Assembly (NCBI GenBank): GCA_977017645.1
Contig: OZ360247.1
Location: 14,012,001-14,076,000 of the forward strand
Direction: 5' to 3'
Length of the DNA stretch: 64,000 nucleotides
From: Torpedo marmorata
Taxonomy: Eukaryota
Shown: positions 1 to 64,000 of the stretch, piece after piece
Position numbering within the stretch: the first letter of the stretch is position 1
Layout: each line of letters opens with the position of its first letter
The notes under the pieces: model-generated
The model's input: the letters and a program-made list of their open reading frames with translations, nothing else
Databases searched by the model: none
What the model was told of the DNA's origin: nothing
Position numbers and translations under genes: made by a program

Positions 1-752
1 ACCTTCTAACCCCGCATGTCTATGGAACTGAGGACAGAGATCATTGTGTCTGCTCTGGTCTGGGGTGCCTCTGCCTGGTGCTGTAGTAAAGACTACAGCT
101 GGCCAAAGCAAGTCAATGCACTTATCGGAGATAAGTCAGAGGCCCAGATCATCCCTCGAAACACTGGTGTTTGCTCGTGTGGAGGTTATCTGGGTAGCAT
201 TCTGGTTGGAGTGAAAGAGTGTGTCTGCTCCATGTTGCTACATAAAAACTTAATGTAAGAAGCAGATATCATCAAGGAAACAATGGCTTGACTTTTACCT
301 CGATTCCTCTTCACTTCATAAACCTCCTAATTATGTAATTGGCTTAATATCCAAAAAACCTATCGATCTATATCTTGAATATACTCAGCGACTGAACCCC
401 AATAGCCTTCCAAATATTCACCTCCCTCCGGGTGAAGATATTCTCTTCCCATCCCTCATGTCCAGCCTGTTTCCTTGAGACAGTGTCTTGTGGTTGCACA
501 CATCTAAGCCAAGGGAACATCATCACTGCATCTACCTGCCAAGTCCATTGAGATCACTGGTTTGCCTTGTATATTAACTGCTCTGTCCCTGGAGAACCTA
601 CTTTGAACTCCCTCCACTGCAATACTTCATTCCTCAGCTGGTCAGGTCAGACCTGTACACGGTATTTCAGCTGAGTAATCGCAGGAAGTGCCTTTGCTCT
701 TTCTCGAAAGGCCACTGTACCTTAATTGCTTGATATAGGTGCAAATTTGTCT

Positions 753-1483
753 CAATAGACAATAAGTGCATGAGTAGGCCATTCGGCCCTTCGATCACGG
801 CTGATCATCCACAATCAGTACCCCGTTCCTGCCGTCTCCCCATATCCCTTGACTCCGCTATCTTTAAGAGCTCTATCTAACTCTTTCTTGAAAGCATCCA
901 GAGAATTGGCCTCCACTGCCTTCTGAGGCAGAGCATTCCACAGATCCACAACTCTCTGGGTGAAAAAGTTTTTCCTCAACTCCGTTCTAAATGGCCTACC
1001 CCGTATTCTTAAACTGTGGCCTCTGGTTCTCGACTCCCCCAACATCGGGAACATGTTTCCTGCCTCTAGCATGTCCAATCCCTCAATAATCTTATATGTT
1101 TCAATCTGATCCCCTCTCATCCTTCTAAATTCCAGAGTATACAAGCCCAATCGCTCCAATCTTTCAACATATGACAGTCCCGCCATCCCGGGAATCAACC
1201 TCGTGAACCACTCCTTCAATAGCAAGAATGTCCTTCCTCAAACCTGGAGACCAAAATTGCACACAATACTCCAGGTGTGGTCTCACCAGGGCCCTGTACA
1301 ACTGCAGAAGGACCTCTTTGCTCCTATACTCAACTCCCCTTGTTATGAAGGCCAACATGCCATTAGCTTTCTTCACTGCTTGCTGTACCTGCATGCTTAC
1401 TTTCAGTGACTGATGAACAAGGGCACCTAGATTTCATTGTACTTCCCCTTTTCCTAACTTGACACCATTCAGATAGTAATCTG
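753..1483 (-). mobile_element. CR1-clade LINE 3' fragment, within older CR1 remnants (about 290-1800)
   Basis: ORFs 1164-1394 and 815-1225 encode the CR1 ORF2 C-terminus (LVRPHLEYCVQFWSP, FFTQRVVxLWNALP). CR1-type 3' tail near 753-800. Confidence 0.9.
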
Positions 1484-1887
1484 CATCCAGATCACTGATA
1501 CCGATAGGGAACAGCTGAGGCCCCTGCACCACTCCGTCTGGCACTCTACCAGTCACAGCATTCCGATTCAAAAATAACCCATTTATTGCTGTTCAGCAAC
1601 CAACTCTCAGTAAATGCCTGTGTATTCCCCCTCCAAACCCACGTCTTCCAATTTTGCCTCTTGCATAGAAAGGTTTTCAAAGATACACCACATCCTCTGG
1701 TTCACTCTCATCTATTTTGCCAGCTGTAACCTCAAAAATCTCCAACAGATTTCTCAAAAGGGTTTTTGCATTTTGATACTGCCCTATCCAATAAATGGTA
1801 ACTTGTTCCCAACAGCTGGCAGCAGTCGGACTGGCCTGCCGTTCCTTGTTTTTTCTCTCCCTCTTGTTTTTGCTGCTTTCCAATCTG

Positions 1888-2110
1888 TAAGAACATAATA
1901 GGAGCAGGAGTCACCCATCGAGCCTGCAAGATCGTTCAATAAGATCGTGGCTGATCTGGCCCTGGACAGCGCCACCTAACTCCCTTTTCCCCATAACCCT
2001 TCATTCCCCTACGATGAAAAACTCTATCTAACTGTGTCTTAAGTAGATTTAATGATTGCAGCCTCTTCTGCTTCCTTTGACAGAGAATTCCACAGATTTC
2101 CTTGGAGAAG
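1888..2110 (-). mobile_element. Old CR1 3'-end fragment
   Basis: taagaacataataggagcaggagt... tail and degenerate C-terminal coding sequence. Confidence 0.6.
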
Positions 2111-2394
2111 CAGTCTGTGCGAGCAGGATTAAATCTGATATTTTGGAAGGTGTCAACCAGTCCATTGCCCTTTTCACAGCCCCCTCCTGCACAACTGTTA
2201 CTTCCTTTTACCACAATTTATTTCTCCAATAATGTTAAACCAATTGTAATTTTTTTCAGCTACTTGGTCATTCCAGATCTCTCCACTATTTCTGTATCTC
2301 CCTGCCATGAAGACATTAGTTTAATTTCCTTAATATGTTCTTTTCACCAACATAATCATTCCTAACTCCAGAAGGAGCCTGAATGACCTTTTAA

Positions 2395-2760
2395 GTAGAA
2401 CGTAGAAGAGCACAGCACATGAACAGGTCCTTCACCCCATGTGTCTGCTCCACACACGATGCACGTTAAACTAAACTCTGTGCTTGCATGTGAAATGTAT
2501 CCCTCTATTATCTGCATATTCTATCCAGAAGCCTCTGAAACGCTCCCATTGGACCTGTTCCCACCACGACTCCTGGCAGCCTGTCCCAGGCTCTTGCCTC
2601 TCCCTGTGGAAACAAAAACTCACCCCGCACATCTTCTTTCAAATTTTCCCCCACCTTAAACGTACGTCCTCCAGTATGTGACACTTTTACCCCGGGGAAA
2701 AAAGCTCTGGCTGTCTACCACATCAATGCCTCTCATAATTTTATACTCTTCTATCAGGAT
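2395..2760 (-). mobile_element. Old CR1 3'-end fragment
   Basis: Resembles the reverse complement of the CR1 3' end at 13340-13690 (ggctgtctacc..atgcctctcataatttta). Confidence 0.6.
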
Positions 2761-3102
2761 TTTTTTTATGCTTCCAACAGGATTTTGTAAACTTCTGTCA
2801 ACTTCTAACAAACTTCGTTTGTATTTCTTTCACACGTTGGTAGAAATGTTCCAGCATTACCATTTCTCATTAACCTGCTCAAGTAATCTTTCCTTTTCCT
2901 TCAATTTCTTCAATTTCCTCCTTTGTAGGTCCTTCCTAATTTGTCCCCTGTGTGGGGAAGTGTTTAAATCTTTCAGTTTGCAGGTTGTTCAGACTTTGGA
3001 CCGCTTTATTATGGAAGCACAGAGCTTCAGAAGAACAGAATGGAAACGTGGACTCTGCATTTATTTATTTTTTGTCTTTCTTCCCAATCTCTGGTCTGTC
3101 AG

Positions 3103-3222
3103 GTGTTTCAGAGAAGCCCCGTGCCAGTTTCAGGTTCGAGAGCAGTAGGTCAGGGCCTGGCAACATTGCCCACCACAGATCCCAGGGCTTGCAGGGCTTG
3201 CCCACCATCTGGAGGACGGAAG
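3103..3222 (+). CDS. SRCIN1: SRCIN1-like internal coding exon (40 aa, VFQRSPVP...SGGRK), phase 0/0
   Basis: Polypyrimidine tract plus tgtcAG acceptor (3101-3102) and AAG|gtaaag donor (3223). The 120 nt are open. The VFQRS start resembles the VFERS/AFQK segment that follows 'IIAELE/IMAELQ' in SRCIN1/KIAA1217 long isoforms (recalled). Confidence 0.65.
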
Positions 3223-3895
3223 GTAAAGCCTTGTGGCTTCAAACTTCTTCTGAGCACGACTCTAACTCGCCTGCTTACACCTCCCCGACTAACTGCCGAT
3301 GCTAGCACTCCCTCCTCACTACTTCCGCTCCTCTGCTCCTTCACTGTGGCCATTCCCTGGGCCTTTTGGAGACCACTGCACACTCTGATTTTGGCACGGC
3401 ACCTCACGCAGTGCGTGTGGGACGGAACCTTTCCTGTTCACCGGTTCCCAGATAAGTCGGTGAGAAGTACCAGTGTGACTATGAGCGAGCGCAGTGGGCT
3501 TGGAGCACCATCGTAGAGTAAGAGGAAATCTGGCCCATCCTTCCCGTGCTGGGACAGTGCGTAATCAAGCTGGTGAGTTGTCCCTCGGGGAGGGAGGGGA
3601 CATTCACTGGCAGCCTTGCTCTTTTACCTCCTCCAGATAGACGAGCAATTAAAGTTCCTGCTGCCAAATCTAAGCAGTGGGATCAAACCCCAAATTATGG
3701 CAAGAACCCGAGGCAATGCTAGAAGTATAGGAAGGGCCATTCAGCCTTCTAACCTCTGCATATTTTCCATCACAACTGTCATGATACAAGCTCCTAATTG
3801 GCCTCCATTCCATTGTGTAGCCAAGCCCTCAGCAGGAGCTGTTGGCACTGCATCACCCTTCTACCTGGCAGGGTCTCAACCATTCATGTGATGCC

Positions 3896-4029
3896 CTCCA
3901 CCAGCAGAACCATCTCCACCAGCAGAACCATCTCCACCAGCAGAACCATCTCCACCAGCAGAACCTTCTCCACCATCAGAACCTTCTCCACCAGCAGAAC
4001 CTTCGCCACCAGCAAAACCTTCTCCACCT
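3896..4029 (+). repeat. 18-bp minisatellite, about 7.5 copies (CTCCACCAGCAGAACCAT/CCTT)
   Basis: Directly visible tandem units. Confidence 0.95.
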
Positions 4030-6819
4030 GCTGTTTCTGGTTGGAACGGAGCTTGAACCTTATGTCCACTTTCAAACTCATAGTTGTCCTCAGTACCGAT
4101 GTATCTTTTATCAGGAAAGATGGAAAATTTGTTTCTCAAAATACTTTCTTCCTGCAATATGTCACACTCCTCATCACCCCCAAAATTGGATGCTCACGTG
4201 AGGCCCAGAGTCAGTAAATAATGTGCGGTCACTGGCCAGTGGCCCAGCAAGGAACTGACCAGAGGGCTTCCATTTCCTTCTTCTTCCCTGTCCTCCCAAT
4301 GAACAGATGGGGAGTGGAAGCCTGTGGTGTGATTCCAAGAGGGGCAGGCATGAGCCTCTCTGCTTGCTGGCACAGCATGTTGCCATGCTAATGTGCCACT
4401 TACCCCGACGGTGCCCAAATGGAATGTTTATGGAATTGCTTGATGCACCCTCCCCAGTTTTTGCTCTTCCCCCTCTGCCTTCTGAAATTCCACACAACAA
4501 TCTTCACTCTCCTGTCACCCTTTCCTCAAGGTTCGGGCACTAACACACTCTGTATTCTATTTGCACGCAACTAGTTTACTGAAGAGATTCTGTGATTGAG
4601 GGCTTCTCTGATTGTGGGCCAGAGGGACTGAAGATGCTTAATGTTCCACTTAACACAGTTCCCTCCTAATTACATTGCTTAAATTACACTATCAATAACA
4701 CTAATCTCGTCATTACTTTCTCATCCATGTCTTTTGCCACACAGTCAATCACAGGACACGATGGATCAGCTGTGGCTGTGGTTATATGGTCAGTGAACCG
4801 TGGCCAAGTGAAGTCGGATTGACAAGGAAATGAGGAACATTTATTTAGCAGGGAAATGGCCATGTTTTTGCTGCTGGCAACTGCTCCAGTTGCGGGATGA
4901 AGCTGTCATTGTGCTAACAGAAAAAACCTCAGTTATAGTTTTAAAGATTGGCTGTGACGTAGATTCTGGAGGCTCAGGACAGAGACGACTCAATTTTTGT
5001 ACCAACAAGCAGAGTTAGAAGTGAATGATGGGAGTGGTGCTAAACTCCCCATTTGTATGATGTAACCATCCCCCCCATAGCATGGTAGCAGTAATCCTGC
5101 TGTTAGCAGAAGAATGTGTGGTCGTTTGTATTGAAGACTGCAAAACATGCGTCGGCACCTCACAGAACTACCATCAGAAAAGGTTTCACAGTGAGCCATG
5201 TTAGTGTTTGGGAGAGTCTGATCTAAAGTGATGAGATGTGGAAATATCTTCAAGGAGGAGGAAGTGGTGATTTAAGGAGGTTAGGACTCAGGAACACATA
5301 CCAACATTGGAGCGATGGAAGGAATCAGCACTTGGAGGAGTGGAGAGAGCTGGGGGAGAGCTGTTGTTGCAATAGGTTAGTGGGTGAAGAGTGAGACTGT
5401 GGAAGGATTTGCAAGCAAGGGTGGTGAAACCTGACATGAAAAAACAGTGCGTTTTCATTGGGCAGAATCCATTTGAAAGGTCTCATCAGCGCAGCAAGGT
5501 TCACACAATCACTGCAGAGCAGCATGTTAGATAAACAGTGCCAGTGTAGGAAACGGTAGGGCATAATGGGCCTCAGGATCTCCACATCAGCAGAGGGACA
5601 AACTCTCCCTTGGGTTCCTGTTCTTGAAGGATAAGTGTAGAGTGACTGAGAAGCACTCTTTCAGTTTACTGACACGCATTATTAAGGCAATCCGGTAATC
5701 CTGTGTACACGTCCTGTCAGAATTCAGATGGTGAGATGTCTTGGAGAACACCCTCCAAGATTAACCTGGGTCTGACATCACAAACAGGCTGAGAAAGGCA
5801 AGGGGATTGCTGCTGAGAGATTGGGTTGGATGCAGGGAACCAACGAGTTCATTTCCAGATAATTGCAGCGGGGACAACACCTGATTTTTAAGTGTGACCT
5901 GGGTTCTGGTTCAGCAGTGAATTAAAATTCAAACACCTTTGTGCTCCAGGGTCCTGGGAAACAGGAACACTGGAATCAAATGTTCAGGGGAGTCACAGCA
6001 TTTTATCTTTTAAAACAAAATGTTGTTTGTGGAAGAGGTGGAGGCGCCAAGGGTTGAGATCTTCAGGACAGGACGACAAACTGGGTCAGTGGTGTATTTT
6101 GGGCATGAAATGCAGAGATTAGTGGGGCGCGGTGACGAATGAGGCATTTGTTTAGGGTATGGATTGCCACACTTGCTTTAGGCAGGGATGGGCTCAGGAT
6201 TGCATTGAGCGCAGGAGTTTGTACATTGCACTGGATACAGGAGATTTCCTCAGCGTCACATGTTGGGGGTTCAGATTAGAGCAAATGTTTTGGACAGGAG
6301 TTGATGCTCGTGTTGGGGAGGTATGTTTTGTGCATGCTCATGGAGATGCATTTGGTGCATGTGTTTGGGGAGATGCATTAGAGTACTTGTTAACGAAGGT
6401 GCACTGGTGCATGTTTCAGTATTTCACACATTCATCTTAAACATTCAAAGCCAAGGCACACCACTTCCTTTAAAATAAAATCCAACTTCACAGTCCAGTA
6501 TCCAGTGAAACCTCCAGAATGAGGCCGGGGTTGGGGAATAAATGGTCCTCATTGATCAGATTGTACACTGGGAAAATTAACTTTCAAAATTACTGGGCTG
6601 TGTGATCTCCTCTCCCGTTGAATTGGTCCCATCACATTCTGATTGGTTTTGGTCCAATGAACTCAACCGAATTTCCTGCAAATTACTTTTGGAATTAACG
6701 CAGATCCTTGAAAATGTTGGAGAATATTTTATTCATAATTCTGCTTTAACAATTCAAGCTCATTTGATTAAACTACTTAGAATGCACAACCACTCAGACA
6801 ATTCAACAATAGGCAATTT

Positions 6820-7072
6820 ATTTTTTAAATTTAAATTTAAATTTTATTTGCAACACGGTAGAAGCCAATTCCAGCCATTTAAACCCGTGCCGCCCAATTA
6901 GCCTACAACCCCGAACATTTTAGAAGCTGGGAGGAAACTGGAGCACCCGGAGGAAACCCTCTCAGGCCACGGAGAAAACATACAAATTCCTTACAGACAG
7001 CAGCGGATTGGAACCCGGGTCACTGGTGCTGTAATAGCGTTGCGCTAACCGCTACGCTAACTGCGCTGCCCC
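6820..7072 (-). mobile_element. tRNA-derived V-SINE (HE1-like)
   Basis: tRNA-like head with A/B boxes, V-SINE core (ttctcc..gtg..gggtttcctccgggtgctcc.gtttcctccca), CR1-like 3' end and aaattt tail. Confidence 0.85.
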
Positions 7073-7296
7073 ACCTAATGACCTAATGTGTTGTTTTCTC
7101 ACCTTATCTCTGACGATATATGCTCATGGCAACCATGTAGTGTTCAGTGTGAGCCATGCGAGCTGTTGAGACCTGCCTTACACACTCCTCGTCACTCAGT
7201 TGATGATGACCTTGAGGCAGTGCCGGGGCAGGTGTTTGGAATAACTTTTTTTAAACTTCTGACATCGCACCGTCTAAAGCAAACTTGCAAATAAGT

Positions 7297-7570
7297 AAAA
7301 ACACAATGCTGGAGAAACTCAGCAGGTCAAACAGCGTACTTTATATAGCAAAGATAAAGATACATAACTGACATTTCGGGCTTGAGCCCTTCATCAAGGT
7401 ATGGAAAAATGTCGGTAGGCATCCGAAACCTTGATGAAGGGCTCAAGCCCGAAACGTTGGTTATGTATCTTTATCTTTGCTATATAAAGTACACTGTTTG
7501 ACCTGCTGAGTTTCTCCAGCATTGTGTTTTTACTTCAATCATGGTGTCTGCAGACTTTCATGTTTTACTT
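7297..7570 (+). mobile_element. Penelope-like pseudo-LTR fold-back mini-insertion with two hammerhead motifs
   Basis: Inverted arms of about 108 bp, a roughly 35-nt tail, and TSD CTTGCAAATAAGT (7284-96 / 7571-83). The arms closely match the pLTR attached to the GIY-YIG fragments at 40257 and 63023. Confidence 0.85.
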
Positions 7571-8525
7571 CTTGCAAATAAGTCATCCATTTGACATGGA
7601 CAGGGAGACGCTCCCACACTAGCTCCTTTCATTTGTATAGCGCCTTTAGTAAGGCAGAACCCAGGAGCATCATTCGACAAAAATTGTCACTGGGCCACAT
7701 TTGACAACATGGTGCCTGGCCAGAAGTTGATTCCAAAAATAATCTTAAAAGTTGTAAGAAATGGCCAAACCTGACAAGGGAATAAATAGCGAAATGAGAG
7801 ACTGTGGGTGTTGACATCTGGAGCAATCCAGCCAGACTGGGTCAAGTAGGTTAGAGGTGGACCAGTGAGGAATGATGGGCAGTTGAAGCCAGGTAAGGTG
7901 GTGAGGGGGACGACACAGAGGCTGGGATCTGATGTGAGTAAGGTGCTAATGGGAATCGTGAAGCGCAGATCGACCCCCCTCCCCTCGCCCATCTGCCCCT
8001 CTCAACCATCAATCCAGAGAACCAAGTTCAAATACCATCTTGGCAGGTAGGATCTGAAAGTGGAGGAATCAACCAAGTGTGGAATTGAAACAGTCTCAGG
8101 AACAGTGAACAAAGGATGTCTGATGTGGAAACCCATTTGGCTGAGTAATGTCTTGGGAGGAAGTCTGTCAGTCTGCCCTGTAGATAACAGCAGGAGGTTA
8201 ACTCAGGAGCTGCTAGGGATGGACAATAAATGCTGGCATTGGCAGTGATCAAATACATTTAGAAGCAAGGCTGGTGTGGTTCAGTGTGTGCTCACCAATC
8301 AGGCACATTGGTGGGTGTTTGGGGAGATTGAGAAGTTTTGTGATTCTCTGCAAGCTTCTGTGAATTGCTGCTGCAATCCCTGACCGCGAGGCAGCTGGAA
8401 GCCTCTGGTTTTTGGACACCGCCCTAGCTGTGGGCCAGGTACTGGGGGTGAGGACGCTCACGGTGATCCACGCTGACTAAACGCTGACTTATTCCCTTGT
8501 GTGTTATCCACGTCCATGTCTGCAG

Positions 8526-10094
8526 GAGATGCAAACCCCACGTTCCCCGGTCGCTGGCCATCTCCCTCACATTGTATTGACGGAGTGGAAACCTGGCTCC
8601 ATCTGCTCTTATGCTTCTGACGTAATGGAGCCTGTTCTTGCTGGAGAGTCAGCGAGGGCCCTTGCCAGCGTGGACAGACTTGGCCGGTCAGTGGGAAATG
8701 ATGAACCAACCGATGGGGGGATGGATGCGTCACCTGCCCAGAGTCAACAGAGTGGGTCTATTTATGAAATCTGGGCATCAGATGTCACGTCCGCCAGAGT
8801 GTTGGAAGAATTTGCACTGCTCGAAGCTTCCCTGCACCCGGATGTCCAACCTCAGAGGGACTCCCCTTCACCGGACCAGCCTCTCTCGGAAGCCCAAGGG
8901 AAGCTTCCGGAAATCTCGCCCTCCCCTCCTGTTGAGGTTTCCTCCAATCACGTCGAGGCAGAGCTGCCCGCCAACGATGGCGTAGAAAATACGGAAACTC
9001 TGATCCAAGCCTTGTCCGGGCAGGAAGGGCCGGGATCTGTGTATGAGAAAGGTGGTCTTACCCAGAGCTGGCATGTCCTTTCCTCAAAGAGGGAGAATTT
9101 GGGAAGCCCCCTGACCCCACCTGGAAGGCATCCCGAAGAGAAGTGGGTCAGAGTCTTGTTGGAGGAGGAGCCAGATGTTACCGCGTTTGAAGAACCGGTG
9201 GATATCGAATCTGCTCACAAGAGGCTATCAACTGTATTCGAAGACTGCAGTGAAGAGTTCCAGGTGGAGATGGGAGAGCAAGGTTGCATTCAGCAAGTGG
9301 CCACCTTGTCAGTCCCAACTTGTCAACCAGCAGATCCCACTTCGTCGCCCTCCGTCTCCGAGGTAGTTGACAGTTCTTTCCAGTCCTCATCAAGCGACCA
9401 CATGTCCGCAGAGGACTCAAATTGTGAAGCTGGTGCTTCTTCAGAGGAGACCCCTGGTCATTCCACTCCAGAATCCGGAACTCCAAAGGATACAGAGTGG
9501 AGAGATGGAAACTCAAGGGATGTCAGGGTCTGTTCTCCCAAGGAGCAGCTGACTGTGTTGTCCAAAACAATTGAATCGGGGAGAGAGATGGGTAGGAAAT
9601 CCTTGCGAGTCGTCGTCTACGAAGAGGAGGAGAAAATCAACAAAGTTACGGGTCGAAAGCAAACGGAATTGAAGAAGTTGAGGATCAACGAGATCGAGCA
9701 AGTCAGTAGCAGGTCGGTGAGAGACGAGGCTTCTGCGGCTTTTGCCAGAAGCCAGGAGATCAAAAACAGCACGTACAAAACCATGGACAGCCTTGAGGAG
9801 ACCATCAGGGAGTTGGAATCAACCATCTCCCAAATCAGCCAACATCCATGCACTGATTTCTTGTTTCCCAAAGAGTTTTCGTGTGAGGTGGGAGAGGAGC
9901 CTGTGGACAATGCCAGTGAAGCCACAGCCTTTAGCCCAGCCACTGAGGCACAAAGGGGAGAGGCAAGTGACGCTTCACGTTCTGCGGACCAACAGTCTCT
10001 TGTGCCCTCCGACACCAGAAAGAACACATCTCCGATCTCCAAGGTCAAGCCGGACCTCCCCCCGAAACCCCAGCTGTTGCCTCTGGATTCAAAG
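8526..10094 (+). CDS. SRCIN1: SRCIN1-like large acidic low-complexity coding exon (523 aa), phase 0/0
   Basis: Branch-like ctgactaa/gctgac near 8473-8488, ctgcAG acceptor (8524-8525), 1569-nt open frame, weak AAG|gttcca donor. Contains EIKNSTYKTMDSLEETIRELESTIS, similar to the KIAA1217/SKT-family motif EIRKNTYRTLDSLEQTIKQLENTIS, and a PDLPPKP proline motif. Confidence 0.75.
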
Positions 10095-10571
10095 GTTCCA
10101 TTTTCACTTGTCTACCCCACCCTTCTCTCTCTCTGGGCCTGCGCCCACCCTTTCTCTGGGCCACTGTGCCCCTCTTTCTTTCTGGGATCTGAGCCCCCTC
10201 TCTCTTTGGGCCCCTGTGCCCCCCTCTCTGCAGGCCTCTGCTGTAAGCGTCTGACTCCTTGCTCACACTTAACCAGTTCAGTGCTCCATTACAGTCTTTT
10301 GACAATTTGCTGCTTTTGTCCTGCTCTGGGTTTTGTTCACTTTGTGTCCTCTGGCCCCTGTGACCCGAGTCAAGATGGCGGGGGAGAACTCCTCTCGTTT
10401 CCCTCAGTCCCTCCGTCAGCTCTCCCTGCCCCCAGCTCCCTTGCTCCCGACTCCTTTCACAGCTCTCTTCACCAATCTGACGCTTCTCTCAGAATCACTG
10501 ATTTTCTGATTTTTGTCTCCAAACAAACTCTGCTGTTTAATCTTCTCTACAGCTTCATTCTTGCTGTGGGC

Positions 10572-10800
10572 GGTCGTGTGGCGTGGGCCGCGGTGTGGCG
10601 TGGGCTGCGGTGTGGTGCGGGCCAGGGTGTGGCATGGGCCAGGCTGTGGCGGTGTGGTGTGGGCCAGTGTGTGGCGTGGGCTGCGGTGTGGCATGGGACG
10701 TGACGTGTGCCGTCACAAAACGTGTGCCATCACCACGCGTGGGCCGAGACTTGGCATGGTCCGTCACCACGCGTGTGCCGAGATGTGGCGTGGGCTGTCA
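10572..10800 (+). repeat. Degenerate 17-bp GC/CpG-rich tandem repeat (GTGTGGCGTGGGCCGCG-like)
   Basis: Visible repeated units. Confidence 0.8.
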
Positions 10801-11408
10801 CCACGACTCTGCTGAGGTTCTTGGACATCCTGGGAACATGAGAAGCCGCCCCGGTTTCCCGATCGCTCAATGACCTTTAAACTTTAGTTGCCCCCAGATA
10901 ATCAGAGATCAAACAGGCTCGAGCGAAGGTTGATCCTGAACATCCTGAAGATTAATATGAGAACACTCAGCTTTCTCTCCACAGAGCTTTGGACTGGCTG
11001 CCGTAAAGGTTCCGGAGGGATAATGTAGCTAATAACCAGATAATCCAAAGTCCAGTCTTTGGTTTTGCCGAGTTGTGGAAAATATTAATTCCTTATTGGG
11101 GCAAAAACTAGATGCGTTGTTACCTCTGCCCTGGCTGTAATTCACTGACGTGGGACGAGCATGGTTGAACCCTGGATGGGGTCTGGAGACCATGTGGGGT
11201 GGTGTCTGAGACTGGGAGCAGACAGAGTGATCTCTGTCCATCCCATGTCTGCACAGGACCTCCCAGCGGGGCTTGGAGGGATGGGGGAGGGGTTGGGGGA
11301 GGATTGGTGGTGACGGCAGCAGTTGTTCAGGGATCATTCCTCGGTGGAGGGGCTCTGGCAGGGTGGGCCACGGTGCAGGGTGCTGATTGCCGCGCTCTCT
11401 GTTCCCAG

Positions 11409-11525
11409 ACCGGGGGCAGGATGCCGATTCCACCTGCTCCGAAACTCAAGCAACAGCAGAGCTGCGAGAAGCTGAGACACAACAAACAGCGCGAGGAGTT
11501 TCTGAAGCTTCAGAGCAGCCAGCAG
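11409..11525 (+). CDS. SRCIN1: SRCIN1 C-terminal coding exon (39 aa)
   Basis: ctctctgttcccAG acceptor and CAG|gtaggt donor, phase 0/0. TGGRMPIPPAPKLKQQQSCEKLRHNKQREEFLKLQSSQQ resembles SRCIN1 ...DKSKHGKQRAEYMRIQAQQQ (recalled). Confidence 0.8.
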
Positions 11526-11566
11526 GTAGGTCACCTGGCCCCAACCTGAGCTCACCTGTCCCGAAT

Positions 11567-13697
11567 ACGTGAAGAACAGAAGGATGACGAGAGTGAAGGT
11601 AGGGCCGCTTAAAGATAAAGGAGGCAACACGTGCCTGGAGGTAAAGGAGGTTGGGAAGGTCCTAAATTAGTGGTTTTCAAACTTTGTCTTTCCACTCACA
11701 TACCACCTTAAGTAATCCCTATGCCATAGGTGCTCTGTGATTAGTAAGGGATTACTTAAGGTGGTATGTGAGAGGGAAAAAAAGGTTGAGAACCACTGCT
11801 CTAGACCCAATTGTTACTGAAATATTTTGCTTGAGAAAAATTGTCATTGGCCCATTTCCTTTGGAGTTATGAAACCGTGCACATAACGAGTCAATTAGGT
11901 ACGATTAAAACAGTGGTTTTCAAACTTTTTCTTTCCACTCACATACCACCTTAAGTAATACCTTACAAATCACAGAGCACCTATGACATAGGGATTACTT
12001 AAGGTGGTATGTGAGTGGAAAGAAAAAGTTTGAAAACCACTGTCCTAAATGAATACTTTGCTTCAGTATTCACAAGAGAAAAGGACCCTTGGTCAAGGTG
12101 GGGTCAGAATAGAACAAGTTTGTGTGCTGGACCATGTTGAGATTAAGAAAGAGGAATTGCTGGATCGTCTTAAAAACATTAGGATTGATAAGTTCCTGGG
12201 ACCCGACGAGATAAACCCAAGGTTGCTGTGGAAAGGGAGGGAAGTGATTGCTGGAGCATTAGCTATGATCTTTGTGTCCTCCTTGGCCATATGGGAGGTG
12301 CCAGAGGATTGGAGAATGGCAAATGTGGTCCGCTTGTTTAAAAAAGGTAATAGTAGACCAGTGGTGGGCAAACTATTGGAGAGGATTCTTAAGGACAGGA
12401 TTTATGAGCATTCGGAGAAGTACAGTCTTCTCAGGGATAATCAGCATGGCTTTGTGAGGGGAAGGTCATGCCTCACGAGCTTGAGTTTTTTGAGGATGTA
12501 ACAAAATAAATTGATGAAGATAGGATGGTAGATGTGGTCTATATGGATTTTAGTAAGGCATTTGACAAGGTCCCCATGAGAGACTCATTCAGAAAGTCAT
12601 GAGGCATGGGATGGAATTCATGAAACCTTGGCTGTGTGGATTCAGAATTGGCTTGCCCGTAGAAAGCAGAGAGTAGTAGTGGACAGAAAGTATTCTGCTT
12701 GGAGGTCAGTGTCTAGTGGAGTTCTGCAAGGATCTGTTCTGGGACCCCTGATCTTTGTGATTTTTAAAAATGACCTGGACGAAGATGTAGAAGGATAGGT
12801 CAGTAAGTTTGCGGATGATACGAAGGTAGGAGTAATTGTGGATGGTGTTGAAGGTTGTCATAGGTTTACAACAGGATATGGACAGAATGGAGAGTAGGGC
12901 GGAAAAGTGGCAGATGGAGTTCAATCCGGATAAGTATGAGGTGATGCATTTTGGAAGGTCAAACCAGAAGGCTGAGTACAGGGTTAATGGTCGGTTACAT
13001 AGGAGTGTGGAAGAACAGAGGGACCTTGGGGTCAAAATCCATACATCCCTCAAGGTTGCCGCGCAGGTTAATAGGATAGTTAAAAAGGCCTCTGGTATGC
13101 TGGGCTTCATTTGTCAGCCGATTGAGTTCAGGAGTCGTGAGGTAATGTTGCAGCTCTATAAATCTCTTGTGAGACCACACTTAGAGTATTGTGTTCAGTT
13201 CTGGTCACCTCATTACAGGAAGGATGTGGAAGCTATGGAGAGGGTGCAGAGGAGATTTACCAGGATGTTGCCTGGATTGGAAAATATGTCTTATGAGGCA
13301 GAGCTTGGGCTTTTCTCTTTGGAGTGAAGAAGGATGAGAGGTGACTTAATAGAGGTCGACAAGATTCTGAGAGGCATAGATAGGGTGGACAGCCAGCATC
13401 CTTTTTCCCAGGGCGGGAGTAGCAAACACCAGAGGACATCTGTACAAAGTGAAGGGAGAAAAGTTTAGGGGAGACGTCAGGGGTAAGTTTTTTACACAGA
13501 GAGTTGTGGGTGTCTGGAATGCATTGTCAGGGGCAGTGGAGGAGGCTGGAACATTAGGGGCATTTAAGAGACTCTTAGACAGGTTCATGGATGAAAGAAA
13601 AATAGAGGGTTATGGGGTAGGGAGGGTTTATTTTTTTTAAGGTATAAACAGGTCGACACGACATTGTGGACCACAGGGCCTGTACTGAGCTGTGCTT
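11567..13697 (+). mobile_element. 5'-truncated, decayed CR1 LINE (RT plus C-terminus), interrupted by a MITE
   Basis: ORFs 12049-12501, 12836-13327 and 13449-13640 contain VPEDWRMANV, QHGFVRGRSCLT and LVRPHLEYCVQFWSP. Stops and frameshifts are present. Confidence 0.92.
11668..12042. mobile_element. Composite non-autonomous hAT (Charlie-like) MITE
   Basis: TIRs (C/T)AGTGGTTTTCAAAC...GTTTGAAAACCACTG and 8-bp TSD TCCTAAAT (11660-67 / 12043-50). Confidence 0.9.
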
Positions 13698-13989
13698 TCC
13701 CTCGCTCTGTCGCTGCAGAGCCCCACTTCCCTCCCTCCTTGCTCCCTTCACACTCAGGAGGGTCTTTGCGGGAGGGAGAGCGCAGTGCCCCTCCCCACCC
13801 CCCACACCACGCTTGGAGAGCAGCCAAAGAGGGGGTCTGGCTGGAGGCAGAAGCCGGCTGGTCCGAGGAATGTTCCGGGCATGGGGAAGGGTCTGTTACT
13901 GACCCGGACATGGGGAAACCCAGCCCAGAGACAGATCCTGACGCTCGCCCGGACAACCTTCAGATACAGGCCGAGAGTGGCAGGAGGTA

Positions 13990-14247
13990 TATACACACAC
14001 AGTCACACACGAAGATACACGCACGCATTCAGACACTCACAAACACGCGCATAGATACACACGCGCAGACGCACAGACATGCGCAGACGTTGTCACAAGC
14101 AGACAGACACAGATGGATACAGAGTCACAGACACACAGAGATGCATGGATATGCGCTCAGACGCATAGATACACATACGCATGTAGACAACAGACAGACG
14201 CACATGCAGAGGCAGACGCGCACACACTCACTCACTCACTCACACAT
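13990..14247 (+). repeat. Degenerate (CA)n/(CAGA)n microsatellite
   Basis: Visible low-complexity tract. Confidence 0.85.
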
Positions 14248-14656
14248 TCCTAAGGCTGCTCCGCCGGTTGTGTGGTGCGCGAGGCTGATGCAGCCTCACA
14301 GGCGGGCAGGAGTTGTTGGGATGGGCGGTGTGGAGTTTGAGGTGGTGCACAGAGTCCCACAAACTCTTGCAGACATGAAGTCCACACGGACCTCGTACTC
14401 GTAGAATGGCCCAGAGTGATGCAGCAGAGGGCTGGTAAGTTTCAGCGGTCTCTCCCCGTGATTCGCCCTGTCTGATGAGAGCATCTTCCTGGTGCAACCG
14501 TTTCCACCACTCGATGGCAGCACAGCACAGGGCAAAATGCTTTTGGACCAGTTACATTAAACACACAATTTAATGGCCTTTGGCCCATCTTGTCTGTGCT
14601 GACCCAGATACCGAGCGACACTAGTCCTGTCTGCCTGTACTTGAAGTTTCATGACA

Positions 14657-15180
14657 GGTGGCACGATTAGCGTATCGGTTAGCGTGGTGCTATTACAGCG
14701 CCAGTGACCTGGGGTTGAATCTGGCGCTGTCTGTAACAAGCTTGTACGTTCTCTCGGTGACCTGCATGGGTTTTTTCTGGGTGCTCCAGTTTCCTCCCCC
14801 CCTTCAATAACATACGGGGTTGGTAGGTTAATTGGGTGTAATTCGGCAACACAGATTTAAATTTTTAATTTTTACATTTTAAATTTAGACATACAGCACG
14901 GTAACAGGCCATTTCGGCCCACGAGCCCGTGCCACCCAATTAACCTACAACCCCTGGTACGTTTTGAAGGGTGGGAGGAAATCAGAGCCCCCGGGGAAAA
15001 CCCACGCAGACACGGGGAAAACGTACAAACTCCTTACAGACAGCACGGGATTCAAACCCCAGTCCCGATCGCTGGCGCTGTAAAGGCGTTGCGCTAACTG
15101 CTATGCTAAACGTGCCGCCCCAATGGGCTTCATGGGCTGGAAGGCTTTCTACCATGCTGTATCATCAAAAATAATTTTAA
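14657..15180 (+). mobile_element. V-SINE split by an antisense V-SINE
   Basis: Head and core at 14657-14853. The 3' tail (gggcttcatgggctggaagg..taccatgctgtat) resumes at about 15124-15180. Confidence 0.75.
14855..15121 (-). mobile_element. V-SINE (HE1-like), nested
   Basis: Complete head, core and tail on the minus strand. Confidence 0.85.
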
Positions 15181-15344
15181 ATCTCGAGTGAGCAATGAGA
15201 TACTGGAGCAGCTCTGGGTCAGACGGTATCCACCCACGACTGACCATTTCTGCCCGTTGGTGCTGCCTGTTCTGCTGAGATCCTCCAACAGCTCACTGTT
15301 TGTAACTGAAGTACTTCCACGGGCATAGTTGCTGAAATAAGAAC

Positions 15345-15925
15345 AAGAAAGGTCGTTACACGAGGCCCCATTTGGAGAATTGTGTTCAGTTTTGGTCACC
15401 GTGCTGCAGGAAAGATGCCGTCAAGCTGGAGAGGGTGCAGAGAAGGTTTATGAGGATGTTGCCTGGACTCGGGGCCCTGAGCTACAGGGAGAGGATGAGC
15501 AGGCAGGGGCTCTGGTTCCTTGGAGTGCAGGAGGATGAGGGATATAAAATCATAAGAGGACGAATGCAGAGAGTCTTTTGGCCATAGTAGGGGAATTGAG
15601 AACCAGAGGACCTAGGTTTAAGGTGAGGGGGGAGAGGTTTAACAGGATCCTGAGGGGTTACTATTGTACACAGAGGGTGGTGGGTATATGGAACAGGCTG
15701 CCAGAGGAAGTGGTTGAGGCAGGTACTATTGCAACGTTAAGAAAAAAAACTGGAAGGATACATGTATAGGATGGGTTTAGAGCAGTGGAAAGAAAAAGTT
15801 TGAAAACCACTGGTTTAGAGGGATAGGTGCGAAACACAGGCAGGAGGGACCAGTGTGGGTGGGACATTGTGGTTAGCGTGGGCAAGTTGGGACGCAGGGT
15901 CTACGTCCACACTGCATGACTCTAG
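15345..15925 (+). mobile_element. CR1 3' fragment containing a 30-bp hAT remnant
   Basis: ENCVQFWSP...LERVQRRF and TQRVVGIWNRLPEEVVEAG, followed by a CR1 3' tail. Confidence 0.85.
15783..15812. mobile_element. 30-bp deletion derivative of the hAT MITE
   Basis: CAGTGGAAAGAAAAAGTTTGAAAACCACTG flanked by a perfect 8-bp TSD GTTTAGAG (15775-82 / 15813-20). Confidence 0.85.
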
Positions 15926-16349
15926 AACCCTCGAGAACCTTCTTGAGCAGCAGCTGGATGTCACATGAGGTAGCTCCAACCAGACTTGGAATGTGCACCA
16001 GTGGCTAATCTTTGTCACTCCCTCCCTCAGAATCTGCCCTGATGTCTCCGCCACTCTCCAGTAAGTCATTGACCCATTTCCTCTACTGCCCTTCGACTGT
16101 TGTTGGATGTTATGGGTTGTCTCTGTTGCCAACATGGTTTTCAGTTACTCATAAGTGGTAGTTCTGCCTTGCCCTCAAGAAAAAGAATCTTCAGGGCTGT
16201 ATGTGATGTCATGTATGTACTCTGACAATAAATCTGAACTTTGAACTTTGAAACTATGAAAGTTCTAATTGTTGATTTCTTGTTCTCCTCCCTTCTCCTG
16301 CCTTACCTAATTGCTGTTCCCTGTTGTGGCCGTTCTCCTCGTGATGTAG

Positions 16350-19300
16350 TAAAGTCCAAGGTTCTTCGCTTCTCACTGATCACGATGGGACGTTTTCTGC
16401 ACAGAAGGTTTGTCAGAGTCTGTCTCTGACAAGACTCTCGAATGAGACCTCGGACACATGGGTTGGGTCTCAGTCATTCCTGCTGCTCCAGAGCTCAGGT
16501 CCCATTTCTGCTTCTGCTGCCTGGCCCCAAATTCTCCAAAGCAACCTTGTTGACCTGATTTTTCCCAAAATGTGCCATTGCTCCTGCCTAATGTCCAATC
16601 CCCTGATACTGTTTGCTTCCATACCCAGAGCCAGTGCAGTGCAGGTGTAAGCAGTCACTAACCATGATCCCACAGAAACCCACTCTATTCCGACCCAAAA
16701 TCCTTCTGTTGATTCTGCTGCTGCCCTCTCTTTTGCTGAATCCAGGTGGCTTAGAAGGGACTTGAAGGAGCATCTATTTCTACAGATTCAAGCACAGGAT
16801 CCTCTCTGCAGTCACTCCCCTCTCACCCTTCCCCCATGCTCAGTCTCCCACCTCCACCCTTCACTCCTTTCCATCATCCCTTCTCTCTCTCCTCTCTCCC
16901 ACCTTTCATCCTCCTGCTTGCTCACTCTCTTCCTCTGGCCTCCCTCCCCAGTCTTCCCCTTCTCTCCTCGCGCAGTCTCCTCCTCATAATCTCCACCCCC
17001 AACCTCCCCACCCCTGCCTCTTTCTCTCTCCCCCTCCCGGCTCTCCTACATCTCCCCAGCCATTACCAGTCGAGGGGACTGTGTGGAGAGGAGGATCGAT
17101 TCACCGAGAATGGTCACCGCAGCATCAGCCAGCACCAACCTGCCAGTGACTGTGTTCACTCCAGGATGCCGAGTGCAGGCAGAGATTCAGTGTGTTAATT
17201 GTGTGAACACCACAAACAGTTTACAAACCTACCACAACATTTGATGTTAAATCTGAGCTATCTCACATAACAGATAACATAAAATCCTCATCACTTGACA
17301 TATTCTATGGATTTTACTTCCGCATCTTGATAAGTATAAACATAGCTCACACATGTTACTCCAACCGTTATCTGTTGCATGGCAGTCACCTCTGGCAGCT
17401 GGTTAGTTCCATCACTGAAGGAAGATACAAGACCTGAAGGTGCACTCACAGCCACTCCACCTCCTTTCCTTCACCTTAGTCTCCGCACCAGAGGCCAGAT
17501 TGTCAACTCTTTCTGCGCACAAGAACATTGAGCAGGCTGTAGTGTAGCTGTGGAAGGAGGGGCGGAACCACGTCGCGAGATGCCCTGCCTCAGAGTCTGA
17601 GAACACTCTTGCTTTAATGCATCAGGAGACCTCTGCCATTGAGTTGAGGGGGTCTGCAGTTGCTGCGTGAATGAGCTGTAACTAGCCTGTTCCTGCAGCT
17701 GTCCTACAACCCTCAAGTTTGCACAAGTAGTCCCACATCACTATTGTCGATGTTAGGATAAAACTTAAATAAACTTTTTGTAAATGAAAGATTAGCACAA
17801 TCTGGTTATAATTGTAATTAACCAACAGAATGTACAGTGTAAAAATAATTGAGGGCTCTTTAATTTGCCTTCTCCCTCACTTCCTGTCATCTCACTCTTT
17901 CCAACATTTTCTCTTTTGCTTGTTTAAATCCGTGCTGCCTTTTACCCACTCTCCCTTGGTCGAACTCTGTTTTCTTCCTTCCCCCCTCTGCTCTCAGTCT
18001 CCCCCACATTCAACCTGTGTAACACAACGTAGCTCTGAAAGGCTGTTTGTATCTTGATGTTCATTAAATACCGGCCCACAGTGCTGTCTAATCCTGCTCA
18101 GTGTTTGTATTGTGGGTAAACCACGTTAAACTGCATAACTTCACCATAAAATAGGTTAAAAAAACACAAAAACAATATTTACAAAAGCACAGGGTTATAA
18201 AGAACATGAAGAATGATTTATTTGTGTTAAATCACTATCTAGAAATGCAAATTATTTCCACTGGCAGAGTCAATGTATTCACTTATTCTTTTTGTATATT
18301 GTCTTAAATAGTTTTTGTACAAAGATTCATGTTCACAAAGCCATTAATTGGAATTGCAGTAAGTTTCTGTACATTTTAAGTGAAGTCTTTTAACACTTTG
18401 TATTGAATTTGTGTGAATTGTATCCGACTGCTTTTGTGTAAGACTATTACTGTTTGAATGTGACTTGTGAGGGAGGGTATGGTTCTGGAGACTTAAACCA
18501 ATGAGTTCCCACTCACAGCCGGCCTTTCTCCGGACCATCTCACAGGGACCAGCATATGCACCCCTTGCTGATTCTGTTAAAACAAAACCTCTTTGAAGAA
18601 CTGAGACAGATCTTTCTGTGAACAAGTTTAATTGAAAGGGTTTTCTATGTTTGCATCAAGACTGGGAATGGGGCTTTCAATTTCAGTTCCAGCGCTTTCT
18701 TTGATACTGGAAAGCCAATTGAATGTCTTCCGTTTATACTTCAGGAGATGGAGAATTAATTAAGGGCAGATTCCCTTGTAGACTGGTTTATATTTCAATG
18801 CAGGGATGAGCAGTCTCCACACCCACTGTCCCTGTGACTGGTGATAACAAGGTCCTGCTGATGAGGGGGATGCATTTCCTCTTTCGTATTTGAAATGAGA
18901 ATTAATGCAATATCTGCTTTACTTGGTATTCTCTGTGCCTACAACCCTTTTGAAATGTGTTCAACCGTGTGTGAAAGATAACACATACCATCCAGGTGGT
19001 CTCACGCAGTTACTGATTAAAATTCGATCCATTAGTCCGAATCAATTCATTCCTGGGTCCGGCTGTGCTCAATGAGAGAGGAATAATCCCACAGATCCTG
19101 CAAGGTTTAGAATCTTTACTGAATGTTTCCCAATCTTTATGAGAAAAAGAGCATTGTGGACCAGGGAAAATAAAGCATCTGTATTAAATTTGTACTTTGA
19201 GAGAATAATTAAATAATGTTTAGCAATTCTGAAAAGGCAGTGTTTGCAAAGTGGTCAGAATTGATTGGTGGCAGGGAGTGAAAACAGAGAGGTGGCTGCA

Positions 19301-20545
19301 TCCACTTTAACTTTTATTAATATCACCTTGCCAAGCTGTTCAAACTGCACTGCAGCAGTCTACAACTGGAAATTGGCTGATTACGACCAACAGTGAAGGT
19401 AACTTGCAGGTCAAACATTCTCGGTGCAAAACACTCGAGGTAGGGTAGGCTCTCTCCTGCTGAAAGCTCTCTCTGTTTCATCTCAGCTTTGCTAGAGTAT
19501 CAGGCAACCGTGTTGTGTGGGTAGCAGCACCAGGAGAATGAGAACAAGTCGAGACACTAAAACACAACTGGGGATTCCTCACAATACATGAGCATAATGG
19601 CTGATACTGAATTCAAAAATTTACAAAGCTTTGTTTCCCTGCACTGATTTTTTCTCAGTATTTTACCTCACCCCGAGCATATTTAAACTTTTTTTCTTAA
19701 GATCATTCAGTTAAAACGAATGGAATGGAAAACTTTTTATTATATTTTTGAACATTCTGATAATGAATGCAATTCACCTCCTTCACTGAAACGGGGAAAA
19801 AATGCAAATCCTAACACAGTCACATCCAACTTAAAGCCAATGAACTGTGAGAGGGCCAGATGGTGTCTTCACATCTACTGTTTAAATTGTTTAGGTTTTG
19901 GTGTAAGACTGAATGTGCTGTGAATGTCTGTCAGCGCGGGACTTTATCCTTCCTCATTCGATTCAAAGGCAATGATTGTTTCAAGATGTATATAAAGTGT
20001 GTGTTTAGAAGAAAAAAAGTTTAAAAATTCTATTTAAGCAAAATGTAAAAGTGAAAAACTATAAAATGCCTTTTTTTGCCTTTTTTATGCATTAATTTTT
20101 TTTACATGAACGTGACGTTTTTCATAGTTTCCTGAACAATGTGTCGGCAATCATGTAAAACATTACAAACTCCACTTTATTCCTGCTTTTAAATAATAAA
20201 AGATTCTAAATAATATGCATGTATATGCTAAGAAACTGCACGATGCATCTGGATTAGTGTCTGTTCGTGAATCTTCTAAAGAAATAAAAAATGTGAAAAT
20301 CTTGATACAATAGAAACATTTTTGTCTATAGACTGTGCTTTTTTTTCTCCTGATGCATGGGGCTTTACTGATTTATCAGTCGGAGCTGTGATTGGTTATT
20401 GTGTTGAACATATCGACAGAGTTTTTGTAAGCGGAGATCTTCCATTTGTAGAGTAGTGAGATGTGTGCTGAGAGTTGATGCCATGACAATCTGTAATTAA
20501 TGTGGTTTCTGTGAAAAGATGAAATAAAGGGATTGCATTTTTGTA
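16350..20545 (+). other. SRCIN1: Probable SRCIN1 terminal exon / 3'UTR
   Basis: About 85 nt of AG-free pyrimidine tract with a cctaat branch candidate ends in tgtAG (16348-49), followed by TAA in phase 0. Downstream sequence is transposon-poor and increasingly AT-rich, with AATAAA at about 17768, 20195, 20283 and 20523. Boundaries are inferred. Confidence 0.45.
16800..17058 (+). repeat. CT-rich polypyrimidine low-complexity tract
   Basis: About 250 nt almost entirely C/T. Confidence 0.8.
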
Positions 20546-20879
20546 AAAGCATTTTGGATTTCCCCTCATTTTCTGGTGTTTGTTGATTCCAGTCACCATG
20601 CAAAGCACTTTAAATATTCTCAAGTTCCTCTTTTGGTTCTGGCTTCAACGATCTGCACTGTAGGAGCAAAGTTTTCTGTGTTCTAAGGTTTAGCTCATTG
20701 GATGAAGAATTTCTCTATCACTGTAATGTCCGTAGGTTTCATCGTTCAATTTGATGAGAGCTTTGGTGGTGCTGCTGGTACTAACCACACAATATCTTTT
20801 GCTGAAACCAGCCATTCTCAAACTCAACTGCACGAAGACCACACACAGCACACTCAGTTTTTAGAGGAACATTCACACT

Positions 20880-22290
20880 CGTACTACACAGCTTTCCAAG
20901 CAACTCGCTGTAAAATTCCAACCTCTTCCCATCATTTATACACTCCAATCCAGGCAACATTCTGGTCCATCTCTTGTATACTTTCCAAAGCATCCACATC
21001 CTCCCTGTAATGCCATATGAATGATTTGGCAGGAAGGCTAATCAGTAAGTTGCAGATGACAGAAAAAATAGCAGAGTTGTGGATAAAGACCAGTTGCAGC
21101 AATGGGCAGAGATAAGGCAGATAGGGTTTGGTCTGGTCAAGTGGGAGGTGCTGGACTTTGGGAGGTCAAATGTAAAAGTACTCGGTAAATGGCAGGACCC
21201 TTCAGAGCACTGATGTATAGAGGGATCACGGGATGAAAGTTAAACCACCCTGAAAAGGCAACGCAAGTGGATAGGGTGGTAAAGAGGGCATTCAACATGC
21301 TTGTGGTCAGGGCGGGGAGTATAAAAGGCAGGAAGCCATGTTGCTGCTTTATAAAACATTGGTTATTCTGCATGTGGAGTATTGTGTGCCGTTCCGGTAG
21401 CATAGAAATGGAGATTCATCAGCATGTTGCCTGGATTAGAGTATTCGCTGTAAGGAGAGGTTGGACAAACTTGGATTGTTTTCACTGGAGCACTGGAGGC
21501 TGAGGGGAAACCTGATGGAAGCATATAAAATTATAGAAGTAAAAGTAGATTTTCACAAAAAAAGTCTTTATCAAAAGAGTCATAGAGTTAGACAGCACAA
21601 AACAGGCCCTTTGGCCCAACCAGGTGGCCTATATGAGGTCCCATTTGCCCGTTTAGACCAGTGGTTTTCAAACTGCCCCCCTAAACTCACATTCCACTTT
21701 AAGCAATGCCAATGCCATAAGTGCTCTGATTAGTAAGGGATTACTTAAGGTGGTATGTGTGGAAAGAAAAAGGTTTGAAAATCTCTGTTTTAATCGTACC
21801 TAATTGACTCGTTATGTTTCATAACTCTAAAGGAAATGGGCCAATGACAATTTTTCTCAAGCAAAATATTTCAGTAACAATTGGGGTCTAGAGCAGCGGT
21901 TCTCAACCTTCCCTTCCCACTCACATACCACCTTAAGCAATCCCTTACCAATCACAGAGCACTTATGGCATAGGGATTACTTAAGGTGGAATGTGAGTTT
22001 GGGGGGGTGCAGTTTGAAAACCACTGGTTTAGAGGGATATGGGCCAAATGCAGGCTGGTGAGACTCGTGTGGGTGGACACCTTGGTCGGCGTGGGCAGGT
22101 TGGGCCAAAGAGCCTGTTTCCTCGCTGTGTGACATAATGACTCGATCCAAGTACCTGTTTAAATGTCACAATTGTACCCACCTCCGCAGCTTTCACTAGC
22201 AGCTTGTTCCGCGTACCCAATGCTGTGTGTGAAATAGTTGCCCCTCTTGCCCCTTTTACATTTCTCCCCTTGCTTTGGTCCGAATAGGGT
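20880..22290. mobile_element. Cluster of decayed CR1 fragments in both orientations between the two 3'UTRs
   Basis: Degenerate CR1 motifs (RMLPGLE, DRVVKRAF, LGLFSLE..RLRGNL) and CR1 3' tails at 21580-21650 and 22027-22143. Confidence 0.75.
21659..22026. mobile_element. Second copy of the composite hAT MITE (spacer inverted relative to the 11668 copy)
   Basis: CAGTGGTTTTCAAAC TIRs, TSD GTTTAGAC/GTTTAGAG (one mismatch), and the same internal spacer in reverse complement. Confidence 0.88.
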
Positions 22291-22319
22291 GAAACATGAG
22301 TCACGCACAATCATTTCAT

Positions 22320-25300
22320 TGAAAGGGAAAACACTTTATTGGGAAACACAATAATTCTTCAATGTTCCCTGACTAAACACTTAAACTCCAACTAGCCTGT
22401 GCCATAATAATTCCACTTTGTGGCCTCAGTGGCTCACATACCCATCTTTGCAGAATAACATTCTCGACCCACAAGTAACACCAGCATCAATATTCAAGTA
22501 ATAAAATAAATGGCAAACTAGTCTTACTGGAGGGGACGTCAGTTTATTTTCATTATTATAAAATAGGATGGTGCATTATTTAAAGCATCGCATTTTGCAT
22601 GTACAATTGCAGTTGTAAACTCCAGGAGTTCATGCAGGATTTAACAATACCACGTTGTTCTTTTACAGCCAATTGACAAAGAAGTAAAAGAAACTTGTTT
22701 TAATTAAACACTATTTATATATCTATGTTACACAGCTTTTGTCAGAGTTGACACTTGAACATATTTACAAAATAAGCAGTTAACTTTACAGCAAATCTGT
22801 GTCATTTAATAAACAGCACATTGTAAATTGGAAGGAGGTCACACTGACAGCATGGTTCAATGCTCCATTGGAATGCCTGAATTTTTGGATTAAAATGGAA
22901 GCACTGAAATTCTTGCTTGTCAAACAATCTCTCACAATACTGCAGGTAAACAGCAACACAAAATAATAAACAAAACTGGAAAAGTGTGGCATAGAGCGTC
23001 TCCATTTCGATATCACGTCTTAATAATTTTCTTGATCTACACTATGGGCTGTGAATACTAAAATCCCCACCTCAGTGTTGTATTTCAGATGGAACTCTTG
23101 TTTCAACCCACTTCCCCTCCACAGACTTAACCAAGATGCTCAGAATCAAGGTTGTTAACTTTGGCACTGGGTTTTGAAATACTGGAGGATAAAGCCAAAC
23201 AACCAGTTAGTGGCACAGTGTGTGTAAGATGCAGAACACCACACCAGTTGTGACGCACACAACTCTCTCTCAACCTTTCCAGTGTTGGCTGGGAGAAACA
23301 AAATAAAATATATACAAAAGAAACAGGTTTATAACTAGGCAAGATTTGTAGTTAAATTTAAAAAAATGTTAAAAGTTACGTTAACATAAATCCCAGTGAA
23401 GCCTGGAATTCTGACGTAAAATAAAAATTGACTTGCAAAAATGAGGCATTTTTCATGAAAAGGTAAATAAAGCAAAAATGGCTAAATACATTGCAGTCTA
23501 CAATGCGTCTAGATCTGTTAAACTACTTGGCCTATCTTAAGGTGCATTTGCACATTGTGTGATCAATTTCAGAGACTTGATGAAGAAAATATGTTCAAAA
23601 ACCACTAAATATTTCCAAGTATTTAAAAAATAACACGAGTAAGAAATATTCATATTTTGTTAAGATAATTTTTGGCAAACCTTGGTCTTAACACCTGAGA
23701 ACAATGGTTCAGCAGGACGTTCTTGTATCTGACACCACTGGGTGGTGATGCAATGGTCACTTTAAAGCCACGTTTCTGCAGCAATGAACCACAACTGGAC
23801 TACACAGAGGAAGTGCTGCCATGATCTGAACTTCAAGGGAGTTTCACCCTAATAACCCCTAGTGTTGCATACACTATATTTGAGAAAGAATAGTGGCTCG
23901 CAGCCCAAGAATATCTGATTGTAATGAACCACAGGCCATTTTAAAGATGTAATAAAATTGCAGGTATATTCCATTATTATGGGGGAATCATATCACATAT
24001 CCATTTTTGCACTAAATTATAAAGTAGCAGTTTTATCTGGATTTAAGAAAAATCCTGAGAACTCATTTATAAAATTAATATTGGATAATACTTTGAAAAC
24101 ATGATTTATCATTCAGTCCTTCTTGTTTTCTAGTCTTGAGAAGCAATTTGTGCTGTGGTGTTCTGACTTTTCCTAGACCTTATCCAATGTGTATTCGTAA
24201 AAAAAAAAACCACATTAAAGCAGAATCATGGCAGTACAGGATGTTCACCTCTAGCTCTGGTTAAACAATTTGTAAAATGTATTTTTAACGATTTGCATGT
24301 TACCGAGTTTTTAATTCGACCTGAGCAAGCTGTGGAGCAAAAGTATCGAACATTAAAAATTCAAGTAACAGTGGAAACAAAAAAATGTGCACAGAAGCAC
24401 GAATGTAAACAATGCAACAAAAATATATTATATTTATATGTACACACACACACTGAGGTTAAATGCGCAACTTTTAATACAAAACCATATAGCCCAATTG
24501 CATCAGCAAAACCAAAACATCAGGAGCCAGTGTTTGGTATTCTCTCCCCAGTGAACTGTTTTTAACATCATCTGCAAAGCTGTCTCTATGAATTTAGATT
24601 CATTATCTTCAGTTAAATAGTAACAGCGCAAACAGATTCAGATAGCCACAAAAAGTGAAAGGTTTGAACATTTCAAGTAAAAATCAGGAGAATTACAAAC
24701 CTATAAAAAACTTAATATTCCCTCCTCATGGGGTGGGTGGGGGGGGGGGTGGTTTATATGAATGCTTTCAAAAATGGGAAGTTAGAAAAGATACGATCAC
24801 TGGAATCAATTATTGTAGCAATTAAAATGCTGCATGTAAATAGATGCAGTTATTGGCTAACATAAACTACAACACTCTACATTCCAGAATGTTTTATTAC
24901 TAACTGCTAACTCAGTATAATATATTAATTTTAAAGAGAATGCCAAAGGAATGCAGTAGTACTTTTTTAAACATCTAAATAAATAGCCCATCTCTTTCTC
25001 CTCTCTCTTACTCCAACTCCCTTTCTCTCGCTTCCTCCAGTTGTATATAGAAACTCATGAAATGATGTCTGAGAAAAGATTCAACAGAGAAAAGCAAAAC
25101 TCAGACTTTGCTAGAACATGGGTGGATGATCCATCATGCAGATTTTTAAAGAGTAAATCTTTCTTTATAAATTGAATTATTAAGAAAGAGATGTATTTTG
25201 ATACATTTATTCCTTGTGGCAATAAAAAAAATAAGTTGGCAGTTTTGATTGAGTTCTCTAAAACTGATCATAAATTCTTATTTCTACTCTTGAATATTTA

Positions 25301-28300
25301 ACAAACAATAGTTTCTCCCGTCTGAGCATCACAAAGGCAAGTGAGCAAAATGAAGTAGTAAATAGATCCAGAATATCTCTTTGGGGACATGCATGCCAGA
25401 ACACATTGGTTTAACTAGTGAAAAACATACATGTGGGACAAATGTCAGACTTTGGGTAAAAGACAAGGGCAAAAGAAATGGTTTACACTTGCATTATGCT
25501 TTTCTGCAGGATAAAGCCATTTGATACAACTGAGCATAAAGAAATACAACAGCACTGAGATAGAGGATCAATGTTGGTGTTGCTGGGTGAAGCCAAATCA
25601 GCCAGGACACAGAACTCACTACAGGTTGAATGCTGCGGTGGAATCTATTTCATATGCAAAAAGATATCTTCATCGGTGGAGCGCTTATTATATGTTCAAG
25701 TATTGCAGTGGGGCTTACACATCCTGCTGATTCGGGTGAATGTATAAGTGAATTGTTAAGAAGCAACTGGGCATTGCATTAGGCATGAAGAGGTATGCAT
25801 GAAGAAATGCAAGCTCTTTTCCCAGCTGAATAAAATAATAAACATGGTTCCCAGTTAAAGAAAATGTCTGCTTTTCTTTTACTGAGTGGAGCTGAGAAGA
25901 AACAGCTTGATACATTATAAAGGGAAAATGACTGAAGCGAATGATACAAGAAAGTCAAACTCAACTGTCGCAGCCTACAGCAGGAAGGCGAAGGATGTGG
26001 AGTTAGTGTATACTTGAACCAAAGATTTGAAAGAGCTGCTGCGACAGGAATTAGGAACTGCTTACACTTTCTACACTACCGACTTTAAGCAGTGAGTCTG
26101 TGGTACAGATTGATGCAAATAGAAGGGGCATTGTGCCACAATGCCCCTTTAATGTTGTAAACCATGATGAACACTAAGTGCTACCACAATTCCTCTCATT
26201 GTAATTACAATGAAAATGAAGTTCCACTTCATTTGCATTTTAAAAATAAGGCTTTAAAAATCTGTGTTCATGCATCATTTTCAAGAAAATCTGTCTGGCA
26301 AAGATTTTAAAATGTAGTCCTACCTCTGTGCTAGTTCCATCATTATCCATCAACATATGACAGGGTTATATCTGGATAAAAGTGATATAGAATTCTCCAG
26401 ACGAACCCCTCACCAATAAAATGGCTTACAAAATATTTTCATACAGAAACAGTGTCCCTAAGATTGGCATTTTAATTAAATAAAGCAAATCTTAACTTGT
26501 TAGTTTGGCTCTTATCTTTGTTAATAAGTACAAAATATAAATACTTTGGTGATTAGTGCATTAGTTGTAGTAAAGCATAACTACTTTTTTTAAAAACAGA
26601 AAATAAATTTATCCTATTTATAAATTGATTTCTTCATAATTAAAATTAAATCTGTTGTTAAACAGCAGAAAGCTAATTTGATTAGAACAAAAGTTGTTTA
26701 TTATCAGGTAGAAATCTTTAATCGCCGAGACAGAAATAAATGTTCTAATTTAATCTAATCCATAGCACATATTTAATGCAGACTAATATGTCAACAACCA
26801 CATTTGATAACAACTAGCAAGTCATAGCATATTCCAAGGATGGAAGGCTTCAGCTGTCTGGAACCTCACTTCTGGTAAAAAAAAAACAGAAAATACTGGT
26901 AATACCCAGGTCAGGTCATGCCTGGTGGGGCCTGATCAGCTCAGTATTTCCAGCATCTTGTTTTTAATTCATCTGCCGTTTTTTTTTCATTTACTCATCT
27001 CTGAAATGATGGGTCAAGAATTTCCCCCAAACTGCTCCCTGGTTCACCATTTAAAGCTAGTGATGCAGCAAAACCACTATTGAAACGCACAATCAAGATT
27101 TCTATCTCAGCTCCAATGAAGTTGCGACAGTGGGACAGATGAGCTCTGAGGTTATTCACAGCCCAAGTGCTTCACACCCATTAACCACTTGCATCTTGTT
27201 TCCTTTTACCCCAAGACATTGAAATCTATGGCTGTTGAGATGCCCACAAACGAGTCACACAGCACGCTAAATTAACTGCTAATGTGAGATCTGAGATGAA
27301 AGTGATCGAAGCCAATCAAAGTAACATTTTAATCTGACTGTTCTTTTAACCAGAAATTTCTCAAAATTTGGATTATGCAGACATGACATGAATTTACATC
27401 AGACATGTGGCACCTCAAGAGCCACTGAACACAGAGATCTACAATCAAGATTAATTTCCAATATTAGAAGGATACCCTGCCTATTCTTTTTCCGCACAGC
27501 GTTTTCACATAACAGCAGAGCTAAAAATCAAGTCGACCTCAATGTTAACCGAGGATTGTGTTCAGCGGAGATAAAATTCAAGGAGGATAAAGGAGAACAA
27601 TTACAATACGTTTGAAAAACAATGATCAAATTTTCTCAAAAATAAATATCTATTAAAATGGCATTTTATTGAATTTGCTCCCTATGGGCCAAATTTTAAT
27701 TGATGGAGTACTATGTAGTCAGTAAGAAACAGTATCAACTCAAATGAACAAAATAAGGAATTGGTTGGCAAAACAATGAAGATTCATTATGAGACAAAGC
27801 TACACTAAGGCTCGTCATGAAAAGAAATACTGCAGTTCGTATCAGTTTGTATACAGTATTTAAAATAATTTCTTAAATATATGTGGCTTTAAGTGTTCCA
27901 TCTATCGCAAATCTTTCCCTTTCTATTGGGTAACTGAAACTGGGAGCAGCATGTTCACCGTGCAAACACGGTTGAAAAGAAGGTCGATCACCATATTATA
28001 AGTTGTCCACTGAAGTGCAGCAAACGAAGATAAACTGCACCAAAGCATGGTTGGTTAGCAAAGCAATTTAAAAACTAGTTGCTCTTATAACTGCAAAACC
28101 AGCAGCAGCTTGTTTATGGCCAACAAGGTCCTTTTTAATTCTACAACCAGCAACTAATTATAGCTCTTTTGATATCTTTCCCTTTAGCCCACGTCCACTT
28201 TAACCAGCCCTGTGCTATTAAAATCCTATGTAGTAAACATATAATACTTAAAACACACTTGTATCCGTGACTGTGAAGAGATAAGCATTTTGGGACAGAT

Positions 28301-29017
28301 CCTTCACTAAAGCAATATTCTGCCAATCCGTGTTTTTTAGATGCGGAGATCTTGTATTTGAAGCAGGAATTGATTTTAGTTTGCAGTTCCAGCAAAGGCC
28401 GTTTCAAAGAACCAGCCACATTTCCTGAGACGTGCATGTTCTGGGAACATCCCAGGGCACCACACACAGATAGCTATCTCACTATGTCAATTGTTGTGAG
28501 ATGCCAATGGAATCCCGTGAGAAACAATGAAGTGACCTAAATGACCATTTTCCAGGATACTCCTGTTGGAGCTTCTCGAGGAAATCAGTCAAATTTGCAG
28601 AGAATTCTAGCTGTTTTTTGGTAATGAATGGAATTTTATTTCAAATAGTACTTTACAGCAATTATTTGTTGGTACTTTTGTCTTAAAAATCGAAGTATGT
28701 ATTTTCATGTCTGTCCTGCATATTCTCCTGTAGAAAACCAATGAAAATTCAAAAATTACAAAGCAGCAAAGTCTTTCAATTTTCTATAAAATGAAGAGGG
28801 TTAAGTGAAGGGAAATTGATAGAAAATAGTTTTTTAAAAAACAGTCATTACAGCTGGAACTGCCAGATTCTATTGTGAAACATATTTAAAGAAAAGGGAT
28901 GGATTTTTTTGTCACCAACAAACAGGAGTTTTCCCAACCTGTTCCTGGGGAAATGTGGAGGGAGTAAACCCATATGTTGGCCCAGCTCCTGAATGTTTTA
29001 GCCCTAACCAATTTCCA
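22320..29017 (-). other. ARHGAP23: Probable long ARHGAP23 3'UTR (up to about 6.7 kb)
   Basis: Nearly transposon-free AT-rich stretch after the stop. Minus-strand AATAAA at about 28615, 27665, 25206, 22543 and 22335. Pumilio-type UGUAHAUA at 22762-69 and 24437-44. The actual 3' end is unknown. Confidence 0.45.
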
Positions 29018-30721
29018 TCAAAGGTACTGATGAAATCGAGAGGAGGTTAGATGTTTCTGAGCCTTTATGCCTGTAGACTTGGATGAATTTGAGTCACTGT
29101 CTCTAAATTGACCTGATGCTGAGCTAGCTGGGGAAGACGGTGAAGCTGGCTGAGAAAGCTCCGAGCTTGTATTACTACTCAAATTCTTATTATTGGATGC
29201 TGGCTGTTCGGTTTGAAAGTTTCCACTTAGATGACTGGAACAATACTTTGAATTAGGATCACCGGATCTGGATATCTCCTTGGGTTTTGATTCTAAATCC
29301 AGCTGCACATTTCCTCCTGGATCAGAAGCCTCCCAGGAATCAACTTTTTTCCGTAACTGGCTTATGTTAGATAGTTTCCCCTCCTTGTGGCTACCGTCCT
29401 TGCTTTCCAGTTGATTTTCTTTCCAATCTCTGAAGTGAAACTCGGATAAATCATTCTGTACCACCACCGTGTGTCTCCTTCTGATGTTCTTCTTTCTCCG
29501 GGTTTCAGGGGAGCTCTGTTTTCTCAGCCCTACCCCAAACATATCGTCTGCGGATGTTTTCAGCCGAACTTTTGTTTGATCAGTCAGACTTCGTTTTGGT
29601 GCTTTGGTCAGATCTTCCGTGTTAGAGTCGCTCTTGAGGAAATTGTGCTTTTTGGTGGAATTGGGGCAATTTGAATTATCAAACAGATTTGTTGCCACTG
29701 AAGGCTCTTTTTCTTCATTGATCTTTGCAGCAGGCTCATTTGCTCCTTTTGGTTTGGTCAATTTCTTTCTAGCCAAAGTGTCGCACTGAATTAATCTGTG
29801 GGAGTTAAAAGATGGCGTACTGCTTAACTTTTGTGTTGTGATCCCTTCCCTGTCAGAACTTGTGTTGCTGTCTGACTCACGGCGACAAAACCTGCCTCTT
29901 GCCTGCTGCGAGGTCAAAGCTTTGCCTGGCAGTATGCGTGTCAGGTAGCCACTCTCATTGTCTGTTTCAATCTGACCTCCACACTCGCTGATGAGCTCGC
30001 TTCTTTCATCATCGGCTTCATCGCCCCGACTCTCTGCAATGGACTGCACCTCAGAGCAGAAGTTGTGATCCAGGGTTGTCATGATGGACGAAATGGTGGA
30101 ATACCCTGAAACAACTGAGCTGGCATCGGTGGGAATCAACTCCCTGTGGTCCATCTCGGGAGTACGCCACATCTTCAGCTTGGGACTTTTGGAGAACAGT
30201 TCACTACTATTGCAACACCGGGGACCAGTCATAGATGTTTGATCACCTGTGCATTTTCTTCTATCTGAATCTGGAAGTTTGGGAGAGGTCACCTCTTTGA
30301 ATGAATGCTCAGTGCCCATTGAAGATGGGCTGAGATGAGGTTCAGATGAAGAGTCCAAATTAGCTTCCTTATTCTCCCACCGAGATGTCTGATTGCAGTG
30401 CTGGTGGGAATGATTAGGTTCTCCTGCTTTCATCCGAATTTCTTTACTAGCTATGGGTTGGCGAGTTGGCTCCATCCCTCTGATCCTGCTATTTCCGTAC
30501 TCCTTCTCTTTTTCTCCTGCTATATCCTTCTTTCTGTCTCTTTCCTTCTTGTCCAATAATCTCTCTTTGTTAATTGCCTTTATAGGTTCATGCTCTGAAT
30601 CATCATCTGTGCTACTTTCAAGCATTTTCGCCTCTTTTTTCTTCCTCTTACGATTGGCCGCTGCAAAGATTGACATCACAAGCTCCCTGTTGTATAGGTC
30701 CTTCCTAGATCCCCATGATCC
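29018..30721 (-). CDS. ARHGAP23: ARHGAP23 last coding exon (GSWGSRKDLYNRELVMSIFAAANRKRKK...SSRFHQYL*)
   Basis: ttaattatAG acceptor (30723-22), phase 0. Motifs SSTDDDSE, SVVSGYST, GDEADDERSEL, CDTLARKK, SADDMFGV, SPETRR..RRHTVVVQ and terminal SRFHQYL fit ARHGAP23 better than the paralog ARHGAP21 (recalled sequences). Confidence 0.9.
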   Translation of the reverse strand, partial: GSWGSRKDLYNRELVMSIFAAANRKRKKKEAKMLESSTDDDSEHEPIKAINKERLLDKKERDRKKDIAGEKEKEYGNSRIRGMEPTRQPIASKEIRMKAGEPNHSHQHCNQTSRWENKEANLDSSSEPHLSPSSMGTEHSFKEVTSPKLPDSDRRKCTGDQTSMTGPRCCNSSELFSKSPKLKMWRTPEMDHRELIPTDASSVVSGYSTISSIMTTLDHNFCSEVQSIAESRGDEADDERSELISECGGQIETDNESGYLTRILPGKALTSQQARGRFCRRESDSNTSSDREGITTQKLSSTPSFNSHRLIQCDTLARKKLTKPKGANEPAAKINEEKEPSVATNLFDNSNCPNSTKKHNFLKSDSNTEDLTKAPKRSLTDQTKVRLKTSADDMFGVGLRKQSSPETRRKKNIRRRHTVVVQNDLSEFHFRDWKENQLESKDGSHKEGKLSNISQLRKKVDSWEASDPGGNVQLDLESKPKEISRSGDPNSKYCSSHLSGNFQTEQPASNNKNLSSNTSSELSQPASPSSPASSASGQFRDSDSNSSKSTGIKAQKHLTSSRFHQYL

Positions 30722-31040
30722 CTATAATTAAACAGAATAAAATTAGTTCCTAAACAATGACAACTAATTGTGAACAGAAAATATTTGTATAGTAAGGATG
30801 GAAAACAAATGAACATACTGGCAATTTAAATTAAAGAAGAAAATGCCATTTTGTTTGCTTGTATCAAAGAGGCAATTTAAAAAAAAAACATAGCTACTCT
30901 CCAATTGAACAGCAAAAGGAATTGGTTTTTTAAAGTTTTTTTCCCCAAAATGTTAACTTTCAACTGTTAACTGACCAATTTTATGCTAGGGTCGTTTAAT
31001 AATGAAAATCCACTTCCACTTGTATGAAATGCTATACAAA

Positions 31041-31273
31041 AAAATTTAATTAAAAAAATTTAATTTAGACATACAGCACGGTAACAGGCTCTTCAGGCCC
31101 ACGAGCCCGCACCGCCCAAATACACCCAATTAATATACAACCCCCGTACATTTTGAAGGGTGGGAGGAAACCCACGCAGACAAGGGGAGAATGTACAAAC
31201 TCCTTACGCCTGATTCGAACTCGGGTCGTTGGCACTGTAACAGCGTTACGCTAACCGCTAAGCTAACCGTGCG
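31041..31273 (-). mobile_element. V-SINE (HE1-like)
   Basis: Same family as 14855-15121, with a small internal deletion. Confidence 0.85.
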
Positions 31274-32333
31274 ATAATTACGCAAACACAAAGGGGCTGT
31301 AGCCATACTGGGGACAACAGTATCCCCATAAAATCAATGATACAAACATGTCTAGTGTAAAAAAAGCATCTCTAATTATGTAATCATTCTTGCACATAGT
31401 GTGTGTGTGTGTGAGATCGATCCCAGCATACAACTATTTAAAGTGCATTCCCCTTCGTTTTAGAGAGTTTTTCAGCAGTTTTGAAACCACATATATGCAG
31501 ATGAACAGATTATTGAATGGAAGTCAGTGTGGGAATTTACAAGATCTTCGCAGTCCAGGAGATCTCACGACGTATTGTGACGATCAGGGAAACTATGCTC
31601 AGAATATCACTGGGCTGGAACTCTTCATCTACATTAACTTCCCCTCTACATACAAGTTCTCTAGGGAGTTTAGCATTGATTTACCAAAGTGCTACCTAGA
31701 CTCTACGATAATAAATTACAATGAGAGTTCAGGAAGAGGATGTATGCCTGGAGTTGAGCAATAATTTGATGGATATTAAGGAGAGTTCCCGGAGAAGCAG
31801 AGAGAAATTACTTCCACTGCTTGAGGAATTCAGCACTGATGAGCAAATCAATAAATTAGAGCAATGTCTTTCAAGAATTAAGCTAGAAAATGCAAAGGCG
31901 GATAGAAACTTGGAACTCTTCTACAAACAGCAATGGATACTCGGTGTGCGGTTAATTTTCAATCTGAGATTGATAGATTTTCATTAACCACAGGTATTAA
32001 GGAATATGGGGACAAGGCAAATAAGTGGAGTTAGGTCATAGATCCTCAGTGATCTCTGAGGGGTGAATCAAGCTTTGGACCATTCTGGTGGTTCAAGAGG
32101 TGCTCTCATTTTTTTTATCACTCCCTATTCTCTTGCACTCCATGTTTTACATAAAGTCCTCTAACAAGTGATTATTACAGCACATGCTAGTTTGAAATGC
32201 CAATTAAATTTCAGACTAGCAGGGAAATGATTACAGAGTACCAGCAATTTCACCAGTCACACCGAAGGCAAACCCTACAGTTAAACCTTCTGATGTTCAC
32301 TTCTGATAGAAATGAACACCATTTGTTTAGCCA

Positions 32334-32516
32334 AAAACACAAATGCTGGAGAAACTCAACAGGTCAAACAGTGTCTTTTATGTAGCAAAGGTAGAAATAC
32401 ATAACCGACGTTTCGGGCTTGAGCCCTTCATCAAAGTATAAAAGACACTGTTTGACCTGCTGAGTTTCTCCAGTGTTTTTTACTTCAACCACGGTGTCTA
32501 CAGATTTTCATGTTTT
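32334..32516 (+). mobile_element. Penelope-like fold-back mini-insertion with one hammerhead motif (minus arm)
   Basis: Inverted pLTR segment plus direct pLTR end plus tail. 16-bp TSD ACCATTTGTTTAGCCA (32318-33 / 32517-32). Confidence 0.85.
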
Positions 32517-32580
32517 ACCATTTGTTTAGCCAGTTGGCAGCAGCACTATAACAAATCCAATCCAATCAATCAGAACGATT

Positions 32581-32822
32581 GGCCGGCACGGTTAGCCTAG
32601 CAGTTAGCACAATGCTAATACAGCGCCAGCGACCCGGGATCGAATTCGGTGCTGTCTGTAAGGAGTTTGTACATTCTCCCCATGTCTACGTGGGTTTCCT
32701 CTGGGTGCTCCAGTTTCCTCCCATCCTTCAAAATGTACGGGGGTTGTAGGTAATTGGGGTATTTGTGTGGCAAGGGCTTGCGGGTCGGAAGGGCCTGTTA
32801 CCATGCTGAATGTCTGTATGTG
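32581..32822 (+). mobile_element. V-SINE (HE1-like)
   Basis: Head, core and CR1-like tail. Confidence 0.85.
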
Positions 32823-33213
32823 TAGAACAAAATAGGATGGAAAATGTAACTCAGAACAGACCAGAATTGAAGCGGATACATTTATTCTAATTGTGGTCCT
32901 GCCTATAGCATACATACATAGTCAGATTTGGAAAACAGTTATTGATATTGTACTGGAACTTAAAGTTCAAAATAAATGCACCATAGTTTGCCTTAATTCT
33001 TCAGACCTGTAAATACCTCATGAGCAATTTCCATTTTAGGAATACCACTAAAAACAATACCATAATTTTCTTGTGTCTTTCTTGAATTTGAAAGTAAATC
33101 AAATTATTTAAAAACAGATTTTTAATTGCTAGCTACCATTTAAAAGCCTAGGAACAGGAAGAGGCCATTTAGTATCTTGAGGCTACTTCACGATTCAATT
33201 CGATTATGACTGA

Positions 33214-35713
33214 TATAACCATATAACATTTACAGCACAGAAACAGGCCAGTTCGGCCCTTCGAGTCCATGCCGAACACCTTCTCCCACCTAGTCCCACT
33301 GACCCGCACCCGGCCCATAACCCTCCACACCTCTCTTGTCCATATACCTATCTAACTTTTCCTTAAACATTAAAATTAAACCTGCATCTACCACTTCGGC
33401 CGGAAGCTCGTTCCACCCTCCTTCCACCCTCTGAGTGAAGAAATTCCCCCTCATGTTTCCTCTAAACTTTTCCCCCTTCAATCTCAATCCATGCCCTCTT
33501 GTTTGAATCTTCCCCTCTCTCAATGGAAAAAGCCTGTCCACATTGACTCTATCTTTCCCCTTCATAATTTTAAATACTTCTATCAAATCACCCCTCAACC
33601 TTCTACGCTCCAGGGAATAAAGTCCCAGCCTGTTCAACCTTTCCCTATAACTCAAACCCAGAAACCCAGGCAACATTCTTGTAAATCTCCTCTGCACTCT
33701 CTCTATTCTGTTTATATCCTTCCTGTAATTCGGCGACCAAAACTGCACACAATATTCCAAATTTGGCCTCACCAATGCCTTATACAACTTCAACATGACA
33801 TCCCAACTCCTATATTCAATACTCTGATTTATGAAGGCCAACATACCAAATGCCTTCTTCACCACTCTATCTACGTGTGACTCAACTTTCAGGGAATTAT
33901 GTACCAGAATTCCTAAATCCCTCTGTTCTACTGCACTTCTCAATTGTCTTCCATTTAACATGTATGACCTTTGCTGATTAATCCTACCAAAATGTAGCAC
34001 CTCACATTTATCAGTATTAAATTCCATCTGCCATGTTTCCGCCCACTCTTCTAACTGTCCAATATCCCCTTGCAAGCTTTGATACCCTTCGTCACTGTCC
34101 ACAACACCACCAATCTTCGTATCATCTGCATACTTACTAATCCAATTTACCACCCTATCATCTAGATCATTAATATACATGACAAACAACAATGGACCCA
34201 GTACCGATCCCTGAGGCATTCCACTAGTCACCGGCCTCCAATTTGACAAACAAGTTTCCTCCACTACTCTCTGGCATCTCCTATCCAACCATTGTTGAAT
34301 CCATTTCACTACTTCGTCGTTAATACCTAATGCTTGAACCTTCCTAACGAGCCTCTTATGCGGAACCTTGTCAAATGCCTTACTAAAGTCCATATAGACA
34401 ACATCCACAGCCTTCCCCTCGTCAACCCTCTTAGTAACCTCATCGAAAAACTCTATGAGATTTGTCAAACATGATCTACCATGAACAAAACCGTGTTGAC
34501 TACTCCTAATCAATGCTTGTCTTTCCAAACAACTGTATACACCATCTCTAAGAACACTCTCCATTAATTCACCCACTACCGATGTCAGACTCACAGGCCT
34601 ATAATTTCCAGGTTTACTTTTGGAGCCCTTCTTAAATAGCGGGACAACATGAGCTACCCTCCAAACCTCTGGCACCTCCCCCGTGGCCAGTGACATTTTA
34701 AATATTTCTGTCAGAGCCCCCACTATTTGTACACTAACCTCCCTCAGGGTCCTCGGGAATATCCTGTCAGGACCTGGAGATTTATCCACCTTTATACTCT
34801 TTAAAATAGCCAATACTACCTCCTCATTAATCTTTATATTATCCATGACTTCCCTGCCAGATTGCCTTACTTCACCTGGCTCAATATTCCTTTCCTTTGT
34901 AAATACTGAAGAAAAAAATTCATTTAAAATCTCCCCCATCTCCTCTGACTTCTCACATAGCCTACCCATCTGATCCTCAATGGGCCCAATTTTATCCCTC
35001 ACTATTCTTTTGCTTTTAATGTGCCTGTAGAAACCCTTTGGATTTATTTTTACCTTGCCTGCCAAAGCAGCCTCATATCTCCTTTTAGCCTTTCTAATTT
35101 CTTTCTTAAGATTTTATTTACACTCCTTATATTCCTCAAGGACCTCACCTATTCCCTGCTGTCTATACCTGTTGTACACATCCCTCTTCCTCCGAACCAA
35201 ATTCCCAATATCCTTTGAAAACCAAGGCTCCCTATATTTTCTAACTCTTCCTTTAATCCTCACAGGGACAAACCGACTCTGTACTCTCAAAATTTCCCCT
35301 TTGAATATCCTCCATTTATCTGTGACATCCTTTCCTAAAAATAAATTATCCCAATCCACACCCGCTAAATCCTTCCTCATCTCCTCAAAATTTGCCTTAT
35401 TCCAATCAAGAATCTCAACCTTAGGCCCAGCCCTATCCTTCTCCATTATCAACCTAAAACTAATGGTATTATGATCACTTGACCCAAAGTGTTCCCCAAC
35501 ACAAACCTCTGTCACCTGACCTATCTCGTTCCCAAATAGGAGATCCAATACTGCCCCCTCTCTCGTCGGTTCTTCTATGTATTGATTTAGAAAACTTTCC
35601 TGAACACATTTGACAAACTCCAACCCATCCTGCCCTATTATAGTATGGGCGTCCCAGTCAATATGTGGAAAGTTAAAATCACCTATAATCACCACCTTAT
35701 GCTTATTACACAT
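33214..35713 (-). mobile_element. Young 5'-truncated CR1 LINE: APE endonuclease C-terminal part, RT and C-terminus
   Basis: ORFs 35114-35713 (IIGDFNFPHIDW, GSSDHN) and 33290-35065 (QGSVLGP, YADD) are in the same frame, separated by a single TAA. An 8-bp repeat-type tail lies near 33214-33230. It sits inside an older CR1 3' end. Confidence 0.95.
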
Positions 35714-36608
35714 ATATTGAGATCTGATCTCAACTTCATTTTTTCCCCTTTTTTCTTGTAATCCTTGGTATTTTTATCCACCAAAAAATCTCTGAAGTGA
35801 GAGCTCCAATTGTCTAGGTATCCACAGCTTTCGGTGAAACAAAGTTCTAAATTTCTACCACTCATCTCCAAAGAATCCAGCATTTATTTTACAGTATTAA
35901 GGGTTAAATGAGGGGGGGGGGGATTTTGAATGGATAAGTCACAATGAGATAAATGGCTTCCCTCATCTGCAACTACCTGATGGACTTGCATCTGATCAGG
36001 AATCGCCCTTCAACGCATCTGTTTTAAACATTTTCAAAGGATTAAAAAGACTATTAAACAACTGAGAATTTAATCTGTGTGAACATTTATTTTGTCCCAT
36101 TAGACTACTAAATTGGGATTCCAGTTGGCTGAGGCTATATGGATGGTGATTGCCGTTCAAGGGCTCATTTCCAGCATCAATCAATTTGGATAAATATGGA
36201 CTGAGAATATGTTTTAGTAGGAATTATTTATTTTTTCAAATAGAGCTTATTTAGGGCAATTATCACTGCAGATGACTTTCTTTTTTTAAAAAAATGATGT
36301 AGGTTCTGGATGCCAGCATGGCTGTAAGAGGTACACAAAAGGCCCACATGGGATGGCAGTAACATTGCATTTTAAAGACCTGCACATTATGGACATTATG
36401 AAATGTTATTGCTCTGAGCTTCTTGAAGGAATGAATGAGTTAGTCACTGCTAGATTCATGTTATTCCAATGCAGTTTGGATAGATGGAAAATATATGTCA
36501 ATTCAGTTGACATATTTGGATCTTAGGATAAGAAAGTTTAGAAGTAGTTGTCACAGCTGTTGGCAAAACAGTTGAATTACTGAAGTCACCAAGTATTTTA
36601 ATCCTTAC

Positions 36609-36640
36609 CTTAGACTTCGCTGAATCACTAGTGGTTGAGT
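36609..36640 (-). CDS. ARHGAP23: ARHGAP23 32-nt exon ((D)STTSDSAKSK)
   Basis: ttttgttgaccttgcAG acceptor and AAG|gtaagg donor. Phase 1/0 joins the flanking exons in frame. Confidence 0.9.
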
Positions 36641-38839
36641 CTGCAAGGTCAACAAAAAAAAACATCAATTAGGAGCGACTCAGCTTATTAGTTACCACTG
36701 CAACATGATTAATGGTATGGGTTAGGATTCACATGACCAAACATAGCCAACGTAACAGGCCACAAATAAGAAGCACTCTCTGCAACATGGAGATCACAGC
36801 ATGGCAATGACCTTCAAAATTATAAGTATCTATTTGCATTTTCAGCATTTATTGTCATTATTGGTCATTCTAAATGATTTGAAGATTTTATGCTTAAAAC
36901 TGGAGAATGTGATGAAATAAATTGACCATAGACACATGCCTATGAGGATTTGTTTTTTGTTTAGTTATTGTAACTACCAAAAGATGTAATTTAAGTCACC
37001 AAAGCTGGTGGAAAAGAAGAAACCAGGTAATATAAGCATTTGAGCAGAGAGACTAAAGCAATTTAGATGCAGCAAATTTTACAACCTCCATCAATTTTTC
37101 ACAAAATATTTCACCTCAAACATCCAAAGCCTGAAAATGCAAATCTCTGATTATATGTAAGTGTATTTATTCAACACGTGCTCACATTAAGTCCAACACA
37201 AACATTCAGCCAAGCCCATCAGAAACTAACTATAATTAATTGTTAATACAGATCCTGCTCACTGGTTGTTTCTGCAAGGGAGGAATTTTCTGGACCTTTG
37301 AACATTGACGGCAACAGGCATCAGTGCAACGTCTCTGTTACAGTGAGTAGCAACATGTTACCTTCCCTCTGAAGTGAAGCCTAGCTGAATGATTTCTCAG
37401 AATCTATAAGCATTGTTTAGTGATCTACTTTATTTCTGCTGCGACTTCTTACATACACCAATGCTGGCAGAACAAAGCACACTCTTGGCCCAGATTCTGG
37501 TAGTGTCACTCAGTTAGTGAGGTACACCCTTATCGGATTTATGTTCCCTTTGCTCTTTCTGCCTCCTTCTGTGGGGAAAGATTTGGCTTCCAGTTGGCCT
37601 CTATCTTTCATCATAAATTAGAAGCTTGCCATTGAAGCATGACACATCAACTCTCCCACGAGATGGTGCATCACTGCAATACAATACTGCATGCTGCCTG
37701 TTCCAAGCCCACCAGCAAGATTCACAGCTTTTGATTAAGGGACAGACTTAATTGCTATTATCACCTGCTACATTCTGCATCCAACCAACTCACACCATTC
37801 TGTAATCCCAAGATCATAACGTGCAGGAGAAATTATGCCATATAGGACGTGTACAGGTGATAAGTACACATGGTTCTAAATCCCATTGAGTGAATTGCTG
37901 TGTTCGGACAGTCATGGAAACGGGTCATTCAACCAACCCCATCCATGCCAACCAGTGCGGACCCATCCACAATAACCCCATCTTGCAGCACTTGGCCAAC
38001 ATCCTTTTACACCCAGGGATTCAAGTGCTCATTTGGATACTAGTTATGGGAATCCTATCACAAAAAAACTTAATTGGCCACAGAATGCTTTGGGGGCCCC
38101 AAGGCTGTGAAAGGGAGTTAGATCTCATTATGTTTAAGGGACTGACATCAACTGTTAGGAAGTGTTTTTCGTTGCTTCTCCGAAAACTGGACCAACTAAC
38201 ACATGGACAGACCAAGGAGAGTTGGAAGTCTCACTGATCCTCTCTGTTCTGTGTAAAACCTAATCATCTGCGAGATGTTGTTTAACACCAAATATTCAGA
38301 AGAATCATTTATGTCAGAACATTAATAATTCAGTGACTGCTATCAGAAAAGTAAGCTACACATTCAGATAGATAAATCTTTCAGAATGTACATGCTCTTT
38401 TTTAACATGATATTTCATTGGATGATAGGATGCTTTGATCTGGCACCAACTGTCAGCACCCAGTTTAGGTAACTGGGAAGCCAAAGAGAGAATAAATATC
38501 CTTCTAACTATCTCACTCTAACTACCTATCAGTTCTTTTCACATTACCCAGTGTAAATGTTTTCATGTTCCACATCAGTCATCTAAACAAGACCATTTAA
38601 TTCAGAGATTGGTTATTTGTGTTGTGGCCCACACCCAAGCTCTGGATTAGAATTGCCTCAAAACTCATTTTACATGGCAGCCAAAGTGAATGGATGTAAA
38701 TTCAGATCCTGTACCACAATTTTTAATATTAATGTACACTTAAAAATTCCGAAATAATTTATTATTTACATAACAATTTTATAGCATTGGCTGCAACACC
38801 TCAGTAAACACACTCCATTTAAAATTAACAACAAGGTCA

Positions 38840-39330
38840 GAGTAATAGAGCACAGAACAGGGCCTTTGGCCCAACTCCTCCAAGCCGACCATTCTGGGCT
38901 CATTCCATTCGCCTGCATTTGGTCTGTATCCTTCTTAGCCCTTCCTATCCATATATTTTTCCAAATGGCTTTTGAATGTTGAAAATTGTGCCCACTTCCA
39001 CAGTTCCCTCTGGCAGCTCATTCCAGATGCAGACCACCCTCTGAGTGAAATGTTTGCTCCTCAGGTACTTCTTGTATCCCTCCCCTCTCACCTTAGACCA
39101 ATGCCCACTAGATCTAGATTTGTCTACCTTGAGAAAAAGAGTGGGAAGCAACCACTTTATCCCCACCCTTCATATAAACAAACCTCTATAAGATCACCCC
39201 TCAGCGTCATACACTTGAGGGAATAAGGACCCAATCTATCTAACCCCTCCATATAACTCATGCCCTCTAGACCCAGAAACATCCTGGTGAAACTCAAGCC
39301 CTCTAGACCCAGCAACATGCTGGAGTCTAT
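38840..39330 (-). mobile_element. Decayed CR1 3' fragment
   Basis: FTRMFLGLEGMSY, LRGDLIEV, FTQRVVCIWNELP. Includes a short internal duplication near 39260-39325. Confidence 0.8.
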
Positions 39331-40256
39331 ATAAGTTGTTAATGAAGAGAGGAGAATGAAAATGTGCTCCATAAACAGGGAAAATATCTCTAAGATTAAC
39401 AGAAACTTTACTGATTCTCCTGAGCCATAGAATTCAGGCTTATTTGCCAATTTGGTATGTTTTTTGGCCATCCAATCTTAAGTAAGCAAATGGAAGTGAA
39501 CAGAAAGTGACACATTCCCTCTGGACAGAAACAAAATGGCTTAGACATTCTTTCACAGCCGAAAAGGGAAGCGAAAGTAGTGCTGTGGAAGGGCATGCAC
39601 AAGTACCATGGAAAGAAACCAATCAGTTGAGTTGTATTGTGTATAACTCCCAAGGAGATAGTATGAGATAGTAGGGCAATTCATCTGGTAATTATCCCTT
39701 ATTTTGGAGCTACATGGCTTCCTGGTATCTTTTCTCAATGGACTAACCAGAATTAGGGACCAACTGCTCTCTCTTAGAAATTCACCTAGAGTAAGAAAGC
39801 TCAAAGATTAATTTTGAGAAAAATATATCCACCAGCAAGTTTCATTTTTAAGTTGCTCATTTCTCACAGTGTCAATACTGTTTCAAGGTTAGAGGATTCA
39901 AATTTAGAGAATGAAATATTGTTCACATAAAGCAAAGCTGCTCTCAATTAAAATTGTTAATATTAGGACTTCACACAGCAGACAAGAAAGCCGGAATTGG
40001 AGTATGAAGCATGAAAAAGTAGTGGAATTAAGGCAGAGTGCAAACTATATTCTAAAAAATTCTCCAAATATTAAAAACCTACACATGCCTCTTTAAAAGG
40101 TTTGCCCCAACTAAACAAACAACGAATTACACTTTTAATCCTCCCACCTCAGCAGAGTGAAATATTCTTCTCTATCATCACCTCACAAGAACAAAATTAC
40201 AGGAGGGGCAATACTCAAACAAAATACCTGATACTCAAAGAAGTAAGTTAAAATTG

Positions 40257-40853
40257 TTTCTCTACATTGGAGAGACCGGTCGCAGATTGGGAGATCGCTT
40301 CGCTGAACACCTCCTCTCCATCTGCAACAACAGCGATCTCCCAGTAGCCAACTATTTCAATTCTGAGTCACACTCCCAGACTCACATGTCTGTCCATGGC
40401 CTTATGTACTATCCCACCCTGACCACTCGCAGATTGGAGGAACAACACCTTATTTTTCGTCTGGGCGCTCTCCAGCCAGATGGCATTAACATTGACTTCT
40501 CTGCTTTCTGCTGAACTTGCTCACCTTTTCTTTCCCCTCCCCCTTTCCTGTCTTTCCAGTTCTCCCCTCCCTTCCCCCTTCCCCACCCAGCCATCCCTCC
40601 TCCCCCTCATTGCTGCTGTCTCCTCCCTCCTTTCTCCACCTATCATCTCCTGCTTTTGCCACCCCCCCCTACCTTTTTGTTCGGACGCCTGCCGGCATTT
40701 TCTCATACTTTGATGAAGGGCTCAAGCCCGAAACGTCGGTTATGTATTTTTACCTTTGCTACATAAAGGACACTGTTTGACCTGCTGAGCTTCTCCAGCA
40801 TTTTGTGTTTTTACTTCAACCACGGTGTCTACAGATTTTCGTGATTTACTTTT
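40257..40853 (+). mobile_element. 5'-truncated Penelope-like element: GIY-YIG endonuclease C-terminus, pLTR with hammerhead, and tail
   Basis: LYIGETGRRLGDRFAEH...EEQHLIFRLGALQPDGINID. 13-bp TSD TAAGTTAAAATTG (40244-56 / 40854-66). Confidence 0.92.
40704..40744 (+). ncRNA. Minimal type I hammerhead ribozyme motif in a PLE pLTR
   Basis: CAUACU-UUGAUGA-A-GGGC(UCAA)GCCC-GAAAC-GUC-GGUUAUG: catalytic core, stem II, palindromic ACGU stem III and stem I. PLE-borne minimal hammerheads are established. Confidence 0.75.
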
Positions 40854-41783
40854 TAAGTTAAAATTGAATTGGATAAATAGCGTCTGATGTATTTTTCAAT
40901 GAAAATGCTACCCTATGATCTTTTAAATTATAACTATGTTTTTAATTGTATTATGTTGTGGGAACCCATCATATTTAGGGGGGAAATATTAAAATTCACA
41001 TAAAATATTGGACTGGCCACCATGGTCCATCTTGTCCATCCTCTTCTAGGGAAGACGAAAATGAGGCAAACAACTGAATCAACACCAGCATATATCCACC
41101 TGTGATGCAGTTTAAATCTATCACTTTCAATCAATTAGGTAAAATAATATGATGAAATGGCGCTTAGGCAATTTCTGCCGGTGGCGAATCTGTCTGCCTT
41201 GCAGCAGGCAAAAAGAAATTTCATGGAATATGACACTGTCTTATTACTGTGACAATAAATTGAATCTTGAATCTTGACTGTGCTGACTTGGCAATAGAAT
41301 GCAACCACCAACTACTCCCATTCTGACATCTCTTGACGTAATTTGGAGCCTCGGAGCTTTCCAAGTCTGCAACTTGTTTCAACAGGTTTGTCCTTGCTAA
41401 ATAATGAATAGATTGCCCATTTATTACCTTAACTGACTGCTATGATATGTACATTAACTGGGGAAGGTAGATTGGGTGTGTCAGCAATTCACTACCAAAC
41501 GATTATATTAATTTTGCTTTTTAACAATGTTCCTCTATACTTGAATCATGGTGAAAGAAACATGAAGGACAAAAAGCAATCCCCACTTTGATAGAAGGTC
41601 CAATCTTGGATGTGGATTTTTAAAAAAATTACAATGATGGTTTTCTATAGAACTGAAGAATCAAAGCAATGTCTTACTTACAATTGGTTCAGTGACTGAG
41701 CTATCACAAAACCTCTAGGATAAAGAATAGTCGCACTGTCTTTACTTCCACTGATTCCGTGGACCAAATTAGAAATATATGAG

Positions 41784-41833
41784 TAAAAACACAAAGCTGG
41801 AGAAACTCAGCAGGTCAAGCAGTGTCCTTTATA
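41784..41833 (-). mobile_element. 50-bp Penelope pLTR-end insertion
   Basis: Matches the pLTR terminus. 14-bp TSD TAGAAATATATGAG (41770-83 / 41834-47). Confidence 0.8.
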
Positions 41834-41860
41834 TAGAAATATATGAGGCCTGTTACCTTT

Positions 41861-41898
41861 CCTATAATGAACATTCCATCCTATAATGAACATTCCAT
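41861..41898 (+). repeat. Perfect 19-bp tandem duplication CCTATAATGAACATTCCAT x2
   Basis: Directly visible. Confidence 0.9.
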
Positions 41899-43379
41899 CA
41901 GCCCAGTCCATGGGTCAGGTGTGAGACTTGTGGTATGCAACAAATGTCTCCATATAATTATCTATAGCTGCTGTATGATCAACATTGCAGTGCACACCCC
42001 AATAGTTCTGATATGATCCAAGATGTAGGAAAGGACTCTTTCTCATGATGTCAATAATAAATAATCCTACAACTGTGATTCTATAGCTTACACTCTGCAT
42101 GAGAATGGTAACTGTAGCCGCAATCATAAGAAAGAGTGGATGTGATCTGGGTTTTGGAATACAATCTGGTACAACACCAGAAGCTTACAAACTTTAAGAG
42201 CAACAAGAGGACTGTTCCATTTAGTGCCAAATGGCAAAATAAACCATAAAAACCTTTTCAATTACATTGAGGTGAGATGGCCAGGAGGAGTCTGGGGATG
42301 GAAAAATAGGCAGTATTTAATTTATGTCTGCTAAAACTGCAAATAAAATTCCATGGTTATATGTATTAGGTGTAAATTATAGCCAAAGTTTGATGGACAA
42401 TGCCAAGTTTCATTTTTCTATTAACTGTTTGTGCAGAGGTTATTTATGGATGGGTGGATCTCTGAAAATCATCCGTAAGTTCATGTTTGCATGCATGCAG
42501 GAGCTGTATAATGTTAACACAGCACACTACACGCAGGTAAACACTTCCAGTTGGGATAACTTCTGAAAATAATCGGATGAATTACTTTACTGAGAGTTGC
42601 AATATATTCAAAGCTAAATTAGAAAACAATACTTAAGTAGACATTAACTCGGTATAACCAGCCATTCAAAAGTAAATTTTGCTGAAAAAATATAAAATGC
42701 AATTTTGTGTTTGCTTTAAACCTGCCAGTTCATGCTTTTTCTTAATTTGTGCCTTGTGCATTTTTGGAACATGCACACAATATTGCAGATTATGCACAGA
42801 CCCGAGTCTCATCCACTCTCTTCTCATGATGAACAAACATTTCTTTTTAACAGAACATTACAACAGAGGAGCTAGATCATACCCAGTTTTATTTCTCCAC
42901 GAGGTCTGCTTTAGAAACAAGAAATAGTAGAGAGATTGTAAGGAAACACCCAACACAGAGAGGAAATCGGAAAAGAACAGCAAAAAAATCTAAGATTCCT
43001 TAACTTCCTCAGCCTTATCACTTGTATGTAGCTCAGAACACATATTATTTATATTTTATTAAAAATAACTAGATTCCTATTTAGGTTTGCCTACTTGCAA
43101 CTTAACATGGTGTGAGGGAACCTTCCACTGATACACTGTGAAATGGATAGAGGGGTATTCCTGTTTGAAATACCCATAATTCCACACAAGTGTTAACACC
43201 TACATTTCATCCCTCACCCTGGCTGTAACATCACCAGTCTGAGCAATTTGGGCTTCTATTTCTTTGTCAAAAATTCTATACTTACCTACTTATAAAAACT
43301 GTAATTTTATTTAATTTTGAAATGAGATTTATAAATAAACAGATCATTTTAAAAGACTCTTTAAATCATTCTCTGAAGG

Positions 43380-43980
43380 TGGCAAATAGGTTTTTGGAAG
43401 AGGCCTAGAGTACAACAGTAAGAAAGTCATAAAATTATTTCCATAAAATATTGGTTTGGATGGAAATCAAAGATTGTCTCCAATTCTGGGTGCCATCCTT
43501 TAAGAAAGATGCAAATGGTTTTGAAAAAAAAATAACCAAAATGGTGCCTTGGATGGAAGATGTTGGTGATGTGGAGAAACTGGGGTCATTCTCCTTGGAA
43601 TAGGGGAGGCTGCGTGGCGATGTGATTGAAATGAAGGATATGGGCAAAGTGGATGGAGAAAAACTATTACCATTAGCGGAGCAGTGAAGAACTAGGGGAC
43701 ATGGAATGTAGGTGGTTATTGGCAAAAGAACCAAAGCTGACACAAGGAATTTTTTTTTTTTCATTTAATGAGTGGTTACGGTCGGGAATGCACTGACAGA
43801 GATCAAGGGAAACACTTAAATGCAGCACTCAAAAGGAAGCTAGCTCCGTATCTGAAAGGGCAAAATGTGCAGGGCTAAGCAGTGAGACTGAGGTGGGAGC
43901 AGTTTGATTGTTCTTACTGAGTTCTGCTATGAACTCAACAGGCCAAACGGCCTTTATCCATGCTGTAAACATTCTATGAT
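43380..43980 (+). mobile_element. Old CR1 3' fragment
   Basis: Degenerate CR1 C-terminus and ggcc..gctgta..attctatga tail. Confidence 0.6.
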
Positions 43981-43994
43981 AGGCGAAGAATGGG

Positions 43995-44326
43995 AATACA
44001 GTACTGTAGTGGTCATGTTACTTAATGATCAAGAAGCTTGGGTTAATGTTCTAGAGATTAGCTAAGATTCATTCCACTAGTTTGAGAACGTAACAAAAAT
44101 ATGTGAAGCGAACATGAAATTGTTTGCATTATTGTAAAAATCCAACGGTTCAGTGATGTTCTGTTGGGAGGGAAGCATGCTCCCCTCACCTAGTCGGGAC
44201 TTTGTGCAAATCACCTAGGTGATTCTTAACTGTTGTAGCCCAGCTAGCCCCTCAGTTCTATCTGGTGATTGGTAATAAATGCTGGGTTTGTCACCTATGG
44301 CTCAAATAGAGAATGAATAAAAAAAA
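43995..44326 (+). mobile_element. Old SINE of a second family (3' end AATAAATGCTGG...GAATGAATAAAA)
   Basis: Resembles a common elasmobranch SINE (gtaaaaa.cca..ggttca.t.atgt...gggaagg core, recalled). Related 3' ends occur near 8200-8250 and 48200-48250. Confidence 0.5.
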
Positions 44327-46480
44327 GACAGAATTCCCTGTCCTACCTTCTGTTATTAAGATCTCCTTCACAAAAACTATCCAAGGCACACTTTTTTTTT
44401 GACATCAGAACAGCATAAGCAAGACTCTACACGTTGGGGTTTTGGATATTTTACAATGTTATAAATGCAAGTTGTTCAAAACACCCATTAAAAAAAAGAC
44501 CAATAATCCTGATTTTACTGTAAAGGGTCAATGTTTTTGTGCTTACTGGCCTGCCAATGGATTTAGAATGACTACTGATTTGCTTGTTATTACGAAACTG
44601 GATTTTAAATACTGCCAGAATTAACTTGTACTTTACATATCACCCAATTTCAACCACTATCCAAAGTTTTTAATGTTTAAAAAATTTGCACGCCAAGTTA
44701 TTCCATTCAAACATTACAATAGCTTGTTATAACAATTAAGGGTATTTAGAAATTCACAAATGGTACTTTTGTTTCACTCAGTGACAATGGTGTCAGCAAA
44801 GATAGACCAGTAAAGCTATTAGAAGAGCACATGCAGTAAAAACCTAAAGAGAACACACATAAAAGAAAGAAAGGCGCCTGTTTTGATGCAATTTTCAGAT
44901 CATTGTATAACCCATTCCTGGACAGCCTGAATGTTCATCAGCCATTGTACCAGATTCTGCTGAAAATGTAAATTATTGGTTTGAATTATTTGACTTTTTA
45001 AAATGTACAAATGAGTTAAAATCATTCACATACAGCAAAACACATGCAATGCTGTTATCATAAATCACAATTGATGCAAACTTCATAGAGTACTATGATT
45101 CACAATTTTTCAAGAGCATCATCAGTGACCTAACTACTGTAACCAGATAATACTTTGGCTGAAAAATAACTAAACCCACAATTCCAGTGGGTGCTGACTT
45201 CATGTGAATGTTTGGCATGCTCATTTGAAATTTCTCTCTGGACAATTTGGAGTTGCATATTGACTCATTTATTGAAAACAAGTTAAAACCTACATTAAAA
45301 TAGCAGAGATCAAGAACATTAAGCTTCGTTCCAAGATCAGTTTGCCCATTTGCCAAACATGCACTTCATCTAATCCTCAATGTTGCATTCCATAGGCTAT
45401 GATTGACAGCATGAGGAAGATCCAACACTTAATGTCAGCCAAGACTGGAATCTGAACATGGCTGCTTCAGCCAGCACTAATAGTTGGGCCATCAGCCAAC
45501 TTGTTCATAAGTCATGTAAAAAGATTTTCCTGGCACTGCAAATATTACAAGTGGCAGGGCATGCTTCACAAGTGAAATTGTGACTGCTCTTGCAGCTGAA
45601 CCATTATAATTTCATCAGTGAGAAAAAAATGCCAGTTCAAGAGCGACTTTCAGATGAACTTTGAATAATTAGTGTGAACAGGAGGATAATTCTTTGCAAG
45701 CATGCTATGCACCACTGTTAATATCGGGAATCCTGGCCACATTAAATCAAAAAAGAAAAAGACTTTTTATTCTTCCCAGTTTCTCTAGATAATAATATTG
45801 AAGGGAATGTTAAAAGGACTGTTTGATTCACTAGAGAGCCTGGCACCAATGCAATGATTGGGAAATGACCAAAGTCATCAGGCTTACATTGGTAAATGAA
45901 CTGAAACGTTGATTGCTTAACCCTATTCCTATGACTTCAGGTTACATTGGTTTGCACTGAACTATGCAAGAATCATGTCTGCAACTTACATATTGGGTAG
46001 AGATATTTGGACAATGTCATGGCATGCCAAATCATGTGCCAAAATGACCACGTAAGGAAAATAGCGTGGTCTTGTTAAGCGACTTTATATATTATTAACA
46101 TTTCTTGTTAATTTGAAAACCTATAAGTACAGGCATGAATGTAAACAATTCCCTATAACATGGATAGGCTGTAAACATTGTAACGACCAAAAACCAATGG
46201 AAATTCCTTCATATAGTTGTGAATTATGCACAACTATATGTTCAGTGCTAATAGTAATATTCTACTCAAGAAATCAAGCCAATAGTTTGCTTGTAACCAA
46301 GCAAACCAATTACTTTGACCTGACAATCTCAAATTCAGCAACTCTGTTAGAAACATCAAAACAAAACAAAGAATGAAAAGCAAATCAAAAAGAAAAAAAA
46401 ATTGCAAATCTGAAATTAAAACAAAAGATGCTGACCAGACAGGTCATTCAGCTTCTGTGAAAGTGAAACAGAGTTAACGT

Positions 46481-46658
46481 CCTTTGTTCGGACGTCTGCC
46501 GGCATTTTCTCATACTTTGAAGAAGGGCTCAAGCCTGAAACGTCAGTTATGTATTTCTACCTTTGCTACATAAAAGACACTGTTTGACCTGCTGAGTTCT
46601 CCAGCATTTGTGTTTTTTACTACATTATTACGGTGTCTACAGATTTTCGTGTTTACTT
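46481..46658 (+). mobile_element. Penelope pLTR fragment with hammerhead motif (46511-46551), inserted in an older PLE-derived inverted repeat (about 46400-46935)
   Basis: pLTR plus tail. TSD CAGAGTTAA(C/T)GT (46469-80 / 46659-70). Confidence 0.85.
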
Positions 46659-47034
46659 CAGAGTTAATGTTTCAGTCTACAGACCCTCCGACAGAACCAG
46701 GAAAGAGAAAAAACAAGTTACTGTAATTTTAAGATGTATAGGTGGGGGAAAGATGAATAGGACAAAGGGAAAACTGTATCTCTGATAGGATCAGACTGGG
46801 GTTTCCCAGGAGATAAATTATAGAGATATCCAGATAAAGAAGGGTCTGACCCAAAATGTTAACTCTGTTTCTCTTCCCACAGGTGCTGTCTGACCGGTTG
46901 AGAGTTTCTTGAAGTTCTTGTTACTCAGATTAAAATGAAAACACAGAAACTGGAACTGTAGTAATTACTCTACAGTTTAACTTTTAATCAGTTTGGACGA
47001 ACCAACATAACAGGGTATAGAACTTTGTTGTTAC

Positions 47035-47140
47035 CTGAGATATCCCCTGGTGCTCCTCCTGTTCTCCCAATGTTTAACAGGAGATGGTCTATGTTCGGTA
47101 CTGGTTGTAAATCTGTATTACCTCCAAGGTCAACTGGAGC
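47035..47140 (-). CDS. ARHGAP23: ARHGAP23 exon ([35 protein letters not shown])
   Basis: gttttAG acceptor and CAG|gtaaca donor, 106 nt, phase 0/1. Contains the conserved ARHGAP21/23 motif [16 protein letters not shown]. Confidence 0.9.
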
Positions 47141-48547
47141 CTAAAACATCAAAATATATTTCAAAAGCTTATTTTTATCTCAATATTGTTTTCAAAATTG
47201 TTTATTAGTTGCAAATAATTGCACCTATTTTATAAATTATATATACTGCATTCAAATATCTTCACTCACTCCAAACAGTCAAGTTAATGAGATTTCTCTA
47301 TGGGAACAGGGTTACTGATCCCTTGAGTGTTGAACAGTGTTCAGAGGTGCAGTCAGCACTTCATTGATTTACCAAAAGAGCAATTTGTCAATCACCAAAA
47401 TATCCTTAACTATGGAACAGTTACTAATGAATCCCATATGAGAAATTAAATTTAAACACCAATGTTAGATGAATATAGGGGTCAAATTTTTCTTTATCCA
47501 GTCTGCTGTTTGCTCTTGTTGTCAATGCCACTTCTGTGGCCAGACTGACATTTTGTGGTCCCAAAGGTCAAACAGATGCCAGACTTCACTGCCCCGGCAG
47601 GACTGCAGGTACAGTGGTCCACCAGTGACATCGAGCCCATGGATGCTGAGACCCTACTCTCTCAATGTCCTGCTGCTATCAAAGGGCTTTGGATCACTTC
47701 TAATTACATCCATCAGTTCAAAAGAACTTAAATGATTTAAAATAATAATACAATTTCTTAAAAATGGTTGTAATAGAAATGAATTAAAACAATTAAGATG
47801 AAATGGGGAGACGAGAAGGGAAAAAGATTAGTTTTGCATTGTTATACGGTAGACCAACCCAGATGTTTAATGTCCCATATATTGCCTTAAATATTCATTC
47901 TTCATATCTGTACATGATAGCAACAGTTTGTACCATCTACAGTACATAATACATGGATGTCAATCGTCAGGTTAACCTAAAGTCACACCACAAAACCACA
48001 ACTTTCACCACAAGGGCAATCAATGCATGGGAGTGCCTCCATCAGTACGTTCCTTTCCAAATAACCTGCCATCCTGACCTTGAAATAGATCACTATTGCT
48101 TCAACATTATTTGAGTCTAAATCCTGTAACTCCCACCCTCCCCCAACAGCATTGTGGGAATGCATTCACCACAAGGACTGCAGTCTGGTTCACTGTAGTT
48201 CATTACCACCTGCTCAAGGGCAATAAAGACGGACCTTTCCCCTGAAGCCCCAATTCTAAAACAACAGCAGCACAGATACAATGGTCAGAATGATCTTTTC
48301 CTTTCCCTGTGTGTAAGCTATTGATTCTTAACTATCAAGCAATTTCTAATGGGGCACCTACAAATCAGGAATTGTCTATTTTTAATTTGTTCTTTTGGGT
48401 TTTTTTTTTGTTAATTTTACTGAGAGCCTTTTAGTGTTTATGCACAAGAGCTGTTCAGACATTTTCATCAAAATTATACCATTTCCAGTAGCAGTTTCTC
48501 TCTGTTAGCTTAGTTTCTTAGTGTTCCATTTATTGAACAAAAGACAA

Positions 48548-48800
48548 TTAAAAAAAAAATTAGAGATACATGGTAACAGGCCCTTCTGGCCCACAAGCCC
48601 ATGCCACCCAAATACACCCATGTGACCAATTAACCTACCAACCCCATACGTCTTTGGAATGTGGGAGGAAACCAGAGCACCTGGAGGAAATCCACGCAGA
48701 CAGGGAGAGAGTGTACAAACTCCTTACAGACAGTAGCGGATTCGAACCCAGGTCACTGGTGCTGTAATAGCGTTGTGCTAACCGCTACACTAATCATGCC
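48548..48800 (-). mobile_element. V-SINE (HE1-like)
   Basis: Head, core and tail on the minus strand, about 140 nt from the ARHGAP23 exon donor. Confidence 0.85.
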
Positions 48801-48942
48801 ATAATTTTCTTAAAGTACATTCTGTTAGAGGCTTTCTTTTAAGTATCATTTCCTAACGCACTCTTGTAACTTATGCCATAATGCATTTTCTTTAATGTTA
48901 GATTTTGTCTAATATCCTTGAGTTAAATAGAATGGTACTTAC

Positions 48943-48984
48943 TTTCTCATCCATGTCCCGGTCTTCATTGAAAAACCAATCATA
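48943..48984 (-). CDS. ARHGAP23: ARHGAP23 42-nt exon at the end of the RhoGAP domain (YDWFFNEDRDMDEK)
   Basis: ttttgtttttAG acceptor and AAA|gtaagt donor, phase 0/0. The DWFF motif ends the ARHGAP21/23 GAP domain. Upstream exons were not found in the window. Confidence 0.88.
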
Positions 48985-51900
48985 CTAAAAACAAAATGGA
49001 AATTGGTTTGAAAAGTAACTCAAATAACTTGCTAGTACTGGAAAACTTATACAACAGAGAAATTAAAGGGTTTGTGAGCGACATCGTTATCAATAATAGT
49101 TTGAAAGTACTATTAATATGGAAAAATATTCTTTTCTTTTTCAATATTTTTATTGGTTTCATCAAATAAATGTTACATAGGTACATGACAATAAAATAAA
49201 ATATTAACAAATCTAATGTAGTAGTAAAAATGGTATTGAAACCTACGTTACATTGAAAAGAAGTAAAAAAAAACCAAAAAAAAACCACTATACTAATTAT
49301 CTAGTTATCAATCCCCTCCCGTTCGGAGGCTACTGGCTTAACACAAACAGTCCACTACTACTACTAATAATAAAAAAGATGGTAAACAATGGGGTAAAAA
49401 ACCAGAAACTAATTAATATTACAAATTTTGAAAATAATTAAGAAAGGAACCCCATAAAGAAACAAAGTTAAAATTCACTTCAGTAGTGGAACATCTAATT
49501 TTTTCCAAAGTCAAACATGCCATCATATCAGACAACCATTGATTATGAGTGGGAGGGACAGCATCTTTCCATCTCATTAATATGGCCCTTCTAGCGATAA
49601 GGGAGCCGAGGGCAACGACATGGGATTGTAAAGCAGTCAATATCAAACCTGTTGGCCCACTTATTCCAAAGAGAGCAAGAAAAGGATTTGGAGTCAAAGT
49701 AATATTAAGAACTAAAGACAAGGTACGAAATACCCCTTCCCAAAAATTAGAAAGAGAAGGACATAACCAAAACATATGATACAGTGTACCTTTATCACAT
49801 TTAGATGAGAGTTTAGAATAGAATTTAGCCAATTGGTCTTTGGAATAGTGGGCCCGGTGTACTATCTTAAATTGTATTAATGAATGTCTAGCACAAAGAG
49901 AGGATGAATGCACTCGTTTCAAAATAGAGTTCCATGTAATTTCAGAAAATAGCTGTTGAAAATCTTGTTCCCATAGTTTTTTAATTCTGTCCAGGAAACT
50001 ATCCCTAGAATTTAGAAGTAATTCATAAAGGCCAGATACCACCCCTTTATAAATCATCCCTATCATATTAGGCTCCAGGTCTTCAGGGAGCTTCAAAATT
50101 AAAGAATTCAAAAAGCTCCTAACCTGTAAATAATGAAAAAAGTGATGTCTAGGTATTATAAATTTGATGGATAATTGTTCAAAAGAGGCAAGATTTTGGT
50201 CAGTAAAGATATCTAAAAAGGATTGGATACCTAATTTGACCAATGATGATAACCGATATCTTGAACCGAAGGTAAAAAGAAGGAATTACCTAAAATAGGA
50301 CTGATTAATAAGAATCTATGGGTCCCAAAATGTTTCCTAAATTGAAACCAGATTCTCAATGTATGTCTAACAACAAAATTATCAGTTAATTTGGAGGCCA
50401 AAAAAGGTAAAGGTGCTCCAAGTATCAAAAGAAGAGAATGCTTTTTGGTGGATTTAATTTCTAAATTAATCCATCTTGAAGCACCTAGATTTCCCCAGTA
50501 ATATTAGCTGCTCCCGTTCTTTTTAATATTCTGAAGGAAAACTTTTTTAAGACGGAAGTGCTTATTTTTCCATATAAAAGAAGATATGATAGAATTCAAT
50601 GAAGTGGAGACTCCAGCTGGTGGCCGATGGAGTAACACGTTTGTAGTGTTGCTCTTGAACATCTAACCTTTTTCCCACTATGTAACAGCTATTTTAATCT
50701 GTAAAAGCTGTTCTTTCTGGGAATTTCTTTTAATTTCCCTCTAAATGGCAGAGTTAAGAAGTGGAAGGACCGTTCCTGAACAGATACATGGGAAAAATCG
50801 AAGAAAAGGTTCTAAATCAGAAGCTTCACAATCTGTTGAAGAAATTCTCATAAGATTGGAAGCTAAAATTGATAATTTGAACTTATGTTATGAGGCACTG
50901 GATCAGAAAATTACAAAGTTTCAAGGGCGTTTTGATGATTTAGAAAAACAATATAACAAGCTTTCAACAGACTATCAAGATCGTATTGACTTTGGAAAAA
51001 AGAGTTGATGCCTTTAAAGAACATTTTCGAGAAACTGCAGCTGATTTGCAAAAATATAAGCATAAAGCTATCGATCTAGATAGCAGAAACTGGTGACAGA
51101 ATTTACGCACTTTGGACTTCCTGAAGATATTGAAGTTCTAACTCGATTAAATTTTTCATAGACATGCTGTTTGAGTTGTTTAAAGAAGTGCTGAGTAAAC
51201 CTCCAATTTTGGATCAGGCACATCGTGCTCTGAGGTCAAATCCTCCACCCGAAGTTAAACCTCAACCTGTTATTCTCTGCCTTCATTATTTTCAAACAAA
51301 GGAAGCTATAATCAGAGAGGCTCATAGACGAGGTATGCTGAAATTTTGTGATATCTCTATTCGTATTGTGGAAGATTACTGCCCTGAAGTCTTGGCAGAG
51401 AGAATGAAATTTAAAGAAGTCATGACTGAACTCTATCAAAAACTACTTTGCCCTTCTCTTCATTTCCCTGCACGCCTGAAGATTTTCCCTAAGAATGGTC
51501 CCCCCAAATGGTTTACTACTACAGATCAAGCTTGGAAAAATCTGGAAGATAGTACATCCACTCCGTAGCAATCTACATGAACTGTTTCCTGGCTATGAGT
51601 TGTCATGGCTGAAGATATTTTTGGATTCACTCCTTTCTTTCTGTTTTCTCTCTTTCCATATTCTTTTGCTTAAATAAAAAGTAATAGGGGATTTCTCCCT
51701 TTTTTTATATATATAGTTTAACTTTACAGATTGTTACCTTTGGTTATTTTTCTTATTAATTAATTAACGGTCGATATTTTACTGGGTTTGTAAAATGGCG
51801 ATCTTTTTTTTTTCAGCCTTGTAATTTCTAGACAGTTAAACTTGTTTGATGGCTTGCTACGCAGAACTCAGTTTGTTTTGTCTATAATGTGTGGGAACGA

Positions 51901-52273
51901 ACATAACTTTGTAATTCTTATTTGGAGCGCTCCCAGCTGGAGATAGGGGTTAAGGGATGAGTAGCTTTAGCTTGCTGCCCTCTTATTGGGTAGATTTCAG
52001 GCTTTGTGGGGTGGGGGTGGGGTTAGTTAGTATAAGTTTTTTTTTCCTGAGCAGCTTTGAGTGCTTGTGGAATTTATCACTTGTTCCTTTGTTATGGTTC
52101 ATGCTGTGCTCTATCACCCTCTTTAGAATGTGCTTGTACATGCGCGACAAGCTTTCCTTTTTAATTTTATTAATCTTAATATTAATATGGCTATAAATAC
52201 ATTTAATTTTATTTCTTGGAATTTGAACGGCCTTAACCATCCTATTAAACGCAAAAAGGTATTTAATATGATT

Positions 52274-54504
52274 TTTTTTTTAATTTAAAAAAAATATTTT
52301 ATTTAAAATTTTAAATCACAAAATACATAAAATAAAATATAAAATTATCAAAATACATGTGATACATTTTCACCCCCCCCTCCCTCCCTCCCCTCCCTAA
52401 CCCTCCCACACCCCTGACTCACACCGGCTCACCGACGAGGTGCAGTCGAGTCGCACAGTACACTGTACGGCCCAGTCGACAACCACGCCGAAAGCACGGG
52501 GAGCCCATACTAATCTACTAAAATAAATAAAAATAAAAAAAATTTTAAAAAAGAAAGAAAAAGATAGAGTAAGGAGAATGTCAATCTGAAAAGAACATCT
52601 ATAAACTGATTTTATTGTGGAGGATAGGTTCGCCAGTCAGATCCGATGTCTAGAGATCTTCAAATCCTTAAACCAACAGTTTTTATATATGGGCTCCATA
52701 TTTTCAAAAATAAATGATATTTATTACGTAAATTATAAGTAATTTTTTCAAGTGGTATACATGAACGAAGTTCTGCATGCCATCTCTCTACCCTAAATCT
52801 ACATCAGATTTCCATGTAATAGCAATGCATTTCTTAGAAACAGCTAAAGCAATTCGCAAAAATTCTATTTGATACATATTTAATTTCATCTTAATACTAA
52901 TTCTTTTAATATCTCCAAACAAAAATATCATAGGGTCCAATGGAAGTGTAATACTCAATACTTTATCTAAAAAGTTTTTAACTTTCAACCAAAAATCATA
53001 TATCTTTGGACAAAACCATGTCGAGTGTACAAAAGAACCTTCCTCTCTATTACATCTAAAACATAAACCTGATAATGTCGAATTAAATTTCTTTAATTTT
53101 TTAGGCGTAAAATATAATTGATGAAAAAAATTATATTGAACTAATCTATATCTAACGTTAATAATCTTCGTCATACTTAATTTACATAATTCTTTCCAAT
53201 GTTCTTCATCTATTGTTACATTCAAATCTGATTCCCATTTTAATCTTGATTTATGAATTCCTACTTTAGGGATTTTTCTCTGAAACAATCTATACATTTG
53301 AGAAATAAATTTATTTACACCTCCATTAGTAACTAATAATTCTAGTTCACTCTGTCTTGGTAGAGTCAAACTATAACCCAACTTCCCAACTAAAAATGCT
53401 CTAATTTGATAAGAAGCAAAAAGTGTATTATTCAATACATCAAACTTATCTTTCATTCTTTGAAAAGTAATAAATTTACTAGCTTCAAAACAATAATTTA
53501 TTTTTTTAATTCCCTTTTGGAACCAAATTTTAAATCAACAATAAATGGAATAAGTTTATTTTGATATAAAGGTATTTTTCAAGAAATCGACCCTTTCCCT
53601 CCTATCTCACTATCCACTCTATTCCATATTTCTAAAAAATGTTTAAAAATAGGAGAATTCTTCCCTCTTGTTAATAATAATTTAGAATTCCATTTATAAA
53701 TAACTTCTTCTTTCAAATCTTCTCCTATATTATTTAATTCTATTCTAATCCAAGCAGAAGATTTACCTAAATCAAACATTTCATTAACAAATTTTAATTG
53801 AGCTGCTTTATAGTAATTTTGAAAATTAGGAAGTTGTAAACCACCCATTTCATAATTCCAAGTTAATTTCTCCATATTTACTCTAGCCAACTTTCCTTTC
53901 CACAAAAATTTCCTAATAATTAAATTTAAATCCTTAAAGAATTTCAAAGGAATTTCGTAAGGAATTGATTGGAAAAGATATTGAACTCTTGGAAAGACAT
54001 TCATTTTAATACAGTTTACCCTTCCTATTAAAATTATAGGTAAATCCTTCCAACTTTCTAAATCTTTTTTAATTTTCGTAAATAATGGTAGATAATTTAA
54101 TTTATATAAATTAGCTAATTTTGTATCAATCTTTATTCCCAGATATTTAATTCCTTCCTTTGACCATTTAAATTGAGTAATTTCTTTACATTTACTATAA
54201 TCCCCTTGTGTTAATGCCATAATTTCACTTTTATCAGAATTAATCTTATAACCAGATATTTCCCCATATTCTTTCAATAAAACATTCAATTGTAATAAAG
54301 AAGTAATAGGGTTTTTCATGTAAATCAATACATCATCTGCAAATAAACTAATTTTATGTTCTTCTCTTCCAACTTTAATACCTACAATCTTAATATCTTG
54401 TCTAATTAATTCTGCCAAAGGTTCTATTGCTAAAATAAACAATGCTGGCGACAAGGGACATCCCTGTCTAGTTGACCTAGTCAAAGAAAATTTTGAAGAA
54501 ATTT
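52274..54504 (-). mobile_element. L1 element D (5'-truncated, second family), nested in B's endonuclease
   Basis: RT (RQGCPLSP, FADD) and C-terminus (CFRC..HSTWFCP), G-rich 3'UTR, poly(A). 16-bp TSD GGTATTTAATATGATT (52258-73 / 54505-20). Confidence 0.92.
52415..52509 (-). other. 95-nt CpG-rich hairpin-forming insert, probable 28S rRNA D2 fragment
   Basis: Absent from the related L1 C 3'UTR. 10 CpG in 95 nt. Similar to recalled vertebrate 28S D2 sequence (GGCGCGGCTGTCGACCGGGGCGGACTGTCCTCAGTGCGCCCCGACCGC). Confidence 0.55.
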
Positions 54505-56706
54505 GGTATTTAATATGATTAAAAGGTTTCAGGCCAATATTATCTTTGCGCAGGAGATGCACATTCGTAAGAAGGACGAATTTCGTTTTTTAAAATTTTG
54601 GAAGGGTTTACAATTCCACTCCCTTTCTCAAGCTAAAGTTAGAGGTGTCTCGATTTTTATTGATTCCACGGTTCCATTTGTATATTTTAATACAATATCT
54701 GATGTAACAGGAATATTTTTAATAGTTACTGGTTCATTGGGAAATAAGAAGGTAGTAATGGTTAATATATATGCTCCTAATATCGACTGTCCCGAATTTT
54801 TTCAAAAGGTTTTTAATTCCCAACCTAATTTGAATGATTATGGGTGGAGATTTTACTTCCGCCATTCAGATGCTTCCAAATAAATCAGCTAGTTATATTA
54901 ACGCTTTCCTGCTGGACTATGGTTTAGTCGATATATGGAGATTTTTACACCCGAAGGAAAAGGAATTTTCTTTCTTTTCTCATGTATACCATAAGTACTC
55001 TAGAATAGATTATTTTTTTATTGATACACGATTGGTGCCTTCGATATGGAAATGTGAATACGACACAATCGCTGTTTCTGATCATGCACCTTTAAAGCTT
55101 TCTGTTGAAATCTCCGGTGTTACTTCCGGAGTTCAACAATGGCTGTTCAATTCTACTCTGCTTCAGGATGAGAAATTCATTAGCTTCATTAAAGATCAGA
55201 TTTCTTTCTTTTCTCAGACAAATTCCACTGAAGGAATGTTCAATCTGGTAATTTGGGATGCACTTAAAGCATTTCTATGAGGACAAATAATTTCTTATTC
55301 TGCTGGATTTAGTAAACATACCAAAAGTGAACTGACATTACTTGCTAATAGAATGAACGAGATTGACAGATTATATTCTATGACACCTAGTATGGACCTT
55401 TATAAAGAAAGAGTAGAATTTCAAACTCAGCATGACTTATTATTAACTTACCCCATCGAGAATCAACTACTTAAACTTAAATCTTAATTTTATGTACATG
55501 GAGAGAAATCAGGTAAGCTGTTAGCTGGTCAGCTGAAGGTAGCTGCAGCTAAAAGACAAATTACAAACATAAGTAAGAAGGATGGAAACTTTACTTTTGA
55601 TCATGCTGAAATTAATAAAGTGTTTCAGGAATTTTATTCAGATCTATACAAATCTGAATTTCCTGATAATTCTATTTTAATGGATACATTTTTGCAACGG
55701 TTGAATATTCCTAAAATATCATCAGAAGATCAAAACTTGTTGGAAGCTCCAATTTCAGAGTCGGAAGTTTCCCAAGCTATATCTTCTCTCCAATCTGGCA
55801 AGGCCTCAGGTCCGGATGGCTTTACGGTGGAATTTTAAAAATCATTTACTAATTTACTTACTCCTCAACTATGTAAAGTATTTGAAAATTCAGTTTCTTC
55901 TGGGACCTTACCGGCAACCTTTTATGAAGCATCAATTTCATTGATTCCTAAAAAAGATAAAGATCTAACTGAATGTACTTCCTATAGGCCAATTTCTTTG
56001 TTGAATGTAGATTTTAAGGTTCTTTCTAAGATTCTAGCCAGCAAGTTTGAAATTATTCTTCGTTCTGTTATATCTAAAGATCAGACTGGATTTATTAAAA
56101 ATTGATATTCACATTTTAACATCCGCAGATTAATGAACATTATTTATTCCCCTTCGGACACAATTCCAGAATGTGTAGTTTCTCTAGATGCTGAAAAGGC
56201 TTTTGACAGAGTGGAGTGGAACTATTTATTTGAAACATTAAGGAGATTTAATTTTGGTATGGGCTTTATATCATGGATTAAATTGATCTATAGTACCCAC
56301 TGAGATATGGTAGTTACTAATAATAACAAATCCTCTTCATTTAGGTTGCTTAGGGGAACTAGACAGGGATGTCCCCTTAGCCCCTTGCTATTTGATCTAG
56401 CTTTAGAACCTCCGGCAATAGCCCTTAGAGACACTCATGAGGTTCAAGGGATTGTCAGAGACGGAGTAACTCATAAGGTTTCTTTGCATGCAGATGACTT
56501 ATTAGTTTATATTTCAGATCCCGAAAGATCTATCCCAGTTATGTTATCTGTGTTTTCTCAGTTCAGATCTTTCTCTGGATATAAATTAAACCTTCATAAA
56601 AGTGAATTTTTTCCGATTAATATGCAGGTCCCTATCTACACTCACGTTCCATTTAAAATTGCTTGAGATAATTTCACATACTTGGGGGTTAAAATTACTA
56701 AAAGAT

Positions 56707-57071
56707 AACATTAAAACCAAACAGGTTATTTTTTATAAAATTTGGCATCCTTATTTAGATTATTTGGGGTCAGGATAAATTAAATTAAAGAAGATTTGCT
56801 ATTAATTTGCTTTGGGTTCCTTCACGTGATAAGCCCTGTTGCTGGGAAGCCTTAGAGTTTTTCATTCTTTTATATATTTGAAATTAGTAATTATATAAAC
56901 ATTGTCGACCATTTGTTTTGTTTAGTTTTTTTTTCCTTGGGGGGGAGGTTTGGGGTAATTGTTTTTTTTATTATATATGTTACTTTTATTGTATTACTAT
57001 ATAATGTGATAACTGCTTTTGAAGTATTTTGTTTTATTGTTTGTTAAAAATGAAAATAAAATATTTTAAAA
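56707..57071 (+). mobile_element. L1 element E (short 3' fragment), nested in B's RT region
   Basis: C-terminal ..FYKIWHPYLDYLG, 3'UTR and A-tail. TSD AAAATTA(CTA/ATG)AAAGAT (56691-706 / 57072-87). B's frame YLGVKITKR|FKDLF resumes after it. Confidence 0.8.
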
Positions 57072-59077
57072 AAAATTAATGAAAGATTTAAAGATTTATT
57101 TAAACTCAATTTTTCTCCTCTATTCGAGTATGTGAGATTGTCTTTTTCTAGATGGTCTCCTTTATCATTATCTTTAATAGGTCGTATTAATGCAGTTAAA
57201 ATGATAATATTACCTAAGTTTTTATACTTATTTCAAGCGATTTCAGTTTTCATCCCGAAATCTTTTTTTAATAATATTGACTCAAAAGTTTCTTCCTTTA
57301 TTTGGAAGAACAAAAACCCTAGCATTAGTAAATTTCATTTACAAAAATTGAAAAAAGATTGAGGTATGGCCTTACCTAATTTTAGATTTTATTATTGTGC
57401 TGTTAATATTCGCTAACTTTTTGGATTTTGGATTTTTTATTCTGATAAATTGGATCGTCCATTATGGACAGATTTAGAATTGAAATCTATACAGCAGTAT
57501 TCAGTGGCCTCTTTATTAGGTGCCTCTCTTCCATTTAGCTTTTACAAGATCAATAGGAATATATCTAATCCAATACTCAAACATATATTGCGAATATGGT
57601 TCCAATTTAGGAAATTTTTTTATTCAAAAAACTTTGTCTTATCTTGTGCTATCTCTCATAATTTTTTTTTTTGACCATCAATAATTGATCAATCTTTCTC
57701 TATATGGAAAATCAAAGGTATTGTTTCTTTTGCAAATTTATTTAAGGAAGGTTGCTTAATGTCTTTTGAACAACTTGCAAGTAAATATGACTTACCAAAT
57801 ACTCATTTTTTTTAGATATTTACAGATTAGAAATTTCTTAAATACCATGTTACTGGATTTTCCATTTGTATATCCACCAGATTTAGTTGATCATATTTTT
57901 CAATTGAATCCTTCTCAGAAAGGATTAATTGGAATTATATATGATAGATTATTAAAATTACGTCCAGTACTTCATGATAAGATTAAAAAGTCTTGGGAAC
58001 TGGAACTTGCAAGACCCTTATCTGAGGATCTATGGGACAAGATTTTTAAATTGGTAAATACATCTTCTATATGTGCCCGACATTCATTAATCCAATTCAA
58101 AGTGGTGCATCGTGTTCACATGTCCAAAGATAAATTGGCTAGAATTTTTTCTAATATTACCCCTATTTATGACAGATGCAAATCTGAAATTGCTACATTG
58201 ACACATATGTTTTGGTCTTGTTCATCCTTAGAAAACTATTGGAAAGAATTTTTTAATATCTTTGCAACTATACTCCAGGTGGAACTATGACCTAATCCAA
58301 TAACTGCTCTTTTCGGGGTTATTGACCCAGACATAGGGAGTTTTTCTGTACCTGTTCAATGGGTTGTGGCTTTCTCTACATTGTTGGCTAGAAGAGCCAT
58401 CCTATTCAAATGGAAAGACTCTAGACCTCCAACAGTGTTTCAATGGTTTTCTTATATTATGTCTTGTTTAAGCTTGGAAAAAATTAGATATCATGCATTT
58501 GATTCATTGGTGAAATTTGAAGTTACATGGCGCCCTTTTATGTCTCATTTTTAATTCATATGATGTAAATGTTTCTAATGTGATTAGATGTATTTACTCT
58601 TCCAGATGAGATATAGTCTTACCTTTGTTTTTTGATTTACGGTAGGAACCAAAAACTATAAAATATATGTAACCCTCAGGATAAGCTGCTCGGCTGTTTT
58701 TTGTTTTGATAGTTGTTTCTTTTTTTTTGTTAGAGTAGGTTAGGTGGGGTGTTTTTTTATATAATACTTTTGATAGTTTTTTTTTCATTTTCACCCATTG
58801 CAGTGGAGGGGGGACCAAGTTTATACTGTTTGAAGTTTTATCTTAATATATATACATATGTGATATTGTATTTTCAGTTTCGTTCCCTTTTCTTCATTGT
58901 ATTGTATTTCTTATAAAAACCAATAAAAAAGATTGAAAAAGAAAGAATCCAATGAATCAAAAAAGGATTTGGGATCAAAAACAGGTACAGCTTGAAAAAT
59001 ATATAAAAATTTAGGAAGGATATTCATCTTGAAAACATTGACGCGTCCAATTAATGTCATCGAAAGAGGGGACCACT

Positions 59078-59817
59078 AAATTGAAGAAATTTAATCCAGC
59101 GTTATCAGATATGTGTTTTAGATGTAAAACTGAAATAGGATCTTTTGTACATTGTACATGGTCATGTTCAAAAATTCAAGATTTTTGGTTGAAAGTTAAG
59201 AATTTTTTAGAAAGAATTTTTAGTGTTGAAATTACAATGGACCCTATGTTATTTTTATTTGGAGATATTAAAAACTTTAGTATTAGACATAAATTGAATA
59301 TGTATCAAGTAGAATTTTTACGTATAGTATTAGCAGTTTCGAAAAAATGTATAGCTATTACTTGGAAATCGGATGTTGATTTAAATCTAGAACGATGGCA
59401 TGCAGAGTTACGGTCATGTATACCATTGGAAAAAATTACTTATAATTTACGAAATAAATATCATTCTTTTTTGAAAATTTGGGGCCCATATACGAGGATT
59501 ATGGGTTTAACATTGTGAACTCTCTGGATATTAGACCTACCGGCGAAATAACCTCTAAGATATACTAGTTTTTTAAGTTTATTGACTCCTCGCTCTATCT
59601 TTCTATCTCTTTTTTTTTCTTTTTTTCTTTTACTATTATTATTTTATTATATCTTAATTAGATTAGGGGGTATAGGGGTTAGGGAGGGGAGGGTGGGACG
59701 AGGGGGGGAGAAAATGTAATCGCATGTATTTTTTAAAAATTATATGCAAATTATTTTATGTAATGTGTGATTTAAAAACTTAAATAAAATATTTAAAAAA
59801 ATAAATAAAAAAAAAAA
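59078..59817 (+). mobile_element. L1 element C (3' fragment, same family as D), nested in A
   Basis: C-terminus highly similar to D's, poly(A), and 16-bp TSD GAAAGAGGGGACCACT (59062-77 / 59818-33). Confidence 0.92.
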
Positions 59818-62810
59818 GAAAGAGGGGACCACTGTGTCAAGGACTTCTTGACATGACTCAATAAGGTAAGAAAATTTTCTTTAAACAAATTATTGAATTT
59901 CTTGGTAATAGTAATACCTAGATAGTTGAACTGATTTTTAGCTATTTTAAAAGGAATAGAGGAATCTAAAGAGCAGGTAGAACTCAAAACGAACAGTTTA
60001 CTCTTCTGCAAATTCAATTTATATCCTGAAAATTGCCCGAATTGATAAAGAAGTGATAAAATAGATGGCATCGATCGGTCAGGATTCGATATATACAATA
60101 AAAGATCATCTGCGTAAAGAGACACCTTATGAACACTTCCTGCTCTTGTGATTCCTGAGATATCAGCTGATTGCCGAAAAGCCACTGCCAGAGGTTCTAA
60201 AGCCAAATTAAATAATAATGGGCTTAAAGGACATCCCTGTCTGGTACCACGATAAAACTTAAAAGGTTTAGATTTAATTGAGTTAGTAAAGATTGAAGCT
60301 GTAGGAGATAAATATATCAGTTTAATCCAATTTATAAATTGGGGACCAAAGTTAAATTTATCTAACACACTAAATAAGTATTCCCATTCTACTCTATCAA
60401 AGGCTTTTTCGGCATCTAAAGAAATAATACATTCAGAGGACGAAACTATAGCAGAATAAAGAATATCTAACAAACGACGGATATTAAATTGTGAGTAACG
60501 TCCCTCATAAACCCAGTTTGATCCTCAGAAATGACTAGAGGTATGATATTCTCTAACCTACGAGCTAAAATCTTAGATAGTATCTTAGTATCAATATTTA
60601 AGAGGGAAATTGGTCGGTAGGAGGAACAGTCTAATGGGTCCTTATTCTTTTTAGCAATAAGAGAAATTGAGGCTTCATAAAAAGTTTCTGGCAACTTCCC
60701 ACTAACTAAGGATTGAGTAAAGACAGAATCCAAATGGGGTATCAGTAAATGGGAAAATGATTTATAAAACTCCGCTCAGAGATAGGCTTTTCCAGCTTTA
60801 ATTTATTCCCTGAAGAAACTGTAGGAATAGTCAAACTATCCAGGAATTGCTGTATAGAAGTTCGGTCTTTGATCGAATCAGAGCTGTACAACTTAGAATA
60901 AAACTGAGAGAAAATGTCATTTATTTCAACATGATCATTAGTAATCTTACCATTGTCTCTACGAATCTCAGTAATAATCCTTTTAGCTGTATAATTTTTA
61001 ATTTGGCTAGCTAAAAATTTTCCAGCCTTTTCTCCATGCACGTAGAACTTAGATTTACTCTTTAAAAGTTGGGTCTGTATAGGGTAAGTAAGAAGCAAGT
61101 CGTGTTTAGTTTTAAGTTCGACCCTTCTTTTAAAAAGCTCAGGTTTCGGAGTTAAGGCATATTGTTGGTCAATACACTTCAGCTGATTGGCCAAATCATC
61201 TCTCTCAGAATTAACCTTCTTTTTAACGTTAGCCATAAATGAAATTATTTGACCTCTGACATAAGCTTTAAAAGCATCCCAGATTACTAAAATGGAAAGC
61301 TCCGGAGAGGAGTTTTTACTAAAAAAAAGGTGATTTGATCTTTCATGAATTTCAAAAAATCAGGGTCCTATAATAAAAAGGGTATTCAACCACCACTGTT
61401 TAGTAATTCTAGGTAAATCCAGGATATTAATAGAAAAAAATCACTGGAGAGTGGTCAGAAATGAGTATGCTTTCGTAAGAACAAAAGTCAACAGAAGAAA
61501 TTAATTGTTGGTCCATAAGAAAGTAATCAATATGTGAATATGTATGGTGGACCTTAGAGAAAAAAGAGAATTCTTTATCATCAGGATGGAGAAATCTCCA
61601 AACGTCAATAACACCAGATTGTAACATAAAAGAATTTATAAGTATAGCTGACTTATTTAAATTAACAATTTTATGAGACGAGCAGTCAAGTACTGGGTCA
61701 AGCCAACAGTTTAAGCCGCCATCTAATATCAAAGAATACATATTCAAATCCGGTAAAAGAGAAAAGAGGTGTTCAAAAAAATTCGGGTCATCAGTATTAG
61801 GACCATAAATGTTAACAAAGACGTAAAGTTTATTATATAGTTTACCGGACAATATAAGGAAACGACCATTAGTGTCGGCGATAAACGGCACCGATTGATC
61901 GATCAAGATTGAAACTCCCCTAGATTTAGCCAAAAATGCTGAGTGAAATTGCTGTCCCTTCCAAAAGTTCAAAAATCGCGAGGTATCAGGTAGACGAAAA
62001 TGTGTTTCTTGTAAGAGAATAATCATATGGAAAAATATTCGATGGTGACATAGAAGTTTGTGGAGTTACTAAAAGAACAGACTTGCTGCCAGCCCATTAG
62101 TCACCCCACTGGTTTATGTTAAAGGAGAAGCAGTCTTGCTAGTGAAAATCAAACTATAGATGCATGTAATTCTAAAGCAAAAACAGAAAATATTGGAAAT
62201 ACTTAATAGGACAAGCTGCATCTTCGACCTGAACTGTGAACTCTGTTTCTCTTCCCACAGATGCAGCGTTACCCACTGAATATTTCCAGATATTTGTTTT
62301 TTTAGTAACCTTGTTAACTTATGATTTTTTTTTGTTTAAGCCTATATTTGATTTTGATACAAAATTTGAAATGTATCTCAGGCAGTTGGCTGATCTATGA
62401 TTGTATCCACTGTACTATAACCTTGAATGATGCAAATGATTGCAGCACTGGAGGGTAAAGCACATACTCCCTTTTAGTAATAATAAAACACCTTGAAACT
62501 AATACAGATTCAGAACACACATCAATAATTTAGTTAAACTCAAAAATTAGCTGTAAAGTTCATTAATTACTGTGTCAAAACGAAGAATGTTTCAGAGATG
62601 TAACATTCCAAGATCCTTAATAGCATTCAGCACCTCAAAGCTTGCCCTTTATATGAAAACAAGAAAAAAGGCAGATGCTGGAAATCTTAAACATAAAGAA
62701 AAAATGCAAGAAAAACTTGGACCCAAAACAGTTCTCTTTTCACAGAAGTTGCTGACTTGCTGAGATTATATGCTATAATTTTTTTTATCTATTTATGTTT
62801 CTTGATCACA

Positions 62811-63832
62811 GGGGCGGCATGGTTGGCGTAGCGGTTAGCACAACGCCTTAACAGCGCCAGCGATTGGGACCAGACCGCGGTTCGAATCCCGCGCTGTCTG
62901 TAAGGAGTTTTTACGTTCTCCCCGTGTCTGCGTGGGTTTCCTCCGGGTGCTCTGGTTTCCTCCCACGTTCCAAAGACATATGGGGTTAGTAGGTTAATTG
63001 ATCACATGGGTGTATTTGGGTGAAGTAAAAAACACAAATGCTGGAGAACTCAGCAGGTCAAACAGTGTCTTTTATGTAGCAAAGGTAGAAATACATAACC
63101 GACGTTTCGGGCTTGAGCCCTTCATCAAAGTATGAGAAAATGCCGGCAGGCGTCCGAACAAAGGAGTGAGGGGGGAAGGGGGATGGCAAAGGCAGGAGAT
63201 GATAGGTGGAGAAAGGAGGGAGGGGACAGCAGCAAAGAGGGGGAGGAGGGATGGCTAGGTAGCTGGAGAAAAATAGGAAGGACAGGTGAGGGGGGAGGGG
63301 AAGGGAACAACAAGCAGGTTTAGTGGAAAGCAGAAAAGTCAATGTTAATGCCATCTGGCTGGAGAGTGCCGAGACGGAATATGAGATGTTGTTCCTCCAA
63401 TTTGCGGGTAGTCTGGGTGGGATAGTACATGAGGCCATGGACAGACATGTGAGTGTGGGAGTGTGACCCGGAATTGAAATGGTTGGCTACTGGGAGGTCG
63501 CTGTTGTTGCGGACGGAGAGGAGGTGCTCAGCAAAGCGGTCTCCCAATCTACGACCGGTCTCTCCAATGTATAGAAAGCCACAAAGGGAGCACCGGATGC
63601 AGTAAATAAGTTCTCTGGATGTACAAGTGAAATGTAGTTTCACTTGGAAGGCCTGTTTGGGGCCCTGGACCGTGGTGAGGGGGGAGGTGTGGGCGCAGGT
63701 GTTGCACCTCCTGCGGGCACAGGGGAAGGTTCCGGGGGTGCGATGGGTGGGGAGGGATGAGTGTATTTGGGTGGCGCAGGTTCGTGGGCTGGAAGGGCCT
63801 GTTACCATGCTATATCTCTAAATTTAAAAATA
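62811..63832 (+). mobile_element. V-SINE interrupted by a Penelope-like element
   Basis: Head and core at 62811-63022. Tail resumes at 63761-63832. Confidence 0.85.
63023..63760 (-). mobile_element. 5'-truncated Penelope-like element: Cys-motif linker, GIY-YIG endonuclease and pLTR with hammerhead (63094-63134)
   Basis: CARRRCNTC..LIYCIRCSLCGFLYIGETGRRLGDRFAEH. 13-bp TSD GTGTATTTGGGTG (63010-22 / 63761-73). Confidence 0.92.
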
Positions 63833-64000
63833 ATTTCCACCTGACATATTCCCTTCAACTCACTTTGATTGTCTATATCCCCCTGAAGACTCTACATCCT
63901 CCTGACTCCACTCAATCCACTTAGTTTGTATCATTGGCAAACATGGAAATATAACATCTGATCGCGCAGTCAAATCATTGATATTACTTGTGAATAGCTG

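What the first reader, a model, noticed from the sequence alone, without database searches (positions are those of the whole stretch)
52410..52515. Probable 28S rRNA fragment embedded inside an L1 3'UTR (tripartite chimera)
Seen: L1 C reads GATTAG|GGGGT at 59661-71, whereas related L1 D reads GATTAG-[95 nt]-GGGGT. The insert has no TSD or poly(A), has 10 CpGs amid very AT-rich DNA, and folds into a long imperfect hairpin (GGCUC/GAGCC, GUCGA/UCGAC, CGUACAGU/ACUGUGCG). From memory it aligns in sense with vertebrate 28S D2, including an apparent compensatory swap (ACTGT..CAGTGCG to ACAGT..CTGTGCG). The rRNA continuation GTCAGGGGT shares GGGGT with the L1 at the junction. Inference: a double template switch by L1 RT (L1 to rRNA to L1), or a subfamily that stably carries an rRNA-derived module. 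Known L1 chimeras usually place the cellular RNA at the 5' end. Its divergence from the teleost-type 28S I recall raises the possibility of a variant or non-host rRNA source.
Basis: partly seen in the sequence, partly recalled or inferred. Interest (0 to 1): 0.7.

Follow-up and report, generated by a model that had tools for sequence, protein, structure and literature searches.

The report
Ribosomal RNA piece riding in L1
A roughly 95-base piece of this animal's own 28S ribosomal RNA sits inside the tail of one branch of its L1 jumping genes and has been copied with it to well over a thousand places, likely after a single capture by the element's copying enzyme, and it likely rides along without a function.

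Summary
Real, but a subfamily trait rather than a one-off chimera. Window 52415-52506 (minus strand) is 83/92 identical to this genome's own 28S rRNA (nt ~768-859, variable D2 region), in sense, inside the 3'UTR of a 5'-truncated, TSD-flanked L1. The genome has 1,397 exact 5'-junction matches, about 1,900 copies by overlap estimate. One copy is full-length with a TSD. Close sister L1s lacking the segment are more numerous (3,914) and all deeper relatives lack it, so it was gained. The source is the host's rRNA: all nine differences are transitions, and copies form a ladder away from host 28S. The long hairpin is predicted for the isolated piece, but rarely inside the UTR (5 of 53 copies). Most likely one capture by a source L1 (double template jump or break repair), then passive amplification. 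I found no paper on an rRNA module inherited inside an autonomous L1 (7 searches). This scan noted the same subfamily before on another piece of this genome (e1-9940204).

The parts
52415..52506 (-). 28S rRNA-derived segment (92 nt; 93 with the junction T at 52507), sense to the L1; matches host 28S nt ~768-859 in the variable D2 region
   Evidence: 83/92 identical to L031:2268-2359. Lies in the unmodelled variable loop of the Rfam LSU model. 28S contigs of run X4 stop matching at 52415 and 52506 and continue with 28S flanks.
52274..54505 (-). L1 copy D, 5'-truncated (about 2.2 kb): 3' part of ORF2, 3'UTR, A-rich tail
   Evidence: RVT_1 E 7.6e-17 and a weak zf-RVT hit, E 7e-4. Matches full-length copy L176 and other copies up to 54505.
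54506..54520 (-). 5' copy of the 15-bp target-site duplication of D
   Evidence: The same 15-mer starts at 54520 and 52273 on the minus strand.
52259..52273 (-). 3' copy of the target-site duplication of D; D interrupts the ORF1-ORF2 region of an older plus-strand L1
52508..52661 (-). Proximal 3'UTR: pyrimidine tract and the TAGATTAGTA motif at the 5' junction
   Evidence: Shared with empty sister elements.
52370..52414 (-). G-rich tract directly 3' of the insert; predicted to pair with the upstream pyrimidine tract
   Evidence: Sequence; folds of D and of empty copy L104.
59078..59817 (+). L1 copy C, a distant and younger insert-free family with a 16-bp TSD (59062-59077 and 59818-59833); comparator only
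   Evidence: sequence; 79%; top hits 99-100% identical, none with the insert.

Best explanation
A 92-95-nt piece of the host's own 28S rRNA lies in sense inside the 3'UTR of one L1 lineage and has been copied with it to at least 1,397 places; it was likely captured once, likely when L1 reverse transcriptase jumped from L1 RNA to a 28S fragment and back, and it likely travels as a passenger without function. Shown: host-28S origin, position between the TAGATTAGTA motif and the G-tract, gain relative to sister L1s, and amplification by ordinary L1 retrotransposition (5' truncation, TSDs, a full-length copy). Inferred: a single founding event; the double jump (reverse transcription crosses the G-tract, jumps onto a 28S fragment with 0-1 nt pairing, copies about 95 nt, then resumes on the still-hybridised L1 RNA at the same base, giving a full-length new source element); the direction of later decay in the source lineage; and neutrality. 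Odds: subfamily of host-28S origin about 0.97; double jump as the capture route about 0.5; passenger about 0.8.
For: Host 28S 83/92. 1,397 junction and 1,377 internal exact matches, reversed-pattern controls 0. 30 of 30 loci found with the internal motif lie in the L1 3'UTR. 30 of 30 top hits of an insert-free ORF2-end query carry the insert, and none of the C-family hits does. 3,914 exact empty-site matches, and all deeper outgroups are empty. TSDs of 9 bp or more in 16 of 49 scored copies against 3 of 245 mismatched pairs. Full-length L176 has a 13-bp TSD, and its ORF2 fragment matches human L1 ORF2p at E 1e-109. No L1 base is lost or duplicated at the junction relative to the empty allele. 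Sense orientation is what PMC13174262 ties to template switching or RNA ligation (sections read). Double template jumps are proposed in PMC2104539 (abstract). For a passenger: CpG decay continues in the lineage (13 CpG in host, 9-11 in insert types); the long hairpin is rare in UTR context; empty sisters are more numerous.
Against: The junctions cannot separate a double jump from a DNA-break repair patch, and an exact return to the same L1 base is demanding. The ML tree does not recover filled copies as one clade (3 changes; 0 of 200 bootstrap trees with 1 change). One filled copy (L028) is a mosaic and the nearest empties nest among filled copies, so gain followed by precise loss is not formally excluded for the nearest sisters. 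Lineage substitutions keep the isolated hairpin's energy better than random transitions (P 0.02-0.07), a weak hint against neutrality. Host-like insert types do not show more private divergence than the majority type in small samples, so the ladder's time order rests on shared states with the empties.
Confidence: 0.6

Rival explanations
1. DNA-level capture: a 28S cDNA fragment was patched into a double-strand break, or inserted as a tailless retrocopy, in the 3'UTR of an already active source L1, which then propagated it.
For: A blunt junction with 0-1 nt microhomology and no loss of L1 sequence fits end-joining repair as well as a double jump (general knowledge). PMC4476161 (passages) notes that tripartite structures can come from a second insertion into the 3' end of the first.
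Against: No TSD, whereas tailless retropseudogenes were defined by 8-35-nt TSDs (PMC5322556 passages). The site (AGTA^GGGG) is not a TT/AAAA endonuclease site. It must hit the few hundred bases of an active source copy. No genomic donor with the insert's states plus 28S flanks was found (0 and 1 matches; the one is a decayed rDNA-like copy).
Confidence: 0.3
2. The captured rRNA piece became a functional 3'UTR module (structured RNA that binds rRNA-expansion-segment proteins, stabilises or localises the L1 RNA, or shields it), kept by selection on the source lineage.
For: The isolated fold stays at -40.6 to -44 kcal/mol against host -42.1 despite 8-11 changes; null P 0.020-0.037 for the D type and 0.056-0.069 for the majority type. 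C26-G67 becomes T-A in the predicted host fold (L148 row). The segment is kept through several successive types and occurs behind sister-type ORF2 in L028, L140 and L169.
Against: In the real UTR the long stem has probability about 0.05 in D and a median of 0.001 in 53 copies, above 0.5 in only 5; only the inner 7-bp stem persists. z -1.16. Six founder differences cannot be polarised and may have arisen in 28S itself. C>T changes tolerate wobble pairs, and the test was post hoc. Empty sisters outnumber filled copies.
Confidence: 0.12
3. The source was a non-host or variant rRNA.
For: About seven differences from present host 28S were already fixed when the family expanded. For the two tested directly, only 9 and 4 copies show the host state at positions 76 and 26.
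Against: 90% identity to the host's own fast-evolving D2, and all nine differences are transitions. Four assembled 28S copies are identical here. Older-type copies carry host states at positions 32, 64, 67, 72 and 76. The L1 backbone also changed by 9-12 of 451 since the nearest empties, so a CpG-rich insert changing 3-4 times faster is enough.
Confidence: 0.03
4. A single-locus chimera, or ancestral L1 sequence deleted in copy C.
For: None beyond the two-copy comparison in the window.
Against: 1,397 copies share the junction. All outgroup L1s lack the segment, and it is rRNA.
Confidence: 0.01

Closest known systems
28S rRNA/LINE-1 chimeric insertions in the human genome (Law and Burns, PMC13174262; abstract, results section 11 and first part of Discussion read)
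   Same: A 28S fragment of 50-482 nt joined to L1, mostly in sense (83% of 18), attributed to template switching or RNA ligation.
   Different: Those were sought 5' of L1 and are individual insertions. Here the piece is inside the 3'UTR, has L1 on both sides, and was inherited by a source lineage that made more than 1,000 copies.
Tripartite chimeric retroelements formed by double template jumps (Gogvadze et al., PMC2104539; abstract read)
   Same: Three segments in one TSD-bounded insertion, explained by two template switches.
   Different: These are single pseudogenes made of different transcripts. Here the outer two parts are contiguous pieces of one L1 and the product stayed autonomous.
SINE28 (Longo et al., PMC4994717; abstract read) and other rDNA-derived TE parts (review PMC10946416; passages read)
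   Same: 28S-derived sequence amplified by retrotransposition.
   Different: SINE28 is non-autonomous, comes from the 3' end of 28S and is described as Pol III transcribed. This piece is from D2 and was never seen outside the L1 (30 of 30). The table passages I saw list no autonomous LINE.
Tailless retropseudogenes (Noll et al., PMC5322556; passages read)
   Same: An RNA fragment inserted without poly(A).
   Different: They are defined by flanking TSDs, which the insert lacks.
Modular turnover of vertebrate L1 UTRs (Boissinot and Sookdeo, PMC5381506; passages read)
   Same: L1 lineages gain novel UTR sequence, and 3'UTR length changes sporadically.
   Different: The paper has no occurrence of 'rRNA'; the source of such gains is identified here.

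Membership tests
L1 clade non-LTR retrotransposon (carrier) | ORF2 with APE endonuclease and RT closest to L1 ORF2p | tested here: met
   L176 ORF2 fragment: human L1 ORF2p E 1e-109 against R2 E 1e-15; RVT_1 strong, endonuclease families weak and below cut-off
L1 clade non-LTR retrotransposon (carrier) | 5' truncation, A-rich tail, TSD | tested here: met
   D has a 15-bp TSD; 16 of 49 copies against 3 of 245 controls; upstream lengths 53-3,951 nt; L176 has a 13-bp TSD
L1 clade non-LTR retrotransposon (carrier) | ORF1 of L1 type upstream of ORF2 | tested here: inconclusive
   A 305-codon frame sits in the ORF1 position of L176, but it has no Pfam or PDB match
28S rRNA/L1 chimera (Law and Burns type) | Host 28S fragment joined to L1 within one TSD pair, usually in sense | tested here: met
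28S rRNA/L1 chimera (Law and Burns type) | Fragment 5' of a truncated L1, formed at that insertion | tested here: not met
   The fragment is internal to the 3'UTR and shared by 1,397 loci
SINE28 | Stand-alone non-autonomous element from the 28S 3' end | tested here: not met
   From 28S nt ~768-859; 30 of 30 sampled copies are inside L1
Tailless retropseudogene | 8-35-nt TSD around the RNA fragment | tested here: not met
   Filled and empty alleles show no duplication
Double template-switch product | Formed in one reverse-transcription event | not testable with these tools
   The junctions fit it, but fit break repair equally well

The most novel reading that the evidence does not exclude
An autonomous vertebrate L1 lineage domesticated a ribosomal expansion-segment fragment as a working 3'UTR module, kept its fold through successive source elements and passed it to a second ORF2 backbone by recombination: rRNA mimicry used by a retrotransposon.
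Probability: 0.12. Interest if true: 0.8.

Novelty: new variant of a known kind. Interest (0 to 1): 0.45.

Why it matters
It shows that an L1-cellular RNA chimera need not be a dead end: the capture happened inside a source element, left it mobile, and founded a lineage of about 1,400-1,900 copies. That gives a sourced example of how L1 3'UTRs gain new sequence. Filled and empty sister elements of similar age are a natural pair for testing what a 3'UTR insert does. In practice, dispersed 28S-like pieces can disturb rDNA copy estimates, rRNA read filters and repeat annotation in this genome. Without evidence of function it is a neat evolutionary record rather than a new mechanism.

Tried and rejected
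An Rfam scan of window 51500-53500 found no rRNA (only Vax2os1_3 at E 6.6), because the model does not cover this variable loop. Capture of 'exactly one closed hairpin' is rejected as evidence: 13% of 741 28S 95-mers and 20.5% of 375 D2 95-mers close their ends likewise, and in 28S context the long stem is not favoured. Fold tests starting from L193 are discarded because L193 carries five private changes. The per-position table for D was offset by 2 nt and is invalid (corrected). The '21 of 44' count is not a recombinant count, because the threshold caught D's private changes. A donor carrying the insert's states with 28S flanks was not found (exact patterns, so absence is not shown). No other 28S capture was seen in the loci held, apart from L185. 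No intact ORF2 was found in a filled element among 60 sampled: the longest frame is 779 aa, and longer frames belong to neighbouring elements. The run search listed no RNA holder, which says nothing about expression. A sequence look-up in earlier findings was blank. Seven literature searches showed no paper on an rRNA piece inherited inside an autonomous L1 3'UTR. Repbase, Dfam, subscription journals and supplements were not seen and could hold such a consensus.

Full report
Observation. The window holds a minus-strand, 5'-truncated L1 (D, 54505-52274) bounded by a 15-bp target-site duplication at 54520-54506 and 52273-52259. It sits inside an older plus-strand L1. In D's 3'UTR, 95 nt with 10 CpG lie between GATTAG and GGGGT, where copy C has none. 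An Rfam scan of the region missed it. I fetched four host 28S genes with the LSU family. Window 52506-52415 aligns in sense to L031:2268-2359 (28S nt about 768-859) at 83 of 92 identities, E 4e-32, score 154 against a shuffle maximum of 63.5. This stretch lies in the variable loop that the Rfam model leaves unmodelled; the names D2 and ES7 for it are recalled. All nine differences are transitions, four at CpG.

It is a subfamily. The segment has 755 candidates in the genome, of which 40 were scored at 98-100%. An exact 20-nt pattern across the 5' junction has 1,397 matches and an internal pattern 1,377, both with reversed controls at 0. On the first 292.6 Mb of contig C1, 71 of 95 junction hits recur among 100 internal hits, which scales to about 1,850-1,970 copies. 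Whether the assembly holds one or two haplotypes is unknown. All 30 loci fetched with the internal pattern have L1 3'UTR on both sides. An insert-free query from D's ORF2 end returned 30 loci, and all 30 carry the insert. The 30 loci of the C family do not: 29 rows scored 25 or less, and the remaining row, cut from the output, is C itself. I took the first 60 junction hits listed on C1 as a less biased sample: 58 carry the segment through to the G-tract (four with short internal deletions) and two break off. They are ordinary retrotransposition products. Upstream lengths run from 53 to 3,951 nt, and TSDs of 9 bp or more occur in 16 of 49 scored copies against 3 of 245 mismatched pairs (11 of the 60 were not scored). 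L176 is full-length (about 5.9 kb) with a 13-bp TSD, and its ORF2 fragment matches human L1 ORF2p at E 1e-109. No sampled filled copy has an intact ORF2. Pairwise identity has a median of 93.6% and a maximum of 97.0% over 1,078 pairs, so the burst is not the most recent; C-family top hits are 99-100% identical. The junctions also exist outside this assembly: contigs of run X3 (coded organism C) cover both at 95-100%, and one 1,230-nt record of X4 (organism D) crosses the 5' junction.

It is a gain. Much closer empty relatives than C exist. Their site reads TAGATTAGTA followed directly by GGGGTGGGAGGG, with 3,914 exact matches. Relative to them the filled allele adds 95 nt (T, 92 nt of 28S, GG; host 28S has C and CG at those ends) with no loss or duplication of L1 bases and at most 1 nt of microhomology. 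In a 75-row tree of ORF2 end and proximal UTR (43 filled, 32 empty), every deeper branch is empty. The tree does not make the filled copies one clade (3 changes; 0 of 200 bootstrap trees with one): L028 is a mosaic and the nearest empties nest among filled copies under that rooting. Diagnostic columns show the empties sharing states with the outgroups where filled copies differ. Backbone majorities run from all empties to nearest empties (3 of 451 apart), to D-type filled (9 from the nearest empties), to the majority filled type (12). I read this as one gain, with precise loss in the nearest sisters not formally excluded.

Source and later history. Insert types form a nested series: L193 has host states at positions 32, 64, 67, 72 and 76; L143, L173, L003 and L029 at 32 and 64; D at 32 and 72; the majority type (41 of 60) at none. 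Host states at 76 and 26 occur in only 9 and 4 copies genome-wide, so about seven changes predate the expansion. No donor with the insert's states and 28S flanks was found. The insert changed about 3-4 times faster than the backbone, as expected for CpG-rich DNA (inference). A non-host source is not needed.

Structure and function. Alone, the piece folds into a long hairpin (-43.1 kcal/mol, z -1.16), as the host segment does (-42.1). Lineage changes keep that energy better than random transitions: P 0.020-0.037 for D and 0.056-0.069 for the majority type. The test is post hoc and partly unpolarised. In the whole UTR the G-tract is predicted to pair with the upstream pyrimidine tract in both filled and empty copies. 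The long insert stem then has probability about 0.05 in D and a median of 0.001 across 53 copies, above 0.5 in 5, while the inner 7-bp stem stays at 0.99. Together with continued CpG loss and the greater number of empty sisters, a passenger is the better reading. The filled 3' end also occurs behind sister-type ORF2 in L028, L140 and L169, which suggests recombination between source lineages.

Mechanism. The most likely route is one reverse-transcription event in which ORF2p crossed the G-tract, jumped to a 28S fragment, copied it and resumed on the same L1 RNA, yielding a full-length source element (inferred). Patching of a break in a source element with 28S cDNA fits the junctions almost as well. 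A tailless retrocopy is disfavoured by the missing TSD (PMC5322556, passages).

Comparison. Human 28S/L1 chimeras (n = 18, 83% sense, sought 5' of L1; PMC13174262), tripartite double-jump pseudogenes (PMC2104539 abstract; PMC4476161 passages) and SINE28 (PMC4994717 abstract; PMC5786205 and PMC10946416 passages) cover the ingredients. The passages I read from the vertebrate L1 survey describe sporadic 3'UTR gains, and the text never mentions rRNA (PMC5381506). Seven searches showed no report of an rRNA piece inherited inside an autonomous L1; repeat databases and supplements were not seen. The window's SINE and Penelope content recalls a cartilaginous fish (from memory, untested). An earlier agent of this scan described the same subfamily from another copy; that is a repeat, not independent support.

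Verdict: observation confirmed, interpretation partly supported, new variant of a known kind, interest 0.45.

Noticed in passing
L028, L140, L169 (switch about 200-385 nt upstream of the position matching window 52560): Filled 3' ends joined to the ORF2 of an older empty sister type, with similar switch regions: a likely recombinant source lineage.
   Followed up: partly
window 49000-62100; L004, L015, L025, L126, L149, L163: L1 copies very often sit inside or beside other L1 copies; the window has a dense nest of at least five.
   Followed up: no
window 52370-52414 and 52520-52580; L104: The 3'UTR has a G-rich tract, described as mostly mammal-specific in PMC5381506, predicted to pair with the upstream pyrimidine tract in both filled and empty copies.
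   Followed up: partly
L185 (G000:C2845:28708-31739): Decayed rDNA-like copy, about 90% identical to L031 over 1.5 kb, with a jump of about 750 nt in the 28S match.
   Followed up: no
L178:660-4526 (+): Uninterrupted 1,289-codon frame with no BLAST match to L176 or the window, upstream of a filled L1; not identified.
   Followed up: no
insert position 17 in 9 of 60 copies (e.g. L130, L136, L149): Host-28S state combined with otherwise majority-type states: back-mutation in a sub-lineage or re-templating.
   Followed up: no
window 63320-63817 (-): Frame resembling a Penelope-type GIY-YIG endonuclease region (recalled motif, not searched).
   Followed up: no
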